Part shown: positions 1 through 9,766 of the stretch, one piece after another | How the letters are laid out: the number at the start of each line of letters is the position of its first letter | How positions within the stretch are numbered: the first letter of the stretch is position 1 | Program-made: the position numbers and the translations under genes | IMG/VR virus record: IMGVR_UViG_2657244961_000006 | DNA from: a virus | Lineage: Duplodnaviria; Heunggongvirae; Uroviricota; Caudoviricetes | DNA: 9,766 nucleotides | Direction: 5' to 3' (one strand) | Notes under the pieces: model-generated | The model's database searches: none | The model's input: the letters and a program-made list of their open reading frames with translations, nothing else | What the model was told of the DNA's origin: nothing

Positions 1-1239
1 ATGGGCAGCGCAATTCATAGACTTAGCGATACTTTTTTACGAAAATTAAGCGGATCACCAGCCACAAAAAACGCCTTTTTTAATGACGGTGGCAATCTTA
101 GCGTAAGACATTCCACCAGCGGCCTTTTAACCTGGTATTTCACTTACAGGGCCGGAACTGGTAGGCAGGTATCACCTGAACGTCTGAGGCTGGGCAATTA
201 TCCCGATCTGAGCCTGAAAGCAGCCAGGGAAAAAGCGGCACAGTGTCGCGCCTGGCTGGCGGAGGGGAAAAATCCACGCCATGAGCTTAATCACACAGTG
301 CAGGAAGCGTTATCACCTGTGACGGTTAAGGAAGCGCTCACTTACTGGCTTGAGTCGTATGCGAAGGAAAAGCGCACAGACTACGAATCTCTGAAGAGCC
401 GGATCAATAAACACATAATCAGCCAGATTGGCGCTATGCCGCTGGAGAAATGCGAGCTACGGCACTGGCTGGCCTGTTTTGATCAGATGGCAAAGCTAAG
501 CCCTGTATCTGCCGGATTTTTGCTACAGGTATGCAAGCAGGCGCTTAAATACTGCCGCAAACGTCGCTACGCAATCAGCAACGTTCTTGATGATATGGTT
601 GTCGGTGATGTGGGAAAAAAAGCAGAAGTGAGCGAGCGCGTACTAACAAACAAGGAGCTTGGGGAATTACTCCGCGCCCTGGATGACAAAATATTCCCGC
701 CGTACTACAGCGCCCTGATTCGCCTCCTGATTGTTTTTGGATGCCGTACCACTGAGCTAAGACGCTCTGAGGTGCAGGAGTGGGATTTTAAGGAAATGCT
801 CTGGACAGTGCCGAAGGAGCACAGCAAAACGAAGGTCGCCATATTCAGGCCAATACCGGAAAGCATTTTGCCGTTCGTCACGCAGCTGGTGGAGCAGAAC
901 CGACGCACGGGTTTATTGCTTGGTGAACTGAAAGGGCAATCTTCGGTAGCAGAGTACGGAAGAACAGCGCACAGGCGCATTAATCAAGCCCCCTGGTCGT
1001 TGCATGACATCCGGCACACATTTACAACCATGCTGAACGATTTAGGCGTGGATCCGCATATTGTCGAGCAGCTTACAGCCCACCAGATGCCAGGGATGCA
1101 ACGAGTCTATAACCACTCCCGCTATCTTGATGCAAAACGTGATGCTCTTAACCTATGGGTAGACCGTCTCGAGCTTCTCCAGAACAATGATGAAAAAATC
1201 GTTGTTATGACCCCGCGAATTTACCACCAAAATTCTTGA
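1..1239 (+). CDS. int: Tyrosine recombinase, P4-type integrase (412 aa)
   Basis: ORF 1-1239. N-terminal arm-binding-like region typical of P4-family integrases, and C-terminal catalytic motifs: R in TTELRRSE, H-x-x-R in HDIRHTF, Y in VYNHSRY. Starts at window position 1, so the true N-terminus could lie upstream. Confidence 0.9.
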   Translation: MGSAIHRLSDTFLRKLSGSPATKNAFFNDGGNLSVRHSTSGLLTWYFTYRAGTGRQVSPERLRLGNYPDLSLKAAREKAAQCRAWLAEGKNPRHELNHTVQEALSPVTVKEALTYWLESYAKEKRTDYESLKSRINKHIISQIGAMPLEKCELRHWLACFDQMAKLSPVSAGFLLQVCKQALKYCRKRRYAISNVLDDMVVGDVGKKAEVSERVLTNKELGELLRALDDKIFPPYYSALIRLLIVFGCRTTELRRSEVQEWDFKEMLWTVPKEHSKTKVAIFRPIPESILPFVTQLVEQNRRTGLLLGELKGQSSVAEYGRTAHRRINQAPWSLHDIRHTFTTMLNDLGVDPHIVEQLTAHQMPGMQRVYNHSRYLDAKRDALNLWVDRLELLQNNDEKIVVMTPRIYHQNS

Positions 1240-1243
1240 CAAA

Positions 1244-1280
1244 TCACGGCTGTTTTTTCTTTAAGAGATTACAGCCGTGA
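1244..1280. repeat. Perfect 10-bp inverted repeat (tcacggctgt / acagccgtga) with a 17-nt loop, 5 bp after the int stop; possible int terminator or protein-binding site
   Basis: Read directly from the sequence. No T-run follows the stem, so it is not a classical intrinsic terminator. Confidence 0.4.
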
Positions 1281-1291
1281 ATAAATCGTAG

Positions 1292-1320
1292 AATATCGGA
1301 AAATATCGGAAAATATCTTC
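1292..1320. repeat. Tandem 10-bp direct repeat aatatcggaa x2 plus a partial third copy, in the AT-rich region upstream of alpA
   Basis: gaatatcggaaaatatcggaaaatatcttc read directly; lies in the 420-bp AT-rich intergenic region between int and alpA. Confidence 0.5.
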
Positions 1321-1656
1321 GCTTTACATATATCAACCATCAAAAAATTGGAATGTCTTCTTCTGAACTTTTATTCTCTGTTTCTTGATTGTTCCAACAC
1401 TTGATGGTTTATCTATTTGTTTTTAATGAGATAATTCAAGCGTAATGACAAATGACGACATTTTTTGTTGCGTCTCTGAAAAACTCGTGACACGATTTTA
1501 AACACTGACGAGCTTCTACGAACCTTAGCGAACATAGCTTTTGGCAAGGTTGTGTCTTTAATCTAAGAGGTGAAAAAGAATCTAAGTAATATCCGATCTC
1601 ATATATCTACAGCTAAGAGAAAAGTTTATATACGTAATTTTTATGTAGGTTTTTGT

Positions 1657-1866
1657 ATGCGTGAAATAAATGAAGATCGCGTAATCCGTGAGGATGAATG
1701 TCGTAAGTTAACTGGAGTGTGTCGTACTACACGCTACGAACTGGAGAAAAAAGGGAGCTTTCCGTCTCGCCGTAATCTTGGTGGGCGTTCTGTAGGTTGG
1801 CTGCTGTCCGAGGTTATGGAATGGGTTAAAAGCCGGGATCGCATTAATTCAGGTAAGGCAGCGTAA
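1657..1866 (+). CDS. alpA: AlpA-family transcriptional regulator / excisionase-like protein (69 aa)
   Basis: In-frame ATG at 1657 inside ORF 1570-1866. Product MREINEDRVIREDECRKLTGVCRTTRYELEKKGSFPSRRNLGGRSVGWLLSEVMEWV has the AlpA/MerR-like HTH pattern (helix, GGR-x-VGW, E-x-x-EW). Size matches AlpA (~70 aa); the GTG at 1570 would give an atypical 98-aa form. Confidence 0.8.
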   Translation: MREINEDRVIREDECRKLTGVCRTTRYELEKKGSFPSRRNLGGRSVGWLLSEVMEWVKSRDRINSGKAA

Positions 1867-2174
1867 AGGGGAGCATATGACATATAAAACAAAGGCGACC
1901 TGGGGCGGTCGCCAATGGATACACACTAAACTTGAACGCATCACCAACAATGCCACATTTGCGGCTGGTGGGCAATGTGATCAGTCAGATTTGGTTCGTT
2001 CCAAGGTTTGCAACGAGAGCTTTTTCCTGTGCTCTTTAAGGAATTTCTCAAGAGCAAAAGCACATGGCGCGAATCTTTCTGATTCATGCTCTATCTTTCT
2101 GTGCCGTCTTTTCCGTGCTGGTGATAATGTTTTGGTCAATTCTTTATCGGTCATTGTGCTGCCCTGTAAAGCAA

Positions 2175-2202
2175 TGCGCCGTAGTACCTCACACCACGGC
2201 GC
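2175..2202 (-). terminator. Hairpin gcgccgt-N13-acggcgc just downstream of the minus-strand RHH gene; candidate terminator
   Basis: 7-bp GC-rich stem read directly, 13 nt past the stop of the 2215-2517 gene on the minus strand, followed by a modestly T-rich stretch on that strand. Confidence 0.4.
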
Positions 2203-2214
2203 GGATGGTGATTA

Positions 2215-2517
2215 TTATGATTCTTGGGCTTTACGTCGCTGGAGTTCTTCACGAGCGACGGCTACGAGTTGCCCGATTTCCTCCGCTGCCCTGATGCCTA
2301 TTTGTTCGACCTTAGCTAGGGCATCCAGTGAAGACACAAGGGGATTTTCTCCGCTGCCTTCTGCCTTGCGGCGGGCGATCTCACCACGAACGGCTGTAAT
2401 CACGAAAGCGGCTATTGTTTCCCCTTCCGTTTTCGAATTTTCCATTTCCTCGATTACATCATGGGGGAAGCGGATATTTTTCATTTGCGATCTGCTATTG
2501 ATGTTTCCTGTTGCCAT
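2215..2517 (-). CDS. Putative ribbon-helix-helix (Arc/CopG-like) DNA-binding regulator (100 aa), divergent from the replication operon
   Basis: ORF 2215-2517 on the minus strand. N-terminal KNIRFPHDVIEEME fits an RHH beta-strand followed by helices; balanced charged composition. The overlapping plus-strand frame is Ser/Cys-rich and low-complexity, typical of antisense. The start could instead be the internal Met 11 codons downstream. Confidence 0.6.
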   Translation of the reverse strand: MATGNINSRSQMKNIRFPHDVIEEMENSKTEGETIAAFVITAVRGEIARRKAEGSGENPLVSSLDALAKVEQIGIRAAEEIGQLVAVAREELQRRKAQES

Positions 2518-2538
2518 CAGAATGTCCGGTTATTTTAA

Positions 2539-2634
2539 GGTGTGTACACATTACACCAAAAGGTGTGTTAATAAAACACTTGACGCGGTAGCACACTTAA
2601 ATTTAACCTGTACATACACCAGTGATTGTGGTGT
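2539..2634. promoter_or_regulatory. Divergent control region with repeated GGTGT/ACACC half-sites forming dyad operator candidates
   Basis: Read directly: GGTGTgtacacattACACC (2539-2557, containing the 8-bp palindrome GTGTACAC), ACACCaaaaGGTGT (2553-2566), GTGTTaataaAACAC (2565-2579), ACACCagtgattgtGGTGT (2616-2634); a TTGACG -35-like hexamer at 2580-2585. Lies between the leftward RHH gene and the rightward Icd-like/primase operon. Confidence 0.5.
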
Positions 2635-2707
2635 ATATACAGCAACGCCCCGCAGTGCTGGAACACATGCAGGGCGTCTAACCAAACCGTTAAACGAGGT
2701 AACGATT

Positions 2708-2905
2708 ATGGCTGGAACACAGCATACCCCACGACTAGCGCACACACAAACGGCCTTTGTGTGGCGTTTTCTGGCACTGAGTGCCGGAGAATCCCAAATC
2801 ATCCACGTCACCGCCTGGACGGAAAGCGAAGCGCGTAACCATTGCCCGTCCGGTTGTGTCGCTGTATTCGCCGCCCGTATTCGTCAGGAGGTGCGCCATG
2901 CCTGA
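2708..2905 (+). CDS. Small Icd-like / Ash-family-like protein (65 aa), first gene of the rightward replication operon
   Basis: ATG at 2708 with a GAGGT Shine-Dalgarno ~10 nt upstream; this is the C-terminal 65 codons of the long ORF 1877-2905. Product MAGTQHTPRLAHTQTAFVWRFLALSAGESQIIHVTAWTESEARNHCP... resembles, from memory, the small Icd-like proteins annotated in P4-type prophages. Family assignment is unverified. Confidence 0.55.
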   Translation: MAGTQHTPRLAHTQTAFVWRFLALSAGESQIIHVTAWTESEARNHCPSGCVAVFAARIRQEVRHA

Positions 2906-3218
2906 TATGTCAAATTACCAGTACCTGATTAATCCGCATTTTAACTGTGAGCATGATATTGCTAAAAAGGTTTATTCCGCTGCGGATGGGGCTACTGACA
3001 ATATATCAATGGGTATTGCGTCAATTGGTAGCCTGATGTGGCATGCGTCAGAAAATGAGGACTATGACGAAAAGGCTATGCGCATTGATATGGGTAATAT
3101 CGGTTTGTTACTGGCAATGCTTGGACATTTTGATATTTCGTTACGGTGCACCATTGAAAATGCCACAGATGCATTAAATGCCATAAAGAAAGCGAATACT
3201 GATTCAAATCGGGGATAA
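2898..3218 (+). CDS. Hypothetical protein (106 aa)
   Basis: ATG at 2898 preceded by a strong SD (caGGAGGtg, 2885-2892) and overlapping the stop of the upstream gene; the ORF-track frame 2781-3218 extends further upstream but that part overlaps the Icd-like gene. Acidic product, no recognisable motif. Confidence 0.55.
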   Translation: MPDMSNYQYLINPHFNCEHDIAKKVYSAADGATDNISMGIASIGSLMWHASENEDYDEKAMRIDMGNIGLLLAMLGHFDISLRCTIENATDALNAIKKANTDSNRG

Positions 3219-3224
3219 ATAATC

Positions 3225-3524
3225 ATGAGAACGTATTTATCTGGCTTGACTGCCAGCGGTTATGCACATCCCAAAATTATCCCCGGCGCTATTTATCGGG
3301 ATAAGAACGGCAACAGAGTAACAGTAAAATCGATAATGTTTGACCGTGTGTACTTTATTCGTGATGGCTATTCATTTCATAGCTCGCTGAACGTGGAGAT
3401 CTTTATTTGCAGATTCCGGCGGGAAATCCCGCCTTCCAGAAATAACCATGTGTCACGTGTGGATGTGGATAAAAAACTACAGGAACTGAAAAACATGATT
3501 GCCGCGTGGAGAGAGCAGAAATGA
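3225..3524 (+). CDS. Hypothetical protein (99 aa), translationally coupled to the primase
   Basis: ORF 3225-3524 with a GGGGA SD upstream; its stop (TGA 3522-3524) overlaps the primase start (ATG 3521-3523) in an ATGA arrangement. Confidence 0.55.
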   Translation: MRTYLSGLTASGYAHPKIIPGAIYRDKNGNRVTVKSIMFDRVYFIRDGYSFHSSLNVEIFICRFRREIPPSRNNHVSRVDVDKKLQELKNMIAAWREQK

Positions 3525-5338
3525 AAAAAGCGCCAAATTTAAAACACCAACCGCGTGACAAAATGACGGAAGTCATCATTTTTGCGGGTAGTGATGCGTG
3601 GGCACATGCGAAGCAGTGGCAGGAACAGGACGGGCGACTGGCTGGCGATAACGTGCCACCTGTCTGGCTTGGAGAGCAACAACTTGCCGAACTGGACAAC
3701 CTGCAAATCGTACCGGACGGACGCTATCGCGTGCGTCTCTACCAGGCGGGGTTATTGCGTCCGGGGCTTGTTAATACCATCGGGCAGAAACTGGCAGCGG
3801 CAGGTGTCAGGGATGCTGATTATTACCCTGAAGGAATGCACAGCCAGAAACGGGAGAACTGGCGCGAATATCTGGAACGTGAACGGGCAGAGCAGGCGGA
3901 AAAGAAAAAGGTAGTTGAACTGCCTGTAAAGAAAAAAGAGCGGGTAAAAGACGATAACGCTTCATCACTGGCGCTTAACCAGATGGGAGCAAGTCAACGC
4001 GGCGAAGTTCTCCTGGCACATTATGGCGGTGAACTGGCGATTCATGCTGACTCTGACACTGTTCACCATTACAACGGCGTTGTATGGGAGCCAGTACAGG
4101 ATAAAGAATTACAGCGAGCTATGGCACAGATTTTCATTGATGCGGAGATCAGCTATTCGCAGAACGCCATTAAATCGGCGGTCGATACCATGAAGTTAAG
4201 TTTGCCTGTAATGGGGAATACAGCCCGTAACCTGATTGGATTCAGTAACGGGGTATTTGATACCAGAACAGGTAATTTTCGGGAGCATAACAAAAACGAC
4301 TGGTTGTTAATTGCCAGTGAATTACCTTTCAGCCCACCAGCAGAGGGGGAAACGCTGGCAACACATGCGCCGAATTTCTGGAAGTGGTTACGCCGTTCGG
4401 TGGCTGAGAATGACCGCAAGGCGGATCGCGTACTGGCTGCATTATTCATGGTGCTGGCGAACCGGTACGACTGGCAGTTATTCATTGAGGTAACAGGTCC
4501 AGGGGGAAGTGGTAAAAGCGTGATGGCGGAGATTTGCACCATGCTGGCGGGTAAGGCCAACACAGTATCGGCAAGCATGAAGGCGCTGGAAGATGCAAGG
4601 GAACGCGCGTTAGTGGTTGGCTTTTCGCTGATTATCATGCCGGATATGACCCGCTACGCTGGTGATGGGGCAGGAATTAAGGCCATTACAGGCGGTGACA
4701 AGGTGGCAATTGACCCGAAACACAAAGCCCCCTACTCAACGCGTATTCCGGCAGTAGTGCTGGCGGTTAACAATAACGCCATGTCATTCAGTGACCGCAG
4801 CGGGGGGATCTCACGTCGTCGGGTGATATTCAATTTTTCGGAAGTTGTACCGGAGAACGAACGCGATCCAATGCTGGCGGAAAAAATAGAAGGTGAGCTG
4901 GCGGTAGTGATTCGCCATCTGCTTACACGGTTTGCTGACCAGGACGAAGCCAGACGCCTGTTATATGAGCAGCAGAAATCTGAAGAAGCACTGGCGATAA
5001 AGCGAGAGGGGGATTCGCTGGTGGACTTCTGCGGCTATCTCATGGCGTCGGTAATGTGTGATGGCCTGTTAGTGGGTAATGCTGAAATTGTGCCATTCAG
5101 CCCACGCAGGTATCTCTATCATGCCTATCTGGCTTATATGAGGGCACATGGGTTTGGTAAACCTGTAACACTGACGCGCTTCGGTAAAGATATGCCGGGG
5201 GCAATGGCGGAATATGGCAGGGAGTATATGAAACGGAAAACGAAGCACGGTTTGCGTTCAAACGTGACACTGACGGAGGAATCAGAAGACTGGATGCCAT
5301 CATGTGTATCGGTCACTAATGACGATAGCAAAAATTAA
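3521..5338 (+). CDS. P4-family phage/plasmid primase with SF3-type helicase domain (605 aa)
   Basis: ATG at 3521 (GGAGAG SD 8 nt upstream) inside ORF 3506-5338. Walker A GPGGSGKS, Walker B-like VVGFSLIIMPD, D5-N / primase C-terminal-like central region. Immediately followed by the cognate-looking iteron array. Confidence 0.85.
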   Translation: MKKAPNLKHQPRDKMTEVIIFAGSDAWAHAKQWQEQDGRLAGDNVPPVWLGEQQLAELDNLQIVPDGRYRVRLYQAGLLRPGLVNTIGQKLAAAGVRDADYYPEGMHSQKRENWREYLERERAEQAEKKKVVELPVKKKERVKDDNASSLALNQMGASQRGEVLLAHYGGELAIHADSDTVHHYNGVVWEPVQDKELQRAMAQIFIDAEISYSQNAIKSAVDTMKLSLPVMGNTARNLIGFSNGVFDTRTGNFREHNKNDWLLIASELPFSPPAEGETLATHAPNFWKWLRRSVAENDRKADRVLAALFMVLANRYDWQLFIEVTGPGGSGKSVMAEICTMLAGKANTVSASMKALEDARERALVVGFSLIIMPDMTRYAGDGAGIKAITGGDKVAIDPKHKAPYSTRIPAVVLAVNNNAMSFSDRSGGISRRRVIFNFSEVVPENERDPMLAEKIEGELAVVIRHLLTRFADQDEARRLLYEQQKSEEALAIKREGDSLVDFCGYLMASVMCDGLLVGNAEIVPFSPRRYLYHAYLAYMRAHGFGKPVTLTRFGKDMPGAMAEYGREYMKRKTKHGLRSNVTLTEESEDWMPSCVSVTNDDSKN

Positions 5339-5352
5339 ACTTATGGAATAAC

Positions 5353-5581
5353 TGTTCACCACTGTTCACCCTGTCATAAATATCTTTTATATCAGTATAT
5401 TATAGGGTGAACAGTTATTTATGAACTGTTCACCAAACTATTCACTGTTCACCTTTTTGATTGTTTATTGAGCTTCAAGGGTGAACAGTGGTGAACAGTT
5501 GGTGAATAGTTTTTGTGAAACTGTTCACCCCTTAACATTATGAATTAAAAGAGAAAATATCAAAAGGTGAACAGGTGAAGG
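5353..5581. repeat. Replication-origin-like iteron array: about 9 perfect copies of TGTTCACC / GGTGAACA in both orientations plus degenerate copies, interspersed with AT-rich DNA
   Basis: Direct copies at 5353, 5363, 5427, 5446, 5522; inverted copies at 5406, 5480, 5490, 5566; degenerate ggtgaata at 5501. The octamer TGTTCACC matches, from memory, the type I iterons bound by P4 alpha protein at ori/crr. Confidence 0.8.
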
Positions 5582-5723
5582 GTTAAAACGCAAAAATTTT
5601 AATTTACTGCTGTGAGATAAAGCCTATGACAGCGAAGCACACCAAAACAACAGGCGGGGAATGATGATCCGTACGGGGATAACATACCGTTTTAAGCAAC
5701 GAGTAACAGAAGCCGGAGCAATC

Positions 5724-5804
5724 CGCCTTTTTTATGGGTCCTCCCGGTGGAGTGGTCTGCCACGGGGCGGGAGCGTCGCGGAAAAAGGCTGGTTTTTGCA
5801 TTTT
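5724..5804 (+). other. cos-like site A: ~80-bp element resembling the lambda cosQ-cosN junction, with candidate cohesive-end 12-mer GGGCGGGAGCGT (5765-5776)
   Basis: Ungapped match to the remembered lambda right-end/left-end junction (gggtcctttccggtg...acg GGGCGGCGACCT cgcggg). Here gggtcctcccggtgg...cacg GGGCGGGAGCGT cgcgg, conserving the flanks and 8 of 12 positions of the 12-mer. About 90 percent identical to element B. Confidence 0.6.
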
Positions 5805-5853
5805 CATGGCGGCGGCAGCATGTGTGATAATTTATTGATAATTAAAAGTTATT

Positions 5854-5951
5854 TCTGTTTTCACCTGTACAATATTTTTTTCTCCCTGTCATTAGACCAG
5901 TTTGCAATTAATTGAAATATATAAATAAATCTGTTTTTCACCTGCCAGGTG
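5854..5951 (+). repeat. Two direct repeats tctgtttt(t)cacctg (5854-5867, 5930-5944) plus palindrome CACCTGcCAGGTG (5939-5951) downstream of cos-like site A; candidate cosB-like terminase-binding sites
   Basis: Read directly. They loosely recall the lambda cosB R-site region (ctgtttttgtccgtgg, from memory). Confidence 0.4.
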
Positions 5952-5993
5952 GAGTTGCCTGTGTCAAAACGTGTTCAGATGGCGGGATATTTA

Positions 5994-6017
5994 TGCCGGA
6001 TTTTCTCCGGCTTTTTT
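5994..6017 (+). terminator. Rho-independent terminator (gccgga-ttttc-tccggc followed by TTTTTTGTG)
   Basis: 6-bp GC stem, 5-nt loop and T-run read directly. Sits between cos-like site A and the 6120 gene. Confidence 0.65.
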
Positions 6018-6119
6018 GTGTCTGAATCTCATTAATCTATTTTTATGATAGAAATATGTTTATCTACCACTTTTATCGATCAATAATGTGCACAGTTTAG
6101 TCAGTAAGAGGAAGTTACT

Positions 6120-6326
6120 GTGAGTTGTATTAATGACCTGAACACGGGCGATATCAGGGGTGGTTCCGTTCATCTGGATGCGCAGACCGTTATGCGCCTT
6201 AAGCAGTACAGGATCGACCATATAAATCATCATCCTGACAAACCATTACCAGGTGTGGCGCAGATTGTCAGACATGCCGTAAACACCTGGCTTAATCAGA
6301 ATGGTTTTGCATCGGTGGGGGAATAA
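6120..6326 (+). CDS. Small putative RHH-like DNA-binding protein (68 aa, GTG start), translationally coupled to the downstream protease/capsid-like gene
   Basis: Strong SD AAGAGGAAG (6105-6113) about 6 nt before GTG 6120; stop TAA overlaps the next ATG (TAATG at 6324-6328). Product contains a beta-strand-like GGSVHLDAQTV followed by helical segments. Confidence 0.5.
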   Translation: MSCINDLNTGDIRGGSVHLDAQTVMRLKQYRIDHINHHPDKPLPGVAQIVRHAVNTWLNQNGFASVGE

Positions 6327-8239
6327 TGAATCGCTGGTACACCATTAAGGCGGCGGATGTTCGTGGAGCGGCGGATATATCTATCTATGAGGAGATTGGC
6401 GGCTTCGGTGTTACTGCAAAGCAGTTCGCGGAAGACCTGAAAGCCCTTGGCGATGTTTCACATATCAATCTGAGGATCCATTCACCAGGTGGTGATGTGT
6501 TTGAAGGCATCGCCATCTATAACCTGCTACGGAATCATCCGGCAGACATTACGGTTTATATCGATGGTGTTGCGGCTTCAATGGCTTCGGTGGTCGCAAT
6601 GGCTGGCGATCGTGTTGTGATGCCGGAAAACGCCATGATGATGATACATAAGCCGTGGGGTATCTCTGGCGGAAATGCTGGTGATATGCGTGATTATGCT
6701 GATTTGCTGGATAAGGTGGAAACCGTGTTAGTCCCTGCTTATGCCAGAAAAACGGGCAAATCAGCACAGGAAATTACCGCCATGCTGGAAGATGAAACCT
6801 GGATGGACGGGAAAGAATGCCTTAAGCACGGTTTTGCTGATGAATTGTTGCCATCCGTCAGAGCAATGGCGCGAATTGAATCGAAGCGCACAGGAGATTT
6901 TTTACATATGCCGGAAACCATTAAAGGAATGATTACACCGCCACAGGGAGCGGCAAATATTGCTGGTAATGAACAGAAACGCATCAATGGAATAAGTGAA
7001 GTGTTTAGCCTGTTCGGCAGTCGTTACGACGGGATCAAAATGGCGTGTCTGGAAGATGCATCATGTACACCGGAAATGGCCCGTGAAAAGCTGTTGAACG
7101 AGCTGGGGCGCGAGTCCACGCCATCCAATAAAAATACCCCGCCTCATATCTATGCCGGAAACGGAAACATAACAGGTGATGCAATTCGTCAGGGGCTTTA
7201 TTCCCGTCTTGGGTATGAACGCCCTGAACGAGGCAACCCTTACGCGATGATGAGCCTTTTTGAAATGGCCCAGGCATCACTGGTTGATCGTGGTATCACT
7301 GTGAGTGGTTTTATTAATCGCTCGCAGGTTGTTAATGCGGCTTTTACACACAGCAGCAGTGATTTTTCTCATATTCTGGCTGGTGGGGCTGAAAAATCTG
7401 TACTGAAAGGCTGGCAGGACAGCGGCGAAACGTTCCAGAAATGGACGCGTACCGGTTCGCTTTCAAACTTTCATGAAGCAAAGCGCGTTGGTCTGAATGG
7501 TTTTTCAAAGCTGGATAAAGTACCGGAAGGTGCGGAATATAAATACATCACCACCAGCGATAAAGGTGTACCTATTGCGCTGGCCACGTACGGGAATATT
7601 TTTTCCGTTACCCGTCAGGCCATTATCAACGATGACCTGACCCAGTTAACTACAATCCCCATGGCGATGGGACGCGCAGCCGCCAGAACAGTTGGCAATC
7701 TGGTTTATCTCCTGTTAACCAGCAACGGCAAGTTTACGGATGGTAAAGCGTTATTCCATGCCGATCATAAAAATCTTATTGCGAAGGATATGGACATGGT
7801 GGGGCTTGATGAAGCCCGTAAGCTGATGCGCCTCCAGGAGGATGCTAACGGCGACTCACTGAATATTACCCCTGCTTTTGTTCTGGTCCCTGCCGCGCTG
7901 GAATCTGCCGCGCGTCGCGCCATTCTGTCATCGTCATCAGTCTTTCCGGTTGGTGATGAGGGCACTATCAATCAGAACCCCGGCATCATTAACGTTGTGA
8001 AAGATATGGCAGAAGTAATTGTTGAGCCACGTCTTGATAAGGCCAATAGCAAGGAATGGTATGTAGCCGCAGCTAAGGGGATGGACACAATAGAAGTCGC
8101 TTATCTTGATGGTATGGATACGCCATATCTTGAGGAGCAGGTGGGCTTTACTGTTGATGGTGTCGCCTGGAAGGTGCGCATAGATGCAGGTGTCGCGGCC
8201 CTCGATTATCGTGGATTGCTGAAATCGAATGGAGCATGA
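6326..8239 (+). CDS. Fusion protein (637 aa): N-terminal ClpP-like (S14) prohead-protease domain plus large C-terminal domain, possibly an HK97-fold major capsid-like domain
   Basis: ORF 6326-8239. Residues ~20-190 show the ClpP signature (GDVFEGIAIYN, GVAASMASVVAMAGD with the candidate catalytic Ser, MMMIHKPWG with the candidate His, later acidic residues). The C-terminal ~430 aa are long enough for a scaffold plus capsid domain; the capsid assignment is from general resemblance only. Confidence 0.8.
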   Translation: MNRWYTIKAADVRGAADISIYEEIGGFGVTAKQFAEDLKALGDVSHINLRIHSPGGDVFEGIAIYNLLRNHPADITVYIDGVAASMASVVAMAGDRVVMPENAMMMIHKPWGISGGNAGDMRDYADLLDKVETVLVPAYARKTGKSAQEITAMLEDETWMDGKECLKHGFADELLPSVRAMARIESKRTGDFLHMPETIKGMITPPQGAANIAGNEQKRINGISEVFSLFGSRYDGIKMACLEDASCTPEMAREKLLNELGRESTPSNKNTPPHIYAGNGNITGDAIRQGLYSRLGYERPERGNPYAMMSLFEMAQASLVDRGITVSGFINRSQVVNAAFTHSSSDFSHILAGGAEKSVLKGWQDSGETFQKWTRTGSLSNFHEAKRVGLNGFSKLDKVPEGAEYKYITTSDKGVPIALATYGNIFSVTRQAIINDDLTQLTTIPMAMGRAAARTVGNLVYLLLTSNGKFTDGKALFHADHKNLIAKDMDMVGLDEARKLMRLQEDANGDSLNITPAFVLVPAALESAARRAILSSSSVFPVGDEGTINQNPGIINVVKDMAEVIVEPRLDKANSKEWYVAAAKGMDTIEVAYLDGMDTPYLEEQVGFTVDGVAWKVRIDAGVAALDYRGLLKSNGA

Positions 8240-8267
8240 CAACAAGGCGGTACTTTGAACACGTGGG

Positions 8268-8431
8268 GCGGCGAGCTGCCGCACCATATTCCTGAACAAC
8301 TGAGCAAACGAGAGAGGTATACCGACAAATGGCAGCGACGCACACACTCCCTCTGGCGTCACCGGGCATGGCACGCATCTGCCTTTACGGGGATTTACAA
8401 CGATTTGGCCGCCGCATCGATCTTCATGTGA
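8268..8431 (+). pseudogene. Start-less 3' remnant of a lambdoid tail-tip assembly protein K-like gene, overlapping the start of the I-like gene
   Basis: The frame is open from 8240 to the TGA at 8429-8431 with no start codon, encoding ...GELPHHIPEQLSKRERYTDKWQRRTHSLWRHRAWHASAFTGIYNDLAAASIFM. This resembles the C-terminus of lambda K as I recall it, and in lambda K overlaps I in the same way. Confidence 0.5.
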
Positions 8432-8970
8432 AAACGGGGGCCGAAGCCATCCGGGCGCTGGCCATGCAGATCCCAGCGTTTCGTCAGAAACTGAGCGATG
8501 GTTGGTATCAGGTGCGTATTGCCGGGCGTGATACAGGCGAAAACGAATTATCAGCCCGTCTTAATGAACCGCTGGAAAATGGTGCCGTGATCCACATCGT
8601 ACCGCGTCTGGCTGGTGCCAAAAGTGGCGGCGTGTTTCAGGCGGTGCTTGGTGCGGCGCTGATTGCTACGGCAATCTGGATGCCAGGAATCAGTATCGCT
8701 TTCAGTGACATTCTCTTTTCAATGGGGGCGGCGATGACACTTGGTGGTGTTGCACAGATGCTGGCACCGAAAGCCAGCACAGCAACAGCCAGCACCACGG
8801 ATAACGGTAAGCAGAACACCTATTTCTCCTCTCTGGATAACATGGTTGCCCAGGGCAATGTTATGCCTGTTCTGTACGGTGAAATGCGCGTCGGGTCGCG
8901 GGTGATTTCGCAAGAGATCAGCACAGCAGATGAAGGGGATGGCGGCCAGATTGTGGTGATTGGTCGCTGA
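8329..8970 (+). CDS. Lambdoid tail-tip assembly protein I homologue (213 aa)
   Basis: ORF 8329-8970. N-terminus MAATHTLPLASPGMARICLYGDLQRFGRRIDL... and C-terminus ...DNGKQNTYFSSLDNMVAQGNVMPVLYGEMRVGSRVISQEISTADEGDGGQIVVIGR closely match my recollection of phage lambda gpI. The central hydrophobic segment is shorter than in lambda. Confidence 0.8.
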   Translation: MAATHTLPLASPGMARICLYGDLQRFGRRIDLHVKTGAEAIRALAMQIPAFRQKLSDGWYQVRIAGRDTGENELSARLNEPLENGAVIHIVPRLAGAKSGGVFQAVLGAALIATAIWMPGISIAFSDILFSMGAAMTLGGVAQMLAPKASTATASTTDNGKQNTYFSSLDNMVAQGNVMPVLYGEMRVGSRVISQEISTADEGDGGQIVVIGR

Positions 8971-8987
8971 TACAAAACGTTTTATGT

Positions 8988-9010
8988 AAAACCGCCTGCG
9001 GGCGGTTTTG
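8988..9010 (+). terminator. Rho-independent terminator (aaaaccgcc-tgcg-ggcggtttt) after the I-like gene
   Basis: GC stem flanked by an A-run and a T-run, read directly. The same hairpin follows gene I in lambda, as far as I recall. Confidence 0.7.
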
Positions 9011-9041
9011 TCGCTCATGGAGCATAAACAATAGTGACAGT

Positions 9042-9124
9042 CGCCTTTTTTGGGTGGGTCCTCCCGGTGAGGTGGCCTGCCACGGGGCGGGAGCGGCGCG
9101 GAAAAAGGCTAGTTTTTGCATTTT
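9042..9124 (+). other. cos-like site B: second copy of the cosQ-cosN-like element, with candidate 12-mer GGGCGGGAGCGG (9085-9096), directly upstream of the Nu1-like gene
   Basis: About 90 percent identical to element A over ~80 bp. The downstream AT-rich DNA (ttcgtcat..., gtttttattt) resembles the lambda cosB/I-site region as remembered. The position relative to the small terminase gene mirrors lambda cos-Nu1. Confidence 0.65.
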
Positions 9125-9280
9125 TATTCGTCATCATCATCTTTCTATTATATTGAATTTTAAGTGTTTTTATTTTTGGTATGTTAATTTTGCTTATTTT
9201 GTGTTCAACATGCAGCGCGTTTTTTGACCTTTTTTAAAAGATATTTGCAAGATGCATTTTTAAAACATTCTGGAGCGGGT
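9125..9280 (+). promoter_or_regulatory. AT-rich cosB-like / promoter region upstream of terS
   Basis: A+T-rich 150 bp between cos-like site B and the terS start; contains ttcgtcat and gtttttattt motifs; no individual promoter elements called. Confidence 0.4.
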
Positions 9281-9766
9281 ATGGATCGGGAACTGAAAAA
9301 TCTGATGCTGAACATTAACCAGCTGGCGGCGATAGCGGGAATATGTCGCCAGACTGCGGCGGCAAGGCTGAAAAATATCCAGCCAGCCGGAGGACATGAC
9401 AAGCTGAAACTCTATCGGGTGACTGACATTCTGACCTGTTTTCTTGATCTTCCCGTTCCGGCATCACTGGAAGAAATGGAGCCACACGACCGTAAGGCCT
9501 GGTATCAGTCCGAACGTGAGCGCCTCAAGTTCGAACAGGAAACGGCGCAACTCATACCCGCCGATGATGTGCGAAAAGAGATGGCTATATGGGGAGAAAT
9601 CGTAAGCGAGGAACTGGAAAAACTCCCCAGTATTCTGGCACGTGATGTTGGGCTTAAACCGATGGCAGTAAACAGAGTGCAGTCAATTATTGACGATTTG
9701 TGTAATCAGATTATCAGCCGGATGGTAAAAAATGACGTAGTGAATGAGGTCGCAAAACAGGCATGA
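9281..9766 (+). CDS. terS: Nu1-like small terminase subunit / packaging-specificity protein (161 aa)
   Basis: ATG at 9281 (GGAG SD 6 nt upstream) inside ORF 9224-9766. N-terminal winged-HTH-like segment LNINQLAAIAGICRQTAAARLKN...LKLYRVTDIL parallels lambda Nu1 (VNKKQLADIFGASIRTIQNWQ...EVLYDSAAVIKWY, from memory), followed by a helical ERERLKFEQETAQL region. Confidence 0.7.
   Translation: MDRELKNLMLNINQLAAIAGICRQTAAARLKNIQPAGGHDKLKLYRVTDILTCFLDLPVPASLEEMEPHDRKAWYQSERERLKFEQETAQLIPADDVRKEMAIWGEIVSEELEKLPSILARDVGLKPMAVNRVQSIIDDLCNQIISRMVKNDVVNEVAKQA

Follow-up and report, generated by a model that had tools for sequence, protein, structure and literature searches.

What keeps the replication operon of a Gram-negative phage-inducible chromosomal island (PICI) silent? 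These islands are widespread and move virulence and defence genes. The earlier note on this DNA observed that they are usually described as AlpA-activated, and the PICI literature does take AlpA as their regulator (PMC6092414). AlpA activates downstream genes of the island EcCICFT073, helper phages induce AlpA, and over-expression of AlpA by itself induces EcCICFT073; the global repressor in Gram-negative elements has been called 'unclear' (PMC6092414). The searchable literature, which leaves most subscription journals outside it, gave no functional account of YlcI/YnfO proteins, of RHH/CopG regulators or of antisense RNA in PICIs. We analysed a window (the whole stretch of DNA under study, 9,766 bp) in which a small ribbon-helix-helix (RHH) regulator gene and an Icd-like/primase operon diverge from a 190-bp intergenic region (2518-2707). 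Comparison of this region with its relatives suggests that it is probably the control region of the island, consisting of an RHH operator array and an antisense RNA layer that would together shut off the Icd-like/primase operon.

The window carries a PICI-type island

By its gene content the window is an enterobacterial PICI-type phage-satellite island, with int, alpA, the RHH gene and the Icd-like/primase operon (Table 1). This assignment is based on a gene layout that is the same as that of Gram-negative phage-inducible chromosomal islands (PMC6092414). The definition of Fillol-Salom 2018 places int-alpA first, then primase/replication genes and then packaging genes, in ~10-15 kb with a dedicated attachment site; int-alpA, a primase/replication module and packaging genes were all found in the window. 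The window also codes for a ClpP-protease/major-capsid fusion, tail-gene remnants and a DUF1441 protein. E. coli PEC122 has, between cspD/yljB and clpS, an island of ~11 kb that is 91% identical, and parts of the 1500-3600 stretch were matched in 1766 of 5426 complete E. coli genomes.

The alpA gene lies upstream of the operon and is co-directional with it and convergent on the RHH gene. The RHH gene is followed at its 3' side by a small basic ORF of 57 aa, which is annotated in both PEC122 and CFT073. This ORF matched neither Pfam nor PADLOC, and no toxin or defence family was found for it; it is missing in 30 of the 33 loci of one RHH class and is thus an optional part of the module. PADLOC likewise returned no match for the RHH protein, the Icd-like protein or the adjacent ORFs.

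Table 1. Features of the island and of its putative control region (coordinates in the window)
Feature	Position	Strand	Basis or remark
Tyrosine integrase	1-1239		
alpA, Phage_AlpA family regulator	1657-1866	+	Pfam PF05930, E 4.8e-16
Small basic ORF, 57 aa, 3' of RHH gene	1981-2154	-	PHROG 21027, unknown function
Terminator-like hairpin directly past RHH stop codon	2176-2202	-	Pattern scan: 12-pair stem, 7 G-C pairs
RHH regulator gene, 100 aa, YlcI/YnfO family	2215-2517	-	
Putative operator O1 (GGTGTGTACACAT)	2539-2551	+	Class-specific site, offset ~22 in every class
Likely -10 of leftward RHH promoter, TAATGT	2548-2553	-	Conserved, non-class-specific block between O1 and O2
Putative operator O2 (GGTGTGTTAATAA)	2562-2574	+	Class-specific site, offset ~45
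Predicted -35 of rightward operon promoter, TTGACG	2580-2585	+	TTGAC kept here in nearly all classes
Putative operator O3, reverse, core GTGTGC	2588-2599	-	Class-specific site, offset ~68-75
Likely -10 of rightward promoter, TAACCT, 18-nt spacer	2604-2609	+	TAAnnT fixed 17-18 nt past TTGAC
Putative operator O4 (GGTGTATGTACAG), reverse	2608-2620	-	Class-specific site, offset ~91-96
Putative operator O5 (GGTGTATATACAG)	2630-2642	+	13-of-14 inverted repeat with O4
Predicted cis-antisense RNA, ~80 nt, two hairpins	2630-2713	-	Folding and co-variation in relatives
Shine-Dalgarno GAGG of Icd-like gene	2696-2699	+	
Icd-like gene, 65 aa, operon gene 1	2708-2905	+	NCBIfam NF033153, 63.1 bits against a cut-off of 25
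Candidate antisense promoter inside Icd-like CDS, -10-like hexamer TATGCT	2721-2726	-	Predicted
Unknown ORF in rightward operon	2898-3218	+	
DUF4222 gene in rightward operon	3225-3524	+	
D5-type primase in rightward operon	3506-5338	+	

The divergent regulator is most likely a ribbon-helix-helix protein

The identification of the regulator as an RHH protein agrees with its structure model. In an AlphaFold model of the 100-aa protein (pLDDT 82.7, with 27 homologs as input), an extended segment at residues 8-18 is followed by helices at 19-28 and 35-55 and by a long C-terminal helix at 59-99. The first three elements make up the strand-helix-helix fold of ~45 residues that characterizes RHH proteins of the Arc/MetJ/CopG kind, as read from a monomer model in which the strand itself is not formed. 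The protein belongs to the YlcI/YnfO_N family (NCBIfam NF041551, 64.2 bits against a cut-off of 30, residues 9-50), and RefSeq uses the YlcI/YnfO name for the homologs in PEC122 and CFT073. Homologs are present in Escherichia, Salmonella, Yersinia, Erwinia, Enterobacter, Serratia, Citrobacter, Hafnia and Phytobacter. None of the Pfam RHH families was matched at threshold, the best being PSK_trans_fac (E 0.0034, 18.7 bits against a cut-off of 28.3), and a sequence search against solved structures (PDB) gave no match.

Profile alignment of the protein with Arc and with Mnt by hhalign gave probabilities of 13% and 2%, respectively, which is weak yet in register. N14-x-R16-x-P18 is aligned on the N-x-R-x-P of Arc and Mnt, and residues 12, 14 and 16 correspond to Gln9, Asn11 and Arg13 of Arc. 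Given this register and the established structural work on Arc, residues 12, 14 and 16 are likely, by analogy, to be the base-contacting positions. They fall within the predicted DNA-reading strand, residues 12-18 (MKNIRFP), where R16 is invariant in the family and positions 12 and 14 are variable. On its modelled fold, the protein is most likely a ribbon-helix-helix DNA-binding protein.

Five single sites, not paired dyads, lie over both predicted divergent promoters

The region between the divergent genes, which ends just before the ATG of the Icd-like gene at 2708, is rich in the pentamers GGTGT and ACACC. The two 19-bp dyads of the earlier note, GGTGT-N9-ACACC at 2539-2557 and ACACC-N9-GGTGT at 2616-2634, are present, as is the nested ACACC-N4-GGTGT, which reads ACACC-AAAA-GGTGT (2553-2566). 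The embedded palindrome of 8 bp, GTGTACAC (2542-2549), is also there, and is actually one of 10 bp, TGTGTACACA (2541-2550). The right-hand dyad sits in a longer inverted repeat (2608-2621 and 2629-2642) in which 13 of 14 positions are complementary. Five of the 21 pentamers in the entire window fall within 96 bp of the intergenic region, and a density of five in 100 bp was reached in 0 of 500 dinucleotide-preserving shuffles. Thus, the cluster is not a product of chance. A weight matrix made from the operator sites found nothing comparable elsewhere in the window, and a stretch ahead of the capsid gene that contains GGTGT/ACACC, checked for extra operators, held no convincing site.

The dyads were considered as the recognition units, a reading that comparison with relatives did not bear out: what is conserved instead is a series of five single sites ~21-25 bp apart. 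The ACACC at 2553-2557 that closes the left-hand dyad is part of a class-independent element, found as TATACAC in other classes, which falls on the likely leftward -10; the dyads were rejected as the conserved unit on these grounds. The inverted repeat formed by O4 and O5 (2608-2642), which a pattern scan lists on the minus strand, was considered as an RNA hairpin or terminator. This candidate was also rejected, since differences between the arms within a class are uncompensated and the sites are direct repeats in other classes.

The five sites interleave with the elements of two predicted promoters, both of which scored below the consensus threshold in a promoter scan. O1 overlies the predicted start of the leftward (RHH) transcript, and O1 and O2 lie on either side of the likely leftward -10, which in other classes reads TATACT or TATATT; an RHH protein bound at these two sites would be placed to regulate its own gene. 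O3, the weakest copy in the window by weight matrix, lies in the spacer between the -35 and -10 of the rightward promoter, whose -10 is TAACAT, TAATGT, TAATTT or TAAAGT in relatives. O4, with the highest weight-matrix score, covers the predicted transcription start of the operon, and O5 lies just downstream. Because of the positions of O3-O5 on the rightward promoter, occupancy of the sites should silence the Icd-like/primase (replication) operon. Repression, as opposed to activation, and autoregulation are both deduced here from where the sites lie. Thus, the cluster noticed earlier as an operator facing the replication operon is, on comparative evidence, a real array over both predicted divergent promoters, whereas its dyad geometry did not hold up and the orientation of the sites is not conserved across classes. 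The behaviour of a lysogeny switch, in the sense of bistability or of derepression by a helper phage, found no support.

The site sequence follows the predicted DNA-reading strand

Approximately 170 related loci were collected from E. coli, Salmonella, Enterobacter, Photorhabdus, Xenorhabdus and metagenomes and were oriented like the window. A single-protein scan of genome contigs yielded 0 loci and an alignment-based scan yielded 9; scans of viral and metagenome sequences gave most of the diversity. One intergenic scaffold was found throughout these ~170 loci, with five sites of ~10-13 bp whose offsets, counted from the RHH start codon, are ~22, 45, 68, 91 and 113. These sites alternate with the elements of both predicted divergent promoters; TTGAC is conserved at offset ~60-65, with TAAnnT 17-18 nt beyond it.

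The sequence of the sites is class-specific and tracks the residues of the RHH beta-strand, with at least 10 specificity classes. The class of the window, MKNIRFP, has the motif GGTGTGTAC / GGTGTRT, and the motifs of other classes are GTGTGTTTCA for LTTVRVP, TGTATATCAC for MTTIRVP, TGTAAGNC for SLTARIP, TGTGATTC for QISIRIP and GTGGGCCAC for ALKARVP, the class of EcCICFT073. QLNARFP and QINARFP, which have the same contact residues (Q, N, R), share the motif GGNATTCAC. In the six classes with at least 9 loci, motif counts were equalled in just 1-16 of 300 shuffles; for single-locus classes the result ranged from 0 of 300 to non-significant (96-296 of 300). Within class LTTVRVP the sites are kept from E. 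coli to Photorhabdus and Xenorhabdus and the spacers between them have diverged. Site orientation differs by class, being ++--+ in the window and +-+-- in LTTVRVP.

The alleles of the RHH C-terminal part, the leader hairpin, the first gene, AlpA and the primase all reassort among classes, and the operator motif does not; the motif therefore tracks the N-terminus of the RHH protein only. The prediction that follows was tested with distant homologs. A Salmonella protein that is 49% identical overall and has the MKNIRFP strand is accompanied by the same operators in the same places, and its O1, GGTGTGTACACATTAC, is identical to that of the window. A Hafnia homolog with the same strand (47% identical overall) has the motif family of the window at the same positions, so that the sites of these two homologs are of the forms GGTGTGTACACATTAC / GTGTGTA / CACACC. 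A Serratia protein with the strand ALAARVP has its own, different motif.

These observations provide strong comparative evidence that the N-terminal domain of the RHH protein reads the five-site array, although binding itself is something we infer from the sequences. Part of the co-variation between strand and operator would stem from block inheritance alone, since the operators are no more than 150 bp away from the N-terminal codons. A check of whether islands of the same class avoid sharing a genome, as hetero-immunity would predict, came to 56 places among 55 genomes and 265 places among 260 genomes; this is close to random assortment and hence uninformative.

A predicted antisense RNA covers the start of the Icd-like gene

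The right third of the intergenic region, together with the first codons of the operon, forms a conserved cassette that is common even to loci with different first genes. The earlier reading of the region had missed that this third contains a conserved antisense RNA, predicted on the minus strand as two hairpins. The stem-loop at the 5' end (2680-2713) spans the start codon and exposes the anti-Shine-Dalgarno sequence CCUC in its loop. At the 3' end, a terminator-like hairpin (2644-2678) precedes a U-rich tail; this tail is weak in the window and stronger in other classes.

The structure is specific to one strand. Folding of 2630-2714 gave -35.3 kcal/mol (z -4.09) for the minus strand and -24.6 (z -1.23) for the plus strand, and across 55 unique sequences the consensus structure energy was -26.1 for the minus strand versus -10.4 for the plus strand. 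In the consensus helices of the same 55 relatives, both strands have 993 Watson-Crick cells; G·U cells number 182 on the minus strand and 3 on the plus strand, and mismatched cells 34 and 213, respectively. Compensatory changes were observed at several pairs, with up to five standard pair types at a pair (for example C-G, G-C, A-U, U-G and G-U), and the minus strand was the stabler in 22 of 24 and 32 of 33 unique hairpin variants. The RNA thus has the general features of a cis-antisense regulator, a co-varying structure opposite its target and over the ribosome-binding site of that target.

A candidate promoter for this RNA lies inside the Icd-like coding sequence and is without a good -35. 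Its -10-like hexamer is found at the same place in 35 of 35 first-gene variants, as TATGCT, TATGAT, TATAAT or a one-base relative (TAGACT, TTATGCT, ATATGCT), and is kept also where these variants encode different proteins. The Rfam model SymR (RF01809) gave a sub-threshold hit on the minus strand at 2641-2713 (26.9 bits against a gathering score of 61, E 0.1), and the C4 and isrK models had no match at E<=1 in the whole window. We conclude that this stretch very likely encodes a cis-antisense RNA of ~80 nt, whose expression is predicted from the conserved structure and hexamer.

A proposed mechanism and the place of AlpA

In the mechanism that we propose, the RHH protein would bind the five ~10-13 bp sites O1-O5 (core GGTGTRT), approximately two helical turns apart, and its long C-terminal helix would probably join bound dimers, as in Mnt. 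The antisense RNA, made constitutively and leftward from inside the Icd-like gene, would pair with the ribosome-binding site and start codon and so block translation of those transcripts that escape repression.

An AlpA homolog was detected in 126 of the related loci; in 125 of these it is on the left and on the plus strand, which gives the order alpA(+)/RHH(-)/operon(+). A scan of the interval from alpA to the operon found no terminator-like site on the plus strand. More speculatively, AlpA induced by a helper phage could drive transcription out of alpA, which lies upstream, across the convergent RHH gene and into the operon, and this read-through would both lower repressor synthesis and bypass the repressed promoter. 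Given the position of alpA, the lack of a plus-strand terminator in the scan and the published activation by AlpA, read-through is a plausible way to reconcile AlpA activation with RHH repression. A Pseudomonas protein that bears the name AlpA is described as an antiterminator (PMC9998450).

The module is also present in EcCICFT073, as a 59-aa RHH protein that is without the C-terminal helix and an Icd-like gene. Both were unannotated in the original record, and the locus tags that they now carry seem to have been added later by RefSeq. The RHH protein may be dispensable or secondary, since the EcCICFT073 copy is truncated and AlpA alone induces that island.

Alternative readings of the repeats and of the regulator

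The repeats could instead be iterons or origin elements for the primase or an initiator, or sites for AlpA, with the RHH protein unrelated to them. PICI origins do contain short repeats, and the repeats found here are periodic (~22 bp) and stand at the head of a replication operon. Published descriptions place the PICI origin near or after the primase gene (PMC6092414), where no copies of the site were found, and the sites interleave exactly with the conserved -35 and -10 elements. One operator class occurs with AlpA alleles ranging from at least 95% to less than 60% identity and with varied primase alleles, a single AlpA or primase allele occurs with five operator classes, and the motif tracks the RHH strand even at 47-49% overall identity. 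A motif that ignores primase and AlpA alleles in this way makes an origin or AlpA function highly improbable. We also consider it very unlikely that the RHH protein is a type II antitoxin paired with the basic 57-aa ORF, with sites that only autoregulate the pair and have no part in island control, because the ORF carries no toxin signature and is often absent. It matches no toxin family, a terminator-like hairpin stands between it and the RHH gene, and many loci lack it (30 of 33 in one class). In addition, three of the five sites lie on the predicted rightward promoter, opposite to that of the RHH gene.

A third possibility is that immunity comes from the antisense RNA, as it does from RNA in P1 and P4, with the RHH protein either adjusting no more than its own level or working as an activator. 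The evidence for a strand-specific, co-varying RNA is no weaker than that for protein binding, both P1 (C4 RNA ahead of icd-ant) and P4 (CI RNA) use RNA immunity (PMC10111431), and the RHH protein is truncated in the model island EcCICFT073. Against this, the RNA leader alleles reassort freely and exist in few variants, whereas the operator/RHH pair exists in at least 10 specificities, the pattern expected of an immunity determinant, and O3 and O4 occupy the positions of repressor sites. An immunity led by the RNA is unlikely, and we prefer the reading in which an RHH operator array and an antisense RNA layer together control the operon.

Relation to known regulatory systems

Parts of the arrangement resemble known immunity regions. 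As in the immI region of P22 (Mnt and Arc; Pmnt/Pant), a small RHH repressor would be divergent from the operon that it controls, with operators over both promoters. A C-terminal oligomerizing helix would be shared with Mnt, the DNA-reading strand is in register with that of Arc and Mnt (N-x-R-x-P), and a short antisense RNA aimed at a ribosome-binding site in the controlled operon recalls sar of P22. The similarity to the P22 proteins is not significant (hhalign probability 2-13%), and P22 immI differs in having one or two compact symmetric operators rather than five sites ~22 bp apart, in controlling an antirepressor rather than Icd-like and replication genes, in using two RHH proteins rather than one, and in belonging to a phage rather than a satellite. 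RHH dimers on short asymmetric repeats, direct or inverted, that are arrayed over promoters are also found with Omega (pSM19035) and CopG, to which there is no sequence relationship; the Omega heptads are contiguous (7-bp register), whereas the sites in this island are 21-25 bp apart. Classical RHH operators are spaced about 7-11 bp, unlike the ~22-bp spacing of this array.

At the level of RNA, P1/P7 immI (C4-icd-ant) and P4 CI share the phage or satellite setting and a structured small RNA that targets a ribosome-binding site, and in P1/P7 an Icd-like gene is likewise the first gene of the operon. C4 and CI are cut from a leader on the same strand and act by short complementary boxes, whereas the RNA predicted here is a cis-antisense RNA of the opposite strand; P1 and P4 also have no RHH/operator layer at the equivalent position. 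SymE/SymR is alike in having a cis-antisense RNA of ~77-80 nt with a promoter inside the target coding sequence that covers the ribosome-binding site and start codon. With its score below gathering, the RNA is not a member of the SymR family and the likeness is architectural only; the target in this island is an Icd-like protein heading a long operon.

Among satellites, the closest counterparts are Stl of SaPI and Rpr of Gram-positive PICIs, regulators that are also divergent from the excision-replication operon, lie between the int and replication sides and have many specificity variants. Stl and Rpr are large helix-turn-helix proteins, not RHH proteins. Derepression by helper-phage proteins has been demonstrated for them, whereas the established activator in the islands considered here is AlpA (PMC6092414).

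Implications for Gram-negative PICIs

RHH repressors with operator arrays (P22 immI) and antisense control of an icd-type gene (P1 immI) are each of a known kind. What is new, judged against the searchable literature, is their combination in a satellite, a YlcI/YnfO protein in the role of repressor, the five-site architecture of ~22 bp and the many specificities. As a tentative hypothesis, which we regard as possible but rather doubtful in its full form, the YlcI/YnfO RHH protein and the cis-antisense RNA would constitute the maintenance (immunity) system of enterobacterial PICIs, a counterpart of Stl with at least 10 hetero-immune specificities. AlpA would override it by convergent read-through, possibly with antitermination, silencing the RHH gene and bypassing the repressed promoter.

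Earlier reporter constructs of EcCICFT073 probably held the genes of this module unnoticed, since these genes carry only recent RefSeq locus tags. The comparisons also predict a code that links residues 12 and 14 of the RHH protein to the operator sequence. If the proposed reading is true, the uncharacterised YlcI/YnfO family would gain its first function, and a swappable repressor/operator pair together with an antisense RNA would be the missing negative arm of Gram-negative PICIs, explaining the silence of the replication operon and of the potentially toxic Icd-like gene.

A conserved antisense structure opposite the Icd-like start

The Icd-like gene (plus strand, the first gene of the primase operon) faces a predicted antisense RNA across its start codon and ribosome-binding site. 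Among 55 variants the two-hairpin structure of this RNA was conserved, with compensatory changes in the hairpins, and G·U cells were strongly asymmetric between the strands (182 on the minus strand vs 3 on the plus strand). No Rfam family was reached at threshold by the predicted RNA.

Features in and around the RHH/Icd-like module and in the capsid region
Feature	Position	Strand	Remarks
Strong terminator	1894-1913	minus	After the 57-aa ORF
Very basic 57-aa ORF	1981-2154	minus	Downstream of the RHH gene; PHROG 21027 (unknown function)
Predicted two-hairpin antisense RNA	2630-2713	minus	Opposite the Icd-like ribosome-binding site and start codon
-10-like hexamer	2721-2726		With the predicted antisense RNA (minus strand)
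Terminator-like hairpin	2743-2773	plus	CACACAAACGGCCTTTGTGTG then GCGTTTTCTG; within the Icd-like coding sequence
Sigma-70 consensus match	2938-2965	minus	TTAGCA-16-TAAAAT; leftward, inside ORF 2898-3218
ClpP-like prohead protease/major capsid fusion gene and tail-gene remnants	6326-8239 and 8329-8970

A longer antisense transcript over the Icd-like gene could arise from the leftward putative promoter, the only sigma-70 consensus match within 1500-3300, a count within chance expectation. This match is conserved in the 91%-identical island of E. coli PEC122, which also contains the terminator-like hairpin within the Icd-like gene. The hairpin, whose T-run is formed by the conserved WRF codons, was found in two of the three first-gene variants; it could act as an attenuator, although the signal is ambiguous. 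Separately, an exact 11-nt direct repeat, GCTGGAACACA, occurs at 2657-2667, within the loop of the first leader hairpin (hairpin 1), and at 2711-2721, as Icd-like codons 2-5; such a repeat was not general in other leader/first-gene combinations.

The module and its neighbors in related islands

The same RHH/operator/Icd-like module was found in EcCICFT073, the model PICI of E. coli CFT073 (L172 10474-11053; NC_004431 1380473-1381052). The RHH protein there is only 59 aa, the C-terminal helix being deleted, and has a motif of its own, GTGGGCCACACC. The small genes of EcCICFT073 carry high-numbered RefSeq locus tags (C_RS30120, C_RS30125 and C_RS30800) and were therefore probably missing from the original annotation. 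Both PEC122 and CFT073 retain the 57-aa ORF, which is absent from many related loci. The island in the window combines the protease/major capsid fusion gene with no more than tail-gene remnants and therefore resembles a reduced capsid-forming PICI.

Exchange of the leader and start cassette

In many islands, including related loci L095, L013 and L138, an extra small gene (MAGTQHTQTHPKFIYTFLAV...) lies ahead of the Icd-like gene; in these three loci this region is offset by ~190-360 from the RHH start codon. The extra gene and the Icd-like gene of the window have the leader and first ~8 codons in common. This sharing between different first genes indicates that the leader and start cassette is swapped as one unit, independently of the protein that it heads.

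Follow-up and report, generated by a model that had tools for sequence, protein, structure and literature searches.

The stretch of DNA analyzed here, called the window throughout, is 9,766 bp long and is 96 to 97% identical, over 96 to 98% of its length, to sequences from E. coli. The 5' part of the element to which it belongs carries, in order, an integrase gene, an alpA-type gene, YlcI/YnfO (on the opposite strand), an Icd-like gene, a hypothetical gene, a DUF4222 gene, and a gene annotated as "DNA primase family protein" (pri-rep), followed by the repeat array that we propose as the replication origin. The 3' part continues with a cos site, a small open reading frame (ORF), a protease/capsid fusion, a gpK' fragment with a gpI-like gene, a second cos site, a DUF1441 gene, and another small ORF (Table 1). 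The AlpA-family protein is 45% identical to Vis/orf88 of P4. We rejected a 342-aa ORF at 1877-2905 as a gene, since RefSeq relatives have YlcI/YnfO (minus strand, 2215-2517) and the Icd-like gene (~2708-2905) in this interval; the latter explains the match of the C terminus of this ORF to a PHROG "transcriptional repressor."

Table 1. Coordinates of features in the window and the matches that identify them
Feature	Position	Strand	Description
Tyrosine integrase	1..1239	+	Left end of island
AlpA-family regulator or excisionase	1657..1866	+	Pfam Phage_AlpA, E=5e-16; annotated in relatives
Pri-Rep initiator-helicase, 605 aa	3521..5338	+	N-terminal PICI-specific domain, D5_N, SF3 helicase, C-terminal winged helix
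Pri-Rep N-terminal domain, ~135 aa	3521..3925	+	In place of primase part of P4 alpha
Winged-helix origin-binding domain (predicted)	5009..5299	+	Residues 497-593; PDB 1KA8 match, E=1.8e-24
Proposed replication origin	5353..5581		9 exact + 1 one-mismatch + 1 two-mismatch (C)TGTTCACC iterons, both orientations
Origin left arm	5351..5453	-	BLASTN vs P4 9415-9310: 73% over 109 bp, E=3.6e-7
AT-rich spacer, left arm	5371..5405		35 bp, 80% A+T; candidate DNA-unwinding element
Origin right arm	5475..5581	+	BLASTN, 5475-5547 vs P4 9304-9378: 78.7% over 75 bp, E=7e-10
AT-rich spacer, right arm	5530..5565		36 bp, 81% A+T; candidate DNA-unwinding element
cos site 1 (cosQ + cosN)	5724..5807	+	12-mer GGGCGGGAGCGT (5765-5776) at lambda cohesive-end position
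ClpP-like prohead protease/major capsid protein fusion	6326..8239	+	NCBIfam NF045540, E=7e-271
gpK C-terminal fragment and gpI-like gene	8329-8970		Lambdoid tail piece
cos site 2 (cosQ + cosN)	9042..9127	+	12-mer GGGCGGGAGCGG (9085-9096) at lambda cohesive-end position
DUF1441 TerS homologue	9281..9766	+	Pfam DUF1441; PHROG 141 terminase small subunit

By these features, the element is a phage-inducible chromosomal island (PICI), 10.8 kb in size, and belongs with EcCICFT073 among the cos-type PICIs of Gram-negative bacteria. It has an integrase at its left end, an AlpA-family regulator, and core genes that all run rightward; pri-rep lies directly 5' of an origin in which two sets of iterons surround AT-rich DNA; and the island carries helper-type cos sequence in two cosQ/cosN copies. 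Its full extent is given by a close relative in a finished assembly (NZ_CP148328.1), a circular molecule of 10,790 bp with 13 genes that is 96.9% identical to the window. Small as it is, the element has neither lysis genes nor a complete set of structural genes, the gpK' fragment and gpI-like gene being the exception. The relative is annotated as plasmid pZ1323HEC0475-3, which is probably an excised, replicating PICI and not a true plasmid. Meanwhile, in another relative, the island is found in the chromosome between cspD/yljB and clpS. When compared with a related locus (L011, positions 7349-7938), the window has a deletion of ~590 bp 3' of the origin. This deletion removed an 81-aa hypothetical gene and most of an SSB gene that relatives have at this place, and a 12-codon stub at 5626-5664 (MTAKHTKTTGGE, then a stop) is the remnant of the hypothetical gene.

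To characterize the repeat array, we counted exact copies of the octamer TGTTCACC. There are 10 in the window, of which 9 cluster within 5353-5573, five on the plus strand (starting at 5353, 5363, 5427, 5446, and 5522) and four on the minus strand (5406, 5480, 5490, and 5566). The count expected for the whole window from 200 dinucleotide shuffles was 0.31, and none of the shuffles (0/200) reached 10 copies. This bears out the claim of an earlier note, made from the letters alone, that octamer iterons lie in both orientations at 5353-5581. The cluster includes a further copy with one mismatch (TATTCACC, at 5501 on the minus strand) and one with two mismatches at 5574-5581, the latter being the reason that the earlier note ended the feature at 5581. 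In all 11 copies of the cluster the octamer is preceded by a C at position -1, so that the true site is (A)CTGTTCACC. The tenth exact copy, at 4060 within the gene upstream of the cluster, is compatible with chance.

The cluster begins 15 bp after the pri-rep stop codon, and this location 3' of pri-rep is the position of the origin in PICIs. Its G+C content (28 to 40%) contrasts with that of the flanking genes (~50%). Across seven related origins, invariant columns are concentrated in the iterons (65/80) relative to the rest of the region (92/182; Fisher P = 2.5e-6). We found no DnaA boxes, IHF consensus sites, or GATC within the origin, and a promoter scan of 5250-6400 returned no sigma-70-like promoter. 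A terminator scan of the same interval returned a single terminator-like hairpin, at 5995-6011, and no RNA family in Rfam matched the window. A full-text literature search for TGTTCACC yielded only unrelated primer sequences; the iteron sequence was not found in the supplements of the 2018 PICI paper, where iterons are given in a figure only.

The octamer is the one used by P4. In the P4 record (X51522), the repeats annotated as "ori type 1 repeats" are exactly TGTTCACC in 6 of 6 cases in ori and in 5 of 10 in crr, as the earlier note had expected when it proposed that the iterons be compared with P4. When searched against phage records by BLASTN, the iteron region matched both P4 ori and P4 crr, and a direct comparison with P4 revealed that the left and right arms of the array match the same segment of P4 ori on opposite strands. 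The comparison of spacing that the note had called for also came out in its favor, with both arms colinear with the ori core at nearly equal distances. Specifically, the starts of successive iterons in the right arm are separated by 10, 11, 21, and 44 bp, versus 10, 11, 22, 43, and 10 bp in P4 ori, while those of the left arm, read backwards, are separated by 19, 21, 43, and 10 bp. On the minus strand, the left arm reads as two iterons, one opposite iteron, an AT-rich spacer, and two iterons, as does the P4 ori core, and the spacer of the right arm (5530-5565) is equivalent in position to the AT-rich stretch of P4 ori.

An alignment of the arms from the window, EcCICFT073, and vB_KppS-Ant with P4 ori was colinear throughout. 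The unit common to them consists of two to three iterons, one opposite iteron with a (T)TAAC-like motif, ~35 bp of AT-rich DNA, and two iterons; the motif after the opposite iteron is TTAAC in most of the aligned arms. Because both arms are colinear with the P4 ori core, the proposed window origin is an inverted duplication of a P4-ori-like unit.

Alternatively, the array might serve mainly in control, as an enhancer of the crr kind, as a site of handcuffing or copy-number setting, or as an incompatibility site at which Pri-Rep is titrated, with replication truly starting elsewhere. The right end of the cluster does resemble a crr unit of P4 (5524-5579 versus 4551-4496; 81% over 58 bp by BLASTN), and the cluster lies directly 3' of the initiator gene, as crr does in P4. 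However, for both arms the match to P4 ori is the better one, and it extends further than the match to crr. Furthermore, the array is the sole iteron cluster in the full 10,790-bp circle of NZ_CP148328.1, a single compact array with no separate ori and crr pair, and deletion of the equivalent region of EcCICFT073 strongly reduced plasmid replication. We therefore regard a mainly regulatory role as improbable and retain the reading of 5353-5581 as an origin.

The initiator that would act at this origin is related to the alpha protein of P4 in its helicase and DNA-binding parts. Pri-Rep matches the Pfam families D5_N, DUF5906 (SF3 P-loop), and Pox_D5; it is 51% identical to residues 320-771 of P4 alpha (BLASTP) and 49% identical over its full length to Pri-Rep of EcCICFT073. 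At its C terminus lies a domain that matches the origin-binding domain solved for P4 alpha (PDB 1KA8) and that is the predicted reader of the TGTTCACC iterons. The Zn ribbon (residues 30-66) and Toprim domain (210-299) of P4 alpha have no counterpart in Pri-Rep, and a Pfam Toprim domain is likewise missing. The earlier note had described a P4-type replication module with a primase. The likeness to P4 holds for the iterons, their layout, the helicase, and the DNA-binding domain (DBD), but the word "primase" did not hold up.

The N-terminal domain of Pri-Rep has no match in Pfam or NCBIfam. It has a Toprim-like fold in which the acidic catalytic motifs are missing, and its profile showed no significant match to the primase half of P4 alpha, so the Toprim-like assignment comes from the fold alone. 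The domain may be a vestigial Toprim-like domain without catalytic residues. With a Zn ribbon and a competent Toprim domain missing, priming is probably left to the host primase. Elsewhere in E. coli, RepA/AAA_25 (PF13481) helicases carry this domain as a fusion, as does another type of initiator. Between the window and L011, it is 65% identical while the remainder of Pri-Rep is 96 to 98% identical, which shows recombination at the domain boundary; the N-terminal domain is a mobile module.

We compared the parts of Pri-Rep with those of three relatives that differ in background or in iteron type. P4 alpha, which shares the TGTTCACC iteron, is 64% identical in the helicase and 47% in the DBD, and its N-terminal domain is not homologous. 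Pri-Rep of vB_KppS-Ant, also with TGTTCACC iterons, is 92% identical in the helicase, 80% in the DBD, and 46% in the N-terminal domain. For EcCICFT073, where the iteron is TGTCTACC, the corresponding values are 56%, 33%, and 69%. Given that EcCICFT073 has the same origin layout with another iteron and a DBD that is only 33% identical, DBD and iteron covary. In these comparisons, the DBD tracks iteron type and the N-terminal domain tracks PICI background.

The packaging signals of the island are of lambda type. Both window cos copies align with cosQ and cosN of lambda but differ from it in the 12-mer, the lambda cohesive end being GGGCGGCGACCT. The two copies are direct repeats 3.3 kb apart and are 89.5% identical to each other; downstream of cosN, in the region equivalent to cosB, their sequences differ. 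The first copy is 91.7% identical over 72 bp to the cos region of phi458. Its 12-mer, GGGCGGGAGCGT, is that of phi458, and the left end of mEp460_4F5 aligns with a short gap within the 12-mer. The second copy lies directly 5' of the TerS-like gene, as in mEp460/phi458-type phages, and from there through the DUF1441 gene the window is 72 to 73% identical to the cos-terS region of mEp460-like phages. The claim that the element carries lambda-type cos signals was therefore right as to the presence of cosQ and cosN, in two copies, although these are of the mEp460/phi458 type and not those of lambda itself. A hairpin followed by a T run (5709-5731) directly precedes cosQ of the first copy. Its stem has one mismatch in the window and is perfect in NZ_CP148328.1 (AAGCCGGAGCAATCCGGCTTTTT); an equivalent hairpin precedes cos1 of EcCICFT073. 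The hairpin at 5709-5731 was absent from the output of the simple terminator scan.

The genes around the cos sites are of the same kind. The DUF1441 protein is 68% identical to TerS of phi458, and the protease-capsid fusion, which represents a captured capsid gene of helper type, shares 58% identity with its counterpart in phi458. Given the likeness of cos, TerS, and protease-capsid fusion to those of phi458 and mEp460, phages of this lambdoid type are the likely helpers. The DUF1441 gene occupies the slot that rppA has in EcCICFT073. We considered its product as an Rpp and rejected it: the protein has no likeness to RppA or to the neighboring EcCICFT073 protein and no match in PDB. We found no Rpp that would redirect helper TerS, nor any match to Rpp structures. 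Rpp is not universal among PICIs, and its part is probably played in this island by the TerS copy that the island itself encodes.

Between the capsid gene and the second cos site (8270-8970), the window holds a C-terminal fragment of gpK and an apparently intact gpI-like gene (213 aa) whose product, a tail assembly protein, matches PHROG 32 over its full length; the lambdoid tail fragment that the earlier note had seen is thus present. This tail piece is found only in the closest relatives (H1-H4). Tail genes are "forbidden" in the PICI model of SatelliteFinder, and islands with the tail piece may therefore be missed by that program.

There are two further readings of these phage-like genes, and we judge each to be very unlikely. 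Under the first, the element would be a capsid-forming PICI (cf-PICI) that makes its own capsids and steals only tails. The protease/major-capsid fusion and TerS homologue would fit this, as would the same origin type in the 16.5-kb vB_KppS-Ant, which has terminase, portal, and connector genes. Yet portal, large terminase, HNH, and head-tail connector genes are absent from both the window and the complete 10.8-kb circular relative. A lone capsid gene is, moreover, typical of classical Gram-negative PICIs (21/29 reference PICIs), and that of EcCICFT073 is dispensable for transfer. Under the second, the locus would be a decayed remnant of a lambdoid prophage whose repeats have no present function. 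Against the lambdoid capsid, tail (K'-I), TerS, and cos sequences and the ~590-bp deletion that took the hypothetical and SSB genes stand the intact reading frames of all core PICI genes, the conservation of the iterons, the existence of the element as a circular molecule in a finished assembly, and near-identical origins in 594 genomes.

The weakest reading, that the window is a P4-like (P2-dependent) satellite, intact or degraded, that acquired lambdoid DNA, has the identical type I iterons, the alpha-like helicase and DBD, the Vis/AlpA homologue, and a distant integrase homologue to its credit, but it can be set aside as exceedingly improbable, since TBLASTN of all 13 P4 proteins against the window matched only int (23%), alpha residues 320-771, and Vis (sid, delta, psu, epsilon, cI, cII, gop, and beta gave no match), BLASTN gave no match to P4 DNA beyond the alpha gene and ori and hence none to a P2/P4-type cos, the DnaG-type primase of alpha, a separate ori and crr, and the sid-delta-psu genes are all missing, and gene order and content match EcCICFT073.

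The origin allele is widespread and is joined to different packaging (hijack) modules. Using 5300-5620 as a query, we found matches in 594 of 5,426 complete E. coli genomes (~11%), with at least 80% coverage in 591 of the 594; in almost all of the matches listed, the allele lies under or adjoins a "DNA primase family protein" or its equivalent. Two of the loci, L008 and L011, have the same protease-capsid and two-cos module as the window and sit within the large-terminase gene of lambdoid prophages whose TerS is of the DUF1441 type. The insertion is seen at positions 1-1091 and 11427-12557 of L008, and likewise in L011. The surrounding prophages also encode the protease-capsid fusion, a helper-embedded PICI configuration that points to the natural helper family. 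Locus L009 encodes the major capsid protein together with a head decoration protein and a small terminase subunit, arranged like those of EcCICFT073; L010 carries a third module, which encodes a small terminase subunit along with a major capsid protein; and vB_KppS-Ant combines the same origin type with a full head module. As these arrangements and the comparisons of Pri-Rep show, recombination acts independently on the N-terminal domain, on the block of helicase, DBD, and origin, and on the packaging module.

We consider it very likely that a 10.8-kb cos-type PICI of E. coli uses 5353-5581 as its origin of vegetative replication and that this origin works in the following way. After induction and excision, the C-terminal winged helix of Pri-Rep would bind the 10 to 11 (C)TGTTCACC iterons. 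The two inverted P4-ori-like units, each enclosing a spacer of 35 to 36 bp with ~80% A+T, would be melted in these spacers by iteron binding, and the SF3 helicase part of Pri-Rep would be loaded there, leading to bidirectional theta replication with priming probably supplied by the host primase. The lambda-type cos sites of the island would then serve for cutting the replicated DNA, which a lambdoid helper of the mEp460/phi458 type would package, with the TerS homologue of the island probably steering cos cutting and packaging. Within this scheme, we infer the site of melting, the route of priming, and the identity of the helper. The feature seen by the earlier note is confirmed as real, and its reading of the locus was right in substance. 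Its suggestion of a satellite lineage that replicates like P4 and parasitizes lambdoid cos phages is an accurate description of the Gram-negative PICIs. This lineage was already described in 2018 and is common; publications already cover the class along with its replicon function and cos piracy.

The main value of the analysis is a correct annotation, that of a PICI replicon which belongs to the P4 alpha/ori lineage and is coupled to an mEp460-type packaging module. It goes beyond published comparisons in finding that a common PICI origin allele has exactly the iteron of P4 ori and the same architecture of the unit. In one such comparison, the replication proteins of satellites are called "distantly homologous," and a survey from 2023 puts forward the view that satellite families have primase-replicases that are "analogs instead of homologs." For the allele described here, homology with P4 is plain in both protein and origin, and the anatomy shared by PICI and P4 replicons implies common descent rather than analogy. 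This is a modest addition that leaves classification unchanged. A PICI "primase" without the primase motifs of alpha further predicts dependence on host priming. With ~11% of complete E. coli genomes carrying a PICI origin in the exact P4 iteron code, it is conceivable, if doubtful, that P4-like satellites and these PICIs cross-talk through this code in cells carrying both. If so, P4 alpha could act on the PICI origin by firing or occupying it, and Pri-Rep, which lacks a primase, could bind P4 ori or crr. Satellites that belong to two helper families would then cross-activate each other, compete, or be incompatible. The shared iterons, the lost primase motifs, and the independent recombination of modules make cross-talk and the mechanism of priming directly testable.

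Among known systems, the phages mEp460 and phi458 share with the island a nearly identical cosQ-cosN and, at the identities given above, TerS and the protease-capsid fusion. They differ in having TerL, a portal, a full tail set, and lysis genes, which are missing from the island and which it must therefore borrow. P4 shares the octamer, the order and spacing of iterons, the AT-rich stretch, the SF3 helicase and DBD, and a repeat cluster just 3' of the initiator gene. In contrast to Pri-Rep, its alpha protein has a Zn ribbon and Toprim primase (residues 30-299); its ori and crr are 4.7 to 5 kb apart, whereas the window has one compact, inverted-duplicated origin without type 2 repeats; and it uses P2 as helper and a P2-type cos, whereas the likely helpers of the island are lambdoid siphoviruses. 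The cf-PICI-like element vB_KppS-Ant (LR881103, listed as an Escherichia phage), a 16.5-kb element from an induced lysate, has the TGTTCACC origin layout and is 74.6% identical over 257 bp to the window origin; it differs in its full head and packaging module (TerS, TerL, portal, capsid, and connectors). Helper-embedded PICIs (PMC10111431) have the origin allele, Pri-Rep, and, in L008 and L011, the two-cos and protease-capsid module. The window island differs from them in its chromosomal site (cspD/yljB-clpS in the relative) and in the loss of the hypothetical and SSB genes.

The closest known system is EcCICFT073, the model element among Gram-negative cos-type PICIs. It shares, in the same order, int, alpA, YlcI/YnfO, the Icd-like gene, DUF4222, pri-rep, the origin, a capsid homologue, a packaging gene, and a terminal ORF, as well as two cos sites and a two-arm origin layout that can be superimposed on that of the window. 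It differs in its iteron (TGTCTACC versus TGTTCACC) and in its DBD. Its cos sites have the exact lambda 12-mer in inverted orientation (L005, ~14556 on the plus and ~15312 on the minus strand), while those of the window are of phi458 type and are direct repeats. Furthermore, the two differ in gene content, with RppA, a capsid gene of lambda type, and a decoration gene in EcCICFT073 and the DUF1441 TerS, the protease-capsid fusion, and the K'-I fragment in the window. Four Pri-Rep variants have been published (2018 PICI paper, PMC6092414). Two cos sites with lambda-like cosQ and cosN have been mapped in EcCICFT073, lambda and phi80 mobilize the element and its DNA is packaged in capsids of phage size (PMC6092414, PMC6739421), and its Rpp redirects helper TerS (PMC6739421). 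Helper-dependent induction, replication, and high-frequency transfer are published only for EcCICFT073 (PMC6092414, PMC6739421). The replication experiment with primase gene and iterons that the earlier note had proposed has already been done on this sister allele: EcCICFT073's pri-rep-ori segment drives plasmid replication in DH5alpha, activity is lost on deletion of rep or ori, and deletion of the ori equivalent strongly reduced plasmid replication (PMC6092414). By analogy with this sister element, replicon function, the use of two cos sites, and mobilization by lambdoid helpers would apply to the island in the window as well.

Follow-up and report, generated by a model that had tools for sequence, protein, structure and literature searches.

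The window analysed here is the whole 9,766-nucleotide stretch of the viral record IMGVR_UViG_2657244961_000006, and by its gene content it is assigned to a cos-type PICI of approximately 10.8 kb, a phage satellite of E. coli, of which it holds the greater part (Table 1). In a gene-order comparison the succession of integrase, AlpA, DUF4222, primase, iterons, capsid gene and TerS-like gene was that of EcCICFT073, and the island is placed in the same organisational family. The element has a terminal integrase gene, alpA, a primase-type gene with an adjacent origin, unidirectional genes and a specific attachment site, its size is within 10-15 kb, and it is without lysis, tail-shaft or terL genes. 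Iteron units GGTGAACAG and CTGTTCACC recur in direct and inverted arrays in the putative replication origin (repeat search of the window), and the origins of Gram-negative PICIs are located in the same position, 3' of the primase gene (PMC6092414). Membership of the cf-PICIs was rejected because the head and packaging genes amount to a protease-capsid fusion and a TerS-like gene, with neither terL nor portal annotated in the complete 10,790-bp island, which also has no scaffold gene of its own. Membership of the HE-PICIs was rejected because close relatives with the same integrase sit between cspD and clpS and not inside a prophage late gene; in relatives L002 and L003 the integrase gene adjoins cspD/yljB, and clpS flanks the island on the opposite side. 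A 10,790-bp circular record, assembled separately, exists for a relative of the island and is one hint of induction or replication by a helper.

Table 1 Features of the window, listed by position, and the evidence for each
Feature	Coordinates	Strand	Evidence
Tyrosine integrase, left PICI end	1-1239	+	Pfam Phage_integrase, Arm-DNA-bind_3
AlpA-family regulator	1570-1866	+	Pfam Phage_AlpA, E=4.8e-16
Primase/D5-type helicase, replication initiator	3506-5338	+	Pfam D5_N, Pox_D5, DUF5906; EcCICFT073-like gene order
Iteron-rich region, putative replication origin	5337-5575		Directly 3' of the primase gene
Site A cosQ heptamer GGGTCCT	5736-5742	+	Same as lambda, Tritos and cdtI; starts 29 nt before the nick
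Site A cosN, predicted 12-nt cohesive end GGGCGGGAGCGT	5765-5776	+	Tritos and cdtI records open with the same 12-mer
Site A putative cosB, helper class 1	5777-5968	+	Whole Tritos/cdtI-type cosN-to-terS leader and first 8 nt of terS
Terminator-like hairpin and T-run closing the site A cassette	5995-6019	+	Terminator scan
68-aa ORF ahead of the capsid gene	6120-6326	+	Conserved in relatives
ClpP-like prohead protease/major capsid protein fusion	6326-8239	+	Pfam Phage_capsid_4, CLP_protease
Tail gene K remnant, 3' end only	8270-8431	+	Partial "phage tail protein" pseudogene annotation in L001 and L002
Tail assembly protein I homologue	8368-8970	+	Pfam Lambda_tail_I, E=4e-23; longest ORF from 8329
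GC-rich hairpin and T-run after gene I, upstream of site B	8989-9012	+	AAAACCGCCTGCGGGCGGTTTTGT in sequence; RNAfold hairpin
Site B cosQ heptamer GGGTCCT	9056-9062	+	Alignment
Site B cosN, predicted 12-nt cohesive end GGGCGGGAGCGG	9085-9096	+	In register with site A and the phage ends
Site B putative cosB, class 2-like; leader up to the island terS-like gene	9097-9280	+	Diverges from site A after about 9127
Island DUF1441 protein, 161 aa, small terminase homologue	9281-9766	+	Pfam DUF1441, E=3e-35

Two cos-like sites, designated A and B, bracket a block composed of a 68-aa ORF, a ClpP-protease/major-capsid fusion, the remnant of tail gene K and the gene of tail assembly protein I, and the description of this 3.3-kb block as morphogenesis and tail DNA in an earlier reading made from the sequence alone (the sequence-only reading) is thus borne out by the head and tail genes found. 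The 68-aa ORF has no Pfam match and no BLASTP similarity to the Tritos Ad1 protein or the CFT073 68-aa ORF. The capsid fusion is 57% identical to that of phage Tritos, and capsid proteins of close relatives are 92-100% identical. Lambdoid phages, cdtI and mEp460 among them, match window positions 8269-9025 with their K-I region at 86-88% identity; gene I is absent from L003 and most other relatives, in which the capsid gene abuts site B.

A repeat search found direct repeats of 80 nt at 5728-5807 and 9048-9127, 89% identical, on the same strand and 3320 nt apart, in agreement with the two elements of about 90% identity and direct orientation reported earlier. The repeat core (5736-5804 and 9056-9124) is 93% identical, a 69-nt degenerate pattern matches those two places only (0.00 chance matches in 200 shuffles), and the similarity stops to the right of about 5807/9127 and to the left of about 5724/9042. 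Each site consists of the cosQ heptamer GGGTCCT, a 29-nt spacer (measured from cosQ start to nick; 30 nt in lambda, NC_001416) and a 12-nt cosN that matches lambda at 8 of 12 positions, so that the gap-free alignment to the lambda cosQ-cosN junction proposed earlier does not hold. The architecture is lambda-like and the sequence class, going by these alignments, is that of Tritos and cdtI, not of lambda. The first base of the Tritos (OV696610) and cdtI (AB285204, NC_009514) records aligns with window position 5765, a placement of the nick that derives from record starts in two phage genomes and three database records (cdtI twice). With site B in register, the predicted cohesive ends would be GGGCGGGAGCGT at site A and GGGCGGGAGCGG at site B, at the termini foreseen in the sequence-only reading. 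The two ends differ at base 12, which is T at site A and G at site B, and an A-to-B or B-to-A product would therefore carry a terminal mismatch; among the aligned relatives, G occupies this base in every B site that has a Tritos-type cosN.

That the repeat might be a common intergenic element (a terminator or regulatory repeat) unrelated to packaging is suggested by the terminator-like T-run ahead of each copy and by the presence of the cos core in thousands of E. coli genomes, but in those genomes the copies immediately precede prophage terS genes, two phage genomes (three records) start exactly at the predicted nick, and the cosQ-spacer-cosN architecture is that of lambda, which together effectively refute it. 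Both sites are accordingly listed here as genuine lambdoid cos sites by homology to lambda, Tritos and cdtI, as had been claimed, with cosQ and cosN in common and differing cosB, and either would be expected to be cleaved. Individual R or IHF elements were not convincingly identified in cosB at either site, and the putative cosB segments are assigned by homology only.

The stretch of site A that runs from cosQ over cosN and cosB into the first 8 nt of terS has 94% identity to Tritos and cdtI, with window positions 5808-5968 being 94% identical to positions 44-204 of both phages, and the terS gene itself is missing after it. In over 1000 E. coli genomes a DUF1441 gene is immediately preceded by a segment 92-94% identical to window positions 5736-5968. 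The sequence upstream of site A cosQ is island-type, having the terminator T-run common to site B, and is not phage-type. The whole cassette measures about 285 bp (about 5735-6019), and the B-only islands L018 and L077 are without window positions of about 5737-6005 and have a single terminator left at the junction, which makes site A a discrete indel with a copy of the terminator tail on either side. By these comparisons it is best described as a helper-phage-derived copy, of about 285 bp, of a complete cosQ-cosN-cosB without terS. An imperfect direct repeat, TCTGTTTT(T)CACCTG, was seen by eye within site A cosB at 5854-5867 and 5930-5944 and is a candidate TerS-binding element.

The presence or absence of the two sites was read directly from related islands, as the sequence-only reading had proposed. 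Close relatives comprised 19 with both sites, 6 with B only and none with A only; site A is missing from 6 of 27 close relatives, a cos lies at the B position in every relative, and distant relatives have a single cos, at that position. In L034 and L035 the B module is swapped for a lambda-like cos and a Nu1-like TerS, and site A is kept. Site A cosQ is identical across the A-site rows of the alignment (two rows are displaced by 1 nt), cosN is intact at all A sites except those of L022 and L035, which have single substitutions, and cosB is 87-100% identical among islands. The earlier suggestion that one copy is a recombination scar from cargo capture is supported in part, site A being a discrete helper-derived cassette variably present among relatives. 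A neutral scar from a Tritos-class phage, not yet lost and leaving only site B to matter for transfer, would account for an indel between two terminator-tail copies that six close relatives do without, on an island where K-I is another obvious captured phage fragment; late-gene capture by PICIs is documented (PMC10111431). The kinship of the islands is also too close for conservation to prove selection, and the conservation of site A could reflect recent ancestry instead. Against a scar, cosQ and, with the two exceptions named, cosN have stayed intact, cosB is conserved to the degree given above, the boundaries of the cassette are very nearly those of a functional cos unit (the start of cosQ, 8 nt into terS, then a terminator), the islands that bear it differ in integrase and integration site (at least three of each), and the cloned second cos sites of EcCICFT073 work (PMC6092414). 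On balance a neutral scar is considered unlikely.

To the right of site B, window positions 9128-9285 resemble, at 70-74% identity, the leader between cos and terS in prophages L013-L016, all of which encode TerS followed by TerL, and residues 1-150 of the DUF1441 protein are 68-71% identical to the TerS of these prophages. Only residues 66-140 match Tritos TerS, at 49% identity. The two TerS classes share only 42-43% identity, whereas TerL of L013-L016 is 81-87% identical to Tritos TerL, and because TerL is conserved to this degree across both classes one large terminase could plausibly serve both cosB classes. Site B cosB would be cognate with the island TerS-like protein, to judge from the parallel similarity of leader and protein. 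In an AF2 model (pLDDT 79) the N-terminus of the DUF1441 protein is beta-alpha-alpha-wing-alpha, a winged-HTH-like topology, and its best Foldseek matches, all weak (E>0.07), were MerR-type wHTH proteins and the 72-residue chain 6hn7_B, whose entry stems from the Rpp paper. Homology to Rpp (RppA/B/C) was rejected: RppC chains among PDB sequences gave no match to the protein at E<=1, a 32-sequence profile search for Rpp similarity gave none at E<=10, BLASTP against CFT073 RppA gave E=2.5 (no detectable similarity), and by Pfam the protein is a member of DUF1441, to which TerS of these phages belongs. Its position beside site B is analogous to that of Rpp, and it may work like Rpp without being a member of that family.

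The explanation that is favoured, with moderate confidence, is a PICI with two packaging modules, the island's own ancestral site B with its TerS-like gene and an add-on helper cos at site A, from which concatemers would be packaged. The TerS-like protein would bind site B cosB via its divergent N-terminal DNA-binding domain, and its C-terminal half, conserved with helper TerS, would recruit the helper large terminase. Site A would supply the complete cosQ-cosN-cosB of Tritos/cdtI-class helpers without terS, and because it is a full helper cos, unmodified helper terminase could start, and probably also finish, packaging of island concatemers. The comparisons establish how similar the two sites are in sequence, which phages they are related to and how their presence varies among relatives, and from these we infer cleavage at either site, the binding partners and the concatemers themselves; packaging would proceed rightwards from either site, and in helper-sized heads (46-47 kb) the internal cos would be skipped and about four island copies packaged (4 x 10.8 = 43.2 kb). 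Both cos sites of EcCICFT073 drive transfer, one of them needing an island protein that pairs with helper TerS, and the packaged DNA is phage-sized (PMC6092414, PMC6739421). Transfer of EcCICFT073 rose on deletion of its second cos (PMC6092414), and a second site thus need not be beneficial. It tells against the two-module explanation that six close relatives manage without site A.

The same six relatives weigh against site A being mainly a decoy, whose replicated copies would titrate helper terminase and hinder helper packaging with island transfer as a side effect. Interference with helper packaging is characteristic of PICIs (PMC6739421), and site A has the full helper cosB but no terS. Binding and cutting of a cos by terminase on a concatemer would normally lead to packaging, however, and the sequence offers nothing that tells a decoy from a productive packaging site, so that this role is regarded as improbable. 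Also unlikely is the earlier proposal that packaging runs from B to A, giving a 7.5-kb product without the capsid/tail block, or from A to B, giving the 3.3-kb block only. The two sites do have the same orientation and each has cosQ and cosN, which lambda requires for termination, and the island-encoded capsid protein could in principle build small heads. Lambda-type terminal cleavage, on the other hand, depends on head filling and is inefficient before the head is nearly full, and the island, which encodes neither portal nor scaffold nor TerL, does not qualify as a capsid-forming PICI. Each transfer of a B-to-A product would leave the capsid gene behind, yet all 27 close relatives in which both regions can be seen have kept it, as they could not have done had it been routinely excluded from the transferred DNA. 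EcCICFT073 is packaged at phage length, its internal cos is skipped and its capsid gene is dispensable (PMC6092414).

Two cos sites in one element had been treated in the sequence-only reading as an anomaly, but for a PICI, EcCICFT073, two functional sites, cos1/cos2 with RppA, had already been described (Fillol-Salom et al. 2018 ISME J, PMC6092414; 2019 Mol Cell, PMC6739421), and both papers cite two putative sites for the cos-type SaPIbov4. The phenomenon is known, and the variant features of the present island, as they appear from its sequence, are that its sites point the same way, that their cosB regions belong to two classes and that a TerS homologue stands where EcCICFT073 has Rpp. The two islands share int, alpA, DUF4222, primase, ori, a 68-aa ORF, capsid gene, packaging protein and a 93-aa ORF, two cosQ-cosN sites per island, TerL and virion that come, here putatively, from the helper, and one cos immediately upstream of the gene of the island packaging protein; in EcCICFT073 this protein has a winged-HTH domain and sets packaging specificity, and the present protein may have a domain and role of that kind. 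The EcCICFT073 sites are lambda-type (GGGCGGCGACCT), inverted and about 0.75 kb apart, flanking rppA, whereas those of the window are Tritos/cdtI-type (GGGCGGGAGCG[T/G]), direct and 3.3 kb apart, flanking the capsid block. According to its authors neither EcCICFT073 site has helper cosB, whereas site A has a complete one (94%), and the island protein here is a full-length DUF1441 TerS homologue with no detectable similarity to RppA/RppC.

Tritos, cdtI and mEp460-like phages share site A at 94% identity from cosQ up to where terS begins, and its 12-nt end also opens the Tritos and cdtI records; unlike in these phages, the island segment is not followed by terS-terL, being closed by a terminator, and is preceded by the island-type T-run. 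Among Gram-negative PICIs with captured helper late genes, 11capE and its relatives (Mageeney et al. 2023, PMC10111431) are comparable in that 11capE has a 258-bp segment 90% identical to the cos region of its helper. Relatives of the window island with other integrases are embedded, in an 11capE-like manner, in prophage terL or a prophage protease-capsid gene, and portal and capsid proteins of the host prophages are 99-100% identical to those of Tritos. The same-integrase close relatives differ from the 11capE arrangement described there in having a chromosomal location (cspD-clpS), and the passages of that paper that were searched describe one cos-like segment, not two. The SaPIs are Gram-positive and unrelated in sequence; pac-type SaPIs use their own small terminase to redirect the helper large terminase to satellite DNA, and the cos-type SaPIbov5 simply carries the cos of its helper, whereas the window island appears to combine its own TerS-like gene and its own cosB with a copy of the helper cos.

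Two 80-nt elements at 5728-5807 (site A) and 9048-9127 (site B) form one direct-repeat family in the window, with 89% identity and a separation of 3320 nt, and their core (5736-5804 versus 9056-9124) is 93% identical. A 69-nt degenerate pattern matched exactly these two sites, at a rate of 0.00 in 200 shuffles, and pairwise alignment showed the likeness to end at about 5807/9127 rightwards and about 5724/9042 leftwards. Both elements lie where the sequence-only reading had placed them. In a distant BLAST search of 50,697 phage records, site A matched 37 lambdoid phages, and window position 5765 corresponds to the aligned first base of the records of Tritos (OV696610) and cdtI (AB285204, NC_009514). 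The ends of lambda (NC_001416), Tritos and cdtI were aligned with both sites, and all have a common layout of cosQ (GGGTCCT), a spacer, CACG or TACG, a 12-mer beginning GGGCGG, and CGCGG. The 12-mer of site A, GGGCGGGAGCGT, is also that of Tritos and cdtI; site B has GGGCGGGAGCGG, and lambda has GGGCGGCGACCT, which agrees with site A at 8 of the 12 positions. The ends of A and B differ at base 12 in the window and are identical in other islands. The termini predicted earlier (5765/5776 and 9085/9096) are those implied by the phage record starts. The distance from the start of cosQ to the nick is 29 nt in both window sites and 30 nt in lambda, so the earlier claim of a gapless alignment to lambda was slightly wrong. 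With cosB recognised by homology, every sequence element of a lambdoid cos is present at both sites, and by this measure both are genuine cos sites; a search of the two cosB regions for R-like repeats gave no convincing individual elements.

The 8-nt cosQ-cosN spacer (5750-5757 and 9070-9077), which lies between CCCGGTG and CTGCCACG, is hypervariable among islands, the variants being GGAGTGGT, GTAGTGAC, GAGGTGGC and GGGGTGGT. In six islands (L021, L031, L032, L036, L037 and L047) the same variant occurs at A and B, which suggests gene conversion between the sites. A footprint of cos-to-cos joining, with the left half of A fused to the right half of B, was also considered; only patchy sharing of the 8-nt spacer was found and, since this suits gene conversion better, it was not counted as evidence for such joining.

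The gene order of the island is identical to that of the model Gram-negative PICI EcCICFT073, as located in the CFT073 genome, and its Pfam assignments are listed in the table. The window is matched over at least 80% of its length by 56 complete E. coli genomes. The element is flanked by cspD/yljB and clpS in PEC122 and A1_181, and in strain Z1323HEC0475 a separate 10,790-bp circular record (NZ_CP148328.1) is the full island at 97% identity. This record was deposited as a 'plasmid' and may represent the island in an excised, replicating state caught by assembly. Directly 3' of the primase gene (5337-5575), GGTGAACAG / CTGTTCACC iterons are densely arrayed, some direct and some inverted, and probably form the island replication origin. 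Neither terL nor a portal gene is found in the island, which is therefore not a capsid-forming PICI.

Features of the window assigned by Pfam
Feature	Position	Source
Integrase	1-1239	Pfam
AlpA	1570-1866	Pfam
DUF4222		Pfam
D5-type primase	3506-5338	Pfam
ClpP-protease/major-capsid fusion	6326-8239	Pfam
Lambda tail protein I homologue	8329-8970	Pfam
DUF1441	end at 9766	Pfam

Tritos and cdtI are 94% identical to site A from cosQ through the entire cosN-to-terS leader. The leader match (window 5808-5968 versus phage 44-204) stops 8 nt into the phage terS, and a terminator-like hairpin lies downstream of it at 5995-6019. The sequence 5' of the site A cosQ is not phage-like and contains an island-type terminator T-run common to site B. 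Exactly the segment 5736-5968 occurs, at 92-94% identity and directly upstream of a DUF1441 gene, in more than 1000 E. coli genomes, and these copies are the cos-terS junction of resident prophages. Comparison of islands having both sites with those having B only defines site A as a discrete indel of about 285 bp (about 5735-6019) between two terminator-tail copies, and the cassette was found in an island context in 155 of 5,426 complete E. coli genomes. The suggestion that one copy is a scar of cargo capture therefore holds insofar as one site is a captured helper cassette; the occurrence of two cos sites in such an element is itself already in the literature. Two ORFs, of 84 aa (5661-5915, plus strand) and 67 aa (5604-5807, minus strand), span site A, and in PEC122 the former carries a hypothetical-protein annotation (11660-11914 of the PEC122 locus). 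Its overlap with a cos that was copied from a non-coding phage leader makes this 84-aa ORF unlikely to be a gene. The start region of the phage terS persists as GTG-TCA-AAA and opens a 24-codon ORF (5961-6035), which is unrelated to TerS and passes through the terminator-like hairpin.

Site B, which is paired with an island TerS homologue, departs from site A about 40 nt past the nick. Its leader (9128-9285) has 70-74% identity to the cos-terS leader of prophages L013-L016, and residues 1-150 of the island DUF1441 protein (161 aa) are 68-71% identical to the TerS of the same prophages, whereas Tritos TerS matches the island protein in the C-terminal half only (residues 66-140, 49%). A contig scan with the island TerS returned five loci, all prophages and no islands, which were used as the class-2 reference. 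TerL of class 2 and Tritos are 81-87% identical, whereas TerS of class 1 (the Tritos/cdtI type) and class 2 (the L013-L016 type) are only 42-43% identical. These comparisons indicate two cosB/TerS specificity classes around a similar cosN and large terminase. On sequence grounds each class is represented by one cos in the island, whose TerS gene is class-2-like only. An AlphaFold model of the DUF1441 protein built on a 32-sequence alignment (pLDDT 79, versus 47 for the single-sequence model) has an N-terminal beta-alpha-alpha-wing-alpha unit, and the top Foldseek matches were MerR-type winged-HTH proteins and 6hn7_B, a 72-residue chain entered with the Rpp paper. Since all matches had E>0.07, the model is consistent with, and does not prove, a TerS-like DNA-binding domain. 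No sequence similarity was found between the island protein and RppA or RppC.

The number of sites in related islands was surveyed in 79 IMG/VR loci retrieved with the island capsid protein, in which markers and cos sites were scored; close relatives were those with a capsid protein at least 92% identical and both regions visible. Both sites in direct orientation were found in 19 close relatives and B only in 6, and none had A only. Two others (L034 and L035) have three cos sites (L034 6481-9962, L035 6877-10358): A is kept, the B position is occupied by a lambda-like cos (GGGCGGCAGACG, then CGCGGGTTTTCGCTATTTATGA) upstream of a Nu1-like TerS (L034 9181-9735) matching Pfam Phage_Nu1 in its C-terminal half only, and an inverted class-2-type cos lies downstream. 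Distant relatives (capsid 71-79% identical) typically have a single cos immediately 3' of the capsid gene. The B position is thus the standard cos location of the family, and L034 and L035 show that the cos/TerS module found there can be exchanged; site A is an optional extra. A divergent gpI homologue (28-40% identical) lies just after the cos of the distant relatives L044-L075.

Relatives whose integrases differ from that of the window (22-23% or 41% identity to its Int) sit inside prophage late genes, a helper-embedded configuration already published (PMC10111431). The insertion is in terL in L026, L032, L037 and L040, with TerL residues 1-310 encoded upstream of int and 303-677 downstream of the island, and in the protease-capsid gene in L043 and L046, where the prophage fusion is split at about residues 153-176. 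The portal and capsid of the host prophage of L032 and L037 are 99-100% identical to those of Tritos. L047 (740-14300) is a PICI within a PICI, in which an island with the 41% Int is inserted into the capsid gene region of a window-type island, leaving site A and the 68-aa ORF on the left and a truncated capsid gene, site B and the TerS-like gene on the right.

The capsid fusion that lies between the sites has 57% identity to its Tritos counterpart. A K' remnant and complete gene I (8269-9025) are 86-88% identical to the lambdoid K-I region, including that of cdtI; the segment separates the capsid gene from site B in a minority of relatives and is absent from most, in which the capsid gene abuts site B and the A-B spacing is therefore 2.5 kb rather than 3.3 kb. 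No relatives of the 68-aa ORF were detectable among the proteins tested. Derivation of the A-to-capsid block from a phage head operon by deletion was rejected, because this ORF resembles neither the Tritos Ad1 (gpW-position) protein nor the 68-aa ORF of CFT073.

Terminal cleavage in lambda depends on head filling. In EcCICFT073 the packaged DNA is phage-sized, so that internal cos sites are skipped (PMC6092414), and the capsid gene is kept in all 27 close relatives of the window island. For these three reasons the earlier proposal that packaging from B to A excludes the 3.3-kb block is unlikely. Site B and the island TerS probably constitute the island's own initiation module, in which the C-terminal half of TerS, conserved with helper TerS, would dock the helper TerL, on the model of lambda Nu1 and in line with the discussion in PMC6739421. 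Site A would give a terminase of the Tritos/cdtI class direct access to the island. Packaging would run rightwards from A and from B alike, reaching B 3.3 kb after A and A 7.5 kb after B in a 10.79-kb unit. Heads of 46-47-kb capacity would take four units (43.2 kb, 93% of Tritos), and with mixed site use they would have room for 39.9 kb or 46.5 kb as well. The joint reading, in which A serves Tritos/cdtI-class helpers, B with the island TerS serves other helpers, and either site terminates packaging as a finer length ruler, is speculative and as a whole rather improbable. If it were true, any Tritos/cdtI-class helper would package the island via A with its own TerS, and B with the TerS homologue would capture the TerL of helpers of other TerS specificity, widening the helper range. 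Cut points would then occur in the concatemer every 3.3 or 7.5 kb rather than every 10.8 kb, and the resulting ruler (e.g. 39.9, 43.2 and 46.5 kb) would let one island fill heads of differing capacity.

PICIs carry virulence, resistance and defence genes among enterobacteria at high frequency, and the phages able to move a PICI are set by how cos, TerS and TerL match one another. The authors of the EcCICFT073 work explicitly raised the question of why certain PICIs possess two cos sites. Compared with EcCICFT073, the present family offers the cleaner natural case, since homology links each site with a phage cosB/TerS class of its own. Naturally occurring islands have A and B, B alone, or a replaced B module, and the family, whose site A cassette occurs in an island context in 155 of 5,426 complete E. 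coli genomes, is common enough to make the two-cos question directly testable with existing strains.

EcCICFT073 has two cos sites, each of which, when cloned, permits transduction by lambda and phi80; deletion of cos1 lowers transfer, deletion of cos2 raises it and the double deletion abolishes it (PMC6092414). Two putative cos sites were noted in SaPIbov4 (PMC6092414), and RppA and helper TerS together recognise the cosB of EcCICFT073 cos1 (PMC6739421). PICIs embedded in prophage late genes have been described, including an embedded PICI that has a 258-bp cos-region segment in common with its helper at 90% identity (PMC10111431). Two-cos PICIs, this type of element and its helper-embedded relatives have all been described before, and the value of the present findings is incremental. 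The sites of EcCICFT073, as read in CFT073, are lambda-type, inverted and about 0.75 kb apart, flanking rppA, whereas those of the window island are direct and bracket the capsid gene; the incremental new points are this direct orientation, a separate cosB class for each site, and a genuine TerS homologue in place of Rpp.

Follow-up and report, generated by a model that had tools for sequence, protein, structure and literature searches.

An Escherichia coli PICI satellite carries two lambda-type cos sites that probably belong to the cdtI/Tritos/mEp460 phage lineage

The window analyzed here, a 9,766-nt stretch of viral DNA (IMG/VR record IMGVR_UViG_2657244961_000006), carries two copies, site A and site B, of a sequence that resembles the cohesive-end site of phage lambda. 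We consider it very probable that both are complete lambda-type cos sites (cosQ, cosN and cosB) of a Gram-negative PICI, that they are native to the lineage of phages cdtI, Tritos and mEp460, whose members are the likely helpers, and that a helper TerL would nick both sites 12 nt apart, with specificity residing in cosB. For a widespread, uncharacterized group of E. coli satellites, this reading names likely helpers of the cdtI/Tritos and mEp460 types, including toxin-carrying prophages.

The pattern GGGCGGGAGCGK has exactly two matches in the window, both on the plus strand, where 0.10 would be expected by chance per window. These matches confirm the positions at which an earlier note on this DNA had placed two candidate cosN 12-mers, GGGCGGGAGCGT at site A (ending in GCGT) and GGGCGGGAGCGG at site B (ending in GCGG). 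Each 12-mer forms part of an 80-nt direct repeat (5728-5807 and 9048-9127) with 89% identity between its copies, and we therefore regard the two sites as homologous copies rather than a coincidence. The lambda reference used for comparison (NC_001416) reads …GGGTCCTTTCCGGTGATCCGACAGGTTACG/GGGCGGCGACCT/CGCGG… across cos, the slashes bounding the 12-mer. Relative to GGGCGGCGACCT, site A is changed at positions 7, 8, 9 and 11 and site B at positions 7, 8, 9, 11 and 12, and both sites keep the lambda flanks, ACG before and CGCGG after the 12-mer. The earlier note had named an error in its lambda alignment as grounds for dropping its reading; checked against NC_001416, the alignment is correct. Its description of the sites was likewise borne out, namely that the flanks and positions 1-6 are conserved with changes at 7-9 and 11, that the copies differ at position 12 (T at site A, G at site B), and that a CTCCCG...CGGGAG dyad is present in both, with differing bases between its arms.

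Beyond the 12-mers, both sites have the anatomy of a lambda-type cos (Table 1). They share with lambda the cosQ GGGTCCT, the left half GGGCGG and a CG dinucleotide at both nick positions (5763-5764 and 5777-5778 at site A), and are lambda-identical in these elements outside positions 7-12. In each, cosQ lies 22 nt upstream of the nick position, compared with 23 nt in lambda and within the 20-25 bp or so of a lambda-type cos. The right half reads GAGCG(T/G) here and CGACCT in lambda. A lambda-type cosB extends for about 190 bp up to the start of terS; the ATG of the DUF1441 gene (9281) is found at bp 197 from the site B cohesive end, as against 191 in lambda and 197 in Tritos, and at site A the homology to Tritos and cdtI covers 204 bp, reaching to where their terS starts, so that both sites resemble lambda cos in a spacing of about 190-197 bp to terS. 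By homology with lambda, the bottom-strand nick would fall after position 12, and a GpA-family terminase is predicted to leave 12-nt 5' cohesive ends at both sites.

Table 1. Features of the window, with coordinates counted from its first nucleotide.
Feature	Coordinates	Strand	Basis or remark
Satellite backbone	1..5575	+	Integrase 1-1239, regulators, primase 3506-5338, presumptive iteron-rich origin 5337-5575
Left terminator-like hairpin and T-run GCCGGAGCAATCCGCCTTTTTT, left flank of site A cassette	5712..5733	+	Sequence
cosQ of site A, GGGTCCT	5736..5742	+	22 nt upstream of top-strand nick position; same sequence as lambda bp 48473-48479
cosN core of site A, predicted 12-nt cohesive end GGGCGGGAGCGT	5765..5776	+	Bases 1-12 of the cdtI and Tritos records
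cosB of site A, cdtI/Tritos type	5777..5968	+	Runs to the first codons of phage terS; rest of terS deleted here
Candidate TerS-binding repeat TCTGTTTTCACCTG in site A cosB	5854..5867	+	Direct repeat; also in cdtI and Tritos
Second candidate TerS-binding repeat TCTGTTTTTCACCTG in site A cosB	5930..5944	+	Partner of the 5854..5867 copy
Right terminator-like hairpin GCCGGATTTTCTCCGGCTTTTTT, right flank of site A cassette	5995..6017	+	Sequence; comparison with sister element L190
ClpP-like prohead protease/major capsid protein fusion, 637 aa	6326..8239	+	Pfam CLP_protease 2e-35, Phage_capsid_4 3e-54; RefSeq annotation
Phage-derived tail fragment: end of gpK-like gene and gpI-like tail assembly gene	8263..8970	+	Pfam Lambda_tail_I
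cosQ of site B, GGGTCCT	9056..9062	+	22 nt upstream of nick position
cosN core of site B, predicted cohesive end GGGCGGGAGCGG	9085..9096	+	cos 12-mer of mEp460 and of 29 IMG/VR loci ordered cos, TerS, TerL
cosB of site B, mEp460-like type, CATTCGTCATCA motif	9097..9280	+	Diverged from phages in the lambda-R3-equivalent region
Satellite TerS homologue, DUF1441, 161 aa	9281..9766	+	Pfam DUF1441 1.3e-35

As judged from these alignments, the main difference between the two sites is their cosB, and neither cosB type is related in sequence to that of lambda. The cosN and cosB of site A (5765-5968, 204 bp) are 94.6% identical to bp 1-204 of Tritos and 93.6% identical to bp 1-204 of cdtI. This cosB contains two copies of TCTGTTTT(T)CACCTG, at 5854-5867 and 5930-5944, which may take part in TerS binding. 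The cosB of site B departs from the phage sequence around bp 48-70, which corresponds to the position of R3 in lambda. The cognate proteins are also distant from those of lambda, as the TerS is of the DUF1441 type (22% identity to Nu1) and the TerL is 24% identical to gpA.

A sensitive search of both sites against 50,697 phage records led to lambdoid E. coli phages. The records of cdtI (NC_009514) and Tritos (OV696610) start with GGGCGGGAGCGTCGCGGAAAAAGGCT, the first 12 bases of which are the T form of the 12-mer, and end in …GGGTCCT(T/C)CCGGTGGGG…CCTGCCACG, the right ends stopping at ...CCACG; the deposited boundary of both records is therefore base 1 of the 12-mer. In the record of Hafnia phage yong2, that phage's own 12-mer stands at the end and CGCGG at the start, in agreement with a 12-nt stagger. 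The cultured phage mEp460 has the G form, GGGCGGGAGCGG, as its cos, which is the spelling of site B. Within IMG/VR, the G form occurs in 73 stretches (a complete count) and the T form in at least 120; the order cos, TerS, TerL N-terminus is seen in at least 97 loci with the T form and in 29 with the G form. We required the TerL N-terminus after TerS for assignment to a phage, since helper-embedded satellites also precede a TerL fragment. The G at position 12 was considered as a satellite-specific mark and was ruled out, because mEp460 and the 29 loci in true phage gene order have it.

The phages thus found have a DUF1441-type TerS, a fused protease-capsid gene and a GpA-family TerL that is a distant relative of lambda gpA (24% identity, E = 4e-22). 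Site A is of the type of cdtI, Tritos and Ayreon, which have the same 12-mer (94% identity with Tritos over the 204 bp); site B is of the type of mEp460, PhiR47_1 and vB_EcoS-606R10, which again have the same 12-mer, and site B together with its terS homologue is 72-77% identical to the mEp460 type. On these sequence matches, we conclude that the 12-mer is no peculiarity of the satellite but the native cohesive end of lambdoid E. coli phages that form a large lineage. The view that the 12-mers are cosN cores is supported by their exact identity to the cos of lambdoid phages, together with a cosQ and flanks as in lambda. The search with 12-mers and flanks that the earlier note had suggested for naming the helper lineage points to cdtI, Tritos, mEp460 and relatives and not to lambda itself; these phages pair a DUF1441-type TerS with a TerL only 24% identical to gpA. 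The 12-mer itself was already in GenBank as the left end of cdtI. In a full-text literature search for the 12-mer strings, the only phage paper to match did so with the mEp213 form. The cohesive end of mEp213 is GGGCGGCGCGCT (PMC12315714). In some IMG/VR contigs we also observed two GGGCGGCGACCT cos sites in opposite orientation 0.5-0.9 kb apart (L019, at 4192 on the plus and 2587 on the minus strand; L030; L059).

The earlier note had taken the changed 12-mers to indicate either a helper terminase with a different nicking specificity or one copy that cannot be cleaved. Neither proposal is supported by our comparisons. The changes are all confined to the right half of cosN, and complete phages have one or the other spelling as their cos. 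Lambda-like phages commonly differ at cosN bp 7-12 (N15 at 9 and 12; phiD326 at 9 and 12; Gifsy-1 at 8, 9 and 11), lambda TerL nicks right-half variants efficiently, the lambda and N15 terminases show no cosN specificity, and phages remain viable when their cohesive ends are mismatched (PMC4669245). Both sites are in this respect like the lambda-like family of N15, phiD326, Gifsy-1 and mEp213, in which variation is confined to positions 7-12 (PMC4669245, PMC12315714); right-half cosN variation, like the occurrence of PICIs with two cos sites, is already published. A scan with positions 7-12 left free turned up numerous further right halves beside an unchanged cosQ and flanks, among them CGACCT (lambda), CGCGCT (mEp213), CAGCGG (Fels-1), CGGACT, CTGGCT and CGGCAT. 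Compared with a single reference TerL, the TerL proteins of T phages and those of G phages each show about 99% identity. Position 12 also varies among the sister satellites: site A carries T in some and G in others, the two closest relatives (L001 and L002) have G at both sites, and one other element has the alleles reversed. In a composite in which the satellite is embedded in a helper (L035), the prophage cos has T and the TerS-proximal satellite cos has G. Position 12 is therefore, by all indications from these alleles, freely polymorphic.

It is nonetheless conceivable that the helper TerL has acquired an altered nicking specificity in co-evolution with the variant right half, in which case lambda-type enzymes would not cut these sites and the T/G difference would matter. 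We consider this quite improbable. In its favor, the TerL of the lineage is only 24% identical to lambda gpA, and phages with a cdtI/Tritos-type cosB and cdtI-type TerS nearly always have T at position 12 (33 T and 1 G in strict phage gene order, among the matches listed). These points are outweighed by TerLs that are about 99% identical to one another yet go with T or G, by the L035 composite, whose helper cos carries T and whose satellite cos carries G, by the many right-half spellings found in one conserved context and by the lack of lambda/N15 cosN specificity in published genetics (PMC4669245). The right-half tolerance on which our own reading draws was measured with the lambda and N15 terminases, which are only about 24% identical to cdtI-lineage TerL. 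Because TerLs of about 99% identity occur with T or G and right-half changes are tolerated, we expect that neither copy is uncleavable on account of its 12-mer and that no new nicking specificity is needed. The spelling of the 12-mer would then be a marker of lineage rather than of a changed enzyme specificity, and GGGCGGGAGCG(T/G) with GGGTCCT 22 nt upstream should be usable to place the genome ends of this phage group and to find its satellites. The CTCCCG...CGGGAG dyad could in principle have been kept in both copies as a functional hairpin or cruciform, for example in regulation or termination, and it does appear in the predicted minimum-energy fold of each. This is extremely unlikely, as the folding energies are no better than those of shuffled sequences (z = -0.60 and +0.32), cdtI has CTTCCG and forms no hairpin, and, across unique cos sequences, CTCCCG stays beside cosQ with 12-mers that are unable to pair, while CGGGAG 12-mers also occur with CTCCCA, CTTCCG and CTCCCT. 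The shuffle z-scores and this lack of covariation speak against the dyad as a selected structure; as far as the sequences indicate, it is kept through the shared ancestry of the copies and the conserved cosQ flank.

The element that carries these sites has counterparts of ~10.8 kb, 95-97% identical to it, in 56 complete E. coli genomes; its place of insertion lies between cspD/yljB and clpS. According to the annotations of these sisters, the gene order is tyrosine integrase, HTH regulator, Icd-like protein, DUF4222 protein, primase, ClpP-like protease/capsid fusion, tail fragment with gpI-like gene, and DUF1441. The element thus shows the features by which PICIs are recognized: a size of about 10-20 kb, an integrase, an AlpA-type regulator, a primase with an origin, a co-oriented late/packaging zone and a specific att site. 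From its gene content we conclude that the window is a Gram-negative PICI satellite of ~10.8 kb. Compared with phages cdtI, Tritos and mEp460, it is a 10.8-kb satellite that lacks TerL, portal and most tail genes and holds two cos flavors in one molecule. Just 3' of the primase gene (5337-5575) we observed dense direct and inverted copies of GGTGAACAG/CTGTTCACC, an array that presumably represents replication origin iterons. One complete-genome assembly lists a circular record of 10,790 bp as a 'plasmid' (L001, NZ_CP148328.1), which is probably an excised or replicating form of the satellite caught by the assembly.

Between site A and site B lies the protease/capsid fusion gene, which, in a helper-embedded composite, is only about 55% identical to the fusion gene next downstream in the flanking DNA (L187, 9164-10999), the latter presumably belonging to the helper. 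For the capsid genes of other PICIs, either a change in capsid size or dispensability has been reported. The tail region (8263-9025) is 86-88% identical at the nucleotide level to mEp460, cdtI, Tritos and many lambdoid phages; among sister elements it is present where site A and site B are spaced 3320-3350 nt apart and absent where the spacing is 2535 nt.

The two sites differ in how consistently they are retained. Sister element L190 has a single terminator copy, GCCGGAGAAATCCGGCTTTTTT, and is missing everything between the two copies of the window, such that site A and its cosB constitute a discrete indel of ~283 bp between terminator copies (5712-6017). Site A is missing from L190 and L174, whose capsid gene is 98-100% identical to that of the window; none of the family members seen lacks site B. 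In this comparison of sisters, the constant site is site B, and site A is an optional ~283-bp cassette. Joint capture of site A and the capsid gene in a single phage block was ruled out, given that sisters have the 98-100% identical capsid gene without site A. A further relative, L101, has a single hybrid cos (6311-6581), which reads as site A upstream of the 12-mer and as site B downstream of it; its integrase and primase are 95% and 99.7% identical to those of the window, and it is without capsid or tail genes. The hybrid could either represent an ancestral state with one cos or have arisen by recombination between the two repeats.

Since site A is dispensable in nature, it may be unused. 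One could accordingly suppose that only site B works and that site A is a leftover of recombination with a cdtI/Tritos-type phage, perhaps even a harmful one like cos2 of EcCICFT073, the deletion of which raised transfer (PMC6092414). The discrete indel, the sisters that lack it beside a 98-100% identical capsid gene, and the universal presence of site B would all agree with such a history. We nevertheless think it unlikely, because at least 17 loci keep the exact cosQ, flanks and left half, with a cosB that over 204 bp shares 94% identity with the cosB of live phages, and a decaying relic should show lesions in some of them. The pattern search detects intact sites only and could have passed over degenerate copies, but none turned up upstream of the capsid gene.

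Site B is followed by a full-length TerS homologue encoded by the satellite itself, for which a function with helper TerL is predicted. This DUF1441 protein aligns end to end with the TerS of mEp460-type phages at 67% identity. Its identity to cdtI TerS is 30% overall, with a local BLAST match of 48% over the C-terminal 75 aa, and its identity to lambda Nu1 is 22%. Redirection by a satellite-encoded small terminase is known from the pac-type SaPIs. The last ~20 codons of the satellite TerS (…CNQIISRMVKNDVVNEVAKQA) are unlike the acidic tail of phage TerS (…RDQIALRVTEAGADDEEELQQEE). The C-terminus of lambda Nu1 binds TerL, so that a satellite TerS with a different tail may contact helper TerL in a different manner, and its capacity to recruit the helper enzyme is uncertain.

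We propose that, upon helper induction, the satellite would excise and replicate into concatemers, and that a helper GpA-family TerL would be brought to cosN and nick it 12 nt apart. The cosB of site A would be read directly by a cdtI/Tritos-type TerS that brings TerL; at site B, this would be done by the satellite's DUF1441 TerS homologue or by an mEp460-type TerS, with packaging specificity set by cosB. The sequence parts of this scheme are present and identified in the window; the pairings of cosB with TerS, and the use of both sites, we infer from their sequences. In model E. coli PICIs, the packaged DNA is a concatemer of phage length (PMC6092414, PMC10111431), and for this reason we expect about four units (43.2 kb) to fill a head of 44-47 kb, with termination possible at any cosQ-cosN. 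If packaging started at one site and ended at the other, the cohesive ends would contain one mismatch, since the 12-mers differ at position 12.

Two cosB flavors in one satellite, one of them in a cassette that is gained or lost, bear on how satellites switch or broaden their helper range. A tentative extension of our proposal, which we hold to be possible though doubtful, is that the two cos sites are specificity modules for two helper lineages, site A being a portable ~283-bp cassette taken over from cdtI/Tritos-type phages and operating directly through their TerS, and site B operating through the satellite's own TerS with an mEp460-type TerL. Were this the case, the satellite could ride two kinds of helper, and its helper range could change quickly as a cassette with a cos is gained or lost between the terminator repeats.

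With its two sites, the element joins the known two-cos E. coli PICIs. EcCICFT073 has two functional cos sites (cos1 and cos2), the one adjoining the specificity gene being essential (PMC6092414, PMC6739421). The window resembles it in having an integrase, AlpA-like regulator, primase, origin and late genes, as well as two lambda-type cos sites with one immediately upstream of a specificity gene. In contrast to EcCICFT073, which has the lambda 12-mer, no phage-like cosB, and Rpp, the window has a complete phage cosB at site A and a full-length DUF1441 TerS homologue; the gene beside the satellite cos is this homologue and not an Rpp homologue. At the sequence level, the DUF1441 protein is without a match to the solved Rpp structures: a search against all PDB chains (E <= 10) gave 5 matches, none to Rpp or a TerS and none significant.

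The packaging module of the window is also found with another integrase inside the TerL gene of prophages (L128, at 2-370 and 10520-11365; L035; L187; L171; L159), where TerL breaks off near aa 332 and is taken up again near aa 325. In L128, L035 and L187 the arrangement of cos A, capsid fusion, cos B and DUF1441 module is that of the window with 97-99% protein identity, as in helper-embedded PICIs (PMC10111431), and in L035 and L128 the prophage's own cos has the same 12-mer. This embedding links the module physically to the helper lineage. Unlike the helper-embedded PICIs, the window has a different integrase (23% identity) and a chromosomal intergenic site.

EcCIIHE3034 of strain IHE3034 is a published TerS-encoding PICI (PMC6092414), which we located at 8456-18224 of L313, with cos-like sites at 14527 and 16969. 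It shares with the window the cspD/yljB-clpS site, a near-identical integrase, an identical HTH regulator and the layout cos, capsid gene(s), cos, terS. Unlike that of the window, its late module is lambda-type, with an E-like capsid, a D-like decoration protein and a Nu1-type TerS, and its 12-mers are first a VT1-Sakai-like GGGCGGGAGGCG and then, proximal to terS, lambda GGGCGGCGACCT. From these sequences, the packaging module seems to have been swapped as a unit between otherwise similar satellites. We also observed that the Stx1 phage VT1-Sakai (L310) and the first cos-like site of EcCIIHE3034 (L313, 14527) have 11 and 10 nt, respectively, between the ACG and CGCGG flanks, suggesting that in this group either the right flank or the length of the overhang differs.

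Follow-up and report, generated by a model that had tools for sequence, protein, structure and literature searches.

In phage lambda, cosB has the order R3-I1-R2-R1, with R3 at bp 50–65 and Nu1 at bp 191 (PMC9026076). Among phage-inducible chromosomal islands (PICIs), EcCICFT073 has two cos sites, of which lambda and phi80 require just cos1 to transfer the island; cos1 is recognised by an Rpp–TerS complex, Rpp reprogramming the helper TerS, and both cos sites were reported to be without a phage cosB (PMC6092414, PMC6739421). According to Murialdo and Feiss, the functional cos of EcCICFT073 adjoins rpp (PMC9026076). EcCICFT073 can do without the other site, probably cos2, and transfer by both lambda and phi80 rose when this site was deleted (PMC6092414). 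Other satellites carry the cos of their helper: P4, with the cos of P2, and SaPIbov5 are cited in a preprint (bioRxiv 10.1101/2022.09.08.507074), and in the case of 11capE, a PICI embedded in its helper, 258 bp at the cos position are 90% identical between island and helper (PMC10111431).

Here, we describe a stretch of 9766 nucleotides (the window; IMG/VR record IMGVR_UViG_2657244961_000006) with two cos sites, A and B, and in particular the interval 5805–6119 downstream of site A. An earlier note on this DNA had taken the interval for an independent architecture belonging to the island itself. We find instead that its upstream part (5805–5968) belongs to a cassette borrowed from a phage, which retains the first 8 bases of that phage's terS. 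Since the functional cos of EcCICFT073 adjoins rpp, site B would be the counterpart of cos1, and site A that of cos2.

Organization of the island

The window represents an E. coli PICI of ≈10.8 kb, the features of which are listed in Table 1. Near-identical copies in RefSeq are located in the chromosome of CUVET16-819, between rcnR and thiM, and on a free circle of 10,790 bp annotated as plasmid pZ1323HEC0475-3. Site A lies between the primase, origin and ssb module and the capsid operon, and the second cos lies beside the TerS-like gene; the window is syntenic with the Nissle PICI, CUVET16-819, strain 20 and pZ1323HEC0475-3. The ssb remnant has stop codons upstream, and its translation agrees at every residue with the C-terminal end of the SSB of the Nissle PICI. 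At the start of the putative late operon, the stop codon of orf68 overlaps the start of the capsid fusion gene.

Table 1. Positions of the features in the window, with details for the interval around cos site A.
Feature	Position	Strand	Remarks
Tyrosine integrase	1-1239
AlpA	1657-1866
DUF4222 protein	3225-3524
D5-type primase/helicase	3506-5338
Origin with CTGTTCACC iterons	5340-5580
3' remnant of ssb gene (…KQQAGNDDPYGDNIPF*)	5644-5695	+	last ≈17 codons; closes replication module
T1, terminator-like hairpin, ssb terminator	5712-5733	+	left flank of cassette
cos site A core (cosQ-like start GGGTCC; cosN)	5736-5807	+
cosB of cdtI/Tritos/HannyBb class and first 8 terS bases	5808-5968	+	93-95% identity
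IHF-consensus site (TATCAATAAATTA)	5828-5840	-	bp 64-76 from cos end; placed like lambda I1
Repeat 1, tctgttttcacctg / tctgTTTTCACCTG	5854-5867	+	bp 90-103 from cos end; R2-like candidate TerS-binding element
Repeat 2, tctgtttttcacctg / tctgtTTTTCACCTG	5930-5944	+	R1-like candidate element
Palindrome CACCTGcCAGGTG	5939-5951		overlaps repeat 2; repeat 2 and palindrome together bp 166-187
Vestige of phage terS	5961-5968	+	GTG here, ATG in phages
T2, predicted intrinsic terminator GCCGGA-TTTTC-TCCGGC and T6	5995-6017	+	right flank of cassette
Conserved leader/putative promoter of orf68-capsid operon	6018-6119	+
Putative -35 TTTATC	6059-6064		matches 3/6
Putative -10 AATAAT	6082-6087		matches 5/6; 17-nt spacer from -35
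Putative Shine-Dalgarno AAGAGGAA	6107-6114
orf68 (phrog_4934, putative late operon gene 1)	6120-6326	+
ClpP-protease/major-capsid fusion gene	6326-8239
Lambda tail-assembly-I-like gene	8329-8970
cos site B core	9056-9127	+	inferred end 9085
Site B core and own cosB, mEp460/phi458/PhiR40 class	9056-9280	+	directly upstream of island terS
DUF1441 small terminase (island TerS)	9281-9766

Site A has the sequence of a phage cos cassette

A segment of 233 bp (5736–5968) was 93–95% identical to the cos, cosB and terS start of lambdoid phages of the cdtI/Tritos/HannyBb class (references: cdtI, NC_009514; Tritos, OV696610; HannyBb, PP925841), and the match to phages and prophages begins exactly with the conserved cos core and ends at the start of terS. 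When positions 5600–6330 were compared with complete E. coli genomes by megablast, 2456 genomes matched, most of them over 5736–5968 only, and in most cases the match was located in lambdoid prophages, just upstream of a DUF1441 gene adjoining the large-terminase gene. The cosB sequence itself was present in 837 of the 5426 complete genomes, about 250 copies belonging to islands and 580 to phages. The core of site A is 96–100% identical to that of the phages and is common to all DUF1441-TerS lambdoid phages that were compared. The deposited genomes of cdtI and Tritos both start at the base that aligns with position 5765 (GGGCGGGAGCGT) and, because these records begin there, we infer by homology that 5765 is the left cohesive end. 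From this cos end to the terS start, the distance is 197 bp in site A as in the cdtI-class phages.

The DUF1441 coding sequence of prophage EC7518 and of cdtI starts at the position of base 5961, and similarity to the phages ends at 5968. The cosB segment, complete for this phage class, thus ends 8 bases into terS, and no terminase gene follows site A, as the earlier note had observed; the cognate terS is absent but for these 8 bases, and the next genes are orf68 and then the protease-capsid fusion. A terS gene typically adjoins cos, yet such adjacency is not needed for function in trans. A mini-ORF of 24 codons (5961–6035) begins at the terS vestige and runs on past the terminator; as the island copy of strain 20 has a frameshift in it, we do not count it as a gene. 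Taken together, positions 5805–5968 are almost certainly cosB sequence of the cdtI class. The earlier suggestion of a cosB for a helper TerS is supported by this homology, which extends up to the terS start.

Elements within cosB

The two direct repeats and the palindrome are present as previously described, the repeats being 76 bp apart from start to start. They share an exact core of 10 nt, TTTTCACCTG, at bp 94–103 and 171–180 from the cos end. In 2000 dinucleotide shuffles of 5805–6119, an exact direct repeat of 10 nt was reached in 8.5%, and a palindrome with 6-nt arms was reached in 34% of such shuffles. Considered from the sequence of the interval by itself, repeat and palindrome are thus weak features that do not rise beyond chance, and their significance derives from homology and from the conservation of their positions in the phages. 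The palindrome is perfect in about half of the island copies; in the phages and in the other half, the second arm reads CAGATG. The first CACCTG varies among the copies in E. coli phages, where CAGCTG and TTTTTACCTG are common alleles, and is therefore not under obviously strict constraint. Through the changes specific to the islands, the repeats become more alike and the palindrome perfect.

Since the copies in E. coli phages differ too little for constraint to be seen, we sampled a wider TerS clade. A first scan of IMG/VR, with the cdtI TerS, returned only proteins of 99–100% identity, which were too similar for a test of constraint; a second scan, with the TerS of Providencia phage PSTCR8lys (56% identical to that of cdtI), provided the diversity needed. 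The resulting set of 21 cosB representatives, no pair of which is more than 90% identical, consisted of site A, one copy from a cdtI-class prophage and 19 sequences from the PSTCR8lys scan. For 13 of these 19, a pattern search located a cosN, which lies 194–198 bp from terS.

Among the 21 representatives, the pentamer CACCT/AGGTG occurred 3.2 times per 200 nt, compared to ≈0.38 expected, with peaks at about −140, −100, −75, −25 and −10 from the terS ATG. Repeat 1 falls on the −100 peak (16 of 21) and repeat 2 on the −25 peak (15 of 21), the two commonest positions. The hexamer CACCTG/CAGGTG is found three times in the 192-nt cosB of site A versus 12 times in the other 9.6 kb of the window; at bp 55–60, site A has a weaker CATGTG where its relatives have CAGGTG. 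Between cosN and repeat 1 lies the only perfect match to WATCAANNNNTTR in the whole window, the IHF-consensus site on the minus strand, and the consensus recurs at the same position and on the same strand in seven of the 21 diverged representatives.

The recurrent pentamer positions and the IHF-consensus site suggest a layout of site A that parallels R3-I1-R2-R1 of lambda. The repeats would then be R elements that bind TerS, as judged from their position and recurrence; we found no experimental definition of R elements of the cdtI class in the literature. Those conserved elements that lie closest to terS overlap its ribosome-binding site, and in the phages they could act in the expression, or partly in the translation, of terS rather than in the binding of TerS.

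Terminators and the optional cassette

The earlier note had placed a strong intrinsic terminator at 5994–6017. A hairpin (5995–6011) followed by TTTTTT (6012–6017) is indeed present, although "strong" is a generous description of a stem of 6 bp, five of them GC, with a 5-nt loop. This hairpin, T2, is the only terminator-like site within 5300–6400; its RNA has a predicted folding energy of −12.4 kcal/mol (z = −4.1), and none of 200 shuffles folded as well. T2 duplicates the type of hairpin that precedes site A. The latter, T1 (GCCGGAGCAATCCGcC + T6), has one broken stem pair and a fold of −9 kcal/mol (z = −0.8), and the same hairpin (GCCGGAG[A/C]AATCCGGC-T6) precedes both cos sites of the Nissle PICI. 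An Rfam search of the whole window, with E up to 1, gave no match in 5600–6120 and thus nothing to suggest that a known small RNA ends at T2; just sub-threshold SymR-like and miRNA-like matches were found elsewhere in the window.

We compared 52 loci with orf68 homologues, about 30 of which carry the full arrangement at 95–100% identity. Five loci with the same backbone (L102-105 and L120) lack exactly 5736–6020. In these, a single hairpin (GCCGGAGAAATCCGGC-T6) is fused straight to the leader (…TTTTTTGTGTCTGAATCT…). The cassette is therefore optional, a point that goes beyond the earlier note, and site A is dispensable for maintenance of the island. The cassette originated either by insertion with duplication of the hairpin, or the sister islands lost it by recombination between the hairpins. 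In the diverged loci, a terminator of different sequence occupies the position of T2, immediately before the leader, which argues that the conserved function of this position would be insulation of the late operon from upstream transcription.

Leader of the orf68-capsid operon

The earlier note had offered, as another possibility, that the interval is the control region of the capsid operon. This appears to hold for the conserved leader at its downstream end and not for the repeats, which are derived from phage and cut off from the operon by the terminator. In 13 leaders, the blocks ATTAATCTnTTTTTnTGATAGAAA, TTTAYYTACCACTTTT and GATCAATnAT are conserved; the orf68 proteins of these loci are 59–100% identical, and the upstream and downstream neighbours differ. 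The leader thus appears to travel with orf68. We propose that the conserved blocks fit a promoter with an upstream A/T-rich element; a consensus promoter scan of 5300–6400 returned none at its threshold. The orf68 product has a two-helix pattern compatible with a small DNA-binding protein; its single-sequence structure model was of low confidence (pLDDT 62) and of insufficient quality for a fold search, the idea of a ribbon-helix-helix fold being a guess.

Site B, the island TerS and the two phage classes

Sites A and B have only a core of ≈70 bp in common. Over its full length, the cosB of site B is 77–80% identical to the cos regions of the mEp460/phi458/PhiR40 type, and site B is ≈80% identical to the cos of the strain 20 prophage that houses a sister island. 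The island TerS is likewise 65–68% identical to the TerS of mEp460/phi458/PhiR40-type phages. Its N-terminal domain, presumably the DNA-binding part, is 75% identical to that of PhiR40_1, compared to 20% for the cdtI TerS. The island TerS therefore matches site B and not site A, which would need the helper's own TerS. Searches of the PDB by sequence gave no match to Rpp or gpNu1 for either the island TerS or the protein annotated as "terminase small subunit" in the Nissle PICI, and membership of either protein in the Rpp family is thus not supported at the sequence level.

Relatives of the island were found next to phages of both classes. In strain 20, one is embedded in the terL gene of a prophage of the site B class, and on IMG/VR contig 2609460219_000007 a cdtI-class terS is followed on its own strand, 8.8 kb further downstream, by an orf68 island. 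Both classes also have the same type of head gene, the protease-capsid fusion, each ≈56–57% identical to the copy in the island. A second copy of the site A cosB, possibly a resident cdtI-class prophage, was present in only ≈13 of the 60 best island-bearing genomes, as against a phage-type cosB copy in roughly 11% of all genomes. This is a weak signal of co-residence of the island and a cdtI-class prophage. In the Nissle PICI, the first cos is ≈90% identical to that of Stx2/VT1-Sakai phages over the core and ≈100 bp; helper-type sequence in the first-cos slot may be general among PICIs.

Discussion

The interval downstream of site A can be described as three modules: the cosB half of a cos cassette, a predicted intrinsic terminator and what would be the promoter and leader of an operon. 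The complete cassette would comprise cosN and an IHF-type bend site, together with two or three elements of the CACCTG type at distances like those of the lambda R elements, the ribosome-binding site of the phage terS and the 8 bases of that gene. With lambda biology as the model for its function, site A probably lets the terminase of a cdtI-class helper package the island directly. Growth of a cdtI-class phage in the cell would lead to excision and replication of the island; the helper TerS would bind the cosB elements, IHF would bend the DNA, and TerL would nick cosN at 5765, so that island concatemers would be packaged rightwards into helper heads without any factor encoded by the island. 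The island TerS, with a DNA-binding domain of the other class, presumably serves site B, and the island would thus carry packaging signals for two helper specificity classes. T2 would halt read-through from the replication module and cos and so insulate the late operon, while 6018–6119 would drive orf68 and the capsid gene.

A more far-reaching version, which we put forward tentatively and consider possible rather than probable, is that the island is a dual-specificity satellite, with one type of cosN and two classes of cosB, in which A works with the helper TerS and B with the island TerS, giving access to two otherwise incompatible helper classes. The first-cos slot, with its recombining terminator hairpins, would then be an exchangeable socket for the cos of a helper class. 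It would be a further twist if, owing to the island-specific substitutions, TerS bound site A better than the phage cosB. The circular island is 10.79 kb, with the cos sites 3.32 kb apart, and DNA packaged from site A to a site B four units on would be 46.5 kb long, close to the 47.0 kb of the cdtI genome. We speculate that the two cos sites enlarge the set of head-filling lengths.

The cassette might alternatively be a mere passenger, left over from recombination with a cdtI-class phage or kept while the flanking hairpins recombined, with no role in the life cycle and all packaging done from site B. The duplicated hairpins around the cassette and its clean absence from sister islands are what such a scar would look like, as are the truncated terS and its start mutated to GTG; moreover, the EcCICFT073 cos site away from rpp is dispensable (PMC6092414), and the copies are 95–100% alike, so that their conservation cannot demonstrate selection. 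Even so, all elements of cosB, and cosN as well, have stayed intact in 19 distinct copies on several backbones, in which orf68 is 84–100% identical and the types of ori differ, and the phage segment stops 8 bases into terS, which is the minimal functional cos unit and not a random fragment. The cos at the same position in the Nissle PICI matches the Stx2/VT1-Sakai class, which suggests that the slot has been filled repeatedly with cos sites of the helper type. We therefore consider a passenger unlikely, although it is the most plausible of the alternatives. It is more improbable still that site A acts as a decoy, titrating the helper TerS or terminase or provoking competing cuts and so lowering helper yield, rather than or besides promoting island transfer. 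Interference of PICIs with the packaging of their helpers is known (PMC6739421), and both the full phage-type cosB and the island-specific changes that unify the repeats and perfect the palindrome would suit such a role; however, a functional cos on a replicating island would be packaged anyway, and a decoy is therefore hard to separate from direct packaging by the helper terminase.

Very little speaks for the repeats and palindrome as operators for a regulator of the capsid operon beyond their location upstream of it and the two-helix pattern in the low-confidence model of orf68. The repeats are phage sequence, found upstream of terS in phages that have no orf68, a terminator separates them from the operon, and the conserved blocks of the leader lie downstream of that terminator. 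The repeats are missing altogether from islands and other elements that share this leader and orf68. We consider operators highly improbable. Slightly less credible again is the notion that the repeats are accessory, iteron-like origin sites that might bind the island primase or initiator. It was prompted by the resemblance of CTGTTTT(T)CACC to the CTGTTCACC iterons, a resemblance that the island-specific changes 5857 C>G and 5934 A>T increase. The repeats, however, hold two or three extra T inside the iteron, their core is inherited from phages without this origin, and island copies that do not match this ori (L092, L095, L097 and L122-125) have these two substitutions as well; we consequently rejected this candidate. 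Packaging by the helper terminase thus remains our preferred reading of site A.

On that reading, the second cos site of the island would be a helper-native packaging signal and not an invention of the island, an explanation that bears on why E. coli PICIs have two cos sites and on the role of the dispensable one. It also suggests that PICIs could widen their helper range by combining a borrowed cos with a TerS/cos pair of their own. The arrangement of the predicted IHF site and the CACCTG-type elements provides a first in silico map of cosB for the DUF1441-TerS lambdoid phages, including relatives of the Stx phages. Since this phage group is very common, the map should be useful for predicting which prophages mobilise which islands.

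A satellite with a helper cos is an established concept, the two-cos layout has already been published for EcCICFT073, and the gain is incremental in that respect. What is new is modest: two classes of cosB on one island, and a putatively exchangeable slot flanked by terminators.

Comparison with known systems

Site A resembles cos of the lambda type in having an IHF consensus between the cosN-proximal part and repeat 1, short elements that recur at about bp 55, 98 and 175, and a distance to terS of 197 bp, compared to 191 in lambda. It differs from the cdtI-class phages in that neither terS nor terL follows and in the terminator hairpins on either side. Like P4, SaPIbov5 and 11capE, the island appears to have copied a helper packaging signal for packaging by the unmodified helper terminase; unlike them, it also has another cos, of a different class, and a TerS gene to match. 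In turn, the pair of site B and the island TerS recalls the SaPI TerS-S strategy, in which a satellite TerS redirects the helper TerL to the satellite's own site, except that site B is a cos and not a pac site and that no Ppi-like inhibitor was identified in the island.

A further close counterpart is EcCICFT073, which has the same order of int, alpA, primase, ori, (ssb), a first cos, a small ORF with the capsid gene or genes, and, directly before a TerS-like gene, a second cos. The core of cos is homologous, and so is the ssb-terminator hairpin in front of it. The two islands differ in that the first cos described here has a genuine phage cosB, and in that a full-length DUF1441 TerS is encoded instead of Rpp.

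Late operon and apparent minus-strand genes

In several island copies, RefSeq annotates a 57-aa minus-strand ORF at the start of the late operon. The conserved gene at that locus is orf68 on the plus strand, since it matches phrog_4934, has a strong Shine-Dalgarno sequence and overlaps the capsid fusion gene through TAATG. In the leader upstream, the conserved GATCAATnAT block, which overlaps the putative -10, contains a GATC (Dam site). Of 13 diverged leaders compared, 12 have it; a methylation- or replication-coupled control of the operon is possible.

Two further minus-strand ORFs (MKMQKPAFFRDAPAPW… and MQKLAFFRAAPAPW…) are homologous to each other and owe their existence solely to the homology of the two cos cores. 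Several phage records also annotate "hypothetical proteins" of this kind across cos, which are probably not genes.

Features of the window and comparison loci (coordinates in nt unless stated)
Feature	Location	Position (strand)
SymR-antitoxin-like RNA match	window	2641-2713 (-)
ORF over first cos core	window	5604-5807 (-)
ssb 3' remnant	window	5644-5695
ssb terminator (T1)	window	5712-5733
Island-specific cosB differences	window	5824, 5857, 5930, 5934, 5949, 5960-5961
57-aa ORF	window	6060-6233 (-)
GATCAATnAT block	window	6078-6088
orf68	window	6120-6326 (+)
Tail-assembly-protein-I homologue	window	8329-8970
ORF over second cos core	window	8918-9121 (-)
Nissle first cos	L089	9085-9260
Strain 20 embedded island/prophage	L090; L224	1-875 and 11630-12751; 2962-4448
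IMG/VR contig 2609460219_000007 loci	L019 and L128	20.3 kb and 29.0 kb

Gene content of the island

The window retains the 3' end of ssb (ending in KQQAGNDDPYGDNIPF and the stop) together with its terminator. An intact ssb occupies the corresponding place in the sister islands of Nissle and strain 20, so the window's island has lost the gene. Between the capsid gene and the second cos, site B, lies a homologue of the lambda tail-assembly protein I, a tail gene captured from a helper. This homologue is preceded by a tail-protein fragment in pZ1323HEC0475-3, and the CUVET16-819 island copy does not contain it. Near the YlcI/Icd-like region there is also a SymR-antitoxin-like RNA match, which is sub-threshold at 26.9 bits (E = 0.1) against a gathering score of 61.

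Free and helper-embedded copies

The RefSeq "plasmid" pZ1323HEC0475-3 (NZ_CP148328.1; circular, 10,790 bp) is, over the whole record, the window's island as a free circle, running from integrase through TerS with one additional small ORF. The record points to an excised form of the island, possibly replicating, that was caught in a finished assembly.

E. coli strain 20 has a helper-embedded PICI: a sister island interrupts the large-terminase gene of one of its lambdoid prophages, whose TerS and cos are of the mEp460/PhiR40 class. IMG/VR contig 2609460219_000007 carries, on one strand and separated by 8.8 kb, a cdtI-class terS and an orf68 island bearing site A (the first cos); this island is probably another helper-embedded copy, in a cdtI-class prophage.

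Comparison of island and phage cosB

Compared with the phage consensus, the island cosB has a few nearly fixed differences. Position 5949 is split about evenly among islands. Several of the island-specific changes make the two repeats more similar and the palindrome perfect. In the Nissle PICI, an EcCICFT073-like island, the core of the first cos and a further ~100 bp are 87-91% identical to Stx2-converting and VT1-Sakai phages; this conflicts with the published view of such PICI sites as having no phage cosB.

What the first reader, a model, noticed from the sequence alone, without database searches (positions are those of the whole stretch)
6326..8239. Satellite-encoded ClpP-like protease fused to a large capsid-like domain
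A 637-aa single polypeptide with a clear ClpP-type serine protease core followed by ~430 aa of non-protease sequence. Classical satellites remodel helper capsids with small scaffold-like proteins, and capsid-forming islands carry protease and capsid together with portal and terminase. Here a single protease-fusion gene stands alone between two cos-like sites. It could be a capsid-forming or capsid-redirecting module, a decoy, or an abortive-infection effector.
Basis: partly seen in the sequence, partly recalled or inferred. Interest (0 to 1): 0.75.

Follow-up and report, generated by a model that had tools for sequence, protein, structure and literature searches.

The report
Satellite's own protease-scaffold-capsid polyprotein gene
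A small phage-parasitic island of E. coli carries an intact, selectively maintained copy of its helper phages' all-in-one capsid gene (protease + scaffold + shell protein); such capsid genes are already known in these islands and in phages, but what they do for the island has never been shown.

Summary
Window 6326-8239 (+) is a 637-aa ORF with an N-terminal ClpP-fold protease (Ser85/His108 conserved), a short helical scaffold-like segment and a C-terminal HK97-fold major capsid protein. It scores 900 bits on NCBIfam NF045540, [quoted passage not shown] (cutoff 475).

This three-part gene is the ordinary capsid gene of many lambdoid phages (Gifsy-2, mEp460, mEp213, VT1-Sakai) and is very widespread.

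The window is a ~10.8-kb Gram-negative PICI: int, alpA, primase, iteron ori, two lambda-like cosQ-cosN sites and a TerS-like DUF1441 gene. It sits at the catalogued cspD-clpS PICI site.

Capsid homologues in such PICIs, including ones with a CLP_protease gene, are already published. The lambda-E-type homologue of EcCICFT073 was dispensable for transfer and interference.

What I add:
- The satellite-borne copies form their own clade (100% bootstrap). They are 71-79% identical across genera but only 56-63% identical to phage or helper copies.
- They are under strong purifying selection (dN/dS 0.04-0.09).
- They carry clade-specific indels.

Most likely this is a working prohead subunit that fills the island's "capsid slot". 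Its role in capsid supply, capsid size or interference is untested. Moderate interest; a new member of a known kind.

The parts
6326..8239 (+). ClpP-like prohead protease / scaffold / HK97-fold major capsid protein fusion gene (637 aa); the finding itself
   Evidence: ORF. Pfam CLP_protease plus Phage_capsid_4. phrog_133 at E 3e-284. NCBIfam NF045540 at 900.6 bits against a cutoff of 475. AF2 model pLDDT 88.5.
6326..6871 (+). Protease domain (about residues 1-182), with Ser85, His108 and Asp156-Glu157
6872..7165 (+). Linker plus helical scaffold-like segment (about residues 183-280). It is about 30-35 aa shorter than in phage homologues. It contains an 87-nt patch (7078-7164) that is 94-95% identical to mEp460-type phages, and the probable maturation-cleavage linker (residues 271-279).
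   Evidence: AF2 helices 187-261 and low pLDDT at 204-211 and 271-279. Deletion relative to phages. Conserved nucleotide patch. The cleavage site is inferred.
7166..8236 (+). HK97-fold major capsid domain (about residues 281-637), with a satellite-clade-specific 7-14 aa insertion at about residues 538-552
   Evidence: Pfam Phage_capsid_4 335-634, E 3e-54. C-terminal model pLDDT 90.1. Foldseek hits to HK97, SaPI1/80alpha, D3, T5 and JBD30 capsids and to encapsulins, probability 1.00. Insertion.
6120..6326 (+). Conserved 68-aa ORF whose stop overlaps the fusion gene's start (ATGA). A small ORF sits in the same position in every satellite copy examined. Function unknown; a ribbon-helix-helix-like pattern is my inference.
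   Evidence: ORF. phrog_4934, function unknown. Conserved upstream ORFs in L004, L010, L011 and L013, and a weakly similar one in the E-type cassette of EcCIIHE3034. No Pfam or PDB match.
5728..5807 (+). cos copy 1: cosQ-like GGGTCCTCCCGGTG (5736-5749) and cosN GGGCGGGAGCGT (5765-5776). The downstream (cosB) side differs from the phage sequence.
   Evidence: Repeat family D1. Alignment with the lambda cos junction and with mEp460.
9048..9127 (+). cos copy 2: cosQ-like sequence plus cosN GGGCGGGAGCGG (9085-9096), followed by an mEp460-like cosB region that runs up to the TerS-like gene
   Evidence: 80-85% nucleotide match to the region just upstream of terS in mEp460, mEp213, mEp043 and Stx phages.
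9281..9766 (+). DUF1441 terminase-small-subunit homologue (161 aa), 61% identical over its full length to mEp460 TerS
   Evidence: Pfam DUF1441 E 3e-35. phrog_141, terminase small subunit. Alignment A4. RefSeq annotation.
8270..8970 (+). Lambda-K-like remnant (8270-8431, pseudogene) plus an intact lambda-I-like tail assembly gene (8368-8970). This is a variable, more recently captured insert.
   Evidence: Pfam Lambda_tail_I. RefSeq annotation. Absent from otherwise similar islands L004 and L005. 86-88% nucleotide identity to lambdoid phages.
1..5570 (+). PICI backbone: integrase (1-1239), alpA (about 1657-1866), YlcI/YnfO-like gene (2215-2517, minus strand), icd-like gene, DUF4222 gene (3225-3524), D5-type primase (3506-5338), and an iteron origin (GGTGAACAGT repeats, 5337-5570)

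Best explanation
The ORF is the satellite's resident copy of the helper family's single-gene capsid module: a ClpP-type maturation protease, a scaffold segment and an HK97-fold shell protein in one polypeptide. It fills the 'capsid slot' of the late module of an enterobacterial PICI.

Shown:
- It is intact, with the protease nucleophile and His conserved.
- It belongs to a lineage found only in satellites so far, and that lineage is under strong purifying selection.
- It sits in a cassette of small ORF, capsid gene, cos and TerS-like gene. Its cos sites and TerS-like gene match mEp460/Gifsy-2-type lambdoid phages.

Inferred mechanism:
- When such a helper is induced, the island excises, replicates from its iteron origin and expresses the polyprotein.
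- The polyprotein assembles on the helper's portal into proheads, either alone or mixed with helper subunits.
- Its ClpP domain removes protease and scaffold from inside the shell.
- The resulting shells are filled by the helper's large terminase, directed to the island's cos by the island's TerS-like protein, and completed with helper decoration protein, connectors and tails.

The island would therefore supply its own shell protein and steal everything else. Whether these shells are full-size (four 10.8-kb copies, about 43 kb) or small is not known.
For: Identity of the protein.

The same architecture is the sole capsid gene, directly after portal, in mEp460, mEp213 and an Stx2d phage. These share 56-61% aa identity with the window protein over its full length.

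Satellite context in every close relative examined:
- E. coli islands at cspD-clpS, tRNA-Ile and abgR-smrA;
- a Serratia island next to fis;
- helper-embedded PICIs in Pectobacterium and in a metagenome;
- a 10,790-bp circular record that is the whole island.

Selection: dN/dS is 0.04-0.09 at dS 0.05-0.25 among E. coli copies.

Separate lineage:
- Satellite copies are 71-79% identical across genera, but only 57-63% identical to their own embedded helpers and 56-61% to E. coli phages.
- In a neighbour-joining tree the satellite clade has 100% bootstrap support, the phage/helper clade 100%, and their sister relationship 96%.
- Clade-specific indels are present.

Traces of contact with the helper family:
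- cosN identical to mEp460;
- TerS-like protein 61% identical to mEp460 TerS;
- an 87-nt gene-conversion patch;
- the K'-I segment at 86-88% nucleotide identity.

In helper-embedded relatives the satellite copy is co-oriented with the helper late operon, whose own fusion gene the satellite has interrupted.
Against: - There is no experiment on this gene.
- The nearest tested analogue is the lambda-E-type capsid homologue c1499 of EcCICFT073. It could be deleted without loss of transfer or of interference, and all packaged DNA was phage-sized (PMC6092414).
- The island has no portal, large terminase, decoration or connector genes. Any shell it makes must therefore be compatible with helper parts, even though its shell protein is only about 60% identical to helper shell proteins.
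- 4 x 10.79 kb = 43.2 kb fits a full-size mEp460-type head (44.5 kb genome). The island therefore does not need a capsid of its own to be packaged.
- Purifying selection shows the gene has a function but not which one.
Confidence: 0.5

Rival explanations
1. Capsid-size redirection. The satellite polyprotein, alone or mixed with helper subunits, forces small (T=3 or T=4) capsids that hold one ~10.8-kb island copy and exclude the 43-45-kb helper genome. This would parallel the Ccm capsid homologue of SaPIbov5.
For: - Satellite-clade-specific changes lie where size could be set: a 30-35 aa shorter linker and first scaffold helix, and a 7-14 aa insertion in the capsid domain.
- Island length is tightly conserved at 10.1-10.8 kb in distant relatives.
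- PmCI172, another Gram-negative PICI with a capsid homologue, makes small capsids (PMC6092414).
- The satellite clade behaves as a self-consistent lineage and does not track each helper's sequence.
Against: - EcCICFT073, the model E. coli PICI, packages only phage-sized DNA, and its capsid homologue is dispensable.
- A short linker is not specific to satellites. P0135 (651 aa, a single matched stretch) sits in a normal TerL-portal-fusion-decoration phage module.
- Four island copies fit a full-size head.
- No size prediction can be made from sequence.
Confidence: 0.2
2. Interference subunit or decoy. The diverged shell protein co-assembles with helper subunits, or its protease acts on helper proheads. 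This poisons helper capsid assembly or maturation to the island's benefit.
For: - About 60% identity to helper proteins, with conserved interface-rich core motifs, could allow mixed and faulty assembly.
- PICIs generally interfere with their helpers (PMC6092414, PMC6739421).
- Purifying selection is compatible with this role.
Against: - The island needs working capsids too.
- In EcCICFT073 interference maps to Rpp and not to the capsid homologue.
- There is no match to any PADLOC defence model.
- Full conservation of the protease nucleophile and His and of the whole HK97 domain is what a working shell protein would show. A decoy would not need all of it.
Confidence: 0.15
3. Functionless passenger. 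The gene is a captured helper late gene that is simply carried along, or serves only as homology for recombination and as an attachment site.
For: - PICI late zones do capture helper late genes (PMC10111431). The K'-I segment next door is such a recent, variable capture.
- The E-type capsid homologue of EcCICFT073 has no laboratory phenotype.
- The gene carries the attB core that helper-embedded PICIs use.
Against: - dN/dS is 0.04-0.09 and the ORF is intact in all copies examined.
- The satellite-only clade spans several genera and is as deep as the phage clade. It is only 45-75% identical at nucleotide level to phage genes. This is an old resident, not a recent capture.
- An upstream ORF is conserved with it and overlaps its start.
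Confidence: 0.1

Closest known systems
[quoted passage not shown]
   Same: Same architecture and family: ClpP protease, scaffold and HK97 capsid protein in one polypeptide. 56-61% aa identity over the full length. Same Ser/His. Same accompanying TerS family (DUF1441) and the same cosN.
   Different: The phage genes follow terL, a small head-tail adaptor gene and portal, and precede the decoration and tail genes. This copy sits in a ~10.8-kb island with none of those. It belongs to a separate satellite-only clade, lacks about 30-35 aa of linker and first scaffold helix, and has a 7-14 aa insertion in the capsid domain.
Capsid homologue c1499 (lambda-E type) and decoration homologue c1500 of PICI EcCICFT073; the same cassette is present in EcCIIHE3034
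   Same: Same kind of element and the same slot in the late module: after the ori and cos1, preceded by a small ORF, and followed by a cos and a TerS- or Rpp-type gene. EcCIIHE3034 shares this island's attachment site, a near-identical integrase and an identical AlpA.
   Different: A different capsid family (lambda E, with no fused protease or scaffold) matched to lambda/phi80-type helpers. c1499 was tested and found dispensable for transfer and interference. The fusion-type gene has not been tested.
PICIs with a CLP_protease late gene, and helper-embedded PICIs at site C:CLP_protease:110 (Mageeney et al. 2023, PMC10111431)
   Same: The tRNA-Ile islands L003 and L005 carry this same gene at 97-99.9% nucleotide identity. 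Relatives L010 and L013 are helper-embedded PICIs inserted at the His108 codon of the helper's fusion gene, exactly as that paper describes.
   Different: This island is chromosomal (cspD-clpS) and has alpA. In the passages I read, that paper treats the gene as a CLP_protease late gene and does not analyse its capsid domain, its phylogeny or its selection.
Capsid-forming PICIs (cf-PICIs, e.g. EcCIEDL933)
   Same: A satellite that encodes its own capsid protein, maturation protease and a small terminase subunit. The capsid lineage is separate from phage homologues.
   Different: cf-PICIs also encode portal, head-tail connectors, HNH and large terminase, and they steal only tails. None of those genes is present here.
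Ccm of SaPIbov5 (satellite-encoded HK97-type capsid homologue that redirects capsid size) and the capsid homologue of PmCI172
   Same: A satellite-borne homologue of the helper's major capsid protein in a cos-packaged island.
   Different: No sequence relationship was tested. Small capsids are demonstrated for those systems and not for this one. Those proteins are not described as carrying a fused protease.

Membership tests
ClpP-like prohead protease/major capsid protein fusion family (NCBIfam NF045540; Gifsy-2-type tripartite capsid protein) | Whole-protein HMM score above the curated cutoff | tested here: met
   900.6 bits against a cutoff of 475. phrog_133 at E 3e-284.
ClpP-like prohead protease/major capsid protein fusion family (NCBIfam NF045540; Gifsy-2-type tripartite capsid protein) | N-terminal ClpP-fold serine protease with catalytic Ser and His | tested here: met
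ClpP-like prohead protease/major capsid protein fusion family (NCBIfam NF045540; Gifsy-2-type tripartite capsid protein) | C-terminal HK97-fold major capsid domain | tested here: met
   Phage_capsid_4 E 3e-54. Model of residues 201-637 has pLDDT 90.1. Foldseek hits to HK97-fold capsids and encapsulins, probability 1.00.
ClpP-like prohead protease/major capsid protein fusion family (NCBIfam NF045540; Gifsy-2-type tripartite capsid protein) | Central scaffold region between protease and capsid domain | tested here: inconclusive
   A helical segment at about residues 187-261 is present, bounded by two low-confidence linkers. It is 30-35 aa shorter than in phage members. Scaffold function cannot be tested here.
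ClpP-like prohead protease/major capsid protein fusion family (NCBIfam NF045540; Gifsy-2-type tripartite capsid protein) | Self-processing and assembly into capsids | not testable with these tools
   Needs expression, EM and mass spectrometry.
Gram-negative PICI (EcCICFT073 type) | int at the left end, alpA, primase/replication gene followed by an iteron origin, mostly unidirectional genes, size about 10-12 kb | tested here: met
   The whole island is 10,790 bp in L001.
Gram-negative PICI (EcCICFT073 type) | Specific chromosomal attachment site shared with catalogued PICIs | tested here: met
   The island lies between cspD/yljB and clpS in strain PEC122. This is the site of EcCIIHE3034 and EcCI18098 in Table S1 of PMC6092414.
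Gram-negative PICI (EcCICFT073 type) | Helper-type cos site(s) with an adjacent TerS- or Rpp-type gene | tested here: met
   Two cosQ-cosN copies and a DUF1441 TerS homologue. The island protein is a TerS homologue. It gave no sequence match to any solved structure, so I could not link it to Rpp.
Gram-negative PICI (EcCICFT073 type) | Helper-induced excision, replication and high-frequency transfer | not testable with these tools
   The only indirect hint is that the island was assembled as a separate circular 10,790-bp replicon in one strain.
Capsid-forming PICI (cf-PICI) | Encodes major capsid protein and head maturation protease | tested here: met
   Both are present, fused in one gene.
Capsid-forming PICI (cf-PICI) | Encodes portal, head-tail connectors, HNH and large terminase, so that only tails are stolen | tested here: not met
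   No such genes are found in the window or in the full 10.8-kb island.
Satellite capsid-size redirection by a capsid homologue (SaPIbov5 Ccm type) | Satellite-encoded homologue of the helper's major capsid protein | tested here: met
Satellite capsid-size redirection by a capsid homologue (SaPIbov5 Ccm type) | Production of satellite-sized small capsids that depends on the gene | not testable with these tools
   Needs EM and analysis of packaged DNA. The E. coli model PICI shows only phage-sized DNA.

The most novel reading that the evidence does not exclude
These islands are an intermediate class of satellite between classical PICIs, which steal the whole virion, and cf-PICIs, which steal only tails. 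With a single polyprotein gene they build their own, possibly satellite-sized, capsid shell. They take portal, large terminase, decoration protein, connectors and tails from the helper, and they redirect packaging with their own TerS-like protein and cos. The old satellite-only clade with its specific indels would then be a shell protein adapted to the satellite.
Probability: 0.25. Interest if true: 0.7.

Novelty: new member of a known kind. Interest (0 to 1): 0.4.

Why it matters
Capsid homologues are the commonest late gene in Gram-negative PICIs (21 of 29 reference islands). The only one tested had no phenotype, so their purpose is an open question.

The fusion-type copy is a clean test case. 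One gene brings protease, scaffold and shell. It is clearly under selection in a satellite-only lineage. Natural helper-embedded relatives interrupt the helper's own copy of the same gene.

If it builds or reshapes capsids, it would define a minimal one-gene route to satellite-made shells. It would also fill the gap between classical and capsid-forming PICIs. If it does nothing measurable, the strong purifying selection itself would need an explanation.

Tried and rejected
- Fold searches with the full-length model listed only ClpP and crotonase-fold hits for the N-terminal domain. I had to model residues 201-637 separately to test the capsid fold.
- Sequence search of the C-terminal half against the PDB gave only marginal capsid hits: E 0.0056 to a major capsid protein and 0.043 to Mu GpT-like capsid proteins.
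- Idea that a short linker marks satellite copies: rejected. P0135 has a short linker but sits in a normal phage head module. P0124, P0127 and probably P0149 are satellite- or plasmid-like standalone copies from other lineages. The contig for P0121 was too short to be informative.
- Idea that the DUF1441 protein is an Rpp protein: it gave no sequence match to any solved structure. It is 61% identical to a phage TerS over its full length, so I call it a TerS homologue.
- Abortive-infection or defence reading: no PADLOC hit for the fusion protein or its neighbours.
- Rfam found no known RNA family in the window.
- The small upstream ORF has no Pfam, NCBIfam or PDB match.
- The promoter scan found no convincing sigma-70 promoter for the late module: 2 sites, fewer than in shuffled sequence, and both on the minus strand.
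- The Gifsy-2 capsid paper (Effantin et al. 2010) is not held in the library. It is cited from a reference list and from my own knowledge.
- I did not measure co-occurrence of the island with mEp460-type prophages across the 5,426 genomes, because the tool output lists too few rows.
Full report
**1. The observation**

Window 6326-8239 (+) is an uninterrupted 637-codon ORF. Pfam places CLP_protease on residues 31-175 (E 2e-35) and Phage_capsid_4 on residues 335-634 (E 3e-54). PHROGs gives phrog_133 'head maturation protease' at E 3e-284 and phrog_4523 'major head and protease protein'. NCBIfam NF045540, 'ClpP-like prohead protease/major capsid protein fusion protein', scores 900.6 bits against a cutoff of 475. 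RefSeq gives the same gene that name in other genomes.

The N-terminal domain matches solved ClpP chains by sequence (E 1.6e-17). Ser85 of GVAASMAS and His108 of MIHKPW align with the ClpP nucleophile and His. The ClpP Asp position aligns with Glu157 of an invariant Asp156-Glu157 pair.

An AlphaFold2 model from a 99-sequence alignment has mean pLDDT 88.5. It shows the following:
- a ClpP-like domain;
- helices at 187-261;
- two low-confidence linkers, at 204-211 and 271-279;
- a mixed alpha/beta C-terminal domain.

**2. The surroundings**

The window is most of a Gram-negative PICI. In order it contains:
- integrase (1-1239);
- AlpA;
- a YlcI/YnfO-like gene on the minus strand;
- icd-like and DUF4222 genes;
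- a D5-type primase (3506-5338);
- an iteron origin built from GGTGAACAGT repeats (5337-5570).

The same island lies between cspD/yljB and clpS in E. coli PEC122. In another strain it was assembled as a 10,790-bp circular 'plasmid'. The cspD-clpS site is the catalogued site of PICIs EcCIIHE3034 (10.5 kb) and EcCI18098 (10.8 kb) (Fillol-Salom et al. 2018, Table S1).

The 80-nt direct repeat at 5728-5807 and 9048-9127 aligns base for base with the lambda cos junction:
- lambda: GGGTCC..CCGGTG...ACG|GGGCGGCGACCT|CGCGG
- copy 1: GGGTCCTCCCGGTG...ACG|GGGCGGGAGCGT|CGCGG
- copy 2: the same, with cosN GGGCGGGAGCGG

Copy 2 has a cosN identical to the sequence upstream of terS in phage mEp460. It stays similar to mEp460 on the cosB side, whereas copy 1 diverges there. 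Copy 2 is followed by a DUF1441 protein that is 61% identical over its full length to mEp460 TerS.

Between the two cos sites lie four features:
- a 68-aa ORF whose stop overlaps the fusion gene's ATG;
- the fusion gene itself;
- a remnant of a lambda-K-like gene;
- an intact lambda-I-like gene.

The K'-I piece is missing from otherwise similar islands. It is 86-88% identical in nucleotides to lambdoid phages, so it is a recent capture.

**3. What the fusion is**

The same three-part gene, at 56-61% aa identity over the full length, is the only capsid gene of phages mEp460, mEp213, mEp043, cdtI, VT1-Sakai and several Stx2 phages. There it sits between the portal and decoration genes and downstream of a DUF1441 TerS and TerL. 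The architecture is very common: 7,286 representative clusters at E<=1e-30, most of them 640-750 aa long. Its type case is the Gifsy-2 'tripartite capsid gene' (Effantin et al. 2010). I saw that paper only as a reference, the paper itself is not held, and its content here is from my own knowledge.

A satellite that carries the capsid gene of such a helper therefore carries protease and scaffold automatically. The fusion is not a satellite invention.

EcCIIHE3034 supports this reading. It has the same attachment site, a near-identical integrase and an identical AlpA. In the same slot, however, it carries a lambda-E-type capsid gene, a decoration gene and a different TerS, again preceded by a 68-aa ORF that overlaps the capsid gene's start. 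The late module is thus an exchangeable cassette matched to the helper family.

**4. What is known**

- EcCICFT073 encodes a capsid homologue (c1499) and a decoration homologue (c1500). Deleting either one changed neither interference nor transfer, and all packaged DNA was phage-sized.
- PmCI172, which also has a capsid homologue, makes small capsids.
- Mageeney et al. [quoted passage not shown] They describe tRNA-Ile2 PICIs bearing a CLP_protease gene, and helper-embedded PICIs that insert at 'C:CLP_protease:110'.
- cf-PICIs encode a complete head and packaging set and steal only tails.

The existence of this gene in satellites is therefore already on record. Its function is not.

**5. What I can add**

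(a) *Context.* In 195 of 5,426 complete E. coli genomes, a match covers at least 80% of this gene at megablast level. Every copy I opened lies in a PICI, at three different attachment sites and with different integrases. Homologues of 70-79% identity and 633-646 aa occur in Klebsiella, Pectobacterium, Dickeya, Serratia, Yersinia, Citrobacter, Enterobacter and others. The three whose context I examined are all PICIs:
- The Serratia island lies next to fis.
- The Pectobacterium copy and a metagenome copy are helper-embedded PICIs of 10.8 and 10.1 kb. Each is inserted at the His108 codon of the helper's own fusion gene (att core ATGATGATCCAT) and is co-oriented with the helper late operon.

(b) *A separate lineage.* Satellite copies are 71-79% identical to each other across genera. 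They are only 57-63% identical to their own helpers and 56-61% identical to E. coli phages, while phage and helper copies are 69-78% identical among themselves. A neighbour-joining tree with 200 bootstraps gives 100% support to the satellite clade, 100% to the phage/helper clade, and 96% to their being sisters. At a 50% clustering level the whole satellite clade collapses into one representative.

(c) *Selection.* dN/dS among E. coli copies is 0.04-0.09 at dS 0.05-0.25. That is at least as constrained as the phage genes.

(d) *Clade-specific features.* Relative to phage copies, the satellite copies:
- lack 30-35 aa, namely the Pro-rich linker and the first half of the helix DExxIRAQVxAEQ;
- have a 7-14 aa insertion at residues 538-552, in a lower-confidence hairpin of the capsid domain;
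- carry many fixed substitutions.

(e) *Contact with mEp460-type phages.* There are four traces:
- an identical cosN;
- the TerS homologue;
- the K'-I capture;
- an 87-nt patch (window 7078-7164) that is 94-95% identical to mEp460-type genes, while the rest of the gene is 45-75% identical. This looks like gene conversion.

(f) *Independent lineages.* Other lineages also show a standalone fusion gene next to replication or plasmid genes and preceded by a small overlapping ORF (P0124 and P0127). P0135 has a short linker but lies in an ordinary phage, so linker length alone does not mark satellites.

**6. Mechanism**

*Shown:* the gene is an intact, selected member of the protease-scaffold-capsid family. 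It resides in a satellite-only lineage, within a cos/TerS cassette matched to mEp460/Gifsy-2-type helpers.

*Inferred (confidence about 0.5):* it works as a prohead subunit for the island. It would assemble on the helper portal, process itself with its ClpP domain, and give shells that the helper's TerL fills under the direction of the island's TerS-like protein and cos.

Full-size shells would take four island copies: 43.2 kb against a 44.5-kb mEp460 genome. That is how EcCICFT073 is packaged. Small shells remain possible (about 0.2). Interference by mixed assembly (about 0.15) and a functionless passenger (about 0.1) are the remaining readings. The passenger reading fits the selection data and the depth of the clade poorly.

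**7. Verdict**

This is a new member of a known kind (PICI capsid-slot gene; Gifsy-2-type tripartite capsid protein). The open and testable question of function is what makes it moderately interesting.

Noticed in passing
window 7078-7164 (nt 753-839 of the fusion gene): An 87-nt patch is 94-95% identical to mEp460-type phage capsid genes. It is found in about 1,400 further E. coli genomes. The rest of the gene is only 45-75% identical to those phages. It looks like a gene-conversion tract and lies just before the probable scaffold/capsid cleavage linker.
   Followed up: partly
window 6635-6649; L010 2537 and 13306; L013 3587 and 13666: The His108 codon region (ATGATGATGATACAT) is one mismatch from the 12-nt core ATGATGATCCAT. 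In relatives, helper-embedded PICIs split the helper's fusion gene at that core. Those PICIs' own copies differ there (ATGATGATTCAC, CTCATGATTCAC), which might prevent self-integration (compare).
   Followed up: partly
window 6120-6326; L024 7403-7609; L010 9810-10004; L011 and L013 9825-10004; L017 1835-2047; L018 4869-5135: A 59-88-aa ORF overlaps the start of the capsid gene in every satellite examined, including the lambda-E-type cassette of EcCIIHE3034. It shows a shared 'V-H/Y-I ... P-x-P ... G-x-I/L-V-R' pattern that resembles a ribbon-helix-helix protein. There is no family or PDB match.
   Followed up: partly
L024 (E. coli IHE3034, 920272-930825) compared with the window: The attachment site is the same, the integrase near-identical and AlpA identical, but the late module differs: E-type capsid, decoration protein and a different TerS in place of the fusion and the DUF1441 gene. 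PICI late modules therefore appear to be swapped as cassettes matched to the helper family.
   Followed up: partly
L001 (NZ_CP148328.1, whole record): The complete island is deposited as a circular 10,790-bp 'plasmid', pZ1323HEC0475-3. This suggests it was excised and abundant in that culture.
   Followed up: no
window 5777-5880 compared with 9097-9230: The two cos copies share cosQ and cosN but differ downstream. Copy 2 keeps an mEp460-like cosB, while copy 1 has unrelated sequence. This recalls cos1 and cos2 of EcCICFT073, where only one copy is used by the redirected terminase.
   Followed up: partly
window 8270-8970: A truncated lambda-K-like gene and an intact lambda-I-like tail assembly gene are 86-88% identical in nucleotides to lambdoid phages. 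They are present in some copies of the island and absent from others. A tail-tip assembly gene in an island without tail genes is unexplained.
   Followed up: partly
L011 12059-12283; L013 12094-12318: In the Serratia and metagenome relatives the DUF1441 gene is cut down to 74 aa, roughly the N-terminal helix-turn-helix part. The TerS-like function may therefore differ between islands.
   Followed up: no
L017 (metagenome contig, 10,585 bp): A fusion gene 51% identical to this one sits with an integrase, a small overlapping ORF, a tape-measure-like gene, IncFII RepA, a ParA-like gene and ProQ. This may be a plasmid-like satellite carrying the same module.
   Followed up: no
window 5995-6011: A terminator-like hairpin (GCCGGATTTTCTCCGGC followed by a T run) lies between cos copy 1 and the small ORF. 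No sigma-70-like promoter was found for the late module, so how it is transcribed is unclear.
   Followed up: no

Follow-up and report, generated by a model that had tools for sequence, protein, structure and literature searches.

A lambdoid tail-operon fragment with an intact gene I beside a cos site in a phage satellite island of Escherichia coli

The stretch of DNA analysed here (the window, 9,766 nucleotides) carries a block made up of the last 53 codons of the tail gene K (K'), the whole of gene I, and the I–J spacer with its hairpin, which nucleotide and protein comparisons show to derive from the tail operon of helper phages of the lambda/mEp460 type (Table 1). Judged by its gene content, the element around this block is a cos-type Gram-negative PICI, a phage-parasitic island of E. 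coli, of 10.8 kb. It contains int, AlpA and primase genes, a ClpP-protease/capsid fusion gene, two cos sites and a TerS-like DUF1441 gene, and in one assembly the same element forms a circular record of 10,790 bp. An inward-facing tyrosine integrase gene (Phage_integrase and Arm-DNA-bind_3 domains, 1–1239) lies at one end and is followed by Phage_AlpA (Pfam, 1570–1866); the island has its own primase module, with the Pfam domains D5_N, DUF5906 and Pox_D5 in the protein encoded at 3506–5338, and this adjoins a repeat-rich region of nested direct and inverted repeats (5337–5552).

Table 1. Features of the late region and of the captured block (window coordinates).
Feature	Coordinates	Strand	Description	Basis
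cos site, copy A	5728..5807	+	upstream of the orf68–capsid operon	
Protease–capsid fusion gene	6326..8239	+	ClpP-like prohead protease / HK97-type major capsid protein	Pfam CLP_protease 2e-35, Phage_capsid_4 3e-54; RefSeq annotation of sister islands
Left junction	8240..8262	+		
K' remnant	8263..8431	+	3' end of tail gene K, start-less, without catalytic domains	
Gene I	8329..8970	+	tail tip assembly / 'insertion' protein gpI, 213 aa, allele class A	
I–J spacer	8971..9025	+	phage intergenic spacer, hairpin 8988–9009	alignments, fold, spacer comparison
Right junction	9026..9047	+		
cos site, copy B	9048..9127	+	directly 3' of the insert	
DUF1441 gene	9281..9766	+	first gene past cos	Pfam DUF1441 3e-35; RefSeq annotation

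The two cos copies form an 89% direct repeat, and each can be aligned to the cos junction of lambda; EcCICFT073, too, is reported to have two cos sites (PMC6739421). Copy B includes a cosQ-like sequence, GGGTCCTCCCGGTGA, at 9056–9070 and a cosN-like sequence, ACGGGGCGGGAGCGGCGCGG, at 9082–9101. The cos region is homologous to the genome ends of mEp460-type phages, such that base 1 of the linear record LR595868 falls at about window position 9080. The DUF1441 gene is TerS-like, as in mEp460-type helpers, and is labelled 'terminase small subunit' in phages phi458 and 569R4; a sequence search of its product against PDB sequences gave no match to an RppC or lambda TerS chain at E up to 1. The mEp460-type phages, to which both cos and DUF1441 are homologous, also rank among the best matches to the K–I block. 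Beyond the fusion gene, I and DUF1441, the late region holds only a 93-aa ORF, and the portal, large terminase and head–tail connector genes of a complete head and packaging set are absent. Four island copies are ~10.0 kb long and four are 10.8 kb; as both lengths would lie within what a 44.5-kb helper can usually package, we set aside a tuning of island size for cos packaging.

When the whole window and its 8100–9200 segment were compared with 50,697 phage records (megablast), nucleotide similarity to lambdoid phages was confined to 8263/8269–9023/9025, which agrees with the abrupt edges that an earlier note, made from the letters alone, had placed near 8268 and 9025. In total 206 phage records match the block. 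Identity is 85–88% to phage records (e.g. Evi 88.0%, mEp460 86.3%) and up to 93.3% to E. coli prophages over the same span; lambda itself agrees at 609 of 800 aligned columns (about 76%). A 13.5-kb record named 'Escherichia phage 500465-3' (CP025902.1) matches the block as well. No J homology was found 3' of the block, in keeping with the earlier description of a fragment without J.

The I-like ORF scores 82.1 bits against Pfam Lambda_tail_I (PF06805; cut-off 23.8, residues 14–97), its residues 1–213 align with residues 1–223 of the lambda gpI chain 8iyk_I (phmmer, E 3.7e-104), and residues 126–212 match the resolved part of gpI in the 9e7m chains (E 2e-43). By these alignments it is a full-length, collinear homologue of gene I, intact as first described. 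Lambda gpI is a virion component, a trimeric tail-tip plug bound to gpJ (PMC10721106, PMC11101478; PDB 8iyk and related entries), and the gpJ-binding C-terminus is conserved in the island protein. The island and lambda proteins (PF06805; PDB 8IYK, 8IYL, 8K35, 8XCG, 9E7M) share the Lambda_tail_I domain, the hydrophobic helices, the plug segment and the gpJ-binding strands, and the genes share the overlap with the end of K and the downstream hairpin. Unlike its lambda counterpart, the island gene does not lie between a complete K and J; it sits between the satellite capsid fusion and DUF1441, with K cut to 53 codons and with no L, M, H or J. The hydrophobic region of its product is also 10 residues shorter than that of lambda gpI, and the shorter allele occurs in natural prophages too. 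The exact I protein of the window is present on 23 contigs, with the same island architecture at all ten places listed.

The K' frame corresponds to residues 147–199 of the 199-residue lambda K protein, with 48 of 53 residues identical (BLASTP). Full-length K has Prok-JAB and NLPC_P60 domains; K' lacks most of JAB and NlpC/P60 and gave no domain match in Pfam, and in every sister island its PGAP label is 'phage tail protein, incomplete, missing N-terminus'. It contains the native ribosome-binding region and the start of I. The K' frame is in phase with the TGA of the capsid gene (8237–8239) and runs without a stop to 8429–8431; the phasing has a chance expectation of 1/3. Both the start-less K remnant overlapping I and its phasing with the capsid stop had been noticed from the sequence. 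At the other end, the I–J spacer, examined by alignment, by folding and by comparison of 31 island with 85 phage copies, ends in ATGGAGCAT (9017–9025), where phage homology stops. The spacer hairpin, AAAACCGCC-TGCG-GGCGGTTTT, is common to phages, and in phage Ayreon a 'terminator' feature is annotated under the match to this region; the intrinsic-terminator rule does not call it, owing to the GTC that follows its four Ts.

The insertion lies in the terminator hairpin just 3' of the capsid gene, 23 nt upstream of cosQ, and the empty site is intact in the block-free island L003 and in ~160 other genomes, all of which have the uninterrupted terminator. In L003 this hairpin folds at -17.3 kcal/mol (z -2.4); it is lost at the left junction of the window (-8.3 kcal/mol, z 0.22). 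Of the left arm of the native island terminator, CAACAAGGCGG is left there, followed by a filler of about 12 nt, TACTTTGAACAC, that has no counterpart in the block-free island or in the phage K genes examined. All 33 block-bearing island loci that were retrieved share exactly this junction, which argues for one capture. At the right junction, alignment with L003 reveals, in degenerate form, the sequence found 3' of the capsid stop in block-free islands (AAACAATAG...AGTCGCC and a T-run), corresponding to the right arm of the disrupted terminator, and there is an 11-nt microhomology, ATGGAGCATGA, between the phage I–J spacer and the 3' end of the capsid gene (8229–8239, including the stop codon). 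From these junctions we conclude that the block entered once, by illegitimate recombination into the terminator hairpin. Among the 80 IMG/VR loci nearest to the island gpI there are no independent captures of I only: the island alone lacks both full K and J, and three other loci have a shortened K match and keep J. Exact junction patterns searched against one genome per species (GTDB) gave no match to either junction, and thus no evidence of the block outside E. coli.

Among 5,426 complete E. coli genomes the block is present in 23 and the capsid–cos–DUF1441 module in about 187, so that some 12% of related islands carry the block. The remaining 88% or so do without it, which indicates that the satellite life cycle can proceed in its absence. 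The earlier note had proposed a captured lambdoid K'–I–hairpin fragment, and had named a lack of nucleotide similarity to lambdoid K–I regions and presence of the block at this position in all related islands, with an unrelated and well-characterised function, as findings that would speak against it; the comparisons reveal instead a clear similarity with sharp breakpoints, the gene content proposed, and presence in a minority of the islands, and neither contrary finding was made. The carriers occupy at least five attachment sites (cspD/clpS, prophage terL, rcnR/thiM, nfeF/tRNA-Ile(mug), and ypjC/tRNA-Ile), and it follows from comparison of the islands that the block has travelled with the capsid–cos–DUF1441 late module into satellites with at least five different integrases and attachment sites.

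Island copies of the block are ~98% identical to one another, and K–I-like DNA is present in 4,403 of the 5,426 genomes. The I alleles in islands fall into at least three classes (213, 215 and 223 aa) that are mosaic, with different internal breakpoints inside identical junctions, from which it follows that phage alleles have repeatedly been recombined in. To judge from these mosaics, homologous recombination with lambdoid prophages resident in the host repeatedly replaces the interior of the block, and all island I alleles are ordinary phage alleles that are also present in prophages. Four complete-genome copies that we examined and one IMG/VR contig are embedded in a helper and co-oriented with its tail genes. 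Satellite and helper alleles differ in strains C6, A20 and KSC64, the satellite allele carrying ...APKASTATASTTDNGK... and the helper alleles ...APKARMPTAASTDNGK... or ...APKAKTPKVSATDNGK....

Gene I is intact in 31 of 31 island copies, even in L022, whose capsid gene is frameshifted, and in L012, whose DUF1441 gene has an internal stop. Polymorphic codons in allele class A comprise six synonymous and two non-synonymous. The last 45 codons include eight positions at which the window base is rare among phages, five of them synonymous, and two of the three amino-acid changes are V to I and are found in about 90% of island copies. Pairwise dN/dS values for I are 0.11–0.26, although these low values may largely come from the phage lineages. 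In the 223-aa class the recent singletons are mostly non-synonymous (A128V, A132T and S99L, versus one synonymous). Even with no selection in the island, gene conversion with intact phage copies as donors could maintain the open ORF.

The explanation we prefer, at about even chances, is that the single illegitimate capture placed I where it would be co-transcribed with the capsid gene, its product being built into helper tails as an extra supply of gpI. With the capsid-gene terminator destroyed, the late-operon transcript would extend into I, and since the native ribosome-binding region inside K' is kept, normal gpI would presumably be translated from it. A promoter scan of the + strand from 5300 to 9766 predicted no sigma-70-like site, so expression of I would rest on read-through. 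K' is probably a non-functional stump, retained because it carries the translation start of I. The conserved C-terminal part, which binds gpJ and plugs the tip, suggests that satellite gpI would be assembled into helper-made tails, adding an extra and often allelically different plug protein. That the satellite supplies gpI, one of the roles proposed earlier, is plausible given an ORF intact in every copy, a destroyed capsid terminator and a conserved gpJ-binding C-terminus. On the other side, the helper already encodes I, which counts against this explanation. Any fitness benefit is probably small and conditional, as most sister islands lack the block. We think it rather unlikely that satellite gpI goes beyond redundancy, i.e. 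that it replaces or mixes with the helper allele and remodels the plug and membrane-insertion element, with effects on the ejection trigger or recipient range, or that it rescues the tails of I-defective cryptic prophages. If it did so, this would be the first case of a non-capsid-forming satellite contributing a component of the tail tip.

A lesser but real possibility is that the block is neutral, an accidental capture that hitch-hikes in a successful late module, with recent origin and gene conversion keeping I open and the protein changing nothing. A single origin, carriage by only about 12% of the family, the near identity of the island copies, the lack of convergent captures among the best 80 IMG/VR loci and the mostly non-synonymous recent singletons of the 223-aa class all accord with this, and conversion, which the mosaic alleles prove to be frequent, has donors almost everywhere. 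It accounts less well for an I that stays intact in 31 of 31 copies while adjoining island genes are sometimes broken, for the 6:2 synonymous skew of class A, for the mostly synonymous or conservative phage-rare positions at the 3' end, and for persistence over at least five attachment-site lineages. The earlier note also proposed a homology patch for recombination with lambdoid helpers. In this reading selection acts on the ~760 bp of shared DNA as such, which would serve recombination with helper tail operons and lead to gene gain, cointegrates or helper damage. Of the three roles proposed in the note, recombination alone has direct sequence evidence: exchange with lambdoid phages is evident in the repeated replacement of alleles within fixed junctions, and the helper-embedded, co-oriented copies would favour it. 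Two human-gut metagenome contigs (L036 and L037) join the satellite capsid gene and the island left junction to phage I–J–lom–stf, the product expected of a crossover between a terL-embedded satellite and its helper. These contigs come from short-read assemblies, though, and may be chimeras across the near-identical K' stretch, and there is no such recombinant in the 5,426 complete genomes (no match at query 1–1024 without the right flank). The crossover would moreover delete the satellite packaging genes or yield an over-length cointegrate, with no obvious gain, and selection on homology alone would not maintain the I reading frame. Exchange is therefore well seen, but not as the reason for retention, and we give this function little probability.

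Interference with the helper, also suggested earlier, is very unlikely. Satellite gpI, often of a non-helper allele, would here poison helper tail-tip assembly or DNA ejection, and in three of the four helper-embedded cases the two proteins differ at 12–16% of residues, clustered in the hydrophobic helices and the plug segment. As gpI acts as a trimer (PMC10721106), mixed trimers are conceivable, and a prophage protein reported to stop invading phages from assembling their tails offers an analogy (PMC10884400). We find no support for poisoning of helper tail tips, however: it would also harm a satellite that depends on the same tails, the island alleles are all ordinary phage alleles found in prophages, the gpJ-binding C-terminus is conserved, and in one helper-embedded case the alleles are 98% identical. 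Decoration of the capsid is more improbable still. Read-through of the capsid TGA-C would add 64 K' residues to a few subunits, or K' might be translated from a TTG at 8255 that has AAGG upstream; every copy keeps this frame open over 8240–8431. It is open, though, because it is K's own frame and partly overlaps I, it would be in phase by chance in one case out of three, K' has no domain, and block-free islands with the same TGA-C context gain only 5 codons. Against these alternatives, extra supply of gpI to helper tails remains our preferred reading.

Gram-negative PICIs have been described to capture late genes in their 'Late zone' (NAR Genom Bioinform 2023, PMC10111431), and the block is a clear example of this known satellite habit. 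As there, a late gene similar to prophage DNA at the nucleotide level follows the replication zone and is found in some but not all of a set of otherwise collinear islands, and some carriers are embedded in prophage terL. The usual captures in that survey are capsid genes and large clusters, in contrast to the single tail-tip gene here, for which the junctions are resolved to the base pair and later allelic exchange is visible; the tail-tip markers M and L were in none of the satellites surveyed. EcCICFT073-type cos PICIs (Fillol-Salom et al. 2018, 2019; PMC6739421) share the int–alpA–primase order, the ~10–11 kb length, two cos sites with helper-like cosQ/cosN, and a gene beside cos that redirects packaging, putatively so in the present island. 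They differ in that the cos neighbour in the present island is DUF1441, for which no similarity to RppC or lambda TerS chains from PDB was detected, that the head module is mEp460-type rather than lambda-type, and that I is carried. The cf-PICIs (bioRxiv 10.1101/2022.09.08.507074; Cell Host Microbe 2023) likewise encode virion structural proteins and need helper tails, but encode the full set of head and packaging genes and lack tail parts, whereas this island has a protease–capsid fusion, a TerS-like gene and one tail-tip gene. In literature on PICIs or satellites with DUF1441, gpI or 'tail assembly protein I' we found no description of the block, nor a Lambda_tail_I entry in the portions of the HE-PICI preprint supplements that were consulted.

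Satellites are generally viewed as stealing tails rather than contributing to them. Here a tail-tip structural gene is intact across several integrase lineages, in about one in eight islands of the family, and is still exchanging with helper phages. The availability of carriers, non-carriers and differing alleles makes the function of a captured late gene, the rate of satellite–helper recombination and the alteration of tails by a satellite amenable to experiment, and even as a passenger the block would be a clean case of microhomology-mediated gene capture beside cos. In an Rfam search of the whole window (E up to 1) nothing was found in or beside the block; elsewhere there are two sub-threshold matches, one symR-like (2641–2713) and one to a plant miRNA model.

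A segment of a lambdoid tail operon lies between the capsid gene and the DUF1441 gene of the satellite. When the whole window was compared with 50,697 phage records, tail-operon similarity was confined to this block, at 85-88% identity and with sharp ends, and E. coli prophages reach up to 93.3% over the same span. The earlier note had described a captured fragment with a start-less K remnant, an intact gene I and no J, and that description holds. K′ (the 3′ stump of tail gene K) corresponds to lambda K residues 147-199 and lacks both a start and a recognisable domain; gene I is full-length (Pfam Lambda_tail_I, 82 bits; E 3.7e-104 to the lambda gpI chain 8iyk_I); and J is found neither in nor after the block. 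The K′ frame is, as also claimed, in phase with the capsid gene stop, a TGA-C, and open as far as the natural stop of K. Lambda itself is about 76% identical. The retained I–J spacer hairpin, likened to that of lambda, is indeed common to phages and carries a terminator annotation in one phage record, but it does not satisfy the intrinsic-terminator rule of the prediction tool.

Features of the satellite element and its K′-I block in the window
Feature	Coordinates	Remarks
Tyrosine integrase gene	1-1239	
AlpA gene	1570-1866	
YlcI/YnfO-like gene		minus strand
Icd-like gene and DUF4222 gene		between the YlcI/YnfO-like and primase genes
D5/P4-type primase gene	3506-5338	
Repeat-rich, origin-like stretch	5337-5552	just 3′ of the primase gene
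cos copy	5728-5807	upstream of the orf68-capsid operon
ClpP-protease/HK97 capsid fusion gene	6326-8239	637 aa
Candidate K′ frame from TTG	8255-8431	58 aa
K′-I block	8263/8269 to 9023/9025	
Gene I	8329-8970	213 aa
I–J spacer hairpin	8988-9009	
cos copy	9048-9127	upstream of the DUF1441 gene
DUF1441 gene	9281-9766	after the block

The window is nearly the whole of a small integrative element, which in complete E. coli genomes sits between cspD/yljB and clpS. The same island, including the K′-I block, is also recorded as a 10,790-bp circular 'plasmid', pZ1323HEC0475-3 (NZ_CP148328.1), from a human E. coli isolate whose chromosome holds lambdoid K-I copies as well; this record is probably an excised, replicating satellite caught in assembly. 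Direct and inverted repeats based on GGTGAACAGTT and AACTGTTCACC are densely nested in the stretch after the primase gene and are probably the iterons of the satellite replication origin.

An 80-nt direct repeat, 89% identical between its two copies, aligns with lambda cosQ and cosN, and each copy contains a cosQ-like GGGTCCTCCCGGTG(A/G) and a cosN-like ACGGGGCGGGAGCG(G/T)CGCGG, indicating two cos sites. These and the other features of the element match the cos-type Gram-negative phage-inducible islands (PICIs) typified by EcCICFT073, for which two cos sites are reported and transfer needs only one (PMC6739421). From the second copy into DUF1441 the sequence shows homology to the ends of mEp460-type lambdoid phage genomes, where the DUF1441 family carries the annotation small terminase. 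In EcCICFT073 the corresponding place is occupied by Rpp. The DUF1441 protein may be a satellite TerS or Rpp analogue for an mEp460-type helper; a sequence comparison with the solved RppC and lambda TerS chains in the PDB detected no similarity. Because portal, large terminase and connector genes are absent, the element is not a capsid-forming PICI.

In block-free sister islands the capsid stop is followed directly by a strong hairpin and T-run (GGGCGGC-GATA-GCCGCC-TTTTTTT; -17.3 kcal/mol, z -2.4), and in the window this terminator is split by the block. At the left side a remnant of the hairpin, CAACAAGGCGG, is followed by 12 nt of unassigned filler and then by phage K sequence. At the right side phage homology stops in ATGGAGCAT, after which the island sequence normally 3′ of the capsid stop recurs in degenerate form, ending in AGTCGCC and a T-run, and then comes cosQ. 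Eleven identical nucleotides are common to the I–J spacer of Evi-type phages (TTATGGAGCATGAGG) and the 3′ end of the capsid gene (AATGGAGCATGACA), and this microhomology could plausibly account for the right junction. In all 33 fetched island loci that carry it the left junction has one and the same sequence, which is absent from every phage K gene examined, indicating that the block was captured once; the ancestral state is the block-free one, in which the hairpin is perfect. The filler also creates a TTG with AAGG ahead of it, from which the K′ stump could be translated as a short peptide.

Of 5,426 complete E. coli genomes, 23 have the capsid-K′-I-cos-DUF1441 arrangement and about 187 the capsid-cos-DUF1441 module, a count that should include the 23 carriers since fragments separated by no more than 1,050 nt are joined in counting; the block is therefore carried by roughly 12% of the family rather than by all related islands. 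The integrases and attachment sites of the carriers are of at least five kinds: cspD/clpS, rcnR/thiM, nfeF/tRNA-Ile near mug, ypjC/tRNA-Ile near gab, and the inside of the large-terminase gene of a lambdoid prophage, the last being the helper-embedded configuration of the Williams group (PMC10111431). Four carriers (loci L006, L009, L011 and L015) have this last location and are co-oriented with the prophage late genes (e.g. L006 1144-14538). The surrounding prophages encode a small terminase of the DUF1441 family, a fused ClpP/capsid protein and a lambda-type tail that includes K, I and J of its own, which identifies the helper type. A gpI identical to that of the window occurs on 23 contigs, and all ten places listed have the same island architecture, at four chromosomal sites. 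The junction is also on six IMG/VR contigs and six metagenome contigs, and neither junction was found in other taxa in a search of one genome per species.

Island copies of I fall into at least three allele classes, of 213 aa (the window's own), 223 aa (lambda-like) and 215 aa (Evi-like), each also present in ordinary prophages. Breakpoints between island-type and phage-type sequence vary from copy to copy and both junctions are constant, and so homologous recombination with lambdoid phages has replaced the interior of the block several times. Donors are plentiful, as 4,403 of the 5,426 genomes contain K-I-like DNA. In three of the four helper-embedded cases the I products of the satellite and of the surrounding prophage diverge at 12-16% of residues, chiefly within the hydrophobic helices and the plug segment, and in the remaining one they are 98% identical.

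Lambda gpI is seen by cryo-EM as a virion component, three copies of which make up a tripod-shaped plug inside the tail-tip lumen, tied to gpJ by beta-sheet augmentation and supporting the C-terminus of the tape-measure protein; LamB binding leads to plug disassembly, its two hydrophobic helices are proposed to enter the outer membrane, and gpK was not found in virions (PMC10721106, PMC11101478). The window gpI keeps the resolved C-terminal part of lambda gpI almost unchanged and so should fit a lambdoid gpJ. The insertion removed the terminator of the capsid gene, gene I keeps its native upstream region within K′, and no promoter of its own is predicted for it. In the simplest reading, I would be transcribed together with the capsid gene and its product would enter the pool used for helper tails.

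Gene I is likely to be under selection in the island. It is intact in all 31 island copies where the gene lies within the fetched sequence, and still intact in island locus L022, where the capsid gene is annotated as frameshifted, and in L012, where DUF1441 (11811-12296) is annotated with an internal stop. The pairwise dN/dS of island against phage alleles, 0.11-0.26, equals that of phage against phage, and polymorphic codons of the 213-aa class comprise six synonymous and two non-synonymous. Within the last 45 codons the window base is rare among 85 phage copies at eight positions, five synonymous and three changing an amino acid, two of the latter being conservative V-to-I changes present in about 90% of island copies. 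These patterns are consistent with constraint. A large part of the variation may derive from phages, where selection had already filtered it, and conversion can mend damage to I without selection in the island. This repair, the limited share of the family that carries the block, and the mostly non-synonymous recent singleton changes of the 223-aa class speak for neutral carriage, the main alternative to selection on I.

The interpretation in the earlier note is partly supported. Recombination with lambdoid phages does occur, and a homology patch as a selected trait draws on this exchange and on two human gut metagenome contigs (L036 1-6178 and L037 1-5273), in which the satellite capsid gene continues through the island-type left junction and K′-I into phage J-lom-stf, replacing cos-DUF1441. 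These joins could be real deletions in which a satellite embedded in terL recombined with its helper through the I block, or short-read assembly chimeras; against the patch, no such join is present in the 5,426 complete genomes. Poisoning of tail assembly by the satellite gpI would harm the satellite too, and no positive evidence for it was found. Translation could in principle run past the capsid stop into K′, with the phase of the frames the one feature in its favour.

What the block is and where it comes from are secure. Gram-negative PICIs have been described as capturing helper late genes, including large clusters, in their Late zone, with a proposed cycle of large capture, loss and retention of a few genes (PMC10111431), and the block is a new, well-resolved case of this process; a literature search found no publication mentioning an I-bearing PICI. 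What is unusual is the nature of the captured gene, whose product is a structural protein of the tail tip.

Rfam gave no match to a C4/IsrK-type immunity RNA in the window. A sub-threshold match to the SymR antitoxin RNA (2641-2713, minus strand; 26.9 bits against a gathering threshold of 61, E 0.1) falls between the YlcI/YnfO-like and Icd-like genes and is probably due to chance. CP025902.1 ('Escherichia phage 500465-3'), an unannotated 13.5-kb record, matches the K′-I block at 87% in its positions 5986-6745, with the rest of the window unmatched; it may be part of a prophage or a further small element that bears I. Outside the block, the only other match among the phage records is the primase region (3971-5605), at 78% to vB_KppS-Ant, a 16.5-kb induced element.

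Follow-up and report, generated by a model that had tools for sequence, protein, structure and literature searches.

The last gene of the window, a stretch of 9,766 nucleotides of viral DNA (IMG/VR record IMGVR_UViG_2657244961_000006) that we analysed as a whole, encodes a small terminase homologue of a satellite-specific type, here called terS'. We tentatively favour the view that terS' is a satellite-adapted derivative of a phage small terminase (TerS), a packaging-specificity factor that would select the DNA of its island at the cos-like site just upstream (site B) and would reach the large terminase (TerL) of the helper phage probably through mixed TerS oligomers. An earlier note on this DNA had offered a choice between the island's own TerS and a factor redirecting that of the helper. 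What stands of this is that a TerS homologue occupies the rppA slot of a cos-type satellite; as judged from its sequence, terS' is neither a plain replacement TerS nor a member of the Rpp family.

9281..9766, + strand: terS', satellite-type small terminase homologue of the DUF1441 / PHROG 141 family (open reading frame, ribosome-binding site, Pfam, PHROG, identity to phage TerS)

The small-terminase gene that had been placed at these coordinates was confirmed. It is an intact open reading frame of 161 aa that runs from the ATG at 9281 to the TGA at 9764-9766; its ribosome-binding site, GGAG (9272-9275), lies 5 nt 5' of the ATG, and RefSeq holds an identical protein with the same start from related genomes, annotated as 'DUF1441 family protein' (WP_000373415.1). 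The protein matched Pfam DUF1441 (PF07278) with E = 2.2e-35 and 122 bits (cutoff 35.1) and PHROG 141 (phrog_141, 'terminase small subunit') with E = 5e-57, values that put its family matches far above chance. In tblastn, residues 1-150 were 66-71% identical to the annotated TerS of mEp460, Ayreon, phi458 and vB_EcoS-606R10, and likewise to the equivalent, unannotated gene of PhiR40_1, and the homologues of mEp043, LLS, CP-1639, VT1-Sakai and Gifsy-2 were 44-57% identical. The N-terminal DNA-binding region had been described in the earlier note as Nu1-like. This holds for the fold, a winged helix-turn-helix of the Nu1/MerR type, but not for the sequence family: the Pfam Nu1 model (PF07471, Phage_Nu1) had no match in the protein, PDB sequence searches (phmmer with the protein, and with the family profile) returned no Nu1 chain, no RppC chain and nothing else meaningful, and HHalign against Nu1 gave E = 7e-4 over 46 columns with 26% identity. 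The protein is a member of the DUF1441 / PHROG 141 family and not of the Nu1 family, and its likeness to Nu1 is limited to the winged helix-turn-helix fold. A scan of 8200-9766 for promoters and terminators found nothing above the shuffled expectation. One of the proteins compared, P0032, is a natural TerS-TerL read-through fusion.

The window comprises most of an integrative satellite of ~10.8 kb and ends at the stop codon of terS'. In full copies of the element, ~1 kb more follows on the 3' side: a 93-aa reading frame (orf93) starts two bases past terS', and then comes the right attachment site. The left part of the island carries the integrase (1-1239) and AlpA, YlcI/YnfO-like, Icd-like and DUF4222 proteins; the middle, a D5/P4-type primase (3506-5338), iterons (5340-5575), a further cos-like site (site A) and a 68-aa reading frame; the right part, a fusion of a ClpP protease with a major capsid protein, a captured tail fragment with a lambda I-like gene, site B and terS'.

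6326..8239, + strand: fusion of ClpP-like prohead protease and major capsid protein (NCBIfam NF045540, E = 7e-271)

The captured segment (8269-8970) consists of a K-like tail gene, represented by its 3' end, and the I-like gene, and is 85% identical to phage DNA. Chromosomal copies of ~10.8 kb lie between cspD/yljB and clpS, at least 80% of the window was found in 56 of 5,426 complete E. coli genomes, a sign of a common element family, and the whole element also exists as one 10,790-bp circular 'plasmid' record. Its genes follow the same order as in the model Gram-negative PICI, EcCICFT073 (PMC6739421), with identities of 78% for the integrase, 59% for AlpA, 50% for the Icd-like protein, 49% for the primase, 43% for YlcI and 35% for DUF4222. 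Gene order, small size and a chromosomal attachment site place the element among the EcCICFT073-type PICIs, and its identification as a cos-type satellite with an EcCICFT073 backbone appears well supported.

Phages of the mEp460 and PhiR40_1 type have the order Rz, cos, TerS (163-172 aa), an overlapping gpA-type TerL, a W-like protein, portal and ClpP/capsid fusion. The capsid fusion gene of the island is homologous to the fusion gene of phages with a DUF1441 TerS; since both this gene and the TerS homologue have their counterparts in the same phages, they come from one phage lineage, and this shared origin points to phages with a DUF1441 TerS as the helpers. Satellite and phage are physically linked in strain IMT16316, where the TerL gene of a DUF1441-type prophage carries within it a satellite encoding the exact terS' protein, the 'helper-embedded PICI' configuration described in PMC10111431. 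We also considered orf93 as an N-terminal fragment of TerL and rejected this, as it shows no sequence similarity to the TerL N-terminus; Pfam assigns it to no family, and its only profile match is PHROG 1561, where function is unassigned.

The placement of terS' directly past site B, as the earlier note had it, proved right.

9056..9096, + strand: core of site B, with cosQ-like GGGTCCTCCCGGTG (9056-9069) and cosN 12-mer GGGCGGGAGCGG (9085-9096), aligned with lambda, LLS, mEp460_4F5 and PhiR40_1
9097..9280, + strand: cosB of site B, 80-100% identical in DNA to prophage L012 (40-nt windows)
5736..5776, + strand: core of site A, with cosQ-like GGGTCCTCCCGGTG (5736-5749) and cosN 12-mer GGGCGGGAGCGT (5765-5776), found from repeat D1, BLAST and alignment

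The ATG of terS' lies 185 nt 3' of the lambda-like cosN of site B, and the gene is the first one 3' of cos, ~190 nt past cosN, as in phages. The two sites form repeat D1 (89% identity over 80 nt). Twenty nucleotides past cosQ both have CCACG, followed by GGGCGGGAGCG(T/G) and by CGCGGAAAAAGGC, and both cosN can be aligned base for base with that of lambda and with the 12-nt cohesive end annotated for LLS. A cosB of phage type, reaching up to the ATG, is present at site B only. It contains TCGTCATCATCATC at 9128-9141, an A/T-rich block at 9151-9164, TGCATTTTTA at 9117-9126 and 9253-9262, and the imperfect inverted half-sites ATGTTAAT (9181-9188) and TTCAACAT (9204-9211), which are candidates from a cross-phage alignment made by eye. 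These motifs may serve as TerS binding sites; a repeat search for such sites in cosB gave an ambiguous signal. At site A, the homology to phage cos (BLAST 5736-5861) ends at ~5861, ~85 nt past cosN. Site A lacks TCGTCATCATCATC at the R3-equivalent position, where it is present in every phage and every site B, and it lacks the distal inverted half-sites.

The distribution of the two sites among satellites bears on which of them the protein would recognise, a question that the earlier note had posed. Of the 31 satellite loci with enough upstream sequence, 30 have site B at -199 relative to the ATG. A copy of the site A type was present in about 20 of the 31, site B alone in 8, and L017 and L019 are among those from which site A is absent. 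The cosB of site B is 46-80% identical to that of satellites with another type of DNA-binding domain, and the flank of site A does not change with the type of this domain. Because site B is universal, keeps a constant spacing and changes type together with the DNA-binding domain, while site A is optional and has no cosB, site B rather than site A is the predicted cognate site of the terS' protein; the joint change of cosB and DNA-binding domain types is the best available evidence for this recognition. Site A, with cosQ and cosN but without cosB, resembles what lambda needs for terminal cutting and not for initiation, a reading that leans on lambda cos biology as summarised in PMC6739421 and PMC9026076. 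In EcCICFT073, deletion of the second cos site gave no drop in transfer (PMC6092414). Taking the ends of IMG/VR contigs as physical genome ends was rejected, as these contigs are gene-bounded prophage predictions; none of them overlapped itself as a circle would or ended at cos, and they do not reveal a cut cos.

The protein was modelled with AlphaFold2 from a 57-sequence alignment (mean pLDDT 82.5). The predicted winged helix-turn-helix consists of a strand (9-11), two helices (12-19 and 23-29), a wing (37-46) and a further helix (47-56); beyond it lie a long helix spanning residues 68-87, a C-domain made of helices (94-149) and a disordered tail (152-161).

9305..9448, + strand: winged helix-turn-helix DNA-binding domain, residues 9-56; the recognition helix is predicted at 23-29, within ICRQTAAARLKN
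9482..9565, + strand: central helix and linker, residues 68-95, with KAWYQSERERLKFEQETAQLIPA; near-invariant across the family and identical to E. coli phage TerS
9566..9763, + strand: satellite-specific C-terminal module, residues 96-161 (conservation, signature residues, tail charge, dN/dS)

The module is predicted to comprise helices at 94-113, 115-123 and 127-149 and a disordered, neutral tail at 152-161, and it retains the family-invariant C-domain residues P116, L119, R121, D122, Q134 and D138. In lambda, TerS has a DNA-binding domain at the N-terminus, a central oligomerisation domain and a C-terminal domain that binds the N-terminus of TerL (PMC9026076). By the domain organisation of lambda TerS (PMC9026076), the central helix and linker (68-95) are presumed to be an oligomerisation element; residues 96-161 are presumed to be the TerL-binding half, an analogy transferred from lambda, 21 and P22.

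The earlier note had remarked on a divergent C-terminal part, and this was borne out: identity to the prophage TerS P0010 falls from 100% (residues 1-60) to 95% (61-100), 64% (101-144) and 18% (145-161). The DNA shows the same pattern. Against prophage L012, the window is 95-100% identical from cosQ to ~9540 and 55-65% identical thereafter; against satellite L017, identity is ~100% at cosQ/cosN, falls to 46-80% through cosB and the first half of the gene, and rises to 98-100% between ~9500 and the end. The comparison of satellite L017 with phage mEp460_4F5 gives the same pattern as that of the window with L012, and L012 and mEp460_4F5 do not differ in the 3' half of terS. At the protein level, the first ~95 residues of satellite P0007 are those of mEp460_4F5 and satellite P0015 has a third N-terminal type, whereas the C-terminal 60 residues are common to these two and the window at 93-100%. 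The recombination breakpoint lies at ~9540-9560 (codons ~87-93), inside the near-invariant KAWYQSERERLKFEQETAQLIPA segment. As read from these alignments, terS' is a chimera in which cosB and codons 1 to ~90 form a cassette common to phages and satellites; that this cassette is exchangeable between them follows from the mosaic pattern of DNA identity. The 3' module of terS exists in two versions, one of phages, linked to TerL, and one of satellites, linked to orf93.

In the IMG/VR sample, which is pattern-biased for this purpose, 36 satellites but only 2 phages had the DNA-binding domain type of the window, and no satellite had the type that is commonest in phages (41 loci). The cosB/DNA-binding domain type of the satellite embedded in IMT16316 is not that of the prophage around it. 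The notion that the domain of a satellite always equals that of its helper was rejected on the strength of this strain and of the type counts. A DNA specificity private to satellites is plausible from these patterns but not universal: the phages or prophages L012 and L064 have the same cassette as the island.

The signature substitutions of satellites all fall at residue 99 or later. Four of them, R99K, T114K, E120A and D142N, affect positions that are invariant in the 50 phage-type proteins of the alignment, and the net charge of the last 18 residues is 0 to +1 in satellites (+1 in terS') against -2 to -10 in these 50 proteins. terS' thus has neither the R99/T114/E120/D142 residues nor the acidic tail of close phage members. 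Residues 96-161 are 93-100% conserved among satellites with different integrases, attachment sites and DNA-binding domains. A deeply diverged second satellite-type branch (P0018) has K99, W104, G105, E111, K114 and a non-acidic tail; relative to it, the dN/dS of the module is ~0.15, an approximate value as dS is near saturation (about 2). These values indicate that the module is under purifying selection. An acidic tail as a universal hallmark of the family was rejected by an exhaustive search: it is universal among close phage relatives only. In the wider family (27-56% identity), 20 of 79 representatives have no clearly acidic tail and ~75% have one, which would weigh against such a tail as a universal requirement.

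The linkage of the two C-terminal versions to their neighbours was counted in 80 IMG/VR loci. Of the 30 loci that have a satellite-type tail and enough sequence downstream of it, 28 continue with orf93, and the remaining 2 are TerL-embedded copies that end right past terS'. TerL stood downstream of the satellite-type tail in 0 of 30 loci and downstream of the acidic tail in 42 of 43, with 0 crossover cases; terS' itself has no overlapping gpA-type TerL gene directly 3'. All 36 IMG/VR satellite loci, like the chromosomal and episomal copies that we inspected, have an intact terS' reading frame. The satellite version of the C-terminus was present in no INPHARED phage record, and a search with residues 96-161 alone against a set of 5.8 billion proteins recovered truncated satellite-type proteins only, with no other context. 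Among 5 phages, the identities of the TerS C-domain and of TerL residues 1-60 were 99/100, 68/70, 71/61 and 44/36%, while TerL 61-200 stayed at 74-100%. This covariation fits the lambda rule, though linkage of adjacent DNA could give the same pattern in these 5 phages.

The right arm of EcCICFT073 reads: a 68-aa reading frame, capsid, decoration protein, a hypothetical protein, cos (+), a 144-aa protein, cos (-), a 93-aa reading frame and the chromosome. By size and position the 144-aa protein corresponds to RppA (c1503). It resembles Nu1 at the N-terminus only (30% over 64 aa, E = 2.6e-5), and the 93-aa frame is 74% identical to orf93 of the island. terS' stands exactly at the place of rppA, in the cos-proximal slot upstream of the 93-aa frame of an EcCICFT073-type PICI. 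In these two islands with the same backbone, the slot behind cos seems to hold a derivative of the TerS family of the respective helpers. Rpp has kept a TerS-like winged helix-turn-helix, but its C-terminal domain, which serves in dimerisation, is unrelated; through binding to helper TerS, Rpp directs the latter to the island cos and blocks phage packaging, and its origin was explicitly left open (PMC6739421). The earlier note had suggested comparing terS' with Nu1 and with redirecting proteins. The winged helix-turn-helix fold is common to them, but the sequences are remote: BLASTP of RppA against terS' gave no match, and HHalign, besides the Nu1 value given above, gave E = 0.049 over 23 columns for RppA.

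terS' and RppA/RppC (PMC6739421) share the element family and the slot (cos, gene, 93-aa frame, attR), islands with two cos sites each, derivation from TerS with a MerR/Nu1-type winged helix-turn-helix, and a C-terminal part unlike that of helper TerS. They differ in that no sequence relationship is detectable and the source of terS' is the DUF1441 TerS family, not the Nu1 family. With 161 aa (163-164 in the E. coli phage TerS examined), terS' has kept the central helix and a homologous C-domain that is altered at invariant positions and in the tail, whereas Rpp proteins have 144-153 aa and the unrelated dimerisation domain. The cosB of the terS' island keeps the phage architecture, whereas Rpp islands have no phage cosB. 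A heteromer with helper TerS is known for Rpp (PMC6739421); for terS' it is a proposal from sequence.

Other terminases give further points of reference. The TerS of mEp460, PhiR40_1, phi458, Ayreon, LLS, Gifsy-2 and Stx-prophage lambdoid phages have 66-85% overall identity to terS'. DUF1441 TerS proteins of phages have the same predicted fold and lie ~190 nt past cosN, and in some the ~95 N-terminal residues are identical; in terS', by contrast, residues 96-161 are of a kind found in satellites only, the tail is neutral, invariant residues are changed, and orf93 and the end of the island follow instead of an overlapping TerL gene. Lambda gpNu1 (PF07471) is likewise the first gene past cos and has a DNA-binding domain, a helical middle and a C-terminal part, but it is of a different sequence family, with no Pfam or HMMER match. 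As far as PMC6739421 outlines it, TerS_S of SaPIs is also a satellite-encoded homologue of the helper small terminase serving satellite packaging, though for headful (pac) and not cos packaging; on the same outline, it has its own DNA specificity and uses phage TerL, whereas in terS' the DNA-binding half can be identical to that of a phage and the presumed TerL-binding half is satellite-specific. In the chimeras of lambda and 21 TerS, in the brief form in which PMC9026076 cites them, the N-terminal half set cosB specificity and the C-terminal half TerL specificity, with the join in mid-gene. The natural phage/satellite chimeras break at the equivalent place (codons ~87-93), the difference being that the lambda-21 proteins were engineered from two phages and the terS' exchange is natural, between phages and satellites. 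Gram-negative PICIs 'with a terS homologue' have been noted already (PMC6092414). We found no literature on a DUF1441-type protein characterised in a satellite, and met the term in phage-genome papers only.

In the mechanism that we tentatively favour, the winged helix-turn-helix of terS' would bind the cosB of site B, and island concatemers would be marked for cutting at cosN by helper TerL. Having lost the acidic tail and the four invariant residues, the C-terminal half would not engage TerL as phage TerS does. terS' would instead use its central helix, which is identical to that of helper TerS, to co-assemble with the latter; in the mixed oligomer, TerL would come with the helper subunits and the specificity for site B with the satellite subunits. 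Helper TerS would thereby be drawn off the phage cos, an Rpp-like mode from a different TerS family, and site A would not act as an initiation site for the terS' protein. Co-assembly is favoured because the oligomerisation region is identical to that of helpers, the presumed TerL-binding half is systematically not of phage type at otherwise invariant positions and has lost the acidic tail, and the Rpp slot provides a precedent. One point against it is that a mixed oligomer with two types of DNA-binding domain might bind poorly to either cosB.

We considered the possibility that terS' is an autonomous replacement TerS, comparable to that of the pac-type SaPIs, which would form its own oligomer on site B and recruit helper TerL directly through its diverged C-domain. 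The changes in this domain would then widen or strengthen its binding of TerL, or make it immune to an inhibitor, and helper TerS would be dispensable. As aligned here, terS' is a full-length TerS homologue behind a complete cos, as in phages, with the three TerS regions in a confident predicted fold and a complete phage-like cosB upstream, and all of this is in keeping with autonomy. So are the purifying selection on the module, the non-acidic tails in about a quarter of distant family members, and the retention of the family-invariant C-domain residues; with ~64% identity over 101-144, the surface that is left may still permit direct binding of TerL. Moreover, satellite and helper often differ in DNA-binding domain type, as they should if preferential packaging depends on a private pair of TerS and cosB. 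Yet the arrangement is the reverse of the SaPI case, as outlined in PMC6739421, since the part that is not of phage type is the presumed TerL-binding half. The four changed residues do not vary among phages in which the identity between TerL N-termini drops to 36%, the acidic tail of every close phage homologue is lost, and no phage with a matching C-domain was found, hence no matching TerL. We regard autonomy as less likely than co-assembly, and as its main rival.

A mainly interfering role is improbable. terS' would in that case be a dominant-negative TerS, occupying phage cosB or poisoning helper TerS oligomers; helper packaging would be lowered and the island packaged merely via its helper-type cos. 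Such a role would suit a protein whose DNA-binding and central parts are identical to those of some helper TerS and whose C-terminal half is altered; Rpp, too, blocks phage packaging (PMC6739421), and cos-only satellites are packaged without a TerS of their own (PMC6739421; PMC10111431). But site B of the island, which has the same cosB, would be equally blocked, the strict covariation of cosB with the DNA-binding domain and the fixed -199 spacing argue for a positive action on site B, and in many pairings the domain is unlike that of the likely helper. It is more improbable by far that terS' is a decaying, non-functional relic of a helper cos-terS piece captured by recombination. The island lineage did capture the phage fragment at 8269-8970 nearby, but the intact reading frames in the 36 loci and in chromosomal and episomal copies, the conservation of the module across satellites of different make-up, its dN/dS and the conserved placement of the gene all speak against decay.

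Known routes of satellites to cos or pac packaging are a copy of the helper cos, a private TerS, and reprogramming of helper TerS by Rpp. With a DNA-binding cassette of the helper family and a presumed TerL-facing half found in satellites only, terS' stands between the private TerS and Rpp. Satellite TerS homologues and Rpp were already known; what is new here is the cosB/DNA-binding cassette shared with phages, the satellite-only C-terminal module and the equivalence to the rpp slot. More speculatively, the rpp slot may be a general one for a helper-matched TerS derivative, holding Rpp for helpers of the Nu1 type and terS' for those of the DUF1441 type, with terS' a less derived and still full-length stage of one evolutionary path and a hybrid subunit in the helper oligomer. 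If so, the path would have been to keep the DNA-binding and oligomerisation parts of the helper protein and replace its TerL-binding part, and packaging redirectors would be a convergent invention from two unrelated TerS families. Co-assembly with helper TerS would show that Rpp-like redirectors have arisen from TerS at least twice; direct binding of TerL would amount to a second way, specific to satellites, in which a gpA-type large terminase is engaged. In both cases, these natural chimeras would help to map how cosB is specified and TerL coupled in a common, unstudied terminase family, one that is present in Gifsy-2 and in Stx-converting phages such as VT1-Sakai and is annotated merely as 'DUF1441'.

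The window starts at the ATG of the integrase gene (position 1) and ends with the stop codon of terS', the satellite-type small terminase gene (position 9766). Therefore, it looks like a gene-bounded prophage prediction, one that leaves out orf93 and both att sites. The same gene-to-gene boundaries were found in several IMG/VR entries (L045, L052). The reading frame concerned is the following:

directly past the window end (15798-16079 in L001; 3374-3655 in L020): orf93, a conserved 93-aa ORF, PHROG 1561

Its product has a strongly basic C-terminus. In EcCICFT073, a 93-aa ORF is also found 3' of the packaging-redirecting gene rppA, and the two are 74% identical. orf93 is missing from two copies of the satellite that are embedded in the large terminase gene, TerL (L060, L061).

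The two cos-like sites of the window differ in the final base of the 12-nt cosN, which is T at site A (5776) versus G at site B (9096). Ends cut at these two sites would carry a one-base mismatch. In the satellites L001 and L002, this base is G in both sites.

Several other features were noted around site A and between the sites:

5337-5575: closely packed GGTGAACAG / CTGTTCACC repeats in both direct and inverted orientation, right behind the primase gene
5858-5867 and 5935-5944: two direct copies of TTTTCACCTG, 3' of site A, within 5858-5951
5939-5951: palindrome CACCTGCCAGGTG, which takes in the second TTTTCACCTG copy, upstream of the capsid operon
8269-8970: lambda K-like tail gene (3' end only) and, in full length, a lambda I-like tail assembly gene

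The island probably replicates from the GGTGAACAG / CTGTTCACC array, as an iteron-type origin, and the region of TTTTCACCTG and CACCTGCCAGGTG may act as an operator or another regulatory site. The tail-gene segment is 85% identical to DNA of phage vB_EcoS-606R10 and is carried by only a minority of satellites (e.g. L001, L002, L048 and L049); annotations of relatives list the K-like 3' end as a pseudogene fragment. The segment was either captured from a phage as a fragment or serves as an accessory gene.

Two variant satellite-type TerS proteins were also observed. P0018, on the metagenome contig L026, belongs to a second, diverged branch and has a long, non-acidic tail. A cos of the type seen in DUF1441 phages lies upstream of its gene, and one of a different kind, lambda-type, lies about 760 nt downstream; neither TerL nor orf93 is present 3' of the gene on this contig. 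In P0005 (234 aa; E. coli O9,30:H25), the N-terminus of the ClpP/MCP fusion is joined to a satellite-type TerS; this is probably an island variant in which a deletion removed site B and the greater part of the capsid gene.

In E. coli IMT16316 (L025; NZ_CP023815.1, locus 448-13441), a satellite interrupts the TerL gene of a lambdoid prophage of the DUF1441-TerS / ClpP-MCP type. This arrangement is a helper-embedded PICI. The satellite encodes exactly the TerS protein of the window, and its integrase is disrupted by IS1. Satellite and prophage have cosQ and cosN in common and differ in the type of cosB and DNA-binding domain (DBD).

A related satellite is present in tandem copies at a second chromosomal site, near allantoin and purK genes (L017/L018; GCA_031665325.1); these copies have site B only, with a DBD cassette of the mEp460 type. 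Finally, in a human E. coli isolate, the entire element was deposited as a circular 'plasmid' of 10,790 bp (L002; NZ_CP148328.1, pZ1323HEC0475-3), which suggests that an excised, replicating episomal form was present in that culture.
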